Shown: positions 1 to 64,000 of the stretch, one piece after another
Numbering within the stretch: position 1 is the stretch's first letter
Layout of the letters: every line of letters starts with the position of its first letter
Assembly: GCA_947259075.1 (NCBI GenBank)
Contig: CAMYKQ010000015.1
Location: 4,792 to 68,791, forward strand
Direction: 5' to 3'
Source of the DNA: an uncultured Gammaproteobacteria bacterium
GTDB lineage: Bacteria; Pseudomonadota; Gammaproteobacteria; DRLM01
DNA length: 64,000 nt
Position numbers and translations under genes: made by a program
The notes under the pieces: model-generated
What the model saw: the letters and a program-made list of their open reading frames with translations, nothing else
What the model was told of the DNA's origin: nothing
Databases searched by the model: none

Positions 1-1
1 G

Positions 2-610
2 GTGTTGTTCGGGCTCACGCCCCTGGTGACGGGGGTATTGGCGATGGCATGGCTGGGTGAGCGTAGTTTTACGCCCGCCAAAGTCGCGGGTATGAGCGCG
101 GGCTTGGCGGGGCTGGTGATCATTTTCGGCGCCGATAGCGCGAGCTACGGGCCGCTTGCGGTGCAGGGCATCGTTGCGGTGTTGCTGTCGGTGACGCTGC
201 ATTCCATCAGCAGTGTATGCGTGAAACGGATCGGTACGGAGCTCCCGGCCTTGGCGGTGGCGGCCGGGGGTTTGCTAGTGGCGGCGCCGCTGTATCTGGC
301 GACGTGGTGGCTGTTCGATGGCGCGATGCCGCGGGCCTTGCCGTCGCGCGCCGCCTTGTCGATCGTGTATCTCGGTTTGGTGGGCTCGGTGATCGGCTTC
401 GTGCTGTATTACTACGCGCTGAAGTATCTCAGCGCGGGCAAGCTGGCCTTGATTACCTTGATGACGCCGGTGACCGCACTATTACTCGGCCGCGTGTTTA
501 ATGATGAGCGTATCGGACAGGAGGTATGGGTCGGCACGGCGGTGATTCTGCTGGGATTGGCGTTGTATCAGCGTGAAGCCGCGCCGCGTGCCGCGGCCTC
601 GGGTGATTAA
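2..610 (+). CDS. EamA/DMT-family transporter, C-terminal part (gene starts left of the window)
   Basis: Polytopic hydrophobic sequence with the EamA-like repeat pattern (LVGSVIGFVLYYYALKYLSAGKLALITLMTPV). The ORF runs off the 5' edge. Confidence 0.7.
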   Translation: MLFGLTPLVTGVLAMAWLGERSFTPAKVAGMSAGLAGLVIIFGADSASYGPLAVQGIVAVLLSVTLHSISSVCVKRIGTELPALAVAAGGLLVAAPLYLATWWLFDGAMPRALPSRAALSIVYLGLVGSVIGFVLYYYALKYLSAGKLALITLMTPVTALLLGRVFNDERIGQEVWVGTAVILLGLALYQREAAPRAAASGD

Positions 611-613
611 AGG

Positions 614-1894
614 ATGCGCGCGGGTTTCGCGTTGAAGGCCGGGGTCAATGACTTTATACTCCGGGCACACCTCAATTTCGGAGCGCGCGCCTTGGTTAAT
701 TCCCTCACGCCAGCGATTATTAAATCCTTCAATCCTACCGTGCGCACCTTGATGGGGCCCGGTCCGTCGGACGTGCATCCGCGCGTGCTTGCGGCCATGG
801 CGCGGCCCACTATCGGCCATCTCGATCCGTTGTTCGTGCAGATGATGGACGAGATGAAGCAGATGTTGCAGTACGCCTTTCAAACCCGCAACGCCCTCAC
901 CATTCCGGTGTCGGCGCCGGGTTCGGCGGGCATGGAGGCCTGCTTCGTCAATTTGATCGAGCCGGGCAAGAAGGTGGTGGTGTGTCAAAACGGCGTGTTC
1001 GGCGGACGCATGAAGGAAAACGTGGAGCGTTGCGGCGCGCGCGCGGTGATGGTGGAAGACGCCTGGGGCGCGCCGGTGGATCCGCAAAAGTTGGAGGACA
1101 CGCTCAAGGCGCATCCCGACGCCAAACTGGTGGCCTTCGTGCAGGCCGAGACCTCGACCGGCGCGCAGTCGGATGTAAAGCAGTTGACCGAGATCGCGCG
1201 CCGCCACGAGTGCCTCACTATTGTTGACGCGGTGACTTCGCTCGGCGGCACGCCGCTGAAGGTGGACGAATGGGGCGTGGACGCGGTGTATTCCGGCAGC
1301 CAAAAATGCCTGTCGTGCACGCCCGGTTTGTCGCCGGTGAGTTTCAGCGAGCACGCGGTCGAACGCATCAAGGCGCGCAAGAGTAAAGTGCAAAGCTGGT
1401 TTCTGGATTTGAATCTGGTGATGGGCTATTGGGGCGGCGGCAAGCGCGCCTATCATCACACCGCGCCCATCAACGCCCTTTACGGTTTGCACGAGGCCTT
1501 GGTGATGTTGCAAGAGGAAGGTTTGGAGGCCGCGTGGGCGCGGCACCGGCGTAATCATTTGGCGCTGCGCGCGGGCCTCGAGGCCATGGGGCTGAGCTTC
1601 GTGGTGGCGGAGGCCCATCGTTTGCCGCAGCTCAACACCGTCACCGTGCCCGAGGGTGTGGATGAGGCGGAGGTGCGCCGCCGCTTGTTGGGCGAATTCA
1701 ATTTGGAGATTGGCGCCGGTTTGGGCGGCTTAGCCGGTAAGGTGTGGCGCATCGGTTTGATGGGCTACGCCAGCCGCGCGCAGAATGTGATGTTCTGTCT
1801 TGCGGCGCTGGAAAAAGTGTTGTGTGACCTCAAAGCCCCCATCGCGCGGGGTGTGGCACAGGGTGCGGCGGGCGCCGCTTTGGCCGCGGACTGA
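614..1894 (+). CDS. Class V pyridoxal-phosphate aminotransferase (alanine/serine-glyoxylate aminotransferase family)
   Basis: LMGPGPSDVHPRVL N-terminal signature and SGSQKCL PLP-lysine motif. The start is uncertain: ATG 614, or TTG 692 preceded by GGAG-N8, or ATG 752. Confidence 0.85.
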   Translation: MRAGFALKAGVNDFILRAHLNFGARALVNSLTPAIIKSFNPTVRTLMGPGPSDVHPRVLAAMARPTIGHLDPLFVQMMDEMKQMLQYAFQTRNALTIPVSAPGSAGMEACFVNLIEPGKKVVVCQNGVFGGRMKENVERCGARAVMVEDAWGAPVDPQKLEDTLKAHPDAKLVAFVQAETSTGAQSDVKQLTEIARRHECLTIVDAVTSLGGTPLKVDEWGVDAVYSGSQKCLSCTPGLSPVSFSEHAVERIKARKSKVQSWFLDLNLVMGYWGGGKRAYHHTAPINALYGLHEALVMLQEEGLEAAWARHRRNHLALRAGLEAMGLSFVVAEAHRLPQLNTVTVPEGVDEAEVRRRLLGEFNLEIGAGLGGLAGKVWRIGLMGYASRAQNVMFCLAALEKVLCDLKAPIARGVAQGAAGAALAAD

Positions 1895-1900
1895 CCTCGC

Positions 1901-1920
1901 GGGTCAGAAGCTGACCCTTT
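1901..1920 (+). terminator. Candidate intrinsic terminator after the aminotransferase gene
   Basis: GGGTCAG-AAG-CTGACCC 7-bp stem followed by TTT. It begins 7 nt after the stop codon. Confidence 0.45.
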
Positions 1921-2046
1921 AGGTCAGTTTGGGGTTGCGCCCTATGTGACTTTGGCCACATGGCGGCTGGGACGCCTTTATCAATTTATATCGCCGCCGG
2001 GTTCGATGCGCGGGTAATGCATTGAACCGCATGCCAGAATTATTTT

Positions 2047-2063
2047 TTGGCATGTTGAGTGCT
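2047..2063 (+). promoter_or_regulatory. Candidate sigma-54 (-24/-12) promoter
   Basis: TTGGCATGTTGAGTGCT compared with YTGGCACG-N4-TTGCW. GG and GC are at the canonical spacing. It lies about 77 nt upstream of the ATG at 2140. Confidence 0.4.
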
Positions 2064-2139
2064 GGATGTATCTCGTGGGTTAGAAATGGCAGCCACCAAA
2101 TGCAAGGCCGCGAGAGAAACCCGCGAGGAGGTTAAAACC

Positions 2140-2481
2140 ATGAGACAAACGATGACTCAAGACGATCTTTCCCGGATGGCGCTGGCTTATCAAGGCACGG
2201 GCGCCGTGAGTGCGGAAAACCGCGGATTTGGTTTTAGGCCCGGTTTTTTCGACCGGGACAGCGGCCGGTTTCTCCTGGCGCGCGACGCCGATGGTTTGCC
2301 GGCGAGCGTGCATCGCTTCGATGGATTGCCTGATGAGTGGGTAGTGGACCGCGATGGCGCGGGTTCTCCGCTGGCGGTGAAGCCGTCGGTGGTGCCCGGC
2401 TTCATCCGCGACGGCGCCTTCTTCACCCGCGAACAGGCGGCGCAGCTGGTGCAGTGGGAATTAGATAAATTGGCGAGCTGA
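2140..2481 (+). CDS. Hypothetical protein (113 aa)
   Basis: ATG 2140 is preceded by GAGGAGG. The longer track ORF (2059) lacks an RBS. I recognise no family. Confidence 0.5.
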   Translation: MRQTMTQDDLSRMALAYQGTGAVSAENRGFGFRPGFFDRDSGRFLLARDADGLPASVHRFDGLPDEWVVDRDGAGSPLAVKPSVVPGFIRDGAFFTREQAAQLVQWELDKLAS

Positions 2482-2500
2482 GCCGCTCGCCGCCGCTTTA

Positions 2501-2884
2501 TTAGTGCAGGGTTCGCGGCACGGATAAGGTGAATAATGGAATATCCGCGTCGAATTGGTTGCCGTCGTCGCCCAGCATTTGATATGAACCCCGCATGGTG
2601 CCCACCGCGGTATCGATGACCGCCCCGCTGGTGTATTGAAACGCCTCGCCCGGCCGCAGATAGGGCTGTTCCCCCACCACGCCTTGGCCACGCACTTCTT
2701 GGGTTTTGCCGTTGGCATCGGTGATGATCCAATGCCGTGAGATGAGTTTGGCCGGCACCCGGCCCAAGTTTTGGATGTTCACCGTGTAGGCGAACACGAA
2801 GCGGTTTTCGTCGGGTAGCGATTGCTCCGCGATATAGAACGGCTCAACTAAGACTTTGATGATGTTGGAGGAGTCGCTGTTCAT
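2501..2884 (-). CDS. apaG: ApaG (DUF525) protein
   Basis: Full-length match to the ApaG pattern (FVFAYTVNIQNLG...RHWIITDANGK...VRGQGVVGEQP.L.PGE.F.YTSG). Confidence 0.9.
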   Translation of the reverse strand: MNSDSSNIIKVLVEPFYIAEQSLPDENRFVFAYTVNIQNLGRVPAKLISRHWIITDANGKTQEVRGQGVVGEQPYLRPGEAFQYTSGAVIDTAVGTMRGSYQMLGDDGNQFDADIPLFTLSVPRTLH

Positions 2885-2992
2885 ATTATAAATACCATTT
2901 CATGGGCTTGTGACACGACGGGGATGGTCTGCCGGGGCGTAAGTAATGGTGAAAAGTCTAGCACAGGGGTCAAACCCTGTCCTGGGGACAGG

Positions 2993-5287
2993 TTATTTGG
3001 CGGCGACTTTGCGCACTTGCGCGAGGTCGGTCTGGCCTTTGAACATCTTGGTGATGCCGTCCTGCATCAAGGTGCGCATGCCCTCTTTCATGGAGAGGTT
3101 CTGCAGCTCTTCGGCCGTGCCCTTGTGATAAATGAGGTCTTTGATGCCGCGGCTGGACACCAATAATTCATGGATGCCGGTGCGTCCGCGATAGCCGGTG
3201 CCGTCGCAGGCGGGGCAGCCCACGGCTTTATAGAGGGTGGCCTTGGCCGGGTCGGGACAGATTTCGGCGAAATGTTCCTCGCCGTAATAGCGGCGGATCA
3301 GGGTCAGCTCGTCTTCGTCGGGGTGATAGGTGGTTTTGCATTTTTCGCAGAGAGTGCGCACCAAGCGTTGCGCCATCACCCCTAAAAACGCATCGGAAAA
3401 ACTGATGGGATCGATGCCCAAATCCAGCAGGCGCGTGATGGTTTCCGAGGCGGAGTTGGTATGCAAGGTGGAGAACACCAAGTGACCGGTGAGCGAGGCC
3501 TCGACCCCGGCCTCGGCGGTTTCTTGATCGCGCATCTCGCCGATCATAATCACGTCGGGATCGGCGCGCAGAAATGATCGCAATGCCGTCGCGAAATTTA
3601 GCCCCGCCTTATTATTCATCTGTACTTGCTGCAGGCCCGCTTGAGTGATTTCCACCGGGTCTTCCGCGGTCCAGATTTTACGCTCCGGCGTGTTGATGTG
3701 CGCCAGGATGGCGTGCAAGGTGGTGGTCTTGCCCGAGCCGGTGGGGCCCACCACGAGAAAAATACCGTGGGGATGCTCCACCAGTGACTTGGTCTCGTTG
3801 AGATTGCGCTCGGAAAAATTGAGCTGTTCCAGCGGCGGTGGTTTGTTGGAGGCGAGGATGCGCATGACCACCGATTCGCCGTTGACGGTGGGAATGGTGG
3901 CGACGCGCAGCTCGACGGGTTTGCCTTTAATCTTCACCACGCATTTGCCGTCTTGCGGACGGCGGCGGTCGGAGATGTCCATGCCCGCGGTGATCTTGAT
4001 GCGTGAAACCACGGCGCGGATGTGGCTCGCCGGAATGGTGAGGCTGCGCTGGCACTGGCCGTCGACGCGGATACGCACCGAGGAGGACACCTTGCCTTTG
4101 CCGGGTTCGATATGAATGTCCGAGGCGCGGGCGTTGTAGGATTCACGGATCAGTTGATTCACTAGCTGAATGACCGTGGCTTCGTTTTCATCAACCGCTT
4201 CCACGTCATCGTCGCTGACGCTTTCAATGCCTTCTTCATTGAGGCGATCCACCAATTCATTGATGTCCACCTTGCCTTCGATATTGACCGGGGTTTCGCC
4301 GAGAAATTGCTTGATGTCCTCCGGCAGCGCGACTTTAAAGACATAATTACGCGCGCGCAGCACCCGCTGAATTTCAACGATGCGGCGGTCATCGGTGGGG
4401 TCGTCAATCAGCACCACCACTTCATTGCGGTCGCCCTGAATCGGTACCCAGCATTCTTTCTTGAGATAAGCCTCGTTGATGCCCTTGAGTAATTCCTTGG
4501 GAATTTCGATCTCCGGATCGAAGCCCATGTACGGTACTTGATAATAACGTTCCAGCGAACCGCCGATTTCCGCGGCGCTGAGATTGGCCTCGGTGAGCAG
4601 TAAGTGGGTGACCGAAATACCCTCGCGCGGCGCGCGCTGTTTGAATTCATCGATGCGTTGCTGGGTGATCTTGTCCGATTGCACTAGGTATTCGTAAGGG
4701 TCGCGGGTGCCGCCGAGTTCGTAGCGGAACTGGTTGCCGAGAAAAAAACCGAGCTTAATCGTGTTGCGCAGTTCCGAGTCGGCGAAGGCGCCGCCGTCGC
4801 GGCGGTTGAGCACTTGAATCACGCCGAACAGCACATCTTTGGATTTGATCGGCACCACGATCATCGATTGAGTGCGGAAACCGCTTTTTAAATCGTAGGA
4901 TTTATCAAAGCGCAGATTGGGGTGGATGTTAGTGAGCTCTTCGGCGTTGTAGACGTCGGCGATGCGTACCGGCTTCTGATTGAGGCCCACGTAACCGGCG
5001 ATGGAAGACGTCGATAGCGCGACACGGATCTCTTTGATCTCATCGCCGCTTTTATATTTGGAAACCAGAGCCGGTTCGGTGCGTGAGCGTTGATAGATAG
5101 TGATGCGTTCGGCGTTGAGCAGGGAGAGCAGGTCACCCTCGATCTCCGGCATCACCTCGCGGAAATTAGCCGCTTCCTGGATGCGTTGAATAACCGTGTT
5201 GAGCCGGACTTGAAACTCCAGCTGGCGCTTGAGTTGCTCCGGGTTGGGTTTTTTTTGCGGATCGCCGCTTAAATCATTCATGCTCAT
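2993..5287 (-). CDS. GspE/PilB-family secretion ATPase with an N-terminal GAF domain
   Basis: GAF-like N-terminus, T2SSE_N region, Walker A GPTGSGKTTT, Asp/His boxes, and a C-terminal tetracysteine (CEKC...CPAC). Confidence 0.85.
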   Translation of the reverse strand: MSMNDLSGDPQKKPNPEQLKRQLEFQVRLNTVIQRIQEAANFREVMPEIEGDLLSLLNAERITIYQRSRTEPALVSKYKSGDEIKEIRVALSTSSIAGYVGLNQKPVRIADVYNAEELTNIHPNLRFDKSYDLKSGFRTQSMIVVPIKSKDVLFGVIQVLNRRDGGAFADSELRNTIKLGFFLGNQFRYELGGTRDPYEYLVQSDKITQQRIDEFKQRAPREGISVTHLLLTEANLSAAEIGGSLERYYQVPYMGFDPEIEIPKELLKGINEAYLKKECWVPIQGDRNEVVVLIDDPTDDRRIVEIQRVLRARNYVFKVALPEDIKQFLGETPVNIEGKVDINELVDRLNEEGIESVSDDDVEAVDENEATVIQLVNQLIRESYNARASDIHIEPGKGKVSSSVRIRVDGQCQRSLTIPASHIRAVVSRIKITAGMDISDRRRPQDGKCVVKIKGKPVELRVATIPTVNGESVVMRILASNKPPPLEQLNFSERNLNETKSLVEHPHGIFLVVGPTGSGKTTTLHAILAHINTPERKIWTAEDPVEITQAGLQQVQMNNKAGLNFATALRSFLRADPDVIMIGEMRDQETAEAGVEASLTGHLVFSTLHTNSASETITRLLDLGIDPISFSDAFLGVMAQRLVRTLCEKCKTTYHPDEDELTLIRRYYGEEHFAEICPDPAKATLYKAVGCPACDGTGYRGRTGIHELLVSSRGIKDLIYHKGTAEELQNLSMKEGMRTLMQDGITKMFKGQTDLAQVRKVAAK

Positions 5288-5649
5288 CGTTAGCCGTGTC
5301 CGTATCGAGCGCGAGCACTATATCGAAGTCGCCTTGCACGGGATGTCTCAATTCGCGGGCAAGGTTCACGGTGTTCGAGCCAGGCTATAAGGTGACGGCG
5401 CGTACCCCCGCCGCCCCCAGTCAAGCGACGGCTAGTCCGTCACCGTTTCCACGGCTTGTATCGACATGGCAGGGGAATGCTTGAACGCAATGACGTCAGA
5501 GTCCGCCGGGTCCGTGCCGTGGCGACGGGTATCCCAGCGGCGCATTAACGCATTGAACCGGACTGAAAAATTTGTAACACTGCCAAGACTTGGCGCGAAC
5601 CGCGCCGCACAACCGCCAACCCCTTTCCGGGGGCACGCGCAAGGCGCTT

Positions 5650-7005
5650 ATGCTCGATCCAGTTATCAAGCACCTCCGCGATATATATATGCGGACGATT
5701 TGGGGGGTGGACCTCCAGGGGCTGGCGTGGCCGCGCCGCGCCGCGGTCAAGGCCGTGCGGGTGGCGCACAATCTCGCTATCGAGCTCGCCGAAGGTCATT
5801 TGACCTTGCGTGCCATGAGTTTGGTCTACACCACCTTATTGTCCCTGGTGCCCTTGCTGGCGGTGAGTTTTTCGATGCTCAAGGCCTTCGGCGTGCATAA
5901 CCAGATCGAGCCCTTGTTGTTCAATCTTCTCGCGCCCCTCGGTGAGAAGGGAGTGGAGTTCACCGCGCGCATCATCGATTTCGTGGATAACGTCAAGGTC
6001 GGCGTGCTGGGTTCGCTGGGCTTGGCGATGCTGATCTACACCGTGGTGTCCTTGGTGCAGAAGATCGAGGGCGCATTTAACTTTATTTGGCACATCAACC
6101 GGCCGCGGCGTTTCGTGCGCCGTTTCAGCGATTATATGAGCGTGATCTTGATCGGGCCGGTGCTGGTGGTTTCGGCCTTGGGCATTACCGCGACCTTGAT
6201 GGGTACGGAGCTGGTGCAAGGTTTGGTGGCCATCGAGCCCATCGGCAGCCTGGTGCGTTTCGCCAGCCGCTTGCTGCCGTATGTGTTGATGTGTTCCGCC
6301 TTTACCTTTATTTATATTTTTATTCCCAACACGAAAGTGAATTTTTCCTCCGCCCTCACCGGGGGTTTGATCGCCGGGACGCTGTGGCAAAGTGGCGGCT
6401 GGTTCTTCGCCGCCTTCGTCGCCTCGTCCACCAAGTACACCGCCATTTACTCGGGCTTCGCGATTCTGGTCATCTTCATGATCTGGCTCTACCTCAGCTG
6501 GCTAATCGTGCTGCTCGGGGCGCAGATCGCTTACTATCATCAGCACCCCGCCTTGTTGCGCGCGCGCTACGGCACGGGGCGCTTGAGCAATCAGGGCCGC
6601 GAACGATTGGCGATCATGTTGATGATGATGGTCGGCTATAACTACTACTACAATCGCGGTCCGTGGACCGTGGATCATTTGACGCGGGAGCTGGCCGTGC
6701 CGCCGCAAGCCTTGCAGTATGTGCTGGGTATTTTGGAGCGCCATGGTTTTATCAGCCAGTCCAATGACGAGCCCCCCGGCTATTATCCGGCGCGGGATAT
6801 CGAGACTATCACGCTGCGTCAATTGCTGGATGCAACCCGTCATGCCGATGATTCGGTATATGATGCGTTGCGCATCCGCCCCGAGCGCGCGCAAGTGGAT
6901 GCGGTGATGCAGCGTGTCGATGCGGCGATCGGCGATGCGCTGGCCGAACAAACCATCAAGGATCTGGTGCTGGCCCAGCCGCGGCCGGATGAGAGTAAAG
7001 GCTGA
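5650..7005 (+). CDS. YihY/BrkB-family inner-membrane protein with a C-terminal soluble (winged-helix-like) extension
   Basis: Six-TM YihY pattern (LRAMSLVYTTLLSLVPLLAV...). The start was trimmed to ATG 5650. Confidence 0.8.
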   Translation: MLDPVIKHLRDIYMRTIWGVDLQGLAWPRRAAVKAVRVAHNLAIELAEGHLTLRAMSLVYTTLLSLVPLLAVSFSMLKAFGVHNQIEPLLFNLLAPLGEKGVEFTARIIDFVDNVKVGVLGSLGLAMLIYTVVSLVQKIEGAFNFIWHINRPRRFVRRFSDYMSVILIGPVLVVSALGITATLMGTELVQGLVAIEPIGSLVRFASRLLPYVLMCSAFTFIYIFIPNTKVNFSSALTGGLIAGTLWQSGGWFFAAFVASSTKYTAIYSGFAILVIFMIWLYLSWLIVLLGAQIAYYHQHPALLRARYGTGRLSNQGRERLAIMLMMMVGYNYYYNRGPWTVDHLTRELAVPPQALQYVLGILERHGFISQSNDEPPGYYPARDIETITLRQLLDATRHADDSVYDALRIRPERAQVDAVMQRVDAAIGDALAEQTIKDLVLAQPRPDESKG

Positions 7006-7108
7006 TGCACGCGGCCGGGATCAATATTCCATTTGCCGCGCCGCTAGCAACTGGGCGGCTCCATCGGAGGCGCGCGAACGATATTGTGGTAGTGCAGCTG
7101 GGTAAGTA

Positions 7109-7426
7109 ATGAGTGATTCGAATCATCAGGCCGGGGCGGAATCTTCTCCCGCCACGGTTCCGCGAGTGGCGCTCTACACGTGGCGTAGTTGTTCTTATTG
7201 CATCGCGGCGAAGCGTTTGCTGCAGCAAAAGGGCGTGGTCTTTAGCGAATATGCGATAGACGGTGACAATGCGGCGCGCGAGGTGATGATGCAACGTGCC
7301 GGCGGACGCCGCAGCGTGCCGCAGATATTCATCGACGGCGCGCACATCGGCGGTTATATGGACCTCTATCAACTGGAGCAATCGGGCCGGCTCGATGAGC
7401 TGCTGGCCGCGGCGCCGCGGCCGTGA
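7109..7426 (+). CDS. grxC: Glutaredoxin 3
   Basis: CSYC active site and RRSVPQIFIDGAHIGGYMDL glutaredoxin core. Confidence 0.85.
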   Translation: MSDSNHQAGAESSPATVPRVALYTWRSCSYCIAAKRLLQQKGVVFSEYAIDGDNAAREVMMQRAGGRRSVPQIFIDGAHIGGYMDLYQLEQSGRLDELLAAAPRP

Positions 7427-7454
7427 ACCTTAGCCGTATCGCCGCGGCCCGGGT

Positions 7455-7641
7455 CCTAGGGGCCTGTCGGACTTGGGGCTGATCTACCGCGCCGGTGGGA
7501 GAGCGGTCCATATTTCCGCTCCTTCTCGTCAAATAGCGACGGCTCCACCCTTCGCTTCGCTCTTCCCTCGAACGATCGAAAAACTGGGCTCGCCCTCCCG
7601 CCTTGCTCGCGACGATCGCCCAAGTCCGATAGGCTCCTAGG
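7455..7641. repeat. MITE-like element or long-stem structure: 23-nt terminal inverted repeats enclosing about 141 bp
   Basis: CCTAGGGGCCTGTCGGACTTGGG (7455-7477) against CCCAAGTCCGATAGGCTCCTAGG (7619-7641). 20 of 23 positions are complementary. There is no ORF inside. Confidence 0.45.
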
Positions 7642-7695
7642 CCGTTAACCGGCGCGATACGCTACAATGAGCGCCATTTGAAGGAGGGGTCCGGC

Positions 7696-8043
7696 GTGAA
7701 AGTCACTATTTATCATAATCCGCGTTGCAGCAAATCTCGCGAGACCTTGGCCTTGCTGCGCGAGCACGGTGTCGAGCCGGCCGTCGTCGACTACCTCAAA
7801 GAACCGTTGAATGCCGCGGCGTTGAAACAGCTTTTGGCCGCGCTCAAGCTTAAGCCCCGCCAATTGCTCCGCAGCAAGGAAAAAGACTATAAGGCCCTGG
7901 GTCTGGATGATCCCGCGCTCAGTGATGCCGCCTTGATTAAGGTCATGGCCGCGCACCCGGTGCTCATCGAACGGCCCATTGTCGTGGCTGGCACTAAGGC
8001 GGTGCTGGGGCGCCCACCAGAAAATGTGCTCACTATCATTTGA
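7696..8043 (+). CDS. arsC: Arsenate reductase, glutaredoxin-coupled ArsC family
   Basis: VTIYHNPRCSKSRETL catalytic-Cys motif and HPVLIERPIVV. The GTG 7696 start follows GGAGGGG. Confidence 0.85.
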   Translation: MKVTIYHNPRCSKSRETLALLREHGVEPAVVDYLKEPLNAAALKQLLAALKLKPRQLLRSKEKDYKALGLDDPALSDAALIKVMAAHPVLIERPIVVAGTKAVLGRPPENVLTII

Positions 8044-8059
8044 AAGGCGGATAGCCGCG

Positions 8060-8563
8060 ATGAAGCAGACGTTGAATATGGTATCGATGATTTTGTGCGC
8101 GGCGGCACTGTTATTCGCCCAGGGCGCGCGCGCCGGGGAGGCGGCCGCCTATTTTGGTTTAAAGGCGGGGGTGATGCTGCCGGACCTCGCCGATCTGGAT
8201 GCGGCTTACAACGCCGGCATGCTGGTGGGTTACGGGCGCGGGCCTGTCGCCGCCGAGGCGGAGATCACCACCACGGTGTTGCCCGGCGACACCGCGTTGT
8301 CCGGCGTGCAATGGGATATCACCACCTTGGCTTTGTACGCGGTGTACCGCAGCGCCGGCGCGGTGTATGTGAAGATTAAGGGGGGCGTGTTGTACGAGCA
8401 GGTGAATTTCGACGCGGTGGGTATTTCCTTGCAAGGTAATGACAGCGGCGCGAGCCTGGGATTGGGTTTGGGTTTTAATCGCGGCGATAAAGGCCGCGTC
8501 GAGATCGAGTACGCCGTGATCGACTCCGATATTTCGCTCATCAGTCTCGCTTATCTTTTTTGA
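8060..8563 (+). CDS. Small outer-membrane beta-barrel protein
   Basis: Signal peptide (AQGARA/GE), alternating beta-strand pattern, and a C-terminal ...SLAYLF aromatic terminus. The start was trimmed to ATG 8060. Confidence 0.7.
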   Translation: MKQTLNMVSMILCAAALLFAQGARAGEAAAYFGLKAGVMLPDLADLDAAYNAGMLVGYGRGPVAAEAEITTTVLPGDTALSGVQWDITTLALYAVYRSAGAVYVKIKGGVLYEQVNFDAVGISLQGNDSGASLGLGLGFNRGDKGRVEIEYAVIDSDISLISLAYLF

Positions 8564-8644
8564 GCGCGCCATGACGCGCGGGGCGCACGTGCGTGCGCAT
8601 GATTTGATGTGTGCGTGATAAGCGCATCATCCGGTTTATATCAA

Positions 8645-8816
8645 GGAACCTGATTTATCTCAGAGGTTCCCGCGGCGCACGGATGTGCCTTCATTTTCAA
8701 TGGCTGCCGCCATTGAAAATGAAGGCAAGCGAAAATCACATTTTTCGCTTGCCGTGCTCTGAGAATTCCAGGATGGAATTATTCAGAGCGTCCTCAAGAC
8801 GCCGCGGGATGCGGCG
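8645..8816. repeat. Array of five consecutive hairpins in an intergenic region
   Basis: Stems lie at 8645-8670, 8687-8726 (perfect 18 bp with a 4-nt loop), 8724-8753 (perfect 12 bp), 8756-8789 and 8800-8816. The second and third stems share 3 nt. Confidence 0.5.
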
Positions 8817-8868
8817 GAAGTAGGTCTGGCGTTGGAAACCAGTGGCAATGCGGTGAGGTAGTCTTACG

Positions 8869-9786
8869 ATGAAGTGGATGAATTACGTGAATAGAGGGTT
8901 GCGGAATGGGCTGGCTATGTTATTGGCGGCCCTGGTTTGGAATCAAGCCGCGATGGCATCCGCGCCGCGGGCTGAGCGCGATGCGGATGCGATGCGGGCG
9001 GCCACGCCGGTGGCGCAACGCCTGAGTTACATCGAAAGCTTATTGCGTTCAAAGACCGGTCAGCGCTTGAACGCGTCGGATGACGCGATAGTGAAAAAAC
9101 AATTGTCCGATATACGCGAGTATTTGGCTAAGGCCAAGGCGGCGTTACAGGCCGGTGATACCGCGCGCGCGGAACAGTGGTCGGGTGAGATTATGGCGGC
9201 CTTGATGGCGGCGTCGCGCCGCTTGCCCGATGATGCGGATGATCTGCAGGCCGAGCAACTGCGTTATAAAAATCTGCGCCAAGGCATCGACGTCTTTCAG
9301 CAGGCGCGCCAGCGCAATGCCGGGCGTTTGAGCACCGAGGAAAACAAGTCGGCGCCGGGTTTCGACGCCAAGGCGGTGGCGGACTGGGTGCGCGAGGGAG
9401 ATCACGCCGCGGCGGGCGGCGATTACCGCACCGCCAACGCCTTTTTGCTCAATGCGCAAGAGGCGCTCACCGGCGCGATTCGCGGCATGTTGAATCACCG
9501 CACCTTGGTGCATGAGTTGAAGCTCGATTCCCCCGCGGCGGAGTATCAATACGAACTGCAACGCTATCAGGGCTACGCCGATTTGATCCCCGTCGCCATC
9601 GATATGCGCGCCCCGCCGGCGCAGACCATCACGCAAATGCTGGCCTCGATGGATAAGGCGCAGTGGATGGCGCGGCAGGCGGGACGGACGGCGGACAAGG
9701 GTGATTATCCCGTCGCGATCCGCATGCTGCTCGACGCCACCGATGTGGTGCGCGGCGCCTTGCGCGACGCCGGTGTTGAGATGTAA
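8869..9786 (+). CDS. Secreted, predicted all-helical hypothetical protein
   Basis: Signal peptide (AAMASA), then a long Ala/Arg/Gln-rich helical sequence. No family recognised. Confidence 0.55.
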   Translation: MKWMNYVNRGLRNGLAMLLAALVWNQAAMASAPRAERDADAMRAATPVAQRLSYIESLLRSKTGQRLNASDDAIVKKQLSDIREYLAKAKAALQAGDTARAEQWSGEIMAALMAASRRLPDDADDLQAEQLRYKNLRQGIDVFQQARQRNAGRLSTEENKSAPGFDAKAVADWVREGDHAAAGGDYRTANAFLLNAQEALTGAIRGMLNHRTLVHELKLDSPAAEYQYELQRYQGYADLIPVAIDMRAPPAQTITQMLASMDKAQWMARQAGRTADKGDYPVAIRMLLDATDVVRGALRDAGVEM

Positions 9787-9830
9787 CGCGTGGCCCCGCG
9801 GCCAGTGAGGCGCCGGAGACGGCGGCGCGC

Positions 9831-10595
9831 GTGTTCGGTTTAGCGCGCTGGTGGCGGCGGCGCGGCTTGCGCGATCCCGGGTTCTCGCCCGAGCAGTGGG
9901 CGGCGACGATGCAAGGCGTGGCCTTGTTGCGTGATTGGTCCCCCGCCGCACTGGCGCGCTTGCGCGAGCAGACGGTATTTTTTCTGCGCGCGAAGACCTT
10001 CACCGCCGCGGAGGGCGCGCGGCTCGATGATGCCGTGCGTCTGCTCATCGCCGCGCAGGCCTGCGTGCCCATCCTGCGTTTGGATATCGATTACTACGAC
10101 GGCTGGCGCGAGCTCATCGTCTACCCCGATACCTTCGTCACCCGCCATCAAGAACACGACGAGGCGGGTGTGCTGCACAGCTGGCGCCAGCCTTCGGCCG
10201 GTGAGGCCTGGTCACACGGCCCGGTGGTGTTGTCGCAAACCGACGTCGAGGAGTCCGCCCGCGCCCGGGACGGCTTTAACGTGGTGATCCACGAAATGGC
10301 GCACAAGCTGGATATGCTGAACGGTGATGCCAACGGTTTTCCGCCATTGCACCGCGAGATGCGCGTGCAGGATTGGGTGAGCGGCTGGTCTGCATCCTAT
10401 GAGGCTTTTTGCGCGGAGCTGGAGGCGGGCGGCGCGCCGGCGCTGGACCCTTATGCCGCGGAGAGTCCGGCGGAATTTTTCGCGGTGATGAGCGAGGCCT
10501 TTTTCGAGCTGCCCGACGAGGTGCTTGCGCACTTCCCTTTACTCTATCCCCAGCTCACGGGTTTTTACCGTTACGATCCCCGCGGCCCCGCCTGA
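9831..10595 (+). CDS. mtfA: MtfA-like zinc metallopeptidase (M90 family)
   Basis: GWRELIVYPD..., SAGEAW..GPVVLS, and the HEMAHKLD zinc motif typical of MtfA/DUF980. Confidence 0.8.
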   Translation: MFGLARWWRRRGLRDPGFSPEQWAATMQGVALLRDWSPAALARLREQTVFFLRAKTFTAAEGARLDDAVRLLIAAQACVPILRLDIDYYDGWRELIVYPDTFVTRHQEHDEAGVLHSWRQPSAGEAWSHGPVVLSQTDVEESARARDGFNVVIHEMAHKLDMLNGDANGFPPLHREMRVQDWVSGWSASYEAFCAELEAGGAPALDPYAAESPAEFFAVMSEAFFELPDEVLAHFPLLYPQLTGFYRYDPRGPA

Positions 10596-10609
10596 GCCCG
10601 TGGCCGCGC

Positions 10610-10769
10610 AAAAAAATAGCGCTGTCCGAAGACAGCGCTATCGCTCAAGGAGGGATGAACGAAAGACGCTTCACAGTTGGTTTGGACACCCGCCGCAGTC
10701 AGGGAAACTGTGGGCTCACTGAGTGTCCAGAAAGATCCGCCGGGGAGCGGATAACTCATCCAGCGGACA
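10610..10769 (-). ncRNA. Candidate sigma-54-dependent small RNA (about 160 nt)
   Basis: It is bounded by the -24/-12 promoter at 10780-10796 and by the terminator AGCGCTGTC-TTCG-GACAGCGCT plus A-T7 (10610-10639, U-run only on the minus strand). The longest minus-strand ORF inside is 19 codons. Internal hairpins lie at 10735-10752 and 10684-10728. An unpaired CCCTCCTT sits at 10647-10654. Confidence 0.45.
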
Positions 10770-10779
10770 TTTCATTTAT

Positions 10780-10796
10780 AGCAATCGATATGCCAA
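10780..10796 (-). promoter_or_regulatory. Sigma-54 (-24/-12) promoter
   Basis: The minus strand reads TTGGCATATCGATTGCT against the consensus YTGGCACG-N4-TTGCW. Only two non-critical mismatches. Predicted +1 is near 10769. Confidence 0.55.
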
Positions 10797-10882
10797 CAGC
10801 TAGCCGTCTATTGTTAATCATCAAGTTAGCTCGAATTCATTGGTGTTTGGAGCGGCAGAATTCTTCATTCTTGTCTAAATTA

Positions 10883-10963
10883 GTCTCCGCATAGAGACAG
10901 ATGGAGACAAGATGGAGGTAAGGAGCTGAACCCAGTGGCAAAGATCTGTCTCCTGACGGAGAC
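10883..10963. promoter_or_regulatory. Dyad-symmetric candidate enhancer-binding sites
   Basis: GTCTCC-TGAC-GGAGAC is a perfect 16-bp palindrome (10948-10963). GTCTCC-N14-GGAGAC lies at 10883-10908. Both contain (T/A)GTC-N10-GAC(A/G). They sit about 100 and 160 nt upstream of the -24 element. Confidence 0.35.
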
Positions 10964-11072
10964 GGCGCGCGTTGTTTCCCAAATAAGAGTGAGATATCAA
11001 AGAAACCGCCCCGGCGGCCGATACGCATGGTGACGATGCCGGTGTTTGTAAGGATGACGGCCAGGAGTAACT

Positions 11073-13517
11073 ATGAGTGACGGCGACAAGGCAGTAAATA
11101 ACGGCGCGCGCAATGTACACGGTGGCGGTGTTTCGTCCGAGCACGCCTTGCTGTTGCGTTGCCGTCAGCGCGCCGAAAAGTATTTGCGCGAGGCGATCAA
11201 GCAGGTCTTCGATAAAACCGATGACCTCTTGTTCGAGCGCAGCAATAAAGACGAAGCCAATGGCGGCGGCGTCAAGTACTTCGACGCCCTGCGTGAATTG
11301 CGGGTCAAGCGTCAGGACCTCACGCAAAAATACCTCGAAGGCTTCGCGCGGGAGCACGACAGCCGTTTGCGCCGGGTGCCAGTGACGGCGAGCAAGTCCG
11401 CGGCGCAGCCGCAACAGGGCGGCGGTTTGTCTCTCATCGATGAAAAGGAACTGGAAGAATCCCTGGCCATCGAGGGGCAGGTGGGCAAGGCCAATGAGCG
11501 TTTCGGCAATCTATTGTTCGCGCTCAGTCAGCGTTACAGCGTCTTGGTCAAGGGCATCAAGGTGGAGGCGGAGAGCCACCCGCTGGCGCCCGATGTCATT
11601 TGTCACGCCTTCCGCGACGCGATCGGCGGCATCGAGCTCAGCGTCGAAATCAAGCTCATCATCTACAAACTCTTCGAGCAGAACACGGTGAAGCAGCTAG
11701 GCCCGGTTTACGAGGAGTTAAATACCCTGCTCGCCGATGCCGGGATTTTGCCGCAACTCAAGGTCGCCGCCGCTGTGCGCACCAGCGACAGCGGGGCTGA
11801 AAAACCCCGTCCCGAAGCCAGCGAGGCCGCCCCCGCCGCGACGACGACCCTGCCGGTGCCGGCCGCCTCCTTGCCGGCGCTCGTCGATCCCGGGGAAGGC
11901 GATGGCGATATCTATCAAACCCTGCAACGTTTGATGAACCTGAAAAAATACGGCGCGCCGGCCGGTGGCGGCGCCGCGGCTGGCGGTGGTAGTGGCGGCG
12001 GTAGTGGCGGTGCGGGCGGCGGGGCCGCCGTGTTGCCGCCGGTACCGGCCGATGCCTTAGTCCACGGCCTGTCTTTATTGCAGCATATGCCGCCGCCTCC
12101 GCCCGAGATCATGGCGGGCGAAGCGGCGATTGCCTACATCAAATCAGGATTGCTGGCGCAGTTGGGTGAGATGGCGGCGGGCAAGGCCATCGATCCGGTC
12201 ACCGACAACACCATCGACGTCATCGGGATGATCTTCGAGTTCATCATCGACGAGCCCAGTATTCCCGAGCTGGTCAAGCGCCTGCTCAATCAGTTGCAAA
12301 TCCCCATTCTCAAAGTCGCCATCGTCGACAAAGAATTCTTCGCCAACAAACAGCACCCCGCCCGCCGCCTGTTGAATACCCTAGGTCACACCAGCATCGG
12401 CTGGAACGACAAGGATGAAACCACCCAAGGACGCCGCTTCGAGAAAATGGAATACACCGTCGGCCGGGTCCTCAAGGAATATGAGACCGATCCCGGCGTC
12501 TTCGCCGAATTGCTGGCCGACTTCACCGCCTTCCTCGCCAGTGAAGGCGATGACGATTTGTTGCAGGACGAGCCGGACGCGGAGACAGTGGCCGAAGAAA
12601 CGGTGGCGCCGCCGCCGGGTAAACACGCCTTCGAGGCCGTGGAGTTGCGTTTGGAGGGGGTGGAGGCGCCGCGCATCGTCCGTGAGTTTTTGCGTAATAC
12701 CTGGCGCCGCGTCTTGGAACGGGTCGCGGCCAGCGAGGGCGTGGAGGGCGATCTCTGGCGTCATCGCGAACAAGTGCTGAGCGATTTACTCTGGAGCGTG
12801 GAACCCAAGACCGGAGAGGACCGCCGCCGCATGGTGGCCCTGTTGCCGCGCCTCTTGGGCGCGCTGCAAGACGGCATGCAATCCGTTGGTTGCACCGCCG
12901 ATGAAATGGACGCCGTGCTCAACGGACTGGAACCCATACACATGGCCTGTCTGCGTGGCGAGGCGCCGCCGCCCGACGCGCCCGAGCCCGAAGCGCCGCC
13001 GCAAGCGGTGGAAGCAGCGCGCCCGCCGGCCTCCGACGAAGTGGCCGATATGATTCGTTCCATCCAGCAAGGCCTGAGCGGCGCCGATCCCTTCAATGAC
13101 GATACCGGCTTCAACAGCGGTGTCGCCAGCGTGGAGCGCGAACTGGCGCGGGTGGCGCGGGGCGGCGAGTTCAACCGTCCGCTTCCCGAGCCGGAAATAG
13201 AAGAAGAGCCGCTCGAAGCCGAAGAAGAGCTCATCGAAGATGAATTCACCGAAATGACCCGCGACATGGCCATGGGCACTTGGCTGGAGTTCGAGCTGGA
13301 AGGTAAAAAGCGCCGCGGCAAACTCGGCTGGAAAAGCGCGGTGATGGGCGAGTATGTCTTCGTCGACCGCCGCTACAAAGTGGTGGCGGAACGCACCTTG
13401 GCCGAATTGGCCGCCGAGCTGCGCGAGGGCCGGGCGCGGGCGGTGGAAAACGTGGCGATGTTCGACCGCGCGCTCGACGCGGTGATGAGCGGCCTGACCA
13501 GCGGCGCGCGCGGCTAA
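11073..13517 (+). CDS. DUF1631-family protein
   Basis: The N-terminal region (LLLRCRQRAEKYL...FDKTDDLLFERS...YFDALRELR) and the conserved C-terminal W.EF...GKLGWKS module are typical of DUF1631. An internal Gly/Ser/Ala and Pro-rich tract is present. Confidence 0.8.
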   Translation: MSDGDKAVNNGARNVHGGGVSSEHALLLRCRQRAEKYLREAIKQVFDKTDDLLFERSNKDEANGGGVKYFDALRELRVKRQDLTQKYLEGFAREHDSRLRRVPVTASKSAAQPQQGGGLSLIDEKELEESLAIEGQVGKANERFGNLLFALSQRYSVLVKGIKVEAESHPLAPDVICHAFRDAIGGIELSVEIKLIIYKLFEQNTVKQLGPVYEELNTLLADAGILPQLKVAAAVRTSDSGAEKPRPEASEAAPAATTTLPVPAASLPALVDPGEGDGDIYQTLQRLMNLKKYGAPAGGGAAAGGGSGGGSGGAGGGAAVLPPVPADALVHGLSLLQHMPPPPPEIMAGEAAIAYIKSGLLAQLGEMAAGKAIDPVTDNTIDVIGMIFEFIIDEPSIPELVKRLLNQLQIPILKVAIVDKEFFANKQHPARRLLNTLGHTSIGWNDKDETTQGRRFEKMEYTVGRVLKEYETDPGVFAELLADFTAFLASEGDDDLLQDEPDAETVAEETVAPPPGKHAFEAVELRLEGVEAPRIVREFLRNTWRRVLERVAASEGVEGDLWRHREQVLSDLLWSVEPKTGEDRRRMVALLPRLLGALQDGMQSVGCTADEMDAVLNGLEPIHMACLRGEAPPPDAPEPEAPPQAVEAARPPASDEVADMIRSIQQGLSGADPFNDDTGFNSGVASVERELARVARGGEFNRPLPEPEIEEEPLEAEEELIEDEFTEMTRDMAMGTWLEFELEGKKRRGKLGWKSAVMGEYVFVDRRYKVVAERTLAELAAELREGRARAVENVAMFDRALDAVMSGLTSGARG

Positions 13518-13639
13518 TAAATCTCCGCATTTTATATTTATCGCCGGTGCCCCCGCGGTTTGCCGCGCCGCCGGGCTTGGGTTATCTTGCCTGAGGGCGC
13601 CAGCGCGCGTCCGCCGGATCCAAACGATAGGACGGTGCC

Positions 13640-14851
13640 ATGACAGCAGCACGGAGTCTCGACGGAATCTTACGGCGCGGGTTGACCCTGGGTTTGGTCT
13701 GCCTGCTGGGGCTGATGGCGTGGCGCGCGGAGGCGGAGACCGCCTGCGTCAAACCAGGCGAATGGCTGCGCATGGCGGACGGCAAAGCGGTCGCCAACGA
13801 TGCCTTGCTGCGCCAAGTCAGCCAGCAGCGCGTGGTGTTGCTGGGTGAACACCATACCAATGCCGATCATCACCGCTGGCAATTACAAATGCTCGCCGGG
13901 CTGTTCGCGCTCAAGCCGAAGCTGGCCATCGGCTTCGAGATGTTTCCTCAAGAGGCGCAGCCGGTGCTGGATCGCTGGGTGGCGGGCGAGCTCAGCGAAA
14001 AGGAATTTTTAACTCAAACCCATTGGCGCAGCGGCTGGCGTTTCGACGCCGCGTTGTACATGCCGCTGTTTCACTTCGCCCGCATCAATCACATTCCCAT
14101 GATCGCCCTCAACGTCAACCCCGAGCTGGTGACGCAGGTGCGGCGCGAGGGCTGGGCCGCCGTCGCCCCCGAGGCGCGCCAAGGCATCACCGACCCCGCG
14201 CCCGCCAGCCGCGCGTATCTGGAAATGCTGGCGGGCAGTTTCGTCGCCCATCGTCCCGGTCACGCGCAAGGGGAGGCAACGGCTGACTTCGAGGGTGAGG
14301 AGAAAAAGGCCTTTCAGCGTTTCGTCGAAGGGCAGTTGCTGTGGGACCGTGCCATGGCCGAGGCCCTGGCCGCGGTGGCCAAGCGTAAAGACGCGCCCTT
14401 GGTGGTGGGCATCATGGGCACCGGCCATATGGTCTACGACTTCGGCGTGCCGCATCAGCTCAAGGCCTTGGGGGTGGACGCCACGGCCGCGTTGATTCCC
14501 TGGGACGATCAAATCAGTTGCGATGAAATGGTGCCCGGCTTTGCCTATGCGGTGTTCGGTCTCAACGCCGGCGCCGCGGAAGACGAGGTGGAGAAGCCCC
14601 GGCTCGGCGTCTTTCTCGAACCGGCGGAGGATGGCGTGAAGGTGGTCAAGCTGATGGAGCGCAGCGTGGGCGAGACCAGCGGTCTCAAAGAAGGTGACCG
14701 CATCGTCGCCATGGCCGGCGCGCCGGTGACGGCCGTGGATGAGATCATCGAAAGGGTGCAGGCGATGTTGCCCGGCGCCTGGCTGCCGCTAAGCGTGCAA
14801 CGCGGCGAGCAGCGGCTGGATCTGGTGGCGAAGTTTCCGGCTAAACCTTGA
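13640..14851 (+). CDS. ChaN-like (haem-binding uptake, Tiki superfamily) protein with a C-terminal PDZ domain
   Basis: Signal peptide, VVLLGEHHTNADHHRWQ motif of ChaN/DUF399, and a C-terminal GLKEGDRIVAMAG PDZ signature. Confidence 0.7.
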   Translation: MTAARSLDGILRRGLTLGLVCLLGLMAWRAEAETACVKPGEWLRMADGKAVANDALLRQVSQQRVVLLGEHHTNADHHRWQLQMLAGLFALKPKLAIGFEMFPQEAQPVLDRWVAGELSEKEFLTQTHWRSGWRFDAALYMPLFHFARINHIPMIALNVNPELVTQVRREGWAAVAPEARQGITDPAPASRAYLEMLAGSFVAHRPGHAQGEATADFEGEEKKAFQRFVEGQLLWDRAMAEALAAVAKRKDAPLVVGIMGTGHMVYDFGVPHQLKALGVDATAALIPWDDQISCDEMVPGFAYAVFGLNAGAAEDEVEKPRLGVFLEPAEDGVKVVKLMERSVGETSGLKEGDRIVAMAGAPVTAVDEIIERVQAMLPGAWLPLSVQRGEQRLDLVAKFPAKP

Positions 14852-14878
14852 GCATGTCCGGCGGCGGCGCCGCGTTTT

Positions 14879-15763
14879 TTATTCCGCCGCGACGATGCGA
14901 TTGCGCAAGCGGCCGATGCCGCTGACTTCGCATTCCACCACGTCGCCCGGCCGCAGAAACTCCGGCGGCGTGCGGGCGAAACCCACCCCGGCCGGGGTGC
15001 CGGTGGCGATGATGTCGCCCGGCTCCAAGGTCATGCCGCGTGATATCACCGCGATGGCGTCAGCGATGGAGAAGATTTGCTCGCGGGTATTGCCGCGTTG
15101 TTTTAACTCAGCGTTGACCCAGCAGCGCAAATCGAGTCGCTGCGGCGCGGTGATCTCATCGGCCGTGACCAGCCACGGCCCCATGGGACAGGCGCCGTCC
15201 AGACTCTTGCCGAGAAAATATTGCTTGTGGCGGAATTGCAGATCGCGCGCCGAGAGGTCATTGAGCACGGTGTAACCGAAGACATGATCCAGCGCGCGCG
15301 CGGCGGGGATGCCGCGGCCGCCGCGGCCGATGATGACCGCCAGTTCCACTTCCCAATCCAATTGCGTGGTCACGCGGTCATCGAGCGGGATATCCGCGTG
15401 CGGGCCGGTGACGCTGGTGACGGCCTTGGTGAACACCACGAGGTGCTCGGGCGCTGTGGGTGAGCGGCCGTGTACCGCGAGGGATTCCGCCGCGTGTTCG
15501 GCGTAATTCAAACCCAGGCAGATGATATTTTTACGCGGGCGCGGGATGGGCGCGAGCAAGTGGACGGCGGCGAGCGGCACGCGGCACAGCGGCGGGCAGT
15601 CGCGCAGCGCGGCGGCGTAGCGCCGCCACTGCGCGGGCCCGGCCTCGATGAGGCTGAGCATATCGTTCGGCGCCGCCCCGGCCAGGGCGGGCAGGATCAC
15701 CGTTTCTTCCTCGGCCGCGCCCAAATAGCGCTGGCCGGCGTATTCGCAACTGATTAAACGCAT
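14879..15763 (-). CDS. Fumarylacetoacetate hydrolase (FAH) family protein
   Basis: KNIICLGLNYAEHA, DWEVELAVIIG and GDIIATGTPAGVG motifs. Confidence 0.85.
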   Translation of the reverse strand: MRLISCEYAGQRYLGAAEEETVILPALAGAAPNDMLSLIEAGPAQWRRYAAALRDCPPLCRVPLAAVHLLAPIPRPRKNIICLGLNYAEHAAESLAVHGRSPTAPEHLVVFTKAVTSVTGPHADIPLDDRVTTQLDWEVELAVIIGRGGRGIPAARALDHVFGYTVLNDLSARDLQFRHKQYFLGKSLDGACPMGPWLVTADEITAPQRLDLRCWVNAELKQRGNTREQIFSIADAIAVISRGMTLEPGDIIATGTPAGVGFARTPPEFLRPGDVVECEVSGIGRLRNRIVAAE

Positions 15764-15992
15764 GCCCCATGCCTCCGCCGCTATCGTGGGCGATTATGCC
15801 ATGCGCGCGAAAACGGCCCCAAGCGGCGATCGCTTTACCCGCGCGGTTCGTGAGCTTGAAAGGCGCGGCGGGCTTGGGTCATCATGAAGACCCTTCACTC
15901 TGGTATATACTCCCGGTTTCCGTCATTTCCTGGTCAAGGTGCGCCGGGTGCCTGGCAAGCCGGGATTCTTTCACCGTTAAGCGGAGACATTC

Positions 15993-16613
15993 ATGAGCCA
16001 TAAACCACAGGCCGGCGGCCTCCGCCGTTATCCGCCCCAAGCCGAACCCGGCAATCCGCAACAGCAGAGTTTGGAGCCCTTGGTGCGCGAGCTCTTGCAC
16101 AAGCTGGGGGAGAACCCCGAGCGCGACGGACTCAAGCGCACGCCGGAGCGCATCGCCGCCGCCCTGACCTTTCTCACCAGCGGTTACAGCCAAACGGTGC
16201 AGGAGGTGGTGCAGGGCGCCCTCTTCGCCGATGACTGCAACGAGATGGTCATCGTCAAGGACGTGGAGTTTTATTCCCAGTGCGAACACCATATGCTGCC
16301 CTTCTTCGGGCGGGTGCACGTGGGCTACGTGCCCGATGGCAAGATCATCGGCTTGAGTAAAATAGCGCGCATCGTCGATGTCTTCAGCCGGCGGCTGCAA
16401 GTACAGGAGCGCATGACCGGTCAAATCGCCGAGGGTTTGATGGAAGTGCTGTCGCCGCGCGGCGTGGGCGTGGTGGTCGAGGCCAGCCATTTCTGCATGA
16501 TGATGCGCGGCGTACAGAAGCAGAACAGCTCCACCATCAGCAGCGCCATGCGCGGCATTTTTCAGGAAGACGCCCGCACCCGAGCGGAATTCATGGAGTT
16601 GATCCGGCGCTAA
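15993..16613 (+). CDS. folE: GTP cyclohydrolase I
   Basis: [28 protein letters not shown] and RLQVQERMT signatures. Confidence 0.92.
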
Positions 16614-16678
16614 CGCGGCGGCGTGACGAGCGCGGATGATATCCGTTTGGTGATACCTAAAAACATTAAGGAAGCGAT

Positions 16679-17692
16679 ATGAGTGACACCTCTCCCCTGG
16701 CAGCGGCGCAAGAGAAATTCGTGGCGGCGGTGCCGCTTAAAACCGTGGCCGCGGAAACGGTGAAGCTGGACGCGGCCTTGGGCCGTAACTTATTCGCCGA
16801 CATCACCGCGCCCACTGATCTGCCGCCGTATCACCGCGCCATCGTCGAAGGCTTCGTGGTGCATACCGAAGACACGCGCGCCGCCGATGAGAAAACGCCC
16901 GTGAGTTTCGAGATCGCCGGTTTGGTCAAGCCCGGCGACGAGCGCTGCCCCGCCTTCGCCCGCGGTCAAGCGATTGAAGTGATGACCGGCAGCGTGCTGC
17001 CCGACGGCCCCTATTCCATCGTGCGCATGTGGGAGGCCAAGCGCGAGGGGCGGCGTTTCAGCATCAGCCGGCCGTTTCCGCCGCGTTTTTTTATCGAGGA
17101 CCAAGGCTGCGATTTGAAACAAGGCGCCGTGGTCGTGGCGGCGGGCACCTGTCTGGAACCGCTGGACTTGGGCAATCTCGCCGCCCTGGGTATCGCCAGC
17201 GTCAGCGTGGCGCGCGCGCCGCGGGTGACGATTTATTCCTGCGGCGATGAGGTCATTCCCTTCGAGCAGGCCCTGCGTCCCGGCTTGATCCGCGACAGCA
17301 ATGCGGTGATGTTGCGCGCGGCGGTGCGCGCGGCGGGCGGCGAGCCTATCGACGGCGGAATCATGCGCGATGATTTCGACGCCTTCGTTCACACCGCGAA
17401 AACCGCGCTGGCCAAGTGCGATATGCTGCTGATCTCCGGCGGCACCGCCGCGGGCGGACGCGATTTCATTTCCGATCTGGTGCGCGCCCTCGGGGAATTA
17501 TTGGTCGACGGCGTGCCCATGCGTTCGGGCCGGCCGCTAATCATGGGCGTGGCCCAGGGCAAACCCATTGTCTGCGTCGCGGGTCATCCGCCCGAGGCCT
17601 TGCGCGGGTTCAATCTCTTCGGCGCCGCGGCGTTGAACCGCTTGATGGGCCGCGCCGCGCCTTTGCCGCAGGACGCGCCGCCGCCTCAATAA
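16679..17692 (+). CDS. MoeA-like molybdopterin-binding protein lacking the C-terminal MoeA domain IV
   Basis: MoeA_N pattern (PPYHRAIVEGF) and MoCF-binding domain (DMLLISGGTAAG). At 337 aa it ends right after domain III. Confidence 0.7.
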   Translation: MSDTSPLAAAQEKFVAAVPLKTVAAETVKLDAALGRNLFADITAPTDLPPYHRAIVEGFVVHTEDTRAADEKTPVSFEIAGLVKPGDERCPAFARGQAIEVMTGSVLPDGPYSIVRMWEAKREGRRFSISRPFPPRFFIEDQGCDLKQGAVVVAAGTCLEPLDLGNLAALGIASVSVARAPRVTIYSCGDEVIPFEQALRPGLIRDSNAVMLRAAVRAAGGEPIDGGIMRDDFDAFVHTAKTALAKCDMLLISGGTAAGGRDFISDLVRALGELLVDGVPMRSGRPLIMGVAQGKPIVCVAGHPPEALRGFNLFGAAALNRLMGRAAPLPQDAPPPQ

Positions 17693-17913
17693 TGCGGCGG
17701 CGGAGTTTCTTCCCAAGGCTGGGCGAGGTTGGCGGGGCTGAGCTCCTGCTGGCGGCGCCGCAGCGCCTCCACCTCTTTGCGCAATTGAGTGATGAGCCGC
17801 TGGTGTTCCGCGATCACGTCGTTGAGCGCCTGCACGGTGGCGTCTTGGTGGGTGAGGCGGATCTCCAGCTCGGCGAAACGGGCTTCGGTGTTTGCTTCAT
17901 TCATGGTGTTCAC
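17686..17913 (-). CDS. slyX: SlyX-family protein
   Basis: RFAELEIRLTHQDATVQALNDVI...Q coiled-coil pattern, 75 aa. Confidence 0.8.
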   Translation of the reverse strand: MNTMNEANTEARFAELEIRLTHQDATVQALNDVIAEHQRLITQLRKEVEALRRRQQELSPANLAQPWEETPPPHY

Positions 17914-17948
17914 CAGTCAAAAAAGGGGCGCGGCGGCGAGGGCTGAGC

Positions 17949-18764
17949 TTAACGCGCGGGCGGCGGCGCGGCCAAATAGAGATCGAAGCGGGTGGTGCTG
18001 CCCATTAAAACCGATGAAGGCGGCGGACCGGCCAAGGCCGTCGCCAAGCGCGGCCGTTTCACCACCACCCGCCGCCGCGCGCAGCCCAAGGCCGCGGCCA
18101 GCAGCGCGGCGGCATCGAGGTCGTCGCCCGCCACGGCGCGCAGGTAACGCATCTCTTTTTTGACCAGCGCCGTTTTTTGACGGCCGGGGTACATGGGGTC
18201 GAGATACACCACCTCGGGGCGCGCGTCCTCGCGCAAATGCGTGAGATACGCGGCGGCTTCGCCGTTCAGCAAATGCATGCGCGCGATAATAGCGGCGCTG
18301 GCGGGAGCGGCGCGGCCGCGGTCGAGGCCGTCTTTGAGCAAGGCGGCGATGATGGGTGAGCGTTCGATCAAAGTGACCTCGCAGCCGAGGCTGGCGAGCA
18401 TGAAGGCATCGCGCCCCAGTCCGGCGGTGGCGTCGATCACGCGGGGGGCGGTGAGGCGGTTTTTAATCCCCGCCGCGCGCGCCAAGGGTTCGCGGCTGTG
18501 GCCGGCTTGGCGTTGGCGGTAGCCCAAGGCGCCGCTGACGAAATCGACGTAGAGCGGGCCGGGCGCGTCGGCGCCGCGGGCTTGTAGTTGCAGCACGGGC
18601 GAGTGCTCGCCCGGCGCGTAGCTCAGCAACAAGGCATAGGCCGCGCAGGCGGCGGCGCCGCCGCAGAACGGCAAGCCTAAGTCGCGGGCCAGTTGTGCCG
18701 CGCGCGCGTCGCAGGCTGGATCGTTGGCCGCTACGGCGATCTTGCTGTCGGGAGTCTCGTGCAT
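17949..18764 (-). CDS. rsmJ: 16S rRNA (guanine1516-N2)-methyltransferase RsmJ family
   Basis: VIDATAGLGRDAFMLASLGCEVTLIERSP and VVYLDPMYP motifs. Confidence 0.85.
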   Translation of the reverse strand: MHETPDSKIAVAANDPACDARAAQLARDLGLPFCGGAAACAAYALLLSYAPGEHSPVLQLQARGADAPGPLYVDFVSGALGYRQRQAGHSREPLARAAGIKNRLTAPRVIDATAGLGRDAFMLASLGCEVTLIERSPIIAALLKDGLDRGRAAPASAAIIARMHLLNGEAAAYLTHLREDARPEVVYLDPMYPGRQKTALVKKEMRYLRAVAGDDLDAAALLAAALGCARRRVVVKRPRLATALAGPPPSSVLMGSTTRFDLYLAAPPPAR

Positions 18765-18829
18765 AATGAGGGCGCAGCCTAGCGGTGAACGCGGCGGGCC
18801 GCAAGGGTTTTGCTATTTAATGAAACGGG

Positions 18830-19648
18830 ATGGTGATGGCTAAGCGAAATGTAGAAATGGTGGACGTGCGCGAGCTGTGCGCGATAGTGATCGCGACGGC
18901 GGAGCGGGAATTGCTGCCGCGTTTTACCGCGACGGAGCGCCGGCAAAAACGTGATGGCAGCGTGGTCACCGAGGCGGACTTGGTGATGCAGTCCGAGCTT
19001 AAGCGGGCCTTGGCGGCGCGCTGGCCGCAATTCAATTTTCTCGGCGAGGAGATGAGCACGGAGGAGCAGCATGCCTTGTTGCGCGGCGACACGGCGGGCG
19101 TGTGGTGCGTCGATCCCTTGGACGGCACCAGCAATTTCGCCGCGGGCATCCCTTTTTTCGCGGTGTCGCTGGCCTTGTTGCTACACGGCGAGCCGCAGTT
19201 GGGCGTGGTCTATGATCCCATGCGGCGCGAGTGTTTTTGGACGCGGCGCGGCGGCGGCGCGTGGTTGAATGAACAGCGTTTGGGCGCGGCGCGGGCCCCG
19301 GTCAAATTGCAGCAGGCCGTAGCCGTGATTGATTTTAAACGCCTCGCGGCTGAGCTGGCGCAGCGGCTGGCGCTCAGTCCGCCCTATAGTTCGCAGCGCA
19401 GTTTCGGCTCGGTGGCCTTGGATTGGTGCTGGATCGCCGCCGGGCGCGGCGATGTGTATCTGCACGGCAAGCAAAATATTTGGGACTACGCGGCGGGGAG
19501 TTTATTGTTGGCCGAGGCGGGTGGACATGCCTGCACCCTCGCTGGCGAGCCGGTGTACCGCGCGGAGATCACGCCGCGTTCCGCGGTGGCGGTCTTGGAT
19601 GCGGCGCTGTTTGCGGAATGGTGTGCGTGGCTGGGCGTGCCGCGCTGA
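18830..19648 (+). CDS. Inositol monophosphatase family protein
   Basis: FLGEE, WCVDPLDGTSNF and WDYAAG motifs. Confidence 0.85.
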   Translation: MVMAKRNVEMVDVRELCAIVIATAERELLPRFTATERRQKRDGSVVTEADLVMQSELKRALAARWPQFNFLGEEMSTEEQHALLRGDTAGVWCVDPLDGTSNFAAGIPFFAVSLALLLHGEPQLGVVYDPMRRECFWTRRGGGAWLNEQRLGAARAPVKLQQAVAVIDFKRLAAELAQRLALSPPYSSQRSFGSVALDWCWIAAGRGDVYLHGKQNIWDYAAGSLLLAEAGGHACTLAGEPVYRAEITPRSAVAVLDAALFAEWCAWLGVPR

Positions 19649-19707
19649 GTTGCCGTGGCGCTGAGCGCCGCGTAGTGAAACCGGGTTTCCAGCAGTGGCT
19701 GTGAAAA

Positions 19708-19744
19708 CACCCTCTCCCTCAGGGAGAGGGCCGGGGTGAGGGTG
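19708..19744. terminator. Hairpin between convergent genes (REP-like sequence)
   Basis: CCCTCTCCC-TCA-GGGAGAGGG (19710-19730) is nested in CACCCTC...GAGGGTG. It lies between the 3' ends of the IMPase gene and the 19801-20631 gene. Confidence 0.45.
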
Positions 19745-19800
19745 TCGAGATTGACCCCCGGCCCGTTTAGGCGGGCAGGCGATGAAGATCCCCGGCGCGC

Positions 19801-20631
19801 TTATTCCGGCGCCGTTTCAGAGTCTTCGTCCGGTATCCTATGCCGCATCTCTTCCATGTGCTGCCGCATCTTTTGCAGCGTCTCTTCATCCATCGGCATG
19901 GACGAATGGCTGTCGGGGCTGGGCATGTCCCGCATCATTTCTTCCATCATCTGCTTTGGATTGGTGACGGCGTAGCCGGCGGGGATCTCGAATTTGCTGG
20001 CGGGAAAGGCGGCCACCGTGCTGATCTTTTCAATCTCATGCACCACCTTGCCTTCGGCGTCGGTCACCCGCAGCGGCAGGCCGAGTTTGCCGTATTCGCT
20101 ATCGGCCATGTCTTCCGCCGCGGTGCAGGGCTCGCGCAGCGGGTCTTCATCGCTGGCCGCTTGCCCTTGCGAGAACTGCAGCATGGCTTGAATGAAACGC
20201 TTCACGTCGCCGGACTGCAAAGTTTGCGGCGCGACGAAGTGTTCGCCGCACAAGGCGCCGCCGGCGCTCAATACATATTGTTCGGTGGCGTAGCCGGCGA
20301 TTTTGGGACCCGCGCCTTTCTTTTTGAAGCTCACATTGGCGTGTGCCGCCGGGGTCTTGTTTTCCACGCCGCGCGGCGGCGCGGACGCCTCGCTCATCTC
20401 CACGACTTGCCGCTGACCGCGATCCACCGCGTAGGCTTGATTGTTTTTTAGATTGAGCAAGAGATATTCCGCGGGTTCGCCCTCGCCGTATTCCAGCCGC
20501 GCCCAATCGTCTTGGATCATGATGCGGTGGTATTCGCCGCCCTCGTCTTTACCCTCGATCAAGGTGGCGGCGAGGGCCGGGACGGCGGTGGCGCCGAGCA
20601 GCAGGGCGAGGAGGCAAGTCCGTGTGTGCAT
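19801..20631 (-). CDS. Secreted protein (DUF4412-like) with a Met/His/Asp/Glu-rich C-terminal tail
   Basis: Signal peptide (VPALAA). C-terminal tail NPKQMMEEMMRDMPSPDSHSSMPMDEETLQKMRQHMEEMRHR. It lies 69 nt downstream of the HK gene on the same strand. Confidence 0.6.
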   Translation of the reverse strand: MHTRTCLLALLLGATAVPALAATLIEGKDEGGEYHRIMIQDDWARLEYGEGEPAEYLLLNLKNNQAYAVDRGQRQVVEMSEASAPPRGVENKTPAAHANVSFKKKGAGPKIAGYATEQYVLSAGGALCGEHFVAPQTLQSGDVKRFIQAMLQFSQGQAASDEDPLREPCTAAEDMADSEYGKLGLPLRVTDAEGKVVHEIEKISTVAAFPASKFEIPAGYAVTNPKQMMEEMMRDMPSPDSHSSMPMDEETLQKMRQHMEEMRHRIPDEDSETAPE

Positions 20632-20700
20632 ATGAGGTCTCCGAAAAAGTCGCGTTAGTCTAGCATGAGGATAGGACCCGCACGGTAGCGCGCGGAGGGA

Positions 20701-22056
20701 TTAAGCACCGGGTAGTGAGACGGTGAGTTTGGCGCCGCCCAAGGCGCTGGCGCCGATGGTGAGTTTGCCGCCGTAGACCCGCAGGATGTCCTGCACGATG
20801 GCCAGGCCGATGCCGTGACCGGGATGATGGTCGTCGTCGCGCACCCCGCGTTGCAGCACGGCGCGCGCTTTGTCGGGGGCGATGCCGGGGCCGTCGTCCT
20901 CGATGCACAGCAGCAGCCCCGGGTGCGTGCCGCTGCTGGGATTGATGATGTGCGCGCCGATGTCCACGCGCCGCTGGCAGCTTTTGTAGGCATTGTCGAT
21001 GAGGTTGCCCAGCAATTCGAGCAGGTCGCCTTCGTCGCCGTTGAAGCGGGCGCCGTCGGCGGTTTTGATACGGCAATCCACCCGTTTGTCGGCGTAGACC
21101 TTGCCCAGCGAGTTGGCGACCTTGCGGATCAAGGTAGCGGCCATGACCGGCGCGGCCAGCGGCAGGCGGCCCGAGGTGGCGGCGCGCTGTAATTGATAAT
21201 CGACGATGTCGTTCATGCGTTGCACTTGTTCATTGGCCGCGGTGCTGGCGGCGGCGTGCTCCGCGCTTTCCAATTCGCCGCGCAGCACCGCCAGCGGGGT
21301 TTTGAGGCTGTGGGCGAGATCGCCCAGGGTGTGGCGGTAACGTTCCAGATGTTCGCGCTGACTGGCGAGCAGGGCGTTGAGGTTGTCGGTGAGACCGCGC
21401 ATCTCGCGCGGGTAGCGGCCTTCGAGCTGGGTTTGTTTGCCCGCCTCGATGGCGGCGAGGTCTTCCGCCACCTCGCGCAGCGGCGCCAGGCTCCAGCGCA
21501 AAATGAGGCCTTGCACGGTGAGCAGCAGCAAGGCCACGCCGCCGAGCCAGCTCCACAGCGTGGCGCGGAAGTCGGCCACTTGTTCGTAGTAATTCGTCAT
21601 GTCCTCGGCGACGGTGAAGGTGAAACCCTCGCTCATCTCTTCGCTGAGGTCGAAGGTGACGCCGAGGGCGAAGGCGTAACGTTCGTGGCCGTTGATGACG
21701 CCGTGGCGGAAGCGTTTATCCCCCGGCGGCACGCCGCTGATTAAGGTCTCGTTGATGTCGTCCATGGAGGGTGAGCGCCAGGTTTGCTTGCCGTCATTGC
21801 GGGCGATTTGGGCATAGAGTCCCGAGCCGGTGTGGTTGTAACGGGTTTCCGGCAGGGTGGCGGGCATGTGGAGGATGCCGTGCGTGTCCAATTCGGCGGC
21901 GGCGATCAGGCCCAAGGTGTGCGCTTGCAGCCGCTCTTGCAAGGCTTGTTCGGCCTTGTCGCGGAAGGCGTGGTCCAGGGTGTAGCCGGTGATCCCGAGA
22001 AAGGCGGCGAGCACGATGCTGCCGGCGATCAAGAGGCGGGTGGTGAGCGAGGGCAT
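20701..22056 (-). CDS. Sensor histidine kinase (PhoQ/PmrB/QseC-like, two TM segments)
   Basis: TM1, periplasmic loop, TM2, HAMP, an H-box (LGDLAHSLKTPLA) and N/G boxes (NLIDNAYK, DDGPGI, GHGIGLAIV). The start was trimmed to ATG 22056, where TAATG overlaps the RR stop. Confidence 0.85.
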   Translation of the reverse strand: MPSLTTRLLIAGSIVLAAFLGITGYTLDHAFRDKAEQALQERLQAHTLGLIAAAELDTHGILHMPATLPETRYNHTGSGLYAQIARNDGKQTWRSPSMDDINETLISGVPPGDKRFRHGVINGHERYAFALGVTFDLSEEMSEGFTFTVAEDMTNYYEQVADFRATLWSWLGGVALLLLTVQGLILRWSLAPLREVAEDLAAIEAGKQTQLEGRYPREMRGLTDNLNALLASQREHLERYRHTLGDLAHSLKTPLAVLRGELESAEHAAASTAANEQVQRMNDIVDYQLQRAATSGRLPLAAPVMAATLIRKVANSLGKVYADKRVDCRIKTADGARFNGDEGDLLELLGNLIDNAYKSCQRRVDIGAHIINPSSGTHPGLLLCIEDDGPGIAPDKARAVLQRGVRDDDHHPGHGIGLAIVQDILRVYGGKLTIGASALGGAKLTVSLPGA

Positions 22057-22739
22057 TAGGGGTTGTTGCGCTCGAGGGTGAAGCGGTAACCGCGCCCGCG
22101 CAGGGTTTCGATGGGATTGAGGCCGCCCTCGGGATCGAGCTTGCGGCGTAATCGCCCGACGAAGACTTCGATGACGTTGCTGTCGCGGTCGAAGTCTTGT
22201 TCGTAGATATGTTCGGTGAGGTCGGTCTTCGACACCACTTGCCCGGCGTGCAGCATGAGGTATTCGAGCACTTTGTATTCGTAGGTGGTGAGCTCCACCG
22301 CCGCGTGGTTGACGCTGACTTCGTGGCTGGCGGTGTTGAGGCTGATGGGGCCGCACTCCAATACCGATTGGGTCCAGCCCGCGGAGCGGCGCACCAAGGC
22401 ACGCAGACGCGCGAGCAGTTCTTCCATGTGAAAGGGTTTCACTAAATAATCGTCGGCGCCCGCCTCGAGGCCCTCTACTTTTTCCTGCCAGCGGCCGCGC
22501 GCGGTGAGGATTAAAATGGGAAAGGGCTTGCCCGCGCCGCGGGTTTGGCGGATGACCTCGATGCCCGAGAGTTTGGGCAGACCTAAATCGACGACGGCCG
22601 CGTCGAAGGGGATTTCCGTGGCGAGGTAGAGGCCGTCTTCGCCATTGGCCGCGACGTCCACCGCATAGCCTTCTTGTTTCAGCCGCGTTTGGAGTTGGTG
22701 GAGTAGGCTGTCTTCGTCTTCGATGACCAGTATCCGCAT
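22056..22739 (-). CDS. OmpR/PhoB-family response regulator
   Basis: MRILVIEDE receiver domain with a winged-helix output (LTTYEYKVLEYLM...VIEVFVGRLRRKL...IETLRGRGYRF). Confidence 0.9.
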   Translation of the reverse strand: MRILVIEDEDSLLHQLQTRLKQEGYAVDVAANGEDGLYLATEIPFDAAVVDLGLPKLSGIEVIRQTRGAGKPFPILILTARGRWQEKVEGLEAGADDYLVKPFHMEELLARLRALVRRSAGWTQSVLECGPISLNTASHEVSVNHAAVELTTYEYKVLEYLMLHAGQVVSKTDLTEHIYEQDFDRDSNVIEVFVGRLRRKLDPEGGLNPIETLRGRGYRFTLERNNP

Positions 22740-22808
22740 CGCTTGGGTCCCATCGGTTTCATGGTGCGTTCACGTGTGCCGCAAGGCCGCTTAACGATAA
22801 CACGATTC

Positions 22809-22836
22809 GAGATGGCGGCCGCCGCGCCGCCATCTC
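22809..22836 (-). terminator. Hairpin after the glycine-zipper protein gene
   Basis: GAGATGGCGG-N8-CCGCCATCTC, a 10-bp stem that ends 13 nt 3' of the stop codon. The U-tract is weak. Confidence 0.4.
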
Positions 22837-22848
22837 ATGGGGCGTGCT

Positions 22849-23403
22849 TCAATAATCCGGCGAGACATTGACCTGCACCCGGATGCGATCGCCCGGGTCG
22901 TAGGGCATGCGCGTGCTGTATTCGCGGCCCTGGTAACGGTAGGTGACGTTATAACCGACGATACGTTCTTCCTGGTGGCGTTCATGCCGGACTTGGCAGC
23001 GTTGGCGGCTGACGGGATAAGTTTCACCACCGCGATAGGCTGTGTCGTGGCCGATGGAGGCGCCGAGCAGGGCGCCGGCCACGGTCATGGCGTCTTTGCC
23101 CTTGCCCTCGCCGAAACGATTACCCACCACGCCGCCCGCGACGGCGCCGATGAGGGCGGCGGTTGTGCCGTTGTTGTGGTTTTCGTAGCGTGTGATTTCC
23201 TCCCAGCATTCGCGTTGCGGGCTGGAGACCCGCACGGTTTCGGTGATGGGGTAGCTCTCGATCACCCGGGCGTACTCAGTCTGGTTGCCGTGGTGCTGGT
23301 GATGGTGCTTGTGATGGTGTTTGCCATGCCCGCCGCCGGCGAGGGCGGCGGGCGCAAGCGCGGTGAGGGAGAGGATAAGGGCGGCGCTCAGTAGTTGCTT
23401 CAT
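22849..23403 (-). CDS. Glycine-zipper 2TM (YcfJ / 17-kDa surface antigen family) envelope protein with a His-rich N-terminus
   Basis: Signal peptide, then GGGHGKHHHKHHHQHHGN. Glycine zipper GAVAGGVVGNRFGEG...GALLGASIG. YcfJ-like C-terminal beta region. Confidence 0.75.
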   Translation of the reverse strand: MKQLLSAALILSLTALAPAALAGGGHGKHHHKHHHQHHGNQTEYARVIESYPITETVRVSSPQRECWEEITRYENHNNGTTAALIGAVAGGVVGNRFGEGKGKDAMTVAGALLGASIGHDTAYRGGETYPVSRQRCQVRHERHQEERIVGYNVTYRYQGREYSTRMPYDPGDRIRVQVNVSPDY

Positions 23404-23453
23404 GGTGATATTCCTTTGTATGTTTTACAGCCGCTACCAGGTTAGTACGCCCA

Positions 23454-23473
23454 GGCTGAATCTTGTCTGAACG
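23454..23473 (-). promoter_or_regulatory. Direct-repeat operator candidate, copy 1
   Basis: The plus strand reads GGCTGAAT-CTTGT-CTGAACG, which is GTTCAG-N5-ATTCAG on the gene strand. It lies 8 nt upstream of a TACTAA -10-like hexamer and 51-70 nt upstream of the ATG at 23403. Confidence 0.5.
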
Positions 23474-23488
23474 GCGTATTCCGCGCGC

Positions 23489-23515
23489 AAAAAAAAGCGC
23501 GCCGGGTGGCGCGCT
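23489..23515 (-). terminator. Intrinsic terminator of the cytochrome c gene
   Basis: The minus strand reads AGCGCGCC-ACCC-GGCGCGCT followed by T8. Confidence 0.75.
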
Positions 23516-23540
23516 GAAGGGAGAGGACTATGTATTGCTA

Positions 23541-23924
23541 TTATTTCGCGAGGGACAAGACGAAGTCGACCAGCTTTTCGATGTCCGCATCGGCGACGCG
23601 GGGTGAGTAAGGGGGCATGGGCACGCCGCCGGTGACCGCGGTCCAGTTACCTTTGCCGCCCTTGTGGGTCTTCTTGATGAGTACGTCGCGCGGCGCGCCC
23701 GTTTCCACCGTGCCGTCGGTCAGCGTGGCGGTCATTTCAGTAGCGCCTTTGTATTTGTCCGCCACGTCTTGCCAAGCGGGACCGACGACTTTTTTATCAA
23801 TGGCGTGGCAGGCGAGGCAGCCGCTCTTTTTCGCCAAGTCCAGGCCCTCTTCGGCGAGGGCTGAGGTGCTGAGGGCCAGGCCGGCGGCAGCGGTGAAACC
23901 GAGGGTCAGTAGAAATTTCTTCAT
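23541..23924 (-). CDS. Periplasmic class I c-type cytochrome (c-551/552-like)
   Basis: Signal peptide, CLACH haem motif, and GGKGNW...GGVPMPPY distal Met region. Confidence 0.85.
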   Translation of the reverse strand: MKKFLLTLGFTAAAGLALSTSALAEEGLDLAKKSGCLACHAIDKKVVGPAWQDVADKYKGATEMTATLTDGTVETGAPRDVLIKKTHKGGKGNWTAVTGGVPMPPYSPRVADADIEKLVDFVLSLAK

Positions 23925-24071
23925 GTGTTAGCTCCTTTTTTCAACGTTGAGGCGGTTGGGGTTGAGGCCCGGCACGCCATGAACTGTGCGCAATGCCTTT
24001 GCCGAAGAGGGGTTTTGCGCCGCGGCGCTAGGACAAATCCGGTTCGGGCGATGTTCAGAATAGGGGGGTGT

Positions 24072-24091
24072 GGCTGAATAAAGCCTGAACG
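24072..24091 (-). promoter_or_regulatory. Direct-repeat operator candidate, copy 2
   Basis: GGCTGAAT-AAAGC-CTGAACG has half-sites and spacing identical to copy 1. An inverted GTTCAG lies at 24053-24058. It sits about 150 nt upstream of the cytochrome c ATG. Confidence 0.45.
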
Positions 24092-24243
24092 AAATGACGG
24101 GCGGTGGCGGGAACGGCGTCACGGATGAATGCCGGTCAGGAAACCGTGCTGACACGCCGCGCCGCGCGGAGGCGCTGCGCTGAGCAGACGCGAAATCCCC
24201 GGGGTATACTGGCGCCATTATCCGCCGCGCGTGGCGGCGGGAC

Positions 24244-25473
24244 TTGCAATTGCGGGGGGTGGAACGGGTGAAGATAGGAACGCCGTTGAGTGCCGGGGCG
24301 ACGCGGGTGATGTTGCTCGGCGCCGGTGAGTTGGGCAAGGAAGTCATCATCGCCTTGCAGCGTTTGGGGGTGGAGGTGATCGCGGTGGACCGTTACGCCG
24401 ACGCGCCCGGGCATCAAGTCGCCCACCGCGCCCATGTGATCGACATGACCGATGCGCGCGCGGTGCGGGCCTTGGTGGAAAAAGAGCGGCCGCACTTAGT
24501 GGTGCCGGAGATCGAGGCCATCGCCACGGAGGCGCTGCTGGTCATTGAGAAAGATCAGCTCGCCGAGGTGATCCCCACCGCGCGCGCGGTGCAACTGACC
24601 ATGAACCGCGAAGGTATTCGCCGCCTCGCCGCCGAGGAGCTTGGATTGCGCACCTCGCGTTATGCCTTCGCCGAAAGTCTCACTGAACTCAAGTCCGCGA
24701 TCGATGGCGTCATTGGTTATCCCTGCGTGATCAAGCCGGTGATGTCGTCCTCGGGCAAAGGACAGTCGGTGGTGAACGATTCACACGAGGTGGCCGCGGC
24801 CTGGGATTACGCCCTGCGCGCCGGACGCGTCGCCAAGAGCCGGGTGATCGCCGAGGAGATGATTGAATTCGATTATGAGGTCACCTTGCTCACCGTGCGC
24901 GCGGTGGCTGAGTCCGGCGCGGTGGAGACTTTTTTCTGCGAGCCTATCGGTCACGTGCAAGTGCAGGGTGATTACGTCGAGAGCTGGCAGCCGCAATATA
25001 TGAGCCCCAAGGCTTTGGCCAAGGCGCGGGAGATCGCGGGCAAGATCACGCATAACCTCGGCGGCCGCGGCATCTTCGGCGTTGAGTTATTCGTTAAAGG
25101 TGATGAGGTGTGGTTCAGTGAAGTGAGTCCACGGCCACACGATACCGGGATGGTGACGATGGCCAGTCAGCACTTGAATGAATTCGAGTTGCACGCGCGG
25201 GCGATTTTGGGTCTGCCGGTGGACACCGCGCTGCGTGCGCCCGGCGCCAGCGCCGTGGTGTACGGGGAATTAGAGGAAGCAGGCATCGCCTTCGAGGGTG
25301 TCGATGAGGCCATGCGTGTTGAGGGCGTGGATGTGCGGCTGTTCGGCAAACCGGAAGCCTTCGCGCGGCGGCGCATGGGCGTGGTGCTGGCGCGCGGTGA
25401 CAGCGTGAGCCAGGCGCGTGAGCGGGCGCGGCGCGCGGCGGCCAAGATCCGTCCGCTGGGCGGTGGCGCGTGA
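24244..25473 (+). CDS. purT: Formate-dependent phosphoribosylglycinamide formyltransferase
   Basis: [40 protein letters not shown] is nearly identical in pattern to the E. coli PurT N-terminus. The start could instead be GTG 24268. Confidence 0.9.
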
Positions 25474-25521
25474 TCGCGCCGCTCACTCTTTTAACGCTTA
25501 ACAGGGCGCGTTCGTGCTGAT

Positions 25522-26259
25522 ATGAAACTCGGCTTGATCATCATCGGTGATGAAGTGCTATCCGGAAAACGCCAGGACCAGCACTTTGCGCATGTGGTTG
25601 AGGTCTTGCGCGCGCGCGGGATGGAGCTGAGCTGGTGCCGCATCATCGGCGATGTGCCTGAGTTGATCGTCGATACGCTGCGGCAAACCCTCGCGCGTGA
25701 CGAGCTGGTGTTTTGTTGCGGCGGCATCGGCGCCACGCCCGACGATCACACCCGTGCCTGCGCCGCGCGCGCCATTGGCGTGGATTTGCTGCGTCATCCC
25801 GCCGCGGTGGCGGAAATGGAGGCGCGCTTCGGGCCGGGGCTGTCGCCGGCGCGGGCGCTGCTGGCGCACTTGCCGGCGGGCAGCCGGATTATTCCCAATC
25901 CGTATAACCGCGTGCCCGGCTTCAGCGTAGCGCATCATCATTTTTTGCCCGGATTTCCCGAGATGGCTTGGCCGATGCTGCAATGGGTGCTCGATACGCA
26001 GTACCCGCATTTACGGCGCGCGGAGGCGGATATCGAACGGATATTGCTGGTGAACGCCAAAGAGGGTGAGCTCTTGGCGTTGATGCGGGATTTCGTGCGG
26101 CGTTATCCCGCTTGCCGTTTTTCCTCTCTGCCCACGCTGCAACAAGAGCCGCTGCTGGAGTTGGGTGTGCGCGGGGCGCGCGCGGAAGTGGATGGCGGTC
26201 TACACTATTGGCAAGCGGCTTTAAGCGCGCGGCATATCCCTTGGCGAGAAAAAACTTAG
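25522..26259 (+). CDS. CinA-like / MoCF-type molybdopterin-binding domain protein
   Basis: MKLGLIIIGDEVLSGKRQD...CCGGIGATPDDHT motif. Confidence 0.7.
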   Translation: MKLGLIIIGDEVLSGKRQDQHFAHVVEVLRARGMELSWCRIIGDVPELIVDTLRQTLARDELVFCCGGIGATPDDHTRACAARAIGVDLLRHPAAVAEMEARFGPGLSPARALLAHLPAGSRIIPNPYNRVPGFSVAHHHFLPGFPEMAWPMLQWVLDTQYPHLRRAEADIERILLVNAKEGELLALMRDFVRRYPACRFSSLPTLQQEPLLELGVRGARAEVDGGLHYWQAALSARHIPWREKT

Positions 26260-26282
26260 CCTGTGTGGCCGGTGAGGTGAGG

Positions 26283-26618
26283 ATGAAAGTGCGTGATTTG
26301 CTCAAGACCTGGCAGGCGGACAGCGGCGCGCGGCAGGTGAGTAAGGAGTTAACTTTATCATTGCCGCTGCATGATGTCGCGCGCTTGCGCGCACTGGCGG
26401 CGATGTATCCCGGCCGCACGCAGGCGCAGTTGTTCAGCGAGCTTGTGTCCGCCGCGCTGGATGATTTGGAGGCGGCCTTTCCTTATGTTCAAGGTGATAA
26501 GACCGTGGCGGAGGATGAATACGGCGACCCGCTCTATGAGGATGCGGGCTTGACGCCGCGCTTTTTGGCGCTGACCCAAAAGCACTTGCGAGCGCTGGAA
26601 GCCGAGGTGGCGGATTAA
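26283..26618 (+). CDS. Hypothetical protein (111 aa)
   Basis: ATG 26283 follows GAGGTGAGG. The longer track ORF overlaps the upstream gene. No family recognised. Confidence 0.5.
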   Translation: MKVRDLLKTWQADSGARQVSKELTLSLPLHDVARLRALAAMYPGRTQAQLFSELVSAALDDLEAAFPYVQGDKTVAEDEYGDPLYEDAGLTPRFLALTQKHLRALEAEVAD

Positions 26619-27499
26619 GCCGCGAGATGCTCCACCAGTGTGTCGAGTTCGGCGGTGATGTCGAGGAGTTTTTCAACCGCGGCGATCACCCACTCCTCGG
26701 AGAGATGGAGGTAGGCGACGGTCTCCTTCGGTATTTCCACGCTTTCGCCGTCGCCCAAATCATAGCGCGCCAGGGCGCGATCGGTGACCAAGGCCAGTTT
26801 GGAATAGACGGCGTGGCGGCCGTCGTAATCAGGGTAGTGATGTTCCCGCGCGGTGATGATGACTTCTTCGGGCAGGTCCCAGGCCTTCAGCAACCAGGTG
26901 CCGACTTGCTCGTGGCGCACGCCCAGCAGCTGCAATTCGATTTCCCGGATGGAGCCGGAACGGCTTTGGGTGAAGACGTCGTTGACCAAGGCGAATTCGT
27001 GGGGATAAAGGTGGCCCAGCACGAGAAAGCCGAGGTTGTGCAGCAGCCCGGCGAGATAAGCCAGGCCCGCCGGCGGGCGTATGGCGGCGGGCATGACCGC
27101 GCTGAGTTCCTGCATTAAGGTGGCGCTGTACACCGCGTGACGCCAAAATGCGTCTCGGCCGATGCGTCCACCCACGGGCATGTTCAGGCGGCTGCCGACC
27201 GCGATCCCCAGTCCCATGTGCAGCGCCATATCAAATCCCAGCACTTGGGTGATAGCTTTTTGGATGGTGGTGATCTTGCTGCCGTAGCCGAAGATGGAGA
27301 GGCGGGCGTAACGCAGAATTTGAGCGCTGAGGCCGGGGTCGCGTTCCACGGTGTCCGCCAGTTCCTTGGTGCCGGCGTGGGGGTCGTTGCGTAAGCGCAG
27401 CAGATCTTTTGCCGTATCCGGCATCGCGGGCAAGTCATCTAGTTGTTCAATGCGCCGTTTGATCGTTTGCACTCGTCCATCTTTCGTATCAAGCATCAA
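26615..27499 (-). CDS. HDOD domain protein
   Basis: LPAMPDTAKDLLRL..DP......LADTVERDPGLSAQILRYA and HNLG/HE motifs of HDOD. Confidence 0.85.
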   Translation of the reverse strand: MMLDTKDGRVQTIKRRIEQLDDLPAMPDTAKDLLRLRNDPHAGTKELADTVERDPGLSAQILRYARLSIFGYGSKITTIQKAITQVLGFDMALHMGLGIAVGSRLNMPVGGRIGRDAFWRHAVYSATLMQELSAVMPAAIRPPAGLAYLAGLLHNLGFLVLGHLYPHEFALVNDVFTQSRSGSIREIELQLLGVRHEQVGTWLLKAWDLPEEVIITAREHHYPDYDGRHAVYSKLALVTDRALARYDLGDGESVEIPKETVAYLHLSEEWVIAAVEKLLDITAELDTLVEHLAA

Positions 27500-27853
27500 T
27501 CAGCCTCCTTGCGTGTCGCCGTTTCGGAATCCAGGGCATGTCCTTGCCCTATTTTTCGCGAGTGTGATGTCCTTAAAAATTTTGGCTCCTGGCTTGGGTG
27601 GATCCCATTGGCTTTAGCGCCCTGCCCATGAGTCTCCCTCGTGTCGCCTGACGGCAGGGTTGCTGCGCGTTTTGATGCCGCGCCGCGAGCGAGAGTAAAT
27701 AAGGTATCGGGCCTTTAATCGCTAAACTTAAATATAAGGATATTCTGTTTTTGTAGGTGGGGGGCATTGTGGCGAAGCGCTCTACTGTCTTGCGTTTATG
27801 CTTGGTGGCGTGTGGCGGGGATGGTTGTCCCCGCCAGAGCGTTCGGCTTCATG

Positions 27854-28300
27854 TCAGGCCGCATCATCTTTGGCGGCTGCGCCAGCTTCGGGGATTTTGG
27901 CGTGAGTTGGCGCCGAGCCGGATGGGGAGAGCAGGCTAGTGTCGAGGTGTTGCAGGTTGGCCAAGGCCAGCTTAGTCAATTGCACGCCGATGGCCCAAAA
28001 GGTCGCGCCGACTTGCGGGATGCGGGATACGCCGTACACGGCGCCTACCAGCAGCGCGGCGGAAAGAAAGGCATAGAACAGCGAGGCCAGGCCCGCTTGA
28101 TCCCCCGCCATGGCGCTGGTGAGTTTGACCCACAAGGCGAGCAGCGCGAGCAGGGCGCCGCCAAACCACAGAAATACGGTGAAGGTGAAGAATAAGGCGA
28201 TAATGAGCTGAAATAACCGTACGATAAACGTGTGCATGATCTCCCCCTTGTCATCCCCCATGACAGTTTGAGTGTAGTTCATAAAATCAAAAAAGGACAA
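27854..28300 (-). CDS. Hypothetical membrane protein
   Basis: Three to four hydrophobic helices. The start is uncertain (ATG 28300 or the internal MHTF). Confidence 0.45.
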   Translation of the reverse strand: MSFFDFMNYTQTVMGDDKGEIMHTFIVRLFQLIIALFFTFTVFLWFGGALLALLALWVKLTSAMAGDQAGLASLFYAFLSAALLVGAVYGVSRIPQVGATFWAIGVQLTKLALANLQHLDTSLLSPSGSAPTHAKIPEAGAAAKDDAA

Positions 28301-28324
28301 GCCGTGCGCTGGGGGTTTTTCGGA

Positions 28325-29224
28325 CTAATGTTGGGTTTTGGAGGGGGGCTCGATGAGGTCCGTGGCGAAAATCTGTTCGATGTCCACCGGGTCGAAGCTG
28401 TAACGCTGATTACAAAACTCGCAATGCACCGTGACTTCGCCGTGTTCTTCCAGCAAGGGTTTGATCTCGCCGGGACCGAGCAGGCGCAGGGTGTTGACCA
28501 CCCGTTCGCGCGAGCAGGAGCAGCGGAAACTGACGGGCACGGGCTCGAAGACGCGCACGTCTTCTTCGTGGAACAGGCGTTTGATGATCTCGGTGGCGCT
28601 GCAAGTTTTTAACTCATCGCCGCTGAGGGTGCCGCTTAAATGCGACATGCGGTTCCAGGCGTCGTGATCCGCCTCCTGCGCGGCATCGGGTTGTTGTTGC
28701 AGGAGCAGGCCGGCGGCGTAATCCGCGCCGGCGCTGAGCCACAGGCGCGTGTGTAAATGTTCCGAACGCGCGAAATAATCATGGAGGGACTCGGCGAGGG
28801 TGCCGCCTTCGGCGGCGACGATGGCTTGATAGCGTTCCTCGCCCTGTTGCGGGGTGATGGTGATAATCAAGCGGCCCTGGCCGATTTGGCCGTTGAGCGG
28901 TCCCGGCGCCACCGCGCCGCTCCAGCGCGCGGTGGCGCGCAACTCGTAGTTGCTGCTGCATTCCACCACGATCCAGTGAATCGGCCCGCTGCCCTGTAAT
29001 TGCAAAGAAAGCGAGCCTTGGTAATCGAGGGTGGCGTTGAGCAGGGCCGCGGCGGCCATCAACTCACCCATGCGGTCGCGCAGGGCGGGCGGGTAGTCGT
29101 GGCGGTCCAGCACCGCGCGCCAGCTGGCATCGAGTTGAATGATGCGGCCGCGGATGCCGTGCTCTTCCAGTAAAAATGCTTGTAGGGTATCGGCGCTAGC
29201 GCTCACGGTGATTCCTGTCGCCAT
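28325..29224 (-). CDS. hslO: Hsp33 redox-regulated chaperone
   Basis: C-terminal zinc centre FRCSCSRERV...HCEFCNQRY. Confidence 0.9.
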   Translation of the reverse strand: MATGITVSASADTLQAFLLEEHGIRGRIIQLDASWRAVLDRHDYPPALRDRMGELMAAAALLNATLDYQGSLSLQLQGSGPIHWIVVECSSNYELRATARWSGAVAPGPLNGQIGQGRLIITITPQQGEERYQAIVAAEGGTLAESLHDYFARSEHLHTRLWLSAGADYAAGLLLQQQPDAAQEADHDAWNRMSHLSGTLSGDELKTCSATEIIKRLFHEEDVRVFEPVPVSFRCSCSRERVVNTLRLLGPGEIKPLLEEHGEVTVHCEFCNQRYSFDPVDIEQIFATDLIEPPSKTQH

Positions 29225-29283
29225 GGATGAATTTCCGGGCAGGATACCATGCCCTCATGGAGCGCCAGCGTGACGGGATTTGT

Positions 29284-31254
29284 TTAGCCTGGCGAGGGGG
29301 CCGGGTGTTCCGTGGCGTTGTTCCGTCCTTGCCCGCTGATGGGTGACATGCGGATTTTCAAGGGTGTGGGCGCGCGGCCCAGGCGGTAATCATAAATGAC
29401 GGTGTAGGCGAATACCTGCTGTAAATAGCCGCGGGTCTCATAAAAAGGCACGGTCTCGACCCAGATGTCGGCAGGGGTGTCGTTCGCGGGACGCCAGTCA
29501 TTGACACGTCTACTGCCGGCGTTATACGAGGCGGTGGCGAGCACGGCGTTGTCGTCAAAGCGATCGAGGGTGTTGCGCAGATAAGTAACGCCTAAGCGAA
29601 TATTGGTGCCCGCATCGAACAGCGCTTGGGGATTGCTGAGGCGCAGGTTTAAATCCCGGGCCACGTCGCGCGCGGTGCGCGGCAGCAGTTGCATCAAGCC
29701 CAGCGCGCCGGCAGGTGAACGCGCGTCGGTCATAAAGGCGCTCTCTTGGCGGATGACGGCAAAGGCCCAGGCCGGATCGATGCGGTTGTCGCGTGCCGCG
29801 CCGAGCACCATGTCTTGATGCACGATGGGAAAGCGCAATTGCAAATCGTCGAGAAAGGGCGTGGCCGCGACGGTGATGATGGCTTGATCGTGCCAGCCCC
29901 AGCGTTCGGCGAGTTTGGCGGCGTGAGTCAGCTGGACGTCACTCATGCCGCGGGTGGCGAGATACCACTCGCGGCGCGCTTCCAGCGCGCGCTCCAGCAT
30001 AAACAGTTCACGCGCGCGTTGAATGCCCGGCAGGTTTTCCACGTCAGCGAGGCGTTCATCACCTATCGTGAGCGGCTGAGATTCCATGGCGTAACGTGTC
30101 TCGATGCGGTCGGCGGCGAGAAAGCCGTAGTAGTTGCGGGTGCGCGAGAGTGCTTCGTAGAGGGCGCCGGCCCCGGGATTGCCAATCGCCTCCAGCGCGC
30201 GGGCGCGCCAATATTGCCAGCGCGGGTTTTGGCGTTCCTGCGGATTGAGTTCATCTATCCAAATCAGCGCCGTTTGCCAGTCGCCGAGGCTGAGGGCGGC
30301 GCGCACGCGCCATTCGCGCAAGGTGCCGTCGATGTCTTGCGGATCGAGCGCGGCGAGACGGTTCAATGCCTCGGGTTTGCCGCGCAGGGCGTGGCCGAGG
30401 GCGAGGCGGCGCGCCATGGCGCTGCGTTCCGTTTCGCTGAAGTGGTAGCGGTTTTTGACTTGATCCCACAGGGCGTCGCCCGCGGCGGGGTCACGTTGCG
30501 CGGCGCGTTTGACGGCGTGCAGCACGATGAGGCGGCTGCGCGCCTGGTCTTTGTTGAGCGCATCGAGGTGCATGATGAGCTCGGGTTGGGTTTGGGTGCG
30601 CATCCATAGGTCAAACCAGGTTTGTTCACTTTCGGGCAATTGTTTGGCCAGATAACGCGCTAGAGAGGTGTTGCCGCCGGTCATGGCCAATTCGAGACGT
30701 TGCCAGATGAGCGCGGGGGTCAGGCCGCCGCTAGCGCGCCATATCTCGAATACCGGGTCGCAGGCATCGGCTTGCGAACGGCCGGTCAACCAGATTTTTT
30801 CCACGTCTTTGAGGGCGGCGTGTTTTTGGTCGGTGTGATGCAGCGCTTGGCGTTGCAGGCATTGCAGCTCTTTGTCGTTGCTGGCGTGGTAGTCGCGCAG
30901 GAAGTCTTGCCACCGTTCGTGCGTGGCGAGATGGGTGAGCCAGCGTTGGCGCAGGCGCGCGGCGAGGGGCGTGTCGCGGTAGGCGTCGAGAAAGCGGCTG
31001 ATGTCGCCGCCGCGCGCACTGGAGAGATTTTGTAGCAGCTCGGCATAGAGTAAATAGGGGTACAGCGGATAGTCGTGCAGTTCGGCCGCGAGCGCGTGAA
31101 AGCCCGCCGTATCGCCCGCGTTCAGCGTGCTTTCCGCCTCGATGAAGTGGGTGCGCTGTAGTTCGATCTTATTCTGCGCCGAGGCCGGCATGCCCGTGAG
31201 GTTTAGACATACCACCAGTGCGGGCCAGATAGCCCTTATGCTCATGCGATTCAT
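29284..31254 (-). CDS. slt: Soluble lytic murein transglycosylase (Slt70 family)
   Basis: Signal peptide, superhelical U-domain, and catalytic IRQESAF...GLMQLLPRTA and YNAG motifs. Confidence 0.9.
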   Translation of the reverse strand: MNRMSIRAIWPALVVCLNLTGMPASAQNKIELQRTHFIEAESTLNAGDTAGFHALAAELHDYPLYPYLLYAELLQNLSSARGGDISRFLDAYRDTPLAARLRQRWLTHLATHERWQDFLRDYHASNDKELQCLQRQALHHTDQKHAALKDVEKIWLTGRSQADACDPVFEIWRASGGLTPALIWQRLELAMTGGNTSLARYLAKQLPESEQTWFDLWMRTQTQPELIMHLDALNKDQARSRLIVLHAVKRAAQRDPAAGDALWDQVKNRYHFSETERSAMARRLALGHALRGKPEALNRLAALDPQDIDGTLREWRVRAALSLGDWQTALIWIDELNPQERQNPRWQYWRARALEAIGNPGAGALYEALSRTRNYYGFLAADRIETRYAMESQPLTIGDERLADVENLPGIQRARELFMLERALEARREWYLATRGMSDVQLTHAAKLAERWGWHDQAIITVAATPFLDDLQLRFPIVHQDMVLGAARDNRIDPAWAFAVIRQESAFMTDARSPAGALGLMQLLPRTARDVARDLNLRLSNPQALFDAGTNIRLGVTYLRNTLDRFDDNAVLATASYNAGSRRVNDWRPANDTPADIWVETVPFYETRGYLQQVFAYTVIYDYRLGRAPTPLKIRMSPISGQGRNNATEHPAPSPG

Positions 31255-31405
31255 CTAGTTTTCGTACCACCCTGTTTCCCGGCGGCTTAAAACCGTACGC
31301 CAGCGAGGTCATCATTGTGACCTGTTATGCATGGGGATGTGAAGTTTGTTGAGAGAGGCGCCCCATGCCGTCGCGGGTCATGGGGCGCGCAGGGGTATAC
31401 AGGAC

Positions 31406-31888
31406 TTAAGCGTTTTCAGTGCGGCGGTGACGCGCCAAGCCGCGGCGGAAGTGCAGCGTATCTTGCCGGTGAATCACTTCTTTCACGCCGGGGCGTTCCG
31501 CGAACTGCGCCAGGGTAATGCTGTCGAGGAAGTCGTGGATGCGCGTGCTGAGATCGAACCACAATTCATGGGTGAGGCAGCGGTCGCCATCATGGCAGTC
31601 TTCCTTGCCGTTGCAGCGGGTGACGTCCATTTTCTCATTGACCGCGCTAATGATATTCGCCACGGTGATTTCCTCGGGCGGGCGGGCCAGCCGGTAGCCG
31701 CCGCGCGGGCCGCGGGTGCCGCTGATGAGACCATTACGCCTTAAGCGCGCGAAGATTTGTTCCAGGTAGGATAAGGAGATTCCCTGGCAAGCTGAGATAT
31801 CCGCCAAGGTGACTGGGCCATATTTTTCGTGGATCGCGAGATCCATCATGGCGGTAACGGCGTAACGGCCTTTGGTTGATAATTTCAT
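31406..31888 (-). CDS. iscR: Rrf2-family [2Fe-2S] regulator IscR
   Basis: MKLSTKGRYAVTAMMDLA HTH region. The cluster ligands RCNGKEDCHDGDRCLTH have the C-x5-C-x5-C-x2-H spacing of E. coli C92/C98/C104/H107. The start was trimmed to ATG 31888. Confidence 0.8.
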   Translation of the reverse strand: MKLSTKGRYAVTAMMDLAIHEKYGPVTLADISACQGISLSYLEQIFARLRRNGLISGTRGPRGGYRLARPPEEITVANIISAVNEKMDVTRCNGKEDCHDGDRCLTHELWFDLSTRIHDFLDSITLAQFAERPGVKEVIHRQDTLHFRRGLARHRRTENA

Positions 31889-31926
31889 GGGCGCACCTTC
31901 TGCTAAAGTTTGGACCAAGTCTTATT

Positions 31927-31943
31927 CCGACTGAAATGGTCAA
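31927..31943 (-). promoter_or_regulatory. IscR type-1-like binding site
   Basis: CCGACTGAAATGGTCAA matches 16 of 17 positions of the core YYGACTRWWWYAGTCRR. It lies 39-55 nt upstream of the iscR ATG. Confidence 0.5.
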
Positions 31944-32294
31944 CAAAATATATACAATACCCCTTAAGCGGGGTCAACTATTCGTTTGTGAATAATTGTG
32001 ACGGAACCCGCTGTGGGTGCCCGGTGCCGAATGTCCTGCATTTTTCGAAACAGCTCGTCCGCTGCCTAATCGTTGCTAGTTGCGCGTAGCAAGCCGTCTG
32101 AGTGGTGGGCCGTGGCTCGATATTTCGCGCTGTGGCGGGCGTGGCGCGGTCATTTATAGCGGATGGCGCCAGGCTAATCGTTTGTTTGCAAAGCTTTACA
32201 ATGAGCGGGCGGACTCCCCGCCGCTTTGCCTTATACTTAAGCGCGATTCATATTTTGAGTCGCCGAAGAGAATGGACTTAACGAGGAAGAGCTA

Positions 32295-33014
32295 ATGAAT
32301 AAACCCCTGCTAATAGTGTCACTGGCTTCATTGCTGCTTGTCGCCTGCGGCAAACAAGAGGAACAGGCGCAAACCGCGCCGCCCGCCCAGCAGGCGGAGA
32401 GCGCGATGAATGAGCTGAATGATGCCGCGGCGAATGCCATGAGCGGAGCGAAAGAGGTCATGAGCGAGGCTAAAGAGGCCGTGAGCGAAACGGCCGGCAG
32501 TGTGATCGCCGAGTCCAAAGAAGCGCTGAGTGACGCGGCGGACAACGCCATGGCGCAGACGGACGCGGCGGTGACCGCGGCAAAAGAGACGGCGCAAGCC
32601 GCGACGGCAAAGACTCAAGAGGCGGTGACCGCGGCAAAAGAGACGGTGAAGGAGGCGGCGGAAGCCGCGACGAAGGAAACACAGCAGGTGGTGACCGAGG
32701 TCGCCGCCAAGGCGGGTGCCGTAGCCGCCGCCACCCAGTCGGTATTGGCTAAAGACGATGCCTTGGTGCTGGCGAACAAGAGCGGTTGTCTGGCCTGTCA
32801 TGCGGTGGACAAAAAGGTAGTGGGCCCGCCGTGGCAGGATGTCGCCGCCCGTTATCGTGGTAAAGATGCGCGAACCCAGCTGGTCGATAAGGTGAGCACG
32901 GGTGGTAAAGGCAATTGGACGGATGTGACCGGCGGGGTCCCCATGCCGCCTTATTCGCCGCGCGTGAGCAAAGAAAATATCGAGAAGATGGTCGACTTCA
33001 TCTTGTCGCTATAA
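32295..33014 (+). CDS. Lipoprotein-anchored c-type cytochrome with a long Ala/Glu/Lys/Thr-rich linker
   Basis: Lipobox LLLVAC. About 140 aa of low-complexity linker. The C-terminal domain (CLACH...GGKGNW..VTGGVPMPPY) is paralogous to the 23541-23924 product. Confidence 0.8.
   Translation: MNKPLLIVSLASLLLVACGKQEEQAQTAPPAQQAESAMNELNDAAANAMSGAKEVMSEAKEAVSETAGSVIAESKEALSDAADNAMAQTDAAVTAAKETAQAATAKTQEAVTAAKETVKEAAEAATKETQQVVTEVAAKAGAVAAATQSVLAKDDALVLANKSGCLACHAVDKKVVGPPWQDVAARYRGKDARTQLVDKVSTGGKGNWTDVTGGVPMPPYSPRVSKENIEKMVDFILSL
32568..32675 (+). repeat. Imperfect 54-nt tandem duplication inside the cytochrome linker
   Basis: The 25-nt string GCGGTGACCGCGGCAAAAGAGACGG is exact at 32568 and 32622. 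AAGCCGCGACG recurs in both units. Confidence 0.7.
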
Positions 33015-33065
33015 CACTAAGCCGCCCGGTCTGGCCGCGAGGCGGGGCCGGGTGCGCTTATCGCG

Positions 33066-33215
33066 TCAATCGTGAGGGGGTTTGTGTTTTGCTTCCCGGT
33101 CTTCCGGGCGCGCCTCGCCGCGATAGACTTGCACGGTGAGATACGCCATGAGCAGCGTAGTGATGATTCCCACGATGATGACCAGAGCCGTAATGACCGT
33201 TTCCATCGACGCCAT
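33066..33215 (-). CDS. Candidate small single-pass membrane protein (49 aa), not on the ORF track
   Basis: AGGAG-N8-ATG, then MASMETVITALVIIVGIITTLLMAYLTVQVYRGEARPEDREAKHKPPHD. It has one clean TM helix plus a charged tail, and lies 105 nt downstream of the NUDIX gene. Confidence 0.35.
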   Translation of the reverse strand: MASMETVITALVIIVGIITTLLMAYLTVQVYRGEARPEDREAKHKPPHD

Positions 33216-33320
33216 GGCTTGCCACTCCTAGAGGTTGGTTAACGCTGGTTGGCGTTGACCTCAATAAAAGCGAGGCTCCATCTTAGCACTCGGTTAACCC
33301 GGCGGAAATGCGCCGCGCGG

Positions 33321-33857
33321 CTACTGCCCGCGAACTGGCGCGGCTATCGCCCGCAGCAGGCCGATCACGGTTTTGGCGTCGCGCAAGGTGCCGTCCCGCG
33401 CCCATTCTTGAGCGGTGGGCAAGGGTATCCAATGACGCTCGAAAACTTCATGCGCTTCGGGACGGGGCGGCACGGTACGCAACCGGCGGGCGAGGAAGAG
33501 CTGGATCACCTCGTCGCAAAAACCGGGGGTGGTGAGTATTTCGCCCAGCGGCCGCCAGTCCGCCGCTTGCAGGCCGGCCTCTTCTTCCAGTTCACGTTGC
33601 GCGGTGAGCAACGGCGCTTCGTCCGCATCGCGTTTACCCGCGGGCAGTTCCCACACCCAATCACCCGCGGCGTGGCGGTATTGGCGTAACAGACACACGC
33701 GCTCTTCCTCGTCGATGGCCACCACGGCCGCGCCGCCGCGATGACGAATCACCTCCAGCGACAGCGTGTGGCCGTTGGGCAAGTCGGCGGTCTCCAAACC
33801 GAGATCGACGACGGTGCCGCGGTAAATTTCTCTGCGCTCCACGCTCATGGTCTGCAT
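33321..33857 (-). CDS. NUDIX hydrolase (ADP-ribose pyrophosphatase-like)
   Basis: Nudix box GKRDADEAPLLTAQRELEEEAGL. Confidence 0.85.
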   Translation of the reverse strand: MQTMSVERREIYRGTVVDLGLETADLPNGHTLSLEVIRHRGGAAVVAIDEEERVCLLRQYRHAAGDWVWELPAGKRDADEAPLLTAQRELEEEAGLQAADWRPLGEILTTPGFCDEVIQLFLARRLRTVPPRPEAHEVFERHWIPLPTAQEWARDGTLRDAKTVIGLLRAIAAPVRGQ

Positions 33858-34948
33858 CCGTGCGGCTTTGCCGCCGTATTGAAATACGCCGCGAGCAGGG
33901 CCGCCGCTTCCTCGTCACCGCTTGGTTGCGGCGGCGCGGCGGCGGGCAGCACCAGCAGTGATTGCAATGCGTGGGCGAGTTCGCCTTGCGCCAATTCCTG
34001 GGCGGTGACGGCCACGCCGCGGCCGTGGCGCTGCAGCCAGTCCACCAGGCAGGTTTCTTCGGGCCAAGCCTCACGCGGCACGTACAACACGGGAATGCCA
34101 TTGCAAACGGCCTCGGTGAAACTGCCGTAACCGGGTTTGGTGAGCAAGGCATCGGCACTGCGCAACGTATCGACGAAATCCAGGCCCAGTGATTCAAAGG
34201 CGATGATGTCCGCGCGTGCGGTTTGCCAGCTTGCCGGTACGATCCAGCGCAGACCCTGCCGCTGCGGCCAGGCGGCGGCATCAATGTGAAAGGGCACGCC
34301 GCCCAGCGATACCAGTACCAAGCGATCATCGGGCGCCGCGCCGCAACGTGCCGCCAGTTCAGCGCGCCGCGCCGTGCCGAGGCGGGCGATGGGGCCGATG
34401 GCGCGCAGATTGTGGAGGGCGCGCATCGCCATGCTGGGCGCGGGCTGTAAAAATACCTCCGCTGAATTGTAAGCGGCGAGCATCTGCGCGCGGATGGCCG
34501 TGGCCTTCGAGTCTTGGCCGCAGAGGTGTTGATAAAGATCAGCCCAATTGAGCGAGCACAGCGCCACGGCGGGGATGGCGGCTTGCCGTGCCGCCGCCAG
34601 CACGCGATAGGGCGCGTTAGCGAAGATGACATCGGGCGCGAGTTCGCGCAGCCAGGCGGCTTCCGCCTCGACGTCGCGCGCCCACTCTTGGTGAAATGCG
34701 TGATAGGCGGCGGCGCTGGCGCTCACGTCCACCGTCAAGGCATCGTGCATCAGCATGCCGACGTCGGGCGCGCGCGCGATGTGAGTGAACTCGCCCTCGA
34801 TGCGCTTTTCGAGCAGGGCGCGCGGCAGCGCGCTGTACAGCGTCAAACGCAGCGCGGGCAGGCGGCGGCGTAGGGCGTTGAGCACTGGCGCGCTTTGCGC
34901 GAGGTGGCCGTAGCCGTGAGCGGTGATGGCGGCGAGCAGGTGCGGCAT
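33845..34948 (-). CDS. GT-B fold glycosyltransferase-like protein (MurG/UDP-glycosyltransferase-like C-terminus)
   Basis: ITAHGYGHL N-terminal loop and KPGYGSFTEAVCNGIPVLYVPR...E donor-binding-like motif. It overlaps the NUDIX start by 13 nt. Confidence 0.6.
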   Translation of the reverse strand: MPHLLAAITAHGYGHLAQSAPVLNALRRRLPALRLTLYSALPRALLEKRIEGEFTHIARAPDVGMLMHDALTVDVSASAAAYHAFHQEWARDVEAEAAWLRELAPDVIFANAPYRVLAAARQAAIPAVALCSLNWADLYQHLCGQDSKATAIRAQMLAAYNSAEVFLQPAPSMAMRALHNLRAIGPIARLGTARRAELAARCGAAPDDRLVLVSLGGVPFHIDAAAWPQRQGLRWIVPASWQTARADIIAFESLGLDFVDTLRSADALLTKPGYGSFTEAVCNGIPVLYVPREAWPEETCLVDWLQRHGRGVAVTAQELAQGELAHALQSLLVLPAAAPPQPSGDEEAAALLAAYFNTAAKPHGCRP

Positions 34949-34970
34949 GATCGGTTAGCTTACGCTGCGT

Positions 34971-35450
34971 TCAGTTGCAGTCGTGGGTGATGGTGGCCAC
35001 TTGAAAGCTGATGACGTGCTCTTGCCGGGGCGTGACGACGATGTGATAGGGCTGCGTGATGGCTTGCGTGACGAGGCAATCCGCGCCGGGCCGGGTGAAA
35101 GTGATCTGCGCGCTTAATGCGCTGCCCTCGGGGTTTAGTTTGCTAATTTGCACGGTGTAGCCGCCGGTGCCGCGTTGGCCCATAAAAGCGGCGATGACCA
35201 TGTCGTGCTCGAAGTCGATTTGCGGTAAGGCCGGGGGCGGGTCCATCACCGCCGTGTGTTCGCGCCACAGCGCGTCCAGCGAGGCGGCGTCGCGTATCAC
35301 CTCGAAACGCTGCGAGTTGATGCCGCTGGAATCACCTTGATCGAGCATGCTCAGAGCCGCGTCCGCCGCGCTGCTCTCGTTGATTAAGCACGCGCTCAGT
35401 GGCACCGCGAGCGCGGTGATAATGGCGATGATCCAAAATGGGTGTTTCAT
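34971..35450 (-). CDS. PrcB-family lipoprotein
   Basis: Lipobox PLSAC and a FMGQRGTGGYTVQI PrcB_C-like core. Confidence 0.6.
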   Translation of the reverse strand: MKHPFWIIAIITALAVPLSACLINESSAADAALSMLDQGDSSGINSQRFEVIRDAASLDALWREHTAVMDPPPALPQIDFEHDMVIAAFMGQRGTGGYTVQISKLNPEGSALSAQITFTRPGADCLVTQAITQPYHIVVTPRQEHVISFQVATITHDCN

Positions 35451-35462
35451 GAAATTTATTCC

Positions 35463-36377
35463 TCACTGCAACCACGCATACCACAGCGGCAGCGTAAACA
35501 AACTCAGTGCGGTGGATAAGGTGACGGTGGTGGCGTAGAGCTGCGTGTCCAAATTGTAACGGTCGCACAGCACCATGCCCAGCACCATGCAGGGCATCGC
35601 CGCTTCGAGCACGGTGGCGATGAGCAGATCACCGCTCAAGCCTAAACCCACGGCCACGCCCCAGCCTACCAGCGGCATGAAAAAAAGTTGAATGATGAGC
35701 ACCGGCACCACCAAGGGCAGCCGTTGCAGATAATGCGGGTCCCAAGTGAGCGCCATGCCCAGCGAGATCAGCATCAAGGGCACGACGCCGTTGGCCAGGG
35801 TTTGCAGCCATTGTTCCAAACCCGGCGGCAGCGCTACGCCCGCGGCGTTGAGCGTCAGCGCCGCCAGCGCCGCCCACAGCGGCGGCACTTTCAGCAGGCC
35901 GGCGAAGGGATTTTCGCGTTCATTATGTTCACCATAAGCGCGGGCGATGAGGATGCCGACGGTGAGCAGCAGCGGCGTGCAGGCAAACAAATCGTATTGA
36001 ATGGCGACGCCGCGCGCCCAAGGGCCGAAGGTGTGTTCCAGCACCGGCAGGCCCAGGTAGGTGACGTTGGGAAAGGCGGCGGCGAGTAACATCGCGCCGG
36101 TGATGGTGCGCGGCGTGGCGCGCAGGCGATAGGCGATGTGCGCGGCGGCCAAGCCCGCGAACACACCGCTGGCGGCGACGACGGCGATGCGCAGCGCGTC
36201 CCAGCCCAGCGGCGCGCGCCACAACACCAGCAACACCAGCGCGGGCAGCAGCACGGTGTAGACCAGGCCGGTGAGCACGCGGCGCGCGGTGTCGGCGTTC
36301 ATGCCCGGCGGTTTGAGATAACGCCAGGCGACGCCGCAGGCGATGAGCGCCGCCATTTGTATTAAAACTTGTTGCAT
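35463..36377 (-). CDS. AEC (auxin efflux carrier) family transporter
   Basis: Ten-TM profile and typical length of the family. Confidence 0.8.
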   Translation of the reverse strand: MQQVLIQMAALIACGVAWRYLKPPGMNADTARRVLTGLVYTVLLPALVLLVLWRAPLGWDALRIAVVAASGVFAGLAAAHIAYRLRATPRTITGAMLLAAAFPNVTYLGLPVLEHTFGPWARGVAIQYDLFACTPLLLTVGILIARAYGEHNERENPFAGLLKVPPLWAALAALTLNAAGVALPPGLEQWLQTLANGVVPLMLISLGMALTWDPHYLQRLPLVVPVLIIQLFFMPLVGWGVAVGLGLSGDLLIATVLEAAMPCMVLGMVLCDRYNLDTQLYATTVTLSTALSLFTLPLWYAWLQ

Positions 36378-36447
36378 GGTGGATGCCGTCTTGCGGCTGA
36401 AACTTCAGCTAAGGGCGCGCGGCGGGCGCGGCATGCGGCAACGTATT

Positions 36448-37251
36448 TCAATGGCCGCGATAAGCTTGTTTGAGGGTGCGCTGACTGAAATCTTCGTCGC
36501 GCAGCCCCACGTTCACTTCCACCTCGCGCATATCGTACACGGCGGAGACCGCGCTATGCGCATTGCGCATCACCACCGTGCGCCACACCCAGGCGCCGTT
36601 GATATTCTCCCATTTCAGAAATTGGGTCTTCATCAGCTCGCCTTTTTTATCATAGTAATCGACGCGTTTTTGCAGGCAGTTTTCCCAGTCCGCGCTCTTG
36701 TTGAACCACGATACGCGCTTGCTGTATGTGGGATCTTGCTTGGGCGTGCTTTCCACGAGGTAATATTCGCCGCCCTCGAGTTTGGTTATTTCTTTAAAAA
36801 CATGTTCGTCTTCTTCTAGGGCGCGGATACGCAGGTCTTCGTCGGTGAAACCCCAGTCCATATTTGCAGGGTCGCGCTGCGACACGCGGCGTACCATGCG
36901 CATCTCCGGCAGATACACCCATTGATCGGCGGTCTTGCTGAGATCGGTGTAGGCCCAGCGCATGAAGTTGACGCCTTTGTTGTCGGGTGGAAATTCGGTG
37001 AACAGTATCACCTTGTCTTCGACGCCGTCCTTGCCCGCGTAGTTTTTCCACAGGCGCGTATATTCACTTTTATTTTGTTTGCCGTTCTCATCGGTGAGGG
37101 CGATCACGAGACGCGAGCGCTGATCATCGCCCGCGTATTTGTAGTAACAGCGCTTGACGATCTCGTCGCCCGTGAGCGGGGTTTCTCCAGCATGGGCACC
37201 CAGGCTCAGGCTAAGCAGACTAAGGCTAACTAATAAACGGCGTGCGGACAT
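36448..37251 (-). CDS. LolA-like outer-membrane lipoprotein-sorting protein
   Basis: Signal peptide (SLGAHA/GE). The pattern GDEIVKRCYYKYAGDD..S......D.NG......Y.R.WK...G.D...DK.ILFTEFPPD.KG..F resembles LolA_like proteins. The start was trimmed to ATG 37251. G+C is markedly lower than in neighbouring genes. Confidence 0.7.
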   Translation of the reverse strand: MSARRLLVSLSLLSLSLGAHAGETPLTGDEIVKRCYYKYAGDDQRSRLVIALTDENGKQNKSEYTRLWKNYAGKDGVEDKVILFTEFPPDNKGVNFMRWAYTDLSKTADQWVYLPEMRMVRRVSQRDPANMDWGFTDEDLRIRALEEDEHVFKEITKLEGGEYYLVESTPKQDPTYSKRVSWFNKSADWENCLQKRVDYYDKKGELMKTQFLKWENINGAWVWRTVVMRNAHSAVSAVYDMREVEVNVGLRDEDFSQRTLKQAYRGH

Positions 37252-37367
37252 CGGATGGTACTGCCTTGGTTGAGATGGATCGTGGATCCGGGCGCTGCGG
37301 CCCATCCCGCGAACTTTACCTGATTGACGCGCGCCAGGCATCCGTTGAGTGTGGATGCGAGGCGGTT

Positions 37368-40046
<2,679 letters not shown>

Positions 40047-40314
40047 GGCGGGCTTTCCGGGCGAGGGCCCATGGATGAACGTGAGTGATGCGGGCAAGAT
40101 GGCGCAATGAGAATGCCGCGGTTTTTCACTCGCGATTAAAACCCGCGAGCTCACGTTCACATAGTGCCACAGGCGGGATTGAAGGGGGATAGCCGCATGA
40201 CGGCGGTGCAAACAATATTGAGGAAATGCTACAGCTCATCCCCGTTTGGCGATAGTATTCTTTATGCGAGTTGTGGCGAGGGGTTTGAATGGACCGTGCT
40301 GATGTGAGCGTGCC

Positions 40315-40740
40315 GTGCTGATTACCTTAGTGATGACCACGGTGCTGGTGGTGATGGCGGTGCTGGTGCATTACGAGGCCTTGTTGCGGCTCATGGCCTT
40401 GATGCGCCTATTGCGCATCCGCCCGCGGACGCGCATCGCCGTCGGCGTGCTCGGCGCCTTGGCGGCCCATGTAATCGAGATATTTATTTTCGCGCTGGGT
40501 TATTACCTGCTCATCCACGTCCAGCGCGTGGGTGAACTCACCGGCTCCTTGACCGAGCCCTGGCGTGATTGCGTATATTTCTCGTTTTCGGTGTACTCCT
40601 CCTTGGGTTTCGGCGACATCATCGCCACCGGACCTTTGCGGTTCTTGACGGGGATGGAGGTGTTGACAGGGCTGGTGCTGATCGCCTGGACCGCGTCCTT
40701 CATGTATGTGGAGATGCAGCGTTTATGGGCCAGGGAATAG
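40315..40740 (+). CDS. Minimal two-TM ion-channel protein (K+-channel pore family)
   Basis: Pore helix plus filter-like YSSLGFGD. 141 aa. Confidence 0.75.
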   Translation: MLITLVMTTVLVVMAVLVHYEALLRLMALMRLLRIRPRTRIAVGVLGALAAHVIEIFIFALGYYLLIHVQRVGELTGSLTEPWRDCVYFSFSVYSSLGFGDIIATGPLRFLTGMEVLTGLVLIAWTASFMYVEMQRLWARE

Positions 40741-40811
40741 CGGCGCGGCTGTTGCCGCCGTGGTGAAAAAGGCGGCGCGGGCATCGTGCCCCCGCGCCGC
40801 CGTGGCGCGGA

Positions 40812-41069
40812 TTATTTGTGCGCTTCGATCATGATGACGTGGCCGTCCTTCACGTGTACTTCAACCTTGTCACCTTCTTTGACCTCGCCCTTTTTCTTGG
40901 TGGTGGCGTCGAAGTGCAAACGGCGTTCTTCGCCGCCGGGGTCTTTGACCACATAGAATTCGCCGTCGATCTTCGTCAGCGTGCCCTTGATTTCATCGCC
41001 GGAAAGCGGGCTGCTGGCCTGGGCCGCGAGGGCGGCGGAGAATAAAGCGATCGCCAAGATTTTCTTCAT
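40812..41069 (-). CDS. Small secreted hypothetical protein (85 aa)
   Basis: Signal peptide (AAQA/SS) and a Lys/Glu/Asp-rich beta-type mature part. Confidence 0.55.
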   Translation of the reverse strand: MKKILAIALFSAALAAQASSPLSGDEIKGTLTKIDGEFYVVKDPGGEERRLHFDATTKKKGEVKEGDKVEVHVKDGHVIMIEAHK

Positions 41070-41191
41070 GGGTTATCTCCTGTGAATGTGGTGCCGGGCC
41101 GGAGTCGGCGCGCGGACGGGGGGAATGAATGCATTCGAAGACCGAATGCGCGACCCAAATTAAGCGGGGAGCCGGGAGCTGTCAAATGTGG

Positions 41192-41225
41192 AAAAAAAAC
41201 GACGCCGCTCGATTTGAGGGCGTCG
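41192..41225 (-). terminator. Intrinsic terminator of the GH17-GT2 gene
   Basis: The minus strand reads CGACGCC-N12-GGCGTCG followed by T8. Confidence 0.65.
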
Positions 41226-41321
41226 CATATTGACGACGGGCGGGTTGAAGCCGTTTCGCGCCGGAGCTGAAATTACATTCTCCGGCGCGCCAGTTTCAAT
41301 TGCGGCTTTTGCTTTATTTGA

Positions 41322-44000
41322 TTACGCCGCCTCGCGGCGCGTGGCTTCAAATTGCTCGGCCAAGGCGGGGCTGTTGGCGTCGTGCGCCACGCCCTGCCGC
41401 GGCAGGGGATTGCCGAGGGGCGCGGGCGCGTCCGTGTGGCGTTGTGAACGCGACGGCAGCGCATTGGCCAGGGAGCAATACAGCGCCGCGACATAGGGCG
41501 TGGATTGCACCGTGAGCACGATCACCCACAGCAGGGCTTCTTCGTGGCCGGGGCCGTAGAGGTGCAACACCGCGCACGCGGCGACGATCAAGCCCGCCAG
41601 CATGAATAATTCCTCGCGCGCCATGGCCAGGCCGCGTATCAAGGCGGGTTTGTCTTCCGCCTTGGGCGTGCGCAGGAAAGGTTGGCCCGAAGTGAACACG
41701 CCTTGAATAATGGCGCGGCCGATGGTGTGCGTGAGCGACATGCCGGCGATGGCGGCGCCGAAGCGTTGCGATAAGGTGCAGGGCACGCGCACGCGGTAGA
41801 GCCACAAGGCGTGCAGCAATTTGTAGACGAACACGGCGAGGGTCGGCGCGAGAAAAGTCCACAAGGGAAATTCAAAATACGACGGTGCCAGCAACAGGCC
41901 CACGGTCCAAAACATCGCCGCGGCGGTGAAGATCACATGCAGGCCATCGGCGAACCAGGGCAGCCAGCCGGTGAGGAAGTGATAGCGCTGCCCCGCCGTT
42001 AACTTGCTCGCCTTCGCCGACCACAGGCTGCGCCAATGGTGTTTGATGATTTGCACCGCGCCATAGGTCCAGCGGAAACGCTGGCCTTTGTAGCCCGCGT
42101 AAGAATGCGGCGTAAGCCCCTTGCCGAAGACTTCGTTGACGTAAACCGATTCGTAGCCCTGTTGATACAGGCGCAGACCCAGCTCGGCGTCTTCGCAGAT
42201 ACACCACTCGGACCAGCCGTTCATTTCTTCCAGCGCGGCGCGGCGGATCAAGGTCATGGTGCCGTGTTGAATGATGGCGTCGCGCTCGTTGCGATGCACC
42301 ATGCCGATGTGGAAGAAACCGGCGTATTCCCAGTTCATCATTTCTTTGAAACGATCGCCTTCCCATTCGCGGTGGTCTTGCGGCGCCTGCACGAAGGCCA
42401 CTTGCGCGCGTTCAAAATAAGGGGTGAGGCTGCGCAGCCAGTCGCGGCGCACGATGTAATCGCTGTCGACCACGCCGATGATTTGCGCATCCGCCGCGGT
42501 TTCCTGCAGCGCGAAGTTGAGCGCGCCGGCTTTGAAGCCAGGCCATTTGCCGAGGGAGAAGAAACGGAAGCGCGGGCCGAGTTGGGCGCAGTAATCCGCC
42601 ACCGGCTGCCACACCGCCGGATCTTTAGTGTTGTTGTCGATCACCAGCACTTCAAAATCCGGGTAGTCGAGCGCGGCTAAACTCGTCAGCGTTTGTTTGA
42701 CGAGCTCCGCCGGTTCGTTGCAGATGGCGAGGTGCAGCGAGACCTTGGGCAAAGGCTGTTCCGGCGCGGGGTGCAGCGGGGTGAAATGCCGTTTGAACCG
42801 CCGCAGCCACGACATCTCCACCAGTTCAAAGCCATTGATAAGAATCACGGCGTACAAGGCGATCTGTGCCGGCAGCAAAATGCCCCAGGCCACGGTGCCG
42901 AGCGTGCTGAGGTCTTCGGTGAAGGGGGCGAAGGCGCTGAGTGTCAGGCCGCAGGCCACGGTTTGCATCAGCAGGGCGAAGGCCAAGCGTCCGCGTGCGC
43001 GCAGCTCGCGCCAGCGCATTAAAAACCAAATCATCGGCAATAGGGCGAGCACGCCGGCGACGGCGGCTTGCACCGGCCAGTGCGGGTTAGCGACAACGGG
43101 GCCGCTCATGGCGAATTTTTCTTTACGCTCCACATCGTAAATACCCCAGTGGGCGCCGACCGTGCCTTCAAGCGCGCGTTTCCACGGCTGGTCGAAGGAC
43201 TCCATCATGAAGTAGTCGAATTTTTTCTCTTGGGCCAGATTGAGAAACTGGCGCACGAAGCTGGCTTGCGCCGCGAGAGTGGCGCGTGCGTGCAGCACAC
43301 GGTTGCCGTCGCTGGGCCAGCCCACCTCGGCGATGAGAATGGGTTTGCCGGGGAAGGCGGCCTGCAATTGACGATAGCGTTCCTTGACGAAGTCCATGGC
43401 CTCGTCCGCGGGCACGCCTTCCCAGTAGGGCAGGATGTGCGCGGCGATGAAGTCGACCTGCTTCGCCAGCTCGGGGTGTTTGATCCACACATGCCAGGGC
43501 TCGGCGGTGCTCACCGGCAGTTTAGTCTGTTTACGCACTTGTTTGAGATAGGCGCTGAGTTCAGCGACGCTGAGGTCGCCGCGCAACACGGCTTCGTTGC
43601 CGACGATGAGGCGGTCGATATTGCTGAACTGCCGTGCATTCTTGACGAGGTTGGCGAGCTCGAGTTCATTGTTGCTCTTGTCTTTGTCCAGCCAGGCGCC
43701 GGCGGTGACGGTGAGCCCGTGTTTTTGCGCGAGACTGGGGATGAGTTCCATGCCGTCGGTGGAGGAGTAGCTGCGCACCTTGTGGACTTTGTCGGCGAGG
43801 AAGCTCAGGTCTTTGTCTATCTCTTGCGCGCTGGGGAAGCGTTCGCGCAGGGGGTCGTCATCAGCGCGAAACGGGCTGAAGGACACGCCATTGATGGCGC
43901 CGCTCCACGCTATTTCGGCTTGCGGGCGGTTGAGTCCGGCCCACAGCAATAGATTGGCCGCGACCACGAAGATCAAAATAGTAAAACTAGATGCGCGCAT
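41322..44000 (-). CDS. Bifunctional GH17 glucanase-like / GT2 glycosyltransferase (NdvB-like beta-1,3-glucan synthase)
   Basis: The N-terminal GH17 part (GVSFSPF..., IVGNEAVLRGD, IAEVGWPS) is followed by TM segments and a GT2 domain (VLVIDNNT, VVDSDY, QHGTMTLIRR, QRFRW). The start was trimmed to ATG 44000. Confidence 0.85.
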   Translation of the reverse strand: MRASSFTILIFVVAANLLLWAGLNRPQAEIAWSGAINGVSFSPFRADDDPLRERFPSAQEIDKDLSFLADKVHKVRSYSSTDGMELIPSLAQKHGLTVTAGAWLDKDKSNNELELANLVKNARQFSNIDRLIVGNEAVLRGDLSVAELSAYLKQVRKQTKLPVSTAEPWHVWIKHPELAKQVDFIAAHILPYWEGVPADEAMDFVKERYRQLQAAFPGKPILIAEVGWPSDGNRVLHARATLAAQASFVRQFLNLAQEKKFDYFMMESFDQPWKRALEGTVGAHWGIYDVERKEKFAMSGPVVANPHWPVQAAVAGVLALLPMIWFLMRWRELRARGRLAFALLMQTVACGLTLSAFAPFTEDLSTLGTVAWGILLPAQIALYAVILINGFELVEMSWLRRFKRHFTPLHPAPEQPLPKVSLHLAICNEPAELVKQTLTSLAALDYPDFEVLVIDNNTKDPAVWQPVADYCAQLGPRFRFFSLGKWPGFKAGALNFALQETAADAQIIGVVDSDYIVRRDWLRSLTPYFERAQVAFVQAPQDHREWEGDRFKEMMNWEYAGFFHIGMVHRNERDAIIQHGTMTLIRRAALEEMNGWSEWCICEDAELGLRLYQQGYESVYVNEVFGKGLTPHSYAGYKGQRFRWTYGAVQIIKHHWRSLWSAKASKLTAGQRYHFLTGWLPWFADGLHVIFTAAAMFWTVGLLLAPSYFEFPLWTFLAPTLAVFVYKLLHALWLYRVRVPCTLSQRFGAAIAGMSLTHTIGRAIIQGVFTSGQPFLRTPKAEDKPALIRGLAMAREELFMLAGLIVAACAVLHLYGPGHEEALLWVIVLTVQSTPYVAALYCSLANALPSRSQRHTDAPAPLGNPLPRQGVAHDANSPALAEQFEATRREAA

Positions 44001-44349
44001 AGTGTGCTCGATTGGGAGGTGCTGCAAGCGCCCACCACACGCACGCCGCCACGCGCCTTGCTTAGCCGACGCGGGAATGGAAGTAGTGTCAGGTGCTGAT
44101 CTGATCCCGAGGGTTCGGGACATCAGGATGGCTGCGGAACCTCAACAAGGTAACCGGTATTCGTTCTCGCCAGCCTCCATTGCCAGCGATCGGCGCGGAT
44201 TCTAGCGCAGAATGGCTTGCCAAGGGAAGGGTGCCGCGGCGGGGCTGGCGGCTTTTTTTGCCGGGTGGCACACTAGGCGCCGTGTGCCGTCGTGGTGTGT
44301 GGCGGCCAAAACGCATTCTTCCTTCCCCCCTGATGAGCAAGGTCTGCCG

Positions 44350-45693
44350 ATGGACTCTCTTCCCCATGCCGTGACGCCCGTGACGCGCGCGGCCGCCTTG
44401 CGTTTCTGGTTGAAACTGGGCTTTATCAGCTTCGGCGGTCCGGCGGGACAGATCAGCATCATGCATCAGGAGCTGGTGGAGCGGCGGCGCTGGATTTCGG
44501 AACGGCGTTTCATGCACGCGCTCAATTACTGCATGATCTTGCCCGGCCCGGAGGCGCAACAGCTCGCCACCTATATCGGCTGGTTATTGCACGGCAGCTG
44601 GGGCGGCATCGTCGCCGGTGCGCTGTTCGTCCTGCCTTCTCTGCTTATTCTCATGGCCCTGTCTTGGCTGTACCTCGCCTTCGGTGATGTGCCCGCGGTG
44701 GCGGGGGTGCTGTATGGCATCAAACCGGCGGTGACCGCCATCGTCTTGTTCGCCGCCTATCGCATCGGTTCACGCGTTTTAAAGAACGGGGTGTTATGGG
44801 CGGTGGCGGCCGCGGCCTTTGCCGGTTTGTTTATTTTCCAATTGCCCTTTCCCGCCATCATTCTTGCCGCGGCCTGCGTGGGCTGGCTCGGCGGGTGGCT
44901 GGCGCCCGAGCGTTTTCGCGCCGGGGGCGGGCACGGCGCGGGTGCCGCGCGGCTAACAGGCCGCGCCTTGATCGACGATGACACGCCCTTACCGGATCAT
45001 GCGCGCCAGCGCTGGCGCCGGACGCTGGTCTATGCCCTCGCCGGCGCGGGCGGCTGGCTGCTGGTGATGGGCGCGCTCATCGCGTTTTTCGGCTGGCAGG
45101 CGACGTTGACGCAGATGGGCTGGTTCTTCACCAAGGCCGCCTTGCTCACCTTCGGCGGCGCCTATGCGGTGTTGCCCTATGTGTATCAGGGCGGGGTCGA
45201 ACATTACCAGTGGTTGAGCGGCCCGCAGATGATAGATGGCTTGGCCTTGGGCGAGACCACACCGGGTCCGCTCATCATGGTAGTGGCCTATGTGGGCTTC
45301 GTCGGGGCGTGGCTGAAGCAGGTCTTCGGCGCGGACAGCCTGGTGCTGGCGGGGATGGCGGGGGCGGTGGTCGCGACGTATTTTACTTTTCTGCCGTCGT
45401 TTCTGTTTATCTTGATCGGCGGGCCGATGGTGGAGGCGACCCGTCACGAACTCAAATTCACCGCGCCGTTGACGGCCATCACCGCCGCGGTGGTGGGGGT
45501 GGTGGTGAATCTGGCGTTGTTCTTCGCCTATCACGTGCTGTGGCCCGCGGGGCCGGCGGGGGTATTCGATGGCGTTGCCGCGGCGATCGCCGTCGCGGCC
45601 TTGCTTGCCTTGTTCCGTTTTAAGCTTGGTGTGATCCCGGTGATCGCCGCCAGCGCCCTACTGGGTTTGACGTGGCGTTTGGCGAGCGTGTGA
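44350..45693 (+). CDS. chrA: Chromate transporter ChrA (two CHR domains)
   Basis: FWLKLGFISFGGPAGQISIMHQELVERRRWI, and a second-half repeat FTKAALLTFGGAYAVLPYV. The start was trimmed to ATG 44350. Confidence 0.9.
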   Translation: MDSLPHAVTPVTRAAALRFWLKLGFISFGGPAGQISIMHQELVERRRWISERRFMHALNYCMILPGPEAQQLATYIGWLLHGSWGGIVAGALFVLPSLLILMALSWLYLAFGDVPAVAGVLYGIKPAVTAIVLFAAYRIGSRVLKNGVLWAVAAAAFAGLFIFQLPFPAIILAAACVGWLGGWLAPERFRAGGGHGAGAARLTGRALIDDDTPLPDHARQRWRRTLVYALAGAGGWLLVMGALIAFFGWQATLTQMGWFFTKAALLTFGGAYAVLPYVYQGGVEHYQWLSGPQMIDGLALGETTPGPLIMVVAYVGFVGAWLKQVFGADSLVLAGMAGAVVATYFTFLPSFLFILIGGPMVEATRHELKFTAPLTAITAAVVGVVVNLALFFAYHVLWPAGPAGVFDGVAAAIAVAALLALFRFKLGVIPVIAASALLGLTWRLASV

Positions 45694-45781
45694 TTGCTTG
45701 AGCCAGCGTTCGGTTTTTCTCCGCTCCCGGCTATTCGGCCCGTCTCCAGCCATTCCAGGTTCAGGTTCCGTTAGCGGCGGA

Positions 45782-46336
45782 TCAATGCCGCGCGATGGAC
45801 TGGCTAAAGCGCTTTGCGTTCCGCGGCGGCGGGCTGCTGGCAAGCACGGCTTGCGGCGGCGCGGCGCGAAAAAGGACACACCAGGTCCGGCTGGCCGCGG
45901 CGGCCTCGCGCAAGCGCTGCAGCGCCGCTTCGTCCAAGGCGGTGGGCCAGGCTAGTACGGCGCCACAGGTGCCGGCGCGCAGTGCCCGCTCCACCGTGCG
46001 CAGGCCGTTGCCGCCCTGCCGCGGGTGGACCAGCAAGATGCGGGAAAGATTGATACCGCTGGCGGCGAGGCTGGGCGCGAGGGGCAGGTGCGGTGGGGCG
46101 ATCAAGGCTAGCCAGCGGCCCGCTTGGCTGAGGCGGGCCAGTTCGGGCAGCACCGCGCTCAGTTCACCGCCAGCCTGTGAGTGTCGTAGCTCGGTAAGTG
46201 TGCCCGTGGGCCAGGCGCCGGCGTTCGAGGGCGAAGCTGGCTCGGTGGAAGCGTTTGCCATAACCGGATCGGGCTCGGCCTGCCACAGTTTGAGTTGCGC
46301 GGGAAGGCTGTCGAGGGTGTTGTGCATGGTGCTCAT
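45782..46336 (-). CDS. sulA: SulA-like SOS cell-division inhibitor
   Basis: It overlaps the lexA stop by 4 nt. [12 protein letters not shown]...[11 protein letters not shown] closely parallels Pseudomonas SulA (RWLTLIAPP...). Confidence 0.75.
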
Positions 46337-46947
46337 AAGGGGCTTCCTTGACGAATGATGCCCACGCCCAGCCCTTCGATAGCGAAGGGCTGGCGGCGCA
46401 GGTCGACTTCAATGGGGCTGAATTCGGGATTTTCCGGCAGCAGGCGTAGATGGTGCGCTTTGCCGCGCGGGCGCTGGAGGCGTTTGACGGTCACTTCGTC
46501 GTCCAGGCGCGCGACGATGATTTGGCCGCTGCGGGCCTCGCTGCAACGGTGGACGGCGAGCAGGTCGCCGTCGAGGATGCCGGCGTCGCGCATGCTCAGG
46601 CCGCGCACGCGCAGCAGGTAATCGGCGCGGGGCTGGAACAGCGCGGCGTCGAGCTGGTAATGCCCTTCGATGTGTTGCTCGGCGAGGATGGGGCTGCCCG
46701 CCGCCACCCGGCCAACCAGGGGCAGGCCGCCGTGGCCTTGCAGCAGGCGAATGCCGCGCGAGGTGCCGGGGAGGATCTCGATATAGCCTTTGCGTGCCAG
46801 ACTGCGTAAATGTTCTTCGGCGGCGTTGGGGGAGCGGAAGCCGAAGTGGCGTCCGATCTCGGCGCGGGTGGGTGGCCGGCCGCTGTGAGTTAAGTGCTCG
46901 CGGATGAGTTCGAGTATTTCGTTTTGACGGTGAGTGAGGTCTGACAT
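46333..46947 (-). CDS. lexA: LexA repressor
   Basis: [17 protein letters not shown] cleavage site (GRVAAGSPI), and catalytic GDLLAVH...VARL..EVTVKRL. Confidence 0.95.
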
Positions 46948-46963
46948 GCTGTGCTCCTTGTGA

Positions 46964-46979
46964 CTGTATATTTATACAG
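46964..46979. promoter_or_regulatory. SOS box (LexA operator)
   Basis: CTGTATATTTATACAG is a perfect CTGT-N8-ACAG. It lies 17-32 nt upstream of the lexA ATG. Confidence 0.9.
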
Positions 46980-47108
46980 TTTTTACGAATTAGCAAGCCC
47001 CGCCGGTTCTAGGTGTGTCCGCCGTCGTCCGCCCTAAAATAGGTCGTTTTCTCTCCGACGTGATCGTATTCGGTGCAAGCTGAAGTTTTGTATCGTGTAA
47101 ATTAAATA

Positions 47109-47121
47109 TAACTATTTGATA
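47109..47121 (-). promoter_or_regulatory. IHF-site candidate in the amt promoter
   Basis: The minus strand reads TATCAAATAGTTA, matching WATCAA-N4-TTR. It is centred about 50 nt upstream of the predicted +1. Confidence 0.4.
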
Positions 47122-47137
47122 AATAAGTGGCGCTGTT

Positions 47138-47154
47138 TTGGTGCGCTTATTGCC
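47138..47154 (+). promoter_or_regulatory. Sigma-54 (-24/-12) promoter of amt
   Basis: TTGGTGCGCTTATTGCC has GG and GC at canonical spacing. Predicted +1 is near 47165, 25 nt before the ATG. An NtrC half-site-like GGTGCA lies at 47072-47077. Confidence 0.55.
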
Positions 47155-47189
47155 TGTTATTGCGCAAAATTTGCTCGAAGGGGGTTGTG

Positions 47190-48392
47190 ATGGACGCGTT
47201 TAAATCCGGTGGTGATGTGTTGTTTGTGTTGATGGGGGCGGTGATGGTGCTGGCCATGCACGCCGGTTTCGCCTTTTTGGAGGTGGGCACGGTGCGCAAG
47301 AAGAATCAGGTCAACGCCCTGGTGAAGATCATCGCCGACTTCGCCGTCTCGACCCTGGCGTATTTTTTCATCGGTTATGCGGTGGCCTATGGCACCTCGT
47401 TTTTGACCGGCGCGCCGACCTTGGTAGAGAAAAGCGGCTATGAGCTGGTGAAATTTTTCTTCCTGCTGACCTTCGCCGCGGCGATTCCCGCCATCATTTC
47501 CGGCGGCATCGCCGAGCGCGCCAAGTTTTATCCGCAGCTGGTGGCGACGGCGCTGTTGGTGGGGCTGGTCTATCCCTTTTTCGAAGGTATTACCTGGAAC
47601 GGTAACCTGGGTATTCAAGCCTGGCTGGAGGCGCAGTTCGGCGCCAGTTTTCATGACTTCGCCGGCTCGGTGGTGGTGCATGCCATGGGCGGCTGGCTGG
47701 GTTTGGTGGCGGTGATCCTGCTCGGCGCGCGCCATGGGCGGTATGGCAAAGACGGCGCGATGTCCGCCCACCCGCCCTCTAGCATTCCGTTTTTGGCCTT
47801 AGGCGCGTGGATACTCACGGTGGGTTGGTTCGGTTTTAACGTCATGTCGGCGCAGAGCGTGGCGGCGGTCAACGGCCTGGTCGCGATTAATTCGCTGATG
47901 GCGATGGTGGGCGGCGTGCTGGCCGCGTTGTTCGTCGGCCGCAATGACCCGGGTTTCGTGCACAACGGACCCCTGGCCGGGCTGGTGGCGGTGTGTGCCG
48001 GATCGGATTTGATGCACCCGGTGGGGGCCTTGGTGACGGGCGCGATAGCGGGGGCGCTGTTCGTTTGGACCTTCACCCTGACGCAAAACAAATGGAAGAT
48101 CGACGACGTGCTGGGCGTATGGCCTTTACACGGTCTCTGCGGCGTCTGGGGCGGCATCGCCGCGGGCATCTTCGGCATGGAGGCGCTGGGGGGCATGGGT
48201 GGTGTCAGTCTCGCCGCGCAAGTTATCGGTACGCTGCTGGGCGTGATGGTGGCGCTGGTGGGTGGCGGTGTGATCTACGGTCTATTGAGTTTGACGATGG
48301 GGCTGCGCCTCACTCAAGAAGAGGAATATCAGGGCGCCGACCTCAGCATCCACAAGATCGGCGCCGAGCCGCCGGGAAATTTGCGGAATTAA
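47190..48392 (+). CDS. amt: Ammonium transporter (Amt family)
   Basis: GFAFLEVG, AGSVVVHAMGGW and GVWPLHGLCGVWGG motifs. The start was trimmed to ATG 47190. Confidence 0.9.
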   Translation: MDAFKSGGDVLFVLMGAVMVLAMHAGFAFLEVGTVRKKNQVNALVKIIADFAVSTLAYFFIGYAVAYGTSFLTGAPTLVEKSGYELVKFFFLLTFAAAIPAIISGGIAERAKFYPQLVATALLVGLVYPFFEGITWNGNLGIQAWLEAQFGASFHDFAGSVVVHAMGGWLGLVAVILLGARHGRYGKDGAMSAHPPSSIPFLALGAWILTVGWFGFNVMSAQSVAAVNGLVAINSLMAMVGGVLAALFVGRNDPGFVHNGPLAGLVAVCAGSDLMHPVGALVTGAIAGALFVWTFTLTQNKWKIDDVLGVWPLHGLCGVWGGIAAGIFGMEALGGMGGVSLAAQVIGTLLGVMVALVGGGVIYGLLSLTMGLRLTQEEEYQGADLSIHKIGAEPPGNLRN

Positions 48393-50464
48393 GTCTCGTC
48401 TTTTTTAAAGTGACCTTGCGCCAGTAACGCCGTCATTTGCGCCGCGGGCACGGGCTTGCTGTAAAAAAAACCTTGCACATGGTGGCAGCCAAGCAGGCGC
48501 AGCAAGTCGCGCTGCGCGGCGGTCTCCACGCCCTCGGCCACCACGTTCAGGCGCAGGCCGTGGGCCATGGCGATGATGGTCGAGGTGATGGTGGCGTCGT
48601 CATCGTTGGTTTCGATATCGCGGATGAAGGAACGATCGATCTTCAGCGTGTTGACGGGAAAGCGCTTGAGATGCGCCAGTGATGAATAGCCGGTACCGAA
48701 ATCATCGATGCTGAGGTGCAATTGCAAGTCGCGCAGGCGCTGCAAGAGCGCCTGCGCTTGCCGGGTGTCCTGCATCAAGATGGCTTCGGTGAGCTCCAGT
48801 TCCAATTGTGCCGGCGCCAGTCCCGTGTTGGTCAGCGTGCGCTGAATCAAGCCGATCAAATCCGTGCGTTTGAACTCGCGGTCGGAGAGGTTCACCGCGA
48901 TCCGCACCGGCGGTAAACCTTGCGCGGTCCATGCCCGCGTCTGCGTGGCGGCGGTGTGCAGCACCCATTCGCCGATGAGCGGCATCAAGCCGGTTTCCTC
49001 CGCGAGGGGCAAAAAATCCAGCGGTGGCACTAAGCCCAGGGTGGGGTGCTGCCAGCGCACCAGCGCCTCCAGCGCCACGATGGCCTGCGTGTCGCTATCC
49101 ACTTGCGGTTGATAGTGCAGCAGCAACTCATCGCGCTCCATGGCGCGGCGCAGATCGCGCTCCAGCGCCAGGCGATTGCTGGCCTTGGCGTTCATCTCCG
49201 GCGAGTAGAGCTGATAGGCATTCTTGCCTTGCGCCTTGACGCGGTACATGGCGGTGTCGGCGTTCTTTATGAGGGTGTCGGCGTCTTGTCCGTCATTGGG
49301 ATAAATGGCGATGCCGATGCTGGTGCCGACGAATAATTCCTCGTTGTTCAATTCAAAAGGCGTAGCGAAGGCTTCGAGAATTTTGTGCGCCACGGGGGTG
49401 ATGTCATCGGTGTTGGCCACGTCGTTCAAGATGATGACGAACTCATCGCCGCCCAGTCTCGCCACGGTGTCGCCGGTACGCACGCAGCCGGTGAGGCGCG
49501 CGGCCGCCACTTTCAGTAAATGATCGCCGATATTGTGGCCGAGGGTATCGTTGATGATTTTGAAGCGGTCGAGATCGCAGAATAATACCGCCAGTATGCG
49601 GCCGCGCCACGGCGCGCGGCTCAAGGCTTGGTTGAGGCGGTCCATGAGCAGGACGCGGTTGGGCAATTGCGTGAGGGCGTCGTAGTTGGCGAGATAGCTT
49701 AGCCGCTCTTCGATTTTTTTGCGGTCGCTGATGTCGCGGAAGTATACCGAAATGCCGTCGTTGCCCGGATAGACATGCAGTTCCAGCCAAATATTTTGCG
49801 GCGCGTACAGGCCCTCGGCGGTAACCGGCACTTTTTCCTGCATGGCTTTTTCGAGGCGGTCGCGAAACCAGCCGGCTTCTTTGTTCAGCGTGGTGAAGAT
49901 TTCACTGCCGAGCAGCGCGGCGCGCGGCTTGCCGAGCAGGGTTTCCGCTTGGCTGTTGATGTAGGTGAAACGTCCCGCGCCATCCAGCGCGAAGAAGGCA
50001 TCGCTGATGCTTTCGAGGATGTCGACGATTCTTTTATTGGATTCTTGCAGCGCCAGTTCGGCGCGCAGCTGCTCAGCTTCCGCGGCATGGATGCGCAAGG
50101 CATTATTGAGGCGGTGCAATAAAATATCGGCCTTGATTTGCGCCTTGGGCAGGTAATCGGTCGCGCCCGCCCGCATCAATTCCACCGCCAATTCTTCGTT
50201 ACCCTGTCCGGTGAGCATGATGATAGGCAGAGTGACCCCGCCGGAACGCGCCGCTTTGAGCACGCTCAAGCCGTCGCCGTCGGGTAGATGGAAATCAAGA
50301 AAGGCGCAGTCGAAACCGCCGCTCTGGAGGTGTCCGATGGCGCTGGCCGCGTCGCCGGCCTCGACGATGTCGAGCGTGGCCGCCGCATTGCGCAAGGCGC
50401 GGCGCACTGACATGCGGTCCACCTCGTCGTCATCGACAAGCAGCAGACGCAGCGAGTCGTTCAT
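48389..50464 (-). CDS. Response regulator with REC-PAS-GGDEF-EAL architecture
   Basis: LLLVDDDEVD receiver, PAS, GGDEF (RLGGDEF) and EAL (EALVRW, DDFGTGYSS, KIDRSF). The start was trimmed to ATG 50464, an ATGA overlap with the upstream REC gene. Confidence 0.9.
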   Translation of the reverse strand: MNDSLRLLLVDDDEVDRMSVRRALRNAAATLDIVEAGDAASAIGHLQSGGFDCAFLDFHLPDGDGLSVLKAARSGGVTLPIIMLTGQGNEELAVELMRAGATDYLPKAQIKADILLHRLNNALRIHAAEAEQLRAELALQESNKRIVDILESISDAFFALDGAGRFTYINSQAETLLGKPRAALLGSEIFTTLNKEAGWFRDRLEKAMQEKVPVTAEGLYAPQNIWLELHVYPGNDGISVYFRDISDRKKIEERLSYLANYDALTQLPNRVLLMDRLNQALSRAPWRGRILAVLFCDLDRFKIINDTLGHNIGDHLLKVAAARLTGCVRTGDTVARLGGDEFVIILNDVANTDDITPVAHKILEAFATPFELNNEELFVGTSIGIAIYPNDGQDADTLIKNADTAMYRVKAQGKNAYQLYSPEMNAKASNRLALERDLRRAMERDELLLHYQPQVDSDTQAIVALEALVRWQHPTLGLVPPLDFLPLAEETGLMPLIGEWVLHTAATQTRAWTAQGLPPVRIAVNLSDREFKRTDLIGLIQRTLTNTGLAPAQLELELTEAILMQDTRQAQALLQRLRDLQLHLSIDDFGTGYSSLAHLKRFPVNTLKIDRSFIRDIETNDDDATITSTIIAMAHGLRLNVVAEGVETAAQRDLLRLLGCHHVQGFFYSKPVPAAQMTALLAQGHFKKDET

Positions 50465-50892
50465 GCGCCGTGGGCCATCTCGATCAATTCCCAATACATA
50501 TTGAGCGTGGACACCGCATGCACGAAGTTGTCCCATTGCACGGGTTTCAAGATGTAGCCGGCGACATTGAGATTATAGGCGGCTACCTTGTCGCGCTCTT
50601 CATTGGAGGTGGTGAGCATAATCACCGAGATCGCCTTGAGCGCCGGATCGGCGCGCAGCTCCGTGAGAAATTCAATGCCGTTCATGCGCGGCATATTGAT
50701 GTCGAGGAGGATGATCTTGGGGCGGGGTTGAATAAGCGGCATGCCCTCGCCGCGTAACATGGCCAGCGCTTCCAGGCCATCACGCGCGATGTGCAGCGGA
50801 TTGGAAATATTGACCTTCTTGAAGGCGCGCTTGACGTTCATGACGTCCACGTCATCGTCCTCCACCAGTAAGATATTCACTGATTTGTCCAT
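50461..50892 (-). CDS. Single-domain CheY-like response regulator
   Basis: ILLVEDDDVD...ILLDINMPRMNG...LKP. The start was trimmed to ATG 50892. Confidence 0.85.
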   Translation of the reverse strand: MDKSVNILLVEDDDVDVMNVKRAFKKVNISNPLHIARDGLEALAMLRGEGMPLIQPRPKIILLDINMPRMNGIEFLTELRADPALKAISVIMLTTSNEERDKVAAYNLNVAGYILKPVQWDNFVHAVSTLNMYWELIEMAHGA

Positions 50893-50894
50893 AA

Positions 50895-52784
50895 TCACTG
50901 TCCTTGCTCCTTGAGTTGTTTGGGCCAAGTGAAGCGGAAAGTGGCCCCTTTGCCTTCCTCGGATTCCAGGCGGATGGCGCCGCCCTGTTCCTCGACGATT
51001 TTTTTAACGATAGTGAGTCCGATGCCGGTGCTCTCTTTCTTGTCGCGCGCGGTCAGGGTCTGGAAGATGACGAAGATTTTTTCATGATACTGCGGCGCGA
51101 TACCCGGCCCATCGTCGCTCACGGCGAACTCGTAGTATTTGCCGGCATCTTGCACCGACACCGTGACATGACCATCGGGGCGGTCGTGATATTTGATGGC
51201 GTTACCGATGAGGTTGGAAAAGACCTGCTGCAGCCGCACCCGCGCCGTGGTGAAGATCGGCATGCCGTCTTGAATGGTGATGTTGAATCCCTCGGGTTTG
51301 GCCAGCGAGTCGATGATTTCATGCAGCATGCTTGCGGTATCCACGCTGCTGATATCGACCTGGGTGCGGCCTACGCGCGAATATTGCAGGATGCCGTCGA
51401 TGAGCGCCTCCATGCGATGCACGCGGCCGCGCATCGTGTCGAAGTGTTCGCGCACCTCGCCCTTCAGCGCGTCACCAGCGTCTTCTTCTATCCATTGAGA
51501 TAGATTGGCGATGGCGCGCAGCGGTGCTTTGAGGTCGTGTGAGGTGACGTAGGCGAATTGATCCAGTTCCTTGTTGGAGCGTTCCAGTTCCTGAGTTTTC
51601 TCTATTAGCACCTCGCGGGCCCGGTTGCGTTGGGTCACGTCTTGCGCCACCAGCACCAGGCCGCAATTGGGTGGCGCCGCAAGGCCGAGGCGCGCGGCCG
51701 AGATCGACACTTCAATATCGCCCCCGTCCTTGGTGAGTAAACGGCTTTCCACGCCGCTCATGCTGTCTTGCGTGGCGAGCGCCGCCTGCACTTTCTTTAT
51801 CAAGCGGGGGTCGTCCACCAAACGGCCGAACGGCTGGCCTATCAGTTCATGGGCTTGATGGCCGAACATGGTGCAAGCAATGGTGTTGACGCGCATGATG
51901 TTGTGCGCGCTATCCAGCACGAACAGCGCGTCGGGGACGGATTTCAAGATATTGTCGACATGCTCCTTGGAAACGGTGGTGCGCGCGAGCCGCTCGGCCA
52001 TATTGTTGAACTCAGCGGCCAGGGCGCCGATCTCGTCGCGGCTGTCGATGCTTGCGCGCGCGCTGAAATCACCGGTGCCCAGCGTCGCGGCGGTGGCCGC
52101 CAGACGCCGCACCGGCGTGGATAGGGAGCGGGCGATGAATAGCCCGGCGAAGAGCGCGAGGGTGAAGACGAGGGTCCCGGCGGCGGTAAGGGTTCGGCCA
52201 GCAGCGATGATGGCGTCTTCGACCTTTTTATTGTTCTCCAGCAGTTCGCGGCGCTCGTGATCCAAGGCATCGTCCAGGGCCAGGACGATTTCTTCCTCAT
52301 GTTTTTCTAGTTTCTCGTTGAATTCGAGAATGTCTTTTTCGGCCGCGCCCGCTTTGACCATCGCCAATAATTCATTGGCGGTGTTGTGCAGGTCAAGGGC
52401 GCTCCTGGCGATGTCATCCACGAGGCCGATTTCATCGGGGAAATTGGTTTGCACCAGTTTGCGGTAGTGCTCCAGGGCATAGTTGAAGGGCTCCAGGCCG
52501 GTCTTCTGTAATTCGTGTAACTCGTTGTCGAATTCATCGCGGACGTCGATGCCGTGACGTTTGAAGCCGACATCAAGTAAGGCGATCTGGGTCGAGGCGT
52601 TGATGATGCGCATGGCGTAGTAGCGCATATCCTGTAGCAGCATGGCGGCGCGCAGGGAGTGGCCGGCCACGATTTCGTAAGTCGCGCTGATGTTCTTGTT
52701 GGCGCGCATGCCGGCAAGGCCAACCACCACCACGAGACTGGCAATGGCGGTGAAGGACAGTATTAATTTGCTTCTGATCTTCAT
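50895..52784 (-). CDS. Sensor histidine kinase (helical sensor-HAMP-PAS-HisKA-HATPase)
   Basis: TM, helical extracytoplasmic domain, TM, HAMP, PAS, H-box YVTSHDLKAPLRAI and NLIGNAIKY/DDGPGI. The start was trimmed to ATG 52784. It is separated from the REC gene by 2 nt. Confidence 0.85.
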   Translation of the reverse strand: MKIRSKLILSFTAIASLVVVVGLAGMRANKNISATYEIVAGHSLRAAMLLQDMRYYAMRIINASTQIALLDVGFKRHGIDVRDEFDNELHELQKTGLEPFNYALEHYRKLVQTNFPDEIGLVDDIARSALDLHNTANELLAMVKAGAAEKDILEFNEKLEKHEEEIVLALDDALDHERRELLENNKKVEDAIIAAGRTLTAAGTLVFTLALFAGLFIARSLSTPVRRLAATAATLGTGDFSARASIDSRDEIGALAAEFNNMAERLARTTVSKEHVDNILKSVPDALFVLDSAHNIMRVNTIACTMFGHQAHELIGQPFGRLVDDPRLIKKVQAALATQDSMSGVESRLLTKDGGDIEVSISAARLGLAAPPNCGLVLVAQDVTQRNRAREVLIEKTQELERSNKELDQFAYVTSHDLKAPLRAIANLSQWIEEDAGDALKGEVREHFDTMRGRVHRMEALIDGILQYSRVGRTQVDISSVDTASMLHEIIDSLAKPEGFNITIQDGMPIFTTARVRLQQVFSNLIGNAIKYHDRPDGHVTVSVQDAGKYYEFAVSDDGPGIAPQYHEKIFVIFQTLTARDKKESTGIGLTIVKKIVEEQGGAIRLESEEGKGATFRFTWPKQLKEQGQ

Positions 52785-52945
52785 CCTGAAGTACCCGGCC
52801 GGTAACAAATGCGGCGGTGCCGATACCAGTAATTCGGCCGCGCGGCACGAAGGTTTAGCGGGATGCCGCGGTTGCATTAAGTAAATACGGGGTGTTTGCC
52901 GATCTAGGGCTTGACGCAGAAGCGTCTCAGACGGGTGAGGAGTGA

Positions 52946-53658
52946 GTGATGTTGCGGCAGGTGCGGCTGGCGTTGTTGGCGGCGGTGATGACGTGCGGAC
53001 CCGCGGTGGTTGCGGCGGACGAGTTGACCATCGTCGGTAGCGGCGATGGCGTGATCGTATTGGAGGCCGTGGCGGCGGATGAGTATCATTTGGGTCGCGT
53101 GGGGTGGCCGCCCAAGCCCGACGAACAGCAAGCTGGGCTAAGCTATATCCCTTATGCGATCGTTCCGCTGGCGTTCGTGGTACATAAGAGCGCGGGCATC
53201 AACGCCCTCAGCAGCTGCGCGTGATTTATAGCGGCGAGGTGGAGAATTGGAAGGCGTTCGGCGGTAAGGATATGCTGATCCGCGCGGTGATGCGTGAGCC
53301 GGGTGACAGCACCTTGAGCGTGCTGGAAAAGAATTCCCCTGTCTTTAAAGGTATCACCTGCTCCGACAAGCTCACCATGGCATTCAGCACCCCCGAGACC
53401 TTCAAGTTGCTCAGTACCCGCAAGGGGGCGGTGGGTTATGGCGCCTATGACGTGGCTACGAGTTATGCCGATGACGTGGTGGCCTTGCGCGTGGACGGCA
53501 AGTTACCCAGCAACGCCGGTTATCCGCTGCCGCAGACGGTGGGCCTGGTCTTCAAGGAGGAAAACCGCAAGGCTTGGGTGCGGGACTTCGTCGAGTTCGC
53601 CACCTCGCCGGCGGCTCACGCCGTCATTGTCAAGGCGGGCGGCATTCCGCTTCAATAA
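52946..53658 (+). pseudogene. PstS-like periplasmic binding protein split by a frameshift
   Basis: Two ORFs (52946-53224 and 53221-53658) join into one PBP-like sequence: ...KSAGINAL(S) // QQLRVIYSGEVENWKAFGG... The downstream frame is open from 53188. The N-terminal half also looks about 30 aa short. Confidence 0.55.
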
Positions 53659-53674
53659 GTTAAGGAGCAAGAGG

Positions 53675-53706
53675 GGGCGCGGCTCGCGGCCACGCGCCCT
53701 TTTTTA
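53675..53706 (+). terminator. Intrinsic terminator
   Basis: GGGCGCG-N11-CGCGCCC followed by TTTTTTATT. Confidence 0.75.
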
Positions 53707-53784
53707 TTGGGGGCGTCTGCGGCCGGCATGGAAATCGCGGGCCGTTCGTAGTAAGTTATCAGCCCTTTTCATCCGCGTGTTTTC

Positions 53785-55149
53785 ATGGCCAAGACGCTCT
53801 ACATCAAAACCTTTGGTTGCCAAATGAACGAGTACGATTCCGCCAAAATGGTGGATGTGCTCGCGGCCTCGCACGGCCTCACGCTGGCGGCGGCGCCGGA
53901 AGAGGCGGACGTGCTGCTGCTCAATACCTGCTCGATACGCGAGAAGGCGGAGGAAAAGGTGTTCTCGCTGCTGGGCCGGTGGCGGGAAATGAAGGAGCTC
54001 CGGCCGGGCATGGTGATCGGCGTCGGCGGCTGCGTCGCCAGCCAAGAGGGCGAGAATATCCGCCGCCGCGCGCCTTTTGTGGATATGGTATTTGGCCCGC
54101 AGACCTTGCACCGTCTGCCGCAGATGCTGGAACAAGTAGTGAGCGAGCGCCGCCCGGCGGTGGACATCAGTTTCCCCGAAATCGAGAAGTTCGATCATCT
54201 GCCCGCGCCACGCGCCGACGGGCCCACCGCCTTTGTCTCGATCATGGAAGGCTGTAGCAAGTACTGTACCTTCTGCGTGGTTCCCTACACCCGCGGCGAG
54301 GAAGTGAGCCGGCCCTTCGATGATGTGATCGCCGAGGTCGCGGCGCTGGCGGACAAAGGGGTGAGCGATGTCACCTTGCTCGGACAAAACGTCAACGCCT
54401 TCCGCGGGCCGATGCACGACGGCAACGAGGCGGACTTGGCGCTGCTCATCAACTACATCGCCGCGATCGAGGGCATAGCGCGTATTCGCTTTACGACCTC
54501 CCATCCGGTGGAGTTTTCCGAGCGCTTGATTCAAGCCTATGCCGAGGTGCCGCAATTGGTGAGTCAGTTGCATCTGCCGGTGCAGAGCGGTTCGGACCGC
54601 ATTCTGTCGGCGATGAAACGCGGCCACACCGTCCTCGAATACAAGGCCAAGATCCGCAAGCTGCGGGCGCTGCGGCCGGATTTATCACTGTCATCTGATT
54701 TCATCATCGGCTTCCCCGGCGAGACCGAGGCCGATTTTCAGGCGACGATGGACCTGATCGAAGAGATCGGTTTCGATAACGCCTTCAGCTTTATTTACAG
54801 CCCCCGTCCCGGGACCCCGGCGGCCAACTTTCCCGACGACGTGCCCATGGAAGTCAAAAAGCATCGTCTCGCGATTCTGCAGCGGCGCATCCGCGAGATG
54901 ACCGACGCCATCAGCCAGGCCATGGTCGGCACGGTGCAGCGGGTGCTGGTGGAAGGGCCGTCCCGCAAAAACCCCGACGAACTGTGCGGCCGCACCGAGA
55001 ATAACCGGGTAGTGAACTTCGCCGGCGACCCCGCTTGGGCGGGCCAGTTTGTCGAGCTGCGCATCACCCAGGCCCAGCCTAATTCCTTGCGCGGAGAAGG
55101 GCTTGGCGGGCGCGACGCCCGCGCCGGGGAGCGCGTGGCCCATGCATGA
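53785..55149 (+). CDS. miaB: tRNA-i6A37 methylthiotransferase
   Basis: [15 protein letters not shown], the radical-SAM CSKYCTFC motif, and a TRAM C-terminus. Confidence 0.95.
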
Positions 55150-55233
55150 GGCGGCACACCGCCCGCGGCCGGCGTTGCGCCGGAACCGGTTTTCGACTAT
55201 CTTAACGCTTAAGTCACTATTTCTATTTCAAAT

Positions 55234-56232
55234 TTGAACGTTCACGCCGACTCCGTCGATTTCACCCTCGAACCCGCTGATAACGAGCGCCTGGCCAATT
55301 TGTGTGGGCAGTTCGACGAACACCTGCGCCAAGTGGAAGGCCGTCTCGGCGTCGAAGTCAGCAATCGCGGCAATCGCTTTCGCGTTATCGGTGATGCCGG
55401 TTCGGCGCGTGCGGCGGGCAAGCTGTTGCAAGATCTCTACTCTGAAACCGCCAAGACCCGCTTGACCCCGGCGCGGGTGCATTTGGCCTTGCAGCATGCC
55501 GGTGCCGAGCGGCCCCCGGTGCGCCTGGTCGAGAATAGAACCGAGTCCACGGGAATCAGCACCCGCCGCGGCACGGTCACGGGGCGCGGCCTCAATCAGC
55601 AGCGTTATTTGGACAGCATCGCCAAGCATGACATCAGCTTCGGCGTCGGGCCGGCCGGCACGGGTAAAACCTATCTCGCCGTGGCCTGCGCGGTGCAGGC
55701 CTTGGAGCGCGATGAGGTGAGCCGTTTGGTGCTCACCCGCCCGGCGGTCGAGGCCGGTGAGCGCCTGGGTTTTCTGCCCGGCGACTTGATTCAAAAGATC
55801 GATCCCTATTTGCGCCCGCTGTATGACGCGCTGTACGAGATGCTGGGCTTCGAACGCGTCGCCAAATTAATGGAGCGCCACGTCATCGAGATCGCGCCGC
55901 TGGCCTATATGCGCGGCCGCACCCTCAACGACGCCTTCATTATTTTGGACGAGGCGCAGAACACCACCATCGAACAGATGAAGATGTTTTTGACGCGCAT
56001 CGGTTTCGGCTCCAAGGCGGTGATCACCGGCGACGTCACCCAAATCGATTTGCCGCGCGGCCGTCCCTCCGGTCTGCGTCACGTGGTGGAGGTGCTGAAA
56101 GACGTCGAGGGTATCGACTTCACCTTTTTCAAAGCCGCCGATGTGGTGCGCCATCCGCTGGTGCAGAGTATCGTCACCGCTTATGAGGCTTTTGAACGCG
56201 ACGCCGAGACGGACGGGGAGCGCAAGCCATGA
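55234..56232 (+). CDS. ybeZ: PhoH-like ATPase
   Basis: TTG start. Walker A GPAGTGKTYLA and ILDEAQN. Conserved position between miaB and ybeY. Confidence 0.9.
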   Translation: MNVHADSVDFTLEPADNERLANLCGQFDEHLRQVEGRLGVEVSNRGNRFRVIGDAGSARAAGKLLQDLYSETAKTRLTPARVHLALQHAGAERPPVRLVENRTESTGISTRRGTVTGRGLNQQRYLDSIAKHDISFGVGPAGTGKTYLAVACAVQALERDEVSRLVLTRPAVEAGERLGFLPGDLIQKIDPYLRPLYDALYEMLGFERVAKLMERHVIEIAPLAYMRGRTLNDAFIILDEAQNTTIEQMKMFLTRIGFGSKAVITGDVTQIDLPRGRPSGLRHVVEVLKDVEGIDFTFFKAADVVRHPLVQSIVTAYEAFERDAETDGERKP

Positions 56233-56717
56233 ACCTCGTGGTCGATGTGCAATACGCCCTCGATGACGCCGCGGAGGAGGACCCGAGCCTTCCCACGCCC
56301 GCGCAATTCGAGGCATGGGTGGCGGCGGCCCTCGCCGGGCGGCGCGACGCGGCCGAGCTGAGCGTCCGCGTGGTGGAGGAGGCCGAGGGCGCCGAGCTCA
56401 ATCACACCTACCGCCACCGTGCCGGCCCCACCAATGTCTTGTCCTTTCCCTGCGACAGTCCCGCGGATTTTGAGATTCCTTTATTGGGCGACATCGTGAT
56501 TTGCGCGCCGGTGGTGGCGCGCGAGGCCCGCGCACAGAATAAAACCATACTGGCCCACTGGGCGCATTTGACGGTACACGGCAGCCTGCACTTGCTGGGG
56601 TATGATCACGAAACGCCCGTCGAGGCGGAGGCGATGGAAGCGCTCGAGACGGACATTCTCGCCGGGCTGGGGATCGCCGATCCCTATGCGGCCGAGCGCG
56701 CCGCGGCCGAGGCTTGA
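56229..56717 (+). CDS. ybeY: rRNA maturation endoribonuclease YbeY
   Basis: HGSLHLLGYDH zinc motif. 4-nt overlap with ybeZ. Confidence 0.92.
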   Translation: MNLVVDVQYALDDAAEEDPSLPTPAQFEAWVAAALAGRRDAAELSVRVVEEAEGAELNHTYRHRAGPTNVLSFPCDSPADFEIPLLGDIVICAPVVAREARAQNKTILAHWAHLTVHGSLHLLGYDHETPVEAEAMEALETDILAGLGIADPYAAERAAAEA

Positions 56718-56776
56718 ACCGGGACTTTGATTTTAACTAGCATGTGTTGAGCCGCTGAACAGTGATGTGGGGATTT

Positions 56777-57652
56777 ATGACTGACGAACGCACGAGTAAC
56801 AACGCCGCTTCGCGCTCTTGGTTTGAGCGTTTGAGCCTCGCCCTCTTGGGCGAGCCCAAGGACCGTGAACAGCTGGTGTCCTTGTTGCGTGATGCCCAGC
56901 AGCGCGATCTGCTCGACCCCGATGCCTTGGGGATGATCGAAGGCGTGTTGCAGGTGTCGGAAATGCAAGTGCGCGATATCATGGTGCCGCGCGCGCAGAT
57001 GGTCACCGTCGAGCGCGATGCCTCCTTGCGCAGCATACTTCCCGTGGTGACCGAGTCGGCGCATTCGCGTTTTCCCGTCGTCGGCGACAGCCGCGACGAA
57101 GTCGTGGGTATTTTTCTCGCGAAGGATTTGCTGACGTACTTCGGCCCCGAGGGCGACAAGAACTTCAATGTGCGCGACATCCTGCGTCCCGCGGCCTTTA
57201 TCCCCGAAAGTAAACGGCTCAATGTGTTGTTGAAGGAATTCCGCGCCAGCCGCAACCACATGGCCATCGTCGTGGATGAATACGGCGGCGTCGCCGGGCT
57301 GGTGACCATCGAGGACGTGCTGGAGCAAATCGTCGGCGAGATCGTCGATGAGCACGATATCGAGGAAGACCTTTATATCAAGCGCCACAACGACAATGTC
57401 TTCGCCGTGAAGGCGCTCACCCCCGTCGATGAATTCAACGACTATTTCCACAGCAAGCTCAATGACGACGAATTCGACACCGTCGGCGGTCTGGTCATGC
57501 AGCGTTTCGGCCGTTTGCCGCGGCGCGGCGAAGTCATCACCCTCGACCGTTTCCGTTTCAAGGTGCTCAACGCCGACAGCCGCCGCATCCATCTATTGCA
57601 AGTCACCGAGCGCCGTAGTCACGGCGCCTCGCCCGCGCAGCTCGAGTCTTGA
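56777..57652 (+). CDS. corC: CorC/HlyC-family CBS-domain Mg2+/Co2+ efflux protein
   Basis: Tandem CBS domains plus the CorC_HlyC C-terminus. The N-terminus aligns with E. coli CorC (LLGEPKDREQL). Confidence 0.9.
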   Translation: MTDERTSNNAASRSWFERLSLALLGEPKDREQLVSLLRDAQQRDLLDPDALGMIEGVLQVSEMQVRDIMVPRAQMVTVERDASLRSILPVVTESAHSRFPVVGDSRDEVVGIFLAKDLLTYFGPEGDKNFNVRDILRPAAFIPESKRLNVLLKEFRASRNHMAIVVDEYGGVAGLVTIEDVLEQIVGEIVDEHDIEEDLYIKRHNDNVFAVKALTPVDEFNDYFHSKLNDDEFDTVGGLVMQRFGRLPRRGEVITLDRFRFKVLNADSRRIHLLQVTERRSHGASPAQLES

Positions 57653-57871
57653 ATTAGGGGCGTGACGCGGCGCCATGCTCAAGTGCGCGATCAGATGCGC
57701 GCGTTAATCGCGGTGTTCAATTCATGCGCGTGTCCCCGGAGAAAGGGATTTGAATGAAAATAATTCATCCGTGTTTGCTTTTCCGTTTGGCGGACGCAAC
57801 GCTATCCGTTCAGGCGTGCTGCGCGGCTAAGTCCACCGTTCGTCCCCCTCTTTTTTGAAAGAACCCTCGCC

Positions 57872-59440
57872 ATGCATGCCGTGACGCAATCGCCCGGCCA
57901 GCGCCTCGCCGTTTTTTTGAGCGGTGGCCGGCGCGGTGACTTTCTCGCCTTGGCGGCGGGCGGCGTATTGCCGCTGGCCTTCGCGCCCTTTCATTTATTT
58001 TTGCTGGCGCCGTTATCGCTGGCCTGCCTGTTTGCATTGTGGCTGAACGTTGCGCCGCGCCGCGCCTTTTGGCGCGGTTATCTCTACGGTGCCGGCATGT
58101 TCGGGGTGGGCGTCAGTTGGGTGTTCGTCAGCATGTACGACAATGGCGGTGTCGGGCTGGCGCTCTCGCTGTTGCTTACCTCTGTATTTATTTTGTTTCT
58201 TTCGCTGTTTCCGGGCCTGCTCGCTTACGGTCTTGCGCGCGTCTTTCCGCAGGCCGCGCCGGGGGCGCAAAACCTCAAATTAGCGCTGCTGTTTCCCGCG
58301 GCGTGGGTGTTATGGGAATGGGTGCGCGGCTGGTTTTTCACCGGCTTTCCTTGGCTGGTGGCGGGTTACAGTCAGATCGATGGGCCTCTCGCCGCGGCCG
58401 CTCCCGTGTTGGGTGTATATGGCGTGTCGCTCGCCGTGGCCTTGAGCGCGGCTTGGCTGGTGTTGCTGTTGCGTGCCGCCGGCGCGTGGCGCTATGGCGC
58501 CGCGCTGGGGGTGCTGTTGTTGTGGGGCGGCGCGGCGGTCTTGAATTCCGTGTCGTGGGTGCAGCCCGCGGGCGCGCCGTTGAAGGTCAGTTTGTTGCAG
58601 GGGAATATCCCGCAGGATTTGAAATGGCTGTGGGATTTGCGCGACCCGACCATGGAGCTGTACGCCGCGCTGACCCGCGAGAGTTGGGACAGCGATCTTA
58701 TCGTCTGGCCCGAATCGGCGGTGCCCGCGCTGTATCACGACGTCGAGGATTTTTTCGACGGGCTCGCCGTCGAGGCCAATGAGCACGGCAGCGCCTTATT
58801 GATCGGCGTGATCTATCAAGAGCGCGATGACGGACCTTATTACAACAGCGTGGCGAGCGTGGGCGGGCCGGAACCGCGGCAGTTTTATCACAAGCGGCAT
58901 CTGGTGCCCTTCACCGAATATCTGCCGCTAGAGAGTCTGCTGGGCGGTATCGTCAAATTCATGCAAGTGCCGATGTCGGATTTCAGCGCCGGCCACAGCG
59001 CCGCGCCCTTGGCGGTGGCGGGGCAGCGCGCGGGGGTTTCCATTTGTTACGAAGACGCCTTTGGCGAGGAGAATATTGAAGCGTTGCCCGAGGCGACTTT
59101 GCTGGTGAATGTCACCAACGACGCCTGGTTCGGCCATTCCATCGCGCCGCAACAACATTTGCAAATGGCGCGCATGCGCGCGCTGGAAGCCGGGCGGCCT
59201 ATGTTGCGCGCGACGAATACGGGTCTCACCGCGGTGATGGATGAGCGGGGCCGGGTACAATCGCGCGCGCCGCAATTCGAGGTCTTCGCGTTGCATGACA
59301 CCGTGCAACCCATGCAGGGCATGACGCCTTACGCGCGTTACGGTAATGCAGCGCTGGTGACGCTGATATTAGTTTTGCTCGCGGCTGGCGGTTTGCCGTT
59401 GTGGCGCATGAAAACAGCGGGGCCGGCCGCAAAAGGCTGA
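57872..59440 (+). CDS. lnt: Apolipoprotein N-acyltransferase
   Basis: N-terminal polytopic domain and a nitrilase-like domain (WPESA, ICYEDAF). Confidence 0.92.
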   Translation: MHAVTQSPGQRLAVFLSGGRRGDFLALAAGGVLPLAFAPFHLFLLAPLSLACLFALWLNVAPRRAFWRGYLYGAGMFGVGVSWVFVSMYDNGGVGLALSLLLTSVFILFLSLFPGLLAYGLARVFPQAAPGAQNLKLALLFPAAWVLWEWVRGWFFTGFPWLVAGYSQIDGPLAAAAPVLGVYGVSLAVALSAAWLVLLLRAAGAWRYGAALGVLLLWGGAAVLNSVSWVQPAGAPLKVSLLQGNIPQDLKWLWDLRDPTMELYAALTRESWDSDLIVWPESAVPALYHDVEDFFDGLAVEANEHGSALLIGVIYQERDDGPYYNSVASVGGPEPRQFYHKRHLVPFTEYLPLESLLGGIVKFMQVPMSDFSAGHSAAPLAVAGQRAGVSICYEDAFGEENIEALPEATLLVNVTNDAWFGHSIAPQQHLQMARMRALEAGRPMLRATNTGLTAVMDERGRVQSRAPQFEVFALHDTVQPMQGMTPYARYGNAALVTLILVLLAAGGLPLWRMKTAGPAAKG

Positions 59441-59530
59441 ATACGGTCTGGCGCGCCCGCCGTGGTTGATGAGCTGTCTTCGCCGTTAATCAATCGCGCC
59501 GCGAGCGGCTGTAATCAGGCTTGCGCGATG

Positions 59531-59549
59531 CCGGCTTCAGTGAAGCCGG
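59531..59549. terminator. Hairpin between convergent lnt and the PEP-CTERM gene
   Basis: CCGGCTTC-AGT-GAAGCCGG, an 8-bp stem. Confidence 0.4.
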
Positions 59550-59603
59550 TATCCTCCGGCCGATGTTTCTTCGTTTGAGTTTCTTTGCCGTGACATCGCC
59601 GTT

Positions 59604-60611
59604 TCAGTGTGCGGTTTGATGTCCTTCGTTTCTTGGTCTGCGCCGCAGGCCGGCCAGGGACAGCAAGCCGAGACCCATCAAGGCCAGGGTGGCGGGCGCG
59701 GGCACGGGATTGGAACCGGCGCCGCTCAAGGGGGCGACATCGTCCAAGGAGGCGGCGAGGAAGGGCGCGGCAAAGAAGTTGCCGGCGCCAGCCACTAAAC
59801 CAGTGGCCGAATAATCCATGAAGAACAATACACCGGTGTTGCTCGCGGCGAATAAATTGCCCTTGCCGTCCACGGTGCCTTGATCGAGCGCAAGACCTAA
59901 ACCGAGGGTGCTGAGATCGAGGTCCGAGACGATGGTCAGCGTCGTGGTATCGATCTGCGTGACATGATTATCGCCGAACAAAATCAAGTCGCCGGTGAAA
60001 GGATCGAAGGCCATGCCGTGCGCGGCGGCCACGCCGGTCATTAACGAGGTGGTGGTGAAGGTGGTGAGATCAATCGTGCCGAAGCTGCCGAAGCCGCCGG
60101 AGCCGCTGGCGGTGTAATAAGCCGTGCCGCCGGCATCGAAGGCGATGGTGGTGATGGCCGTGTCATCCCCGCTCAAGGCGTGGGCCGTGCCGCCGGCGAA
60201 GGGGGTTAAGGGGATTTCCGCGAGCGCGCCGGGTATGCCGGCAGACCATACCTTCGTGCCGCTGGGATCCAGCATGACGTGAAAGGACGCCGTGCCGCCT
60301 GCGCCCACGGTGCTGTGTCCCGAGCCGTCGGTTTTGACTTTATGCACCCGATCACCTTGGCCGCCCACGATTAAATCACCGTCGGGCGCGAAGATGATGC
60401 CGTCGGCGCCGAAGGTGCTGTCGATATTGACGACAGAGCCGAGGGCGAAGGTGGAGACACCGTCGTAACTGTAAGAGACTTTGTTGACGTTGGTGCCGCC
60501 GGAGAAGGTGGTGAAAAACAAGGTGCCGGTGACGGCAACGGCTTGAACGCTGCCACTGTATACGGCGCTGGTTGCGAGTAGCGCCAGGCAGGCGCGGGCG
60601 TACCATTTCAT
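59604..60611 (-). CDS. Secreted repeat (beta-propeller-like) protein with a PEP-CTERM sorting signal
   Basis: Signal peptide. C-terminal VPAPATLALMGLGLLSLAGLRRRP, i.e. a PEP-like motif, a TM helix and an Arg cluster. Confidence 0.8.
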   Translation of the reverse strand: MKWYARACLALLATSAVYSGSVQAVAVTGTLFFTTFSGGTNVNKVSYSYDGVSTFALGSVVNIDSTFGADGIIFAPDGDLIVGGQGDRVHKVKTDGSGHSTVGAGGTASFHVMLDPSGTKVWSAGIPGALAEIPLTPFAGGTAHALSGDDTAITTIAFDAGGTAYYTASGSGGFGSFGTIDLTTFTTTSLMTGVAAAHGMAFDPFTGDLILFGDNHVTQIDTTTLTIVSDLDLSTLGLGLALDQGTVDGKGNLFAASNTGVLFFMDYSATGLVAGAGNFFAAPFLAASLDDVAPLSGAGSNPVPAPATLALMGLGLLSLAGLRRRPRNEGHQTAH

Positions 60612-60662
60612 ATCGACTCCCTCCTTAGATGAAGCGCCGTGTGTGCGCGCCCGTAATTCGGA

Positions 60663-60679
60663 TGCAAGCTACTTGCCGG
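60663..60679 (-). promoter_or_regulatory. Candidate sigma-54 promoter of the PEP-CTERM gene
   Basis: The minus strand reads CCGGCAAGTAGCTTGCA. The -12 TTGCA is perfect and GG is at the correct spacing. Predicted +1 is near 60652. A 17-bp palindrome GATGCTT-ATA-AAGCATC lies at 60704-60720. Confidence 0.4.
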
Positions 60680-60831
60680 TCTGGCGGTGGCGATAGCAAT
60701 TCAGATGCTTATAAAGCATCAGTAAAAGACGATATGCGGAACTGTAAAAAATATCGACGTTGCCGCCGCTCAATAGCCTGTTGCGCGCTGTTACGCACGG
60801 GAGCAATACCCGCCGGCGGCGTTAGGTGAAT

Positions 60832-61356
60832 TTAGCCGCCGCTCCGCCGGCGTGTGAACACGCCGTGATGGCATTTGGGGCAGGGCGGAATATGGCCGGT
60901 GTGATGGAAGTGCAACAGTTCGCCGCACTGGACGCATTGCAGCGTGCCCACGGTGGTGATTTCACCGCTGTGATATTCCGCGGCGCGCTGGGCGCGTTGC
61001 GCGAGTTGCAACAGCGCCAGCTTGGTTTGATCGGCGGCGCTGCTGAACATGTCCAGCAGGCGGTCTTCGATCAGCGCCATGTCGAAGTGAAACCAGTGCT
61101 TGAGTTCGTCGCCGGTCTCGGCCAGATAGTCGCCGGCATCTTCGAGGTCGCGGCGCAAATAGGCGCCGATCAGTTCCGCTTCGTCACGCGTCAGCTCTCC
61201 GAGTTCCACGGCGGTGTCCTTGGCCTTGTCGATGCTGGACTTCAGCAGCGGCACGGTGGTTTGCCCGGTTTTTTCCAGCAACTCCGTGACCCGCTGCATC
61301 ATTTTGTTGTAGCCGTGGACTCGTTTCTCGCCTTGACTGGGGGTGTGTTGCGTCAT
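60832..61356 (-). CDS. DUF1451 zinc-ribbon protein (YbeL-like)
   Basis: Helical N-terminus and a C-terminal CVQCG...CPKCH zinc ribbon. Confidence 0.8.
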   Translation of the reverse strand: MTQHTPSQGEKRVHGYNKMMQRVTELLEKTGQTTVPLLKSSIDKAKDTAVELGELTRDEAELIGAYLRRDLEDAGDYLAETGDELKHWFHFDMALIEDRLLDMFSSAADQTKLALLQLAQRAQRAAEYHSGEITTVGTLQCVQCGELLHFHHTGHIPPCPKCHHGVFTRRRSGG

Positions 61357-61524
61357 GATGGCTATCCTTCCGGAGTGATGCGTCTCTGGCTAGTGTGACG
61401 CAAAAGCCCCCAGGTTTAAAAGCGCCGGGATTGTTTTGAACTATAGTTGATAGAGTCCGTGCCCCAAGGCGAGCGGCTGCCGGGGCGCCGTTAACCCGCC
61501 GGGATGCGGGGGAGGGTGAATGAT

Positions 61525-64000
<2,476 letters not shown>

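Follow-up and report, generated by a model that had tools for sequence, protein, structure and literature searches.

A conserved structured RNA gene with a predicted sigma-54 promoter and two putative activator sites in the mtfA/DUF1631 gap of uncultured Gammaproteobacteria

Small RNAs that depend on sigma-54 are few, and the known ones, Qrr, GlmY/Z, CrcZ and NrsZ, each serve an important signalling pathway as its main output. LuxO-Qrr, CbrB-CrcZ and NtrC-NrsZ are established cases in which a regulator of the NtrC class controls an sRNA (PMC7602753), Qrr being an sRNA driven by sigma-54 and LuxO (PMC10162802). [quoted passage not shown]

The gap between the mtfA and DUF1631 genes of an uncultured gammaproteobacterium, located in the 64,000-nucleotide (64-kb) stretch of DNA that was analysed as a whole and is called the window below, holds a conserved structured RNA gene with a predicted sigma-54 promoter and two putative activator sites. 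The gene encoding the Peptidase_M90 protein MtfA (9831-10595, E=6e-85) and the DUF1631 gene (11073-13517, E=8.5e-173) are both on the plus strand, so that the non-coding RNA of about 160 nt predicted on the minus strand (10610-10769) is convergent with mtfA and divergent from DUF1631; downstream of it, the same strand contains only the antisense of mtfA and no gene. It is highly probable that this locus is a sigma-54-transcribed non-coding RNA. The core of a preliminary description of this DNA, namely that a non-coding RNA of about 160 nt, ended by a terminator and displaying an anti-Shine-Dalgarno motif, is served by a sigma-54-type promoter with upstream activator dyads, was supported by every comparative test run, and its placing of the RNA among the sRNAs controlled by sigma-54 and an activator was borne out by the conserved promoter, dyads and structure, with no match in Rfam. 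The RNA family, which is absent from Rfam and previously uncatalogued, joins this class and is not a new type of system, and the general understanding of sigma-54 sRNA systems is left unchanged by it; what is added is a well-defined family whose predicted elements are a promoter, two activator sites, a bend site, an RNA with four hairpins and an invariant seed. For an sRNA gene, the predicted promoter architecture is unusually complete and clean.

With GlmY and GlmZ of the Enterobacterales, which are activated by GlrR/QseF, the locus shares the stand-alone sRNA gene of 150-200 nt, the -24/-12 promoter (predicted here) and the presence, at more than 100 bp upstream, of several inverted repeats as activator sites (putative here). 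In glmY an IHF site lies between these and the promoter (PMC3045617), and the IHF-like block of the present locus may be its counterpart. Nevertheless, glmY has three GlrR sites, whereas the present locus has two dyads with a longer specific half-site, GTCTC, and the glrK-glrR linkage of glmY contrasts with the lack of such adjacent genes here. Furthermore, a C-rich anti-Shine-Dalgarno loop is found here but not in GlmY/Z, a sequence or structure match to the Rfam models of GlmY and GlmZ is absent even at E<=10, and the mechanism of GlmZ (activation of glmS, with RapZ as adaptor) finds no support at the present locus. With Qrr1-4 (LuxO), CrcZ (CbrB) and NrsZ (NtrC), the shared logic would be that of an NtrC-class response regulator driving an sRNA; however, CrcZ and NrsZ are positioned just downstream of their own activator genes, whereas the RNA described here has no linked activator gene in the window. 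The dyads presumably also differ in sequence from the sites of LuxO, CbrB and NtrC.

Fourteen homologous copies of the RNA were recovered, each directly after mtfA, from carriers whose MtfA is 64-82% identical to that of the window. Scanning of a genome collection with MtfA gave a single locus in which the intergenic region could be aligned to the window (nhmmer E = 6e-34), that of an uncultured groundwater gammaproteobacterium with a 73% identical MtfA (L001). A protein search revealed a tight MtfA clade at 64-82% identity, beyond which the next relatives fall to 57%, and the contigs of all 11 clade members (11/11) carry, on the strand opposite to mtfA, an RNA homologue that lies right behind its stop codon; a metagenome scan with an invariant 22-mer added only one extra locus (L098). 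Where the contig reaches far enough, the order is BrkB-type, glutaredoxin, ArsC, (OMP), unknown, MtfA, RNA, DUF1631 and ChaN-PDZ, broadly as in the window. A covariance model built on 14 sequences scores all 15 members of the family, the window included, at 150-181 bits; a further copy was detected neither elsewhere in the 64-kb window nor in L099, the nearest outgroup locus, whose gene order differs, and 79 loci from MtfA relatives at greater distance gave no match either. As far as sampled, the family has so far been seen only in a small lineage of uncultured groundwater and soil Gammaproteobacteria, for which, to our knowledge, no sRNA biology is known. The contigs concerned stem from groundwater of Hainich and of New Zealand and from the soil project PRJNA313136. 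Alignment of these relatives at the mtfA/DUF1631 gap, a check that had been proposed in the preliminary description, demonstrated that the -24/-12 element, the dyads and the terminator are kept and that the helices have undergone compensatory changes.

The RNA of the window folds with a minimum free energy of -66.7 kcal/mol (z = -4.8 against dinucleotide shuffles). In the model-guided alignment of the 15 sequences, 97.9% of the cells are paired; none of 500 shuffles attains the observed values, and sliding of the partners leaves only 35-51% paired. Changes on both sides are seen there in 16 of the 38 pairs, a count that favours the structure because this alignment was fitted to the covariance model; an independent MAFFT alignment evaluated with RNAalifold gave compensatory changes in 13 of 38 pairs and four elements. 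The elements of the RNA are three stem-loops, SL1, SL2 and SL3, followed by the terminator. SL1, the 5'-terminal stem-loop GUCCGCUGG...CCGGCGGAU (10735-10768, minus strand), has all nine pairs of its helices 1 and 2 double-changed, with 93-99% of cells paired, and in the comparative model this longer element replaces the hairpin ATCCGC-TCCCCG-GCGGAT suggested earlier. SL2 is the long stem-loop GGACACUC...GGGUGUCC with the apical loop UCCCU (10684-10728, minus strand); it is identical with the GGACAC...GTGTCC helix already noticed in the preliminary description, is 95-100% paired, and shows switches between C-G and U-A at pairs 49/89 and 51/87 in five and seven sequences, respectively. A competing CACAGUU/AACUGUG helix put forward at the same time fared less well, being only 72% paired across the homologues and showing no real covariation.

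SL3 (10641-10662, minus strand) consists of a 7-bp stem, UCGUUCA/UGAGCGA, and an 8-nt loop, UCCCUCCU (10655-10648). All of its positions are invariant in the 15 sequences, and it forms the core of a 29-nt invariant block, GCGUCUUCGUUCAUCCCUCCUUGAGCGAU. Because SL3 never varies, its stem is without support from covariation, and recognition by a protein could explain the conservation. Read from the other strand, an invariant U-G pair of SL3 would become an A-C mismatch, which marks out the minus strand as transcribed, and the G-U pairs of the alignment fit the minus strand only. The anti-Shine-Dalgarno string CCCTCCTT, to which attention had been drawn previously, is present at 10654-10647. Motifs of the UCCC type also occupy the apical loop of SL1 and that of SL2, and the linker between SL1 and SL2 contains CCCUCCC in 8 of the 15 members.

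The 3' end of the predicted RNA is formed by an intrinsic terminator with a 12-pair stem, detected by pattern scan at 10610-10639 of the minus strand, AGCGCUGUC-UUCG-GACAGCGCU followed by A-U7, which in the DNA reads AGCGCTGTC-TTCG-GACAGCGCT and A-T7 (10639-10610). It is situated about 160 nt 3' of the promoter and 15 nt from the stop codon of the convergent mtfA. The scan made no such call on the plus strand, where no T-run follows the stem, in agreement with the original assignment of the terminator to the minus strand. The stem is kept in all homologues, with a variable loop and with compensatory changes in two pairs.

Comparison with all 4227 Rfam families by cmscan, likewise proposed beforehand, gave no match at gathering score in the whole window. 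At E<=10 over positions 10400-11200, only sub-threshold matches were obtained, centred on the terminator and covering the last 50-70 nt, with no GlmY, GlmZ, Qrr, CrcZ or NrsZ among them; they were sau-6072 (terminator), anti-hemB (23.7 vs 49.5 bits) and mmgR (17.6 vs 41 bits). Both anti-hemB (Burkholderia RNA 7) and MmgR of alpha-proteobacteria have, as here, a hairpin with a CCUCC loop just before the terminator. This is an architectural likeness and not membership: the matches are confined to the last 60-70 nt, and SL1, SL2 and the promoter type of the present locus are unrelated to them. Together with RsaE/RoxS, sX13 and CcsR, these RNAs represent a class with C-rich loops, for which occlusion of the ribosome-binding site is the action expected in common. 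The 3' module presumably resembles that of RsaE, sX13 and CcsR, to which the Rfam scan gave no match. NcS25 of Burkholderia, which came up in the literature, proved on checking to be unrelated.

The architecture of the RNA suggests how it may act. The RNA would work in trans, the SL3 loop pairing with G-rich Shine-Dalgarno regions of mRNAs and blocking the initiation of translation, with the UCCC-type motifs of the SL1 and SL2 loops and of the SL1-SL2 linker aiding the SL3 loop in pairing. Under such a pairing model, UCAUCCCUCCUUGA is the stretch that would be complementary to ribosome-binding sites, and the terminator hairpin with its U-tail may serve as an Hfq-binding module. The RNA probably pairs with Shine-Dalgarno regions via its C-rich loops, and the base-pairing step, judged on its own, has about an even chance of being correct. 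A target search by duplex energy on both strands of the 64-kb window yielded a best duplex that was antisense inside a gene and no convincing target, a negative result that carries little weight because only 64 kb of the genome was covered. When the 5' regions of mtfA and DUF1631 from nine loci were tried, the RNA paired with them no better than it did with shuffled sequence.

That neither the window nor the 5' regions just named yielded a specific target would also suit an RNA that is transcribed as proposed but acts as a decoy or sponge, its UCCC/CCUCC loops (three to four motifs) titrating an RNA-binding protein or mimicking the 16S rRNA 3' end; as a mimic, it would compete broadly for Shine-Dalgarno sequences. 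Both forms taken jointly, this is unlikely. In mimicry, AUC-CCUCCUU of the RNA would be the stretch to compare with AUCACCUCCUU at the 3' end of 16S rRNA. The same short motif is repeated in the loops of SL1, SL2 and SL3 and in the linker (the CCCUCCC mentioned above, in 8/15), as would be expected of a decoy, repeated loop motifs being a hallmark of the titrating RNAs CsrB, RsmY/Z and CrcZ, and SL3, being invariant in its loop as well as in its stem, fits a mode of recognition based on a fixed shape. CrcZ is listed as a sequestering RNA (PMC7602753). As regards the missing target, however, it weighs little for a decoy, since it concerns 64 kb of genome only. Moreover, a bacterial protein binding to UCCC loops is not known to us, and the C-rich loops of RsaE/RoxS, sX13 and CcsR act through base pairing. 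A combined version, in which the RNA would be an activator-induced mimic of the 16S anti-Shine-Dalgarno tail that damps initiation globally or titrates a C-rich-RNA-binding protein, as part of an envelope-stress switch similar to GlrR/QseF with an output unrelated to that of GlmY, is considered quite unlikely. Pairing of the loops with Shine-Dalgarno regions is retained here as the preferred reading, and the whole mechanism, comprising a predicted sigma-54 RNA, the activator dyads, the bend and this loop pairing, is likely. In this mechanism, the promoter and the RNA structure are the parts that rest on comparative evidence; actual transcription, the start site, the activator, the role of IHF and the base-pairing mode are what we infer from the sequence.

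The predicted sigma-54 type -24/-12 promoter, TTGGCATATCGATTGCT (TTGGCAT-ATCGA-TTGCT, 10796-10780, minus strand), is present as indicated in the preliminary description. The pattern by which such promoters were recognised, TGGCAC-N5-TTGCW, has its GG at -24 and its GC at -12, separated by 10 nt, and the sequence in the window fits this frame. The 12 aligned loci long enough to cover it (the window and 11 others) all keep TGGCA[C/T]-N5-nTGC[T/A], including GG and GC, while the flanking sequence and the five bases of the spacer vary freely, and it is this combination of fixed elements at fixed spacing with a varying spacer that is expected if those elements are selected. A lone match to the promoter string is weak proof because TGGCAY-N6-TGCW was found twice over the whole window against 0.76 expected; the rarity of a single match, on which the preliminary description had relied to set chance aside, does not stand as proof, and it is conservation that decides and that rules chance out. 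The start of the RNA was set 12 nt downstream of the C of the -12 GC, giving a predicted length of 158-163 nt in every locus. Pattern scanning of 10300-11300 yielded no sigma-70-like promoter. An overlapping sigma-70 promoter, as at glmY of E. coli, was considered as well and rejected: although the window has TATAAA behind its -12 element, this string lacks conservation and leaves only 10 nt to the -35-like TTGGCA, and the pattern scan was without a sigma-70 site.

Alignment of the sequence from the promoter to the DUF1631 start demonstrated two 16-bp dyads of the form GTCTC-N6-G(A/C)GAC that are conserved in 12 of 12 aligned loci. The proximal putative activator site is GTCTCTATGCGGAGAC (GTCTC-TATGCG-GAGAC, 10883-10898), centred at -121.5 from the predicted start, and the distal one, 65 bp away and read on the minus strand, is GTCTC-CGTCAG-GAGAC (10948-10963), centred at -186.5. 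Of what had been reported earlier about the upstream dyads, the distal palindrome and the embedded GTC-N10-GAC core hold, whereas the parsing of the proximal one as GTCTCC-N14-GGAGAC does not, as it borrows an upstream GTCTCC that is not conserved. The exact GTCTC-N6-GAGAC occurs twice in the 64-kb window, both times inside the mtfA/DUF1631 gap, and among the 98 fetched loci it is found only in those carrying the RNA. Throughout the 12 loci, 64-66 bp (some six helical turns) separate the two dyads, which lie at -110 to -132 (proximal) and -175 to -197 (distal) relative to the start; this accords with what is expected of sigma-54 enhancers, namely a distance of about 80-200 bp from the promoter and a constant face of the helix. 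The centre of the proximal dyad is at -109.5 or -110.5 in six loci, at -119.5 to -121.5 in five and at -132.5 in one, so that the length between enhancer and promoter changes in steps of about 10-11 bp, i.e. by whole helical turns, as contacts on one face of the helix require.

Between the dyads and the promoter there is an IHF-like site, TAACTTGATGATT (10816-10828, minus strand, about -59 to -47), of the form YAA-N4-YTGATW, which is the reverse complement of the IHF consensus WATCAR-N4-TTR (PMC3045617). The aligned block is kept in 12 loci, with a perfect match in four (L082, L001/L085 and L090) and one or two mismatches in eight; the conserved block at about -53 may tentatively be assigned to IHF. 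From this arrangement the following course of events may be envisaged. Dimers of an enhancer-binding protein, probably an unlinked two-component response regulator, would occupy both GTCTC-N6-GAGAC palindromes (about -121 and -186), and a bend of the DNA at the IHF-like site (about -53) would bring the activator into contact with the closed complex at the promoter. The promoter would then be opened as ATP is hydrolysed, and the sigma-54 polymerase would make the RNA of about 160 nt from the minus strand, ending at the intrinsic terminator.

The dyads also lie between two divergent units, the distal one being about 110 bp from the DUF1631 start codon, and there is no activator gene nearby to tie them to sigma-54. 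Both facts would suit a role of the dyads as operators for the divergent DUF1631 gene, bound by an ordinary regulator that does not work with sigma-54; the promoter of the sRNA would then be activated from elsewhere or not depend on them. Such an assignment is very unlikely, given that the distance from the dyads to the promoter is fixed or shifted by whole helical turns, whereas that from the distal dyad to the DUF1631 ATG, computed from the locus coordinates, is irregular (86.5-117.5 bp) and drifts without phasing. Furthermore, a sigma-54 promoter requires upstream activator sites, and the alignment of the 12 loci contains no other conserved candidate for them in the gap. Positions from -110 to -197 with an IHF-like site between are those typical of enhancers (PMC3045617).

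With the dyads taken as enhancer sites of the sRNA promoter, the search for their activator gave the following picture. Motif search found no genes for an enhancer-binding protein, rpoN or hfq within the 64-kb window, and a literature search for an activator recognising TGTCTC/GAGACA returned only noise. The core GTC-N10-GAC, which lies within the GlrR/QseF site, is present in all 24 sites, and the full TGTC-N10-GACA consensus in 5 of the 24; this core may serve as a lead on the activator, not as its identification. The family supplies both a covariance model and the DNA motif GTCTC-N6-GAGAC, which are usable for finding the cognate activator and its regulon.

As to coding capacity, the preliminary description was wrong in giving 19 codons as the longest open reading frame, a 62-codon ATG ORF being present at 10759-10571, but its conclusion that the RNA is non-coding is upheld, since no ORF is conserved on either strand. 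That the locus codes for a small protein, as this ORF of the window and an 84-aa ORF put over the homologous region in L091 by the gene caller of one assembly might suggest, or that the motifs are a chance combination without a transcript, is extremely improbable, because the 62-codon ORF passes through the terminator and is missing from 14 of 14 homologues, which differ by 1- and 2-nt indels and not by multiples of three, so that the frames are broken, because the conservation takes the form of paired compensatory changes and not of codon periodicity, and because chance is excluded as the cause of the joint conservation of the predicted promoter, dyads, structure and terminator across loci in which MtfA is only 64-82% identical. 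Conservation of the RNA is at least as high as that of the mtfA coding DNA, at 71-90% vs 67-83%.

Between the predicted small RNA (sRNA) and the divergent DUF1631 gene (11073-13517, plus strand), the heptamer TATCGGC, as read on the minus strand (11017-11023), is preserved in all 12 aligned loci, comprising the window and 11 relatives, with locus L094 carrying the variant TATCGAC. This element lies about 50 nt 5' of the DUF1631 start codon and is followed by a T-rich block at about 11000-11008; a weak minus-strand hairpin resembling a terminator overlaps the window's copy. The heptamer and the T-rich block may be part of the promoter, operator or leader of DUF1631. The 5' leader of this gene also contains AAGGATGAC (11044-11056, plus strand), about 20-28 nt upstream of the ATG, which is kept by the closest relatives of the window; in relatives further removed, the ribosome-binding site or start carries GAGGGATG or AGGATGAAC. 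These motifs display partial complementarity to UCAUCCCUC of the sRNA, but the duplex energies calculated for the DUF1631 leader and the sRNA were no better than those for shuffled sequence.

On the promoter side of the sRNA, three relatives (L001, L085 and L084) carry a short element resembling a terminator, GGGAAAACCC and then a T-run in the minus-strand reading (about 5015-5035 in L001), which the window lacks. The element is located between the proximal GTCTC-N6-GAGAC dyad, a putative activator site, and the IHF-like site, and may insulate the sRNA promoter against upstream antisense transcription.

Two open reading frames overlap the sRNA or its homologue. The first, a 62-codon frame with an ATG start (10571-10759, minus strand), runs through the sRNA terminator into mtfA antisense, is confined to the window genome and is likely to give rise to false gene calls. 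The second, of 84 amino acids, was called by the assembly's gene caller directly atop the sRNA homologue of L091 (4770-5024, plus strand); it had no Pfam match and is probably a mis-annotation.

A second sigma-54-like box, TGGCATGTTGAGTGCT, is present in the window at 2048-2063 (plus strand), in an intergenic position 77 nt 5' of the strong Shine-Dalgarno sequence GAGGAGG and ATG of a 113-amino-acid open reading frame (2140-2481, plus strand), for which Pfam gave no match. No GTCTC-N6-GAGAC dyad was found upstream of this box, and therefore any activator acting there would differ from the one proposed for the sRNA. Elsewhere in the window, a gene at 2993-5287 (minus strand) encodes a 764-amino-acid protein with GAF, MshEN and T2SSE ATPase domains; relatives L088-L090 conserve it at this position, upstream of the BrkB/Rrf2-fusion gene.
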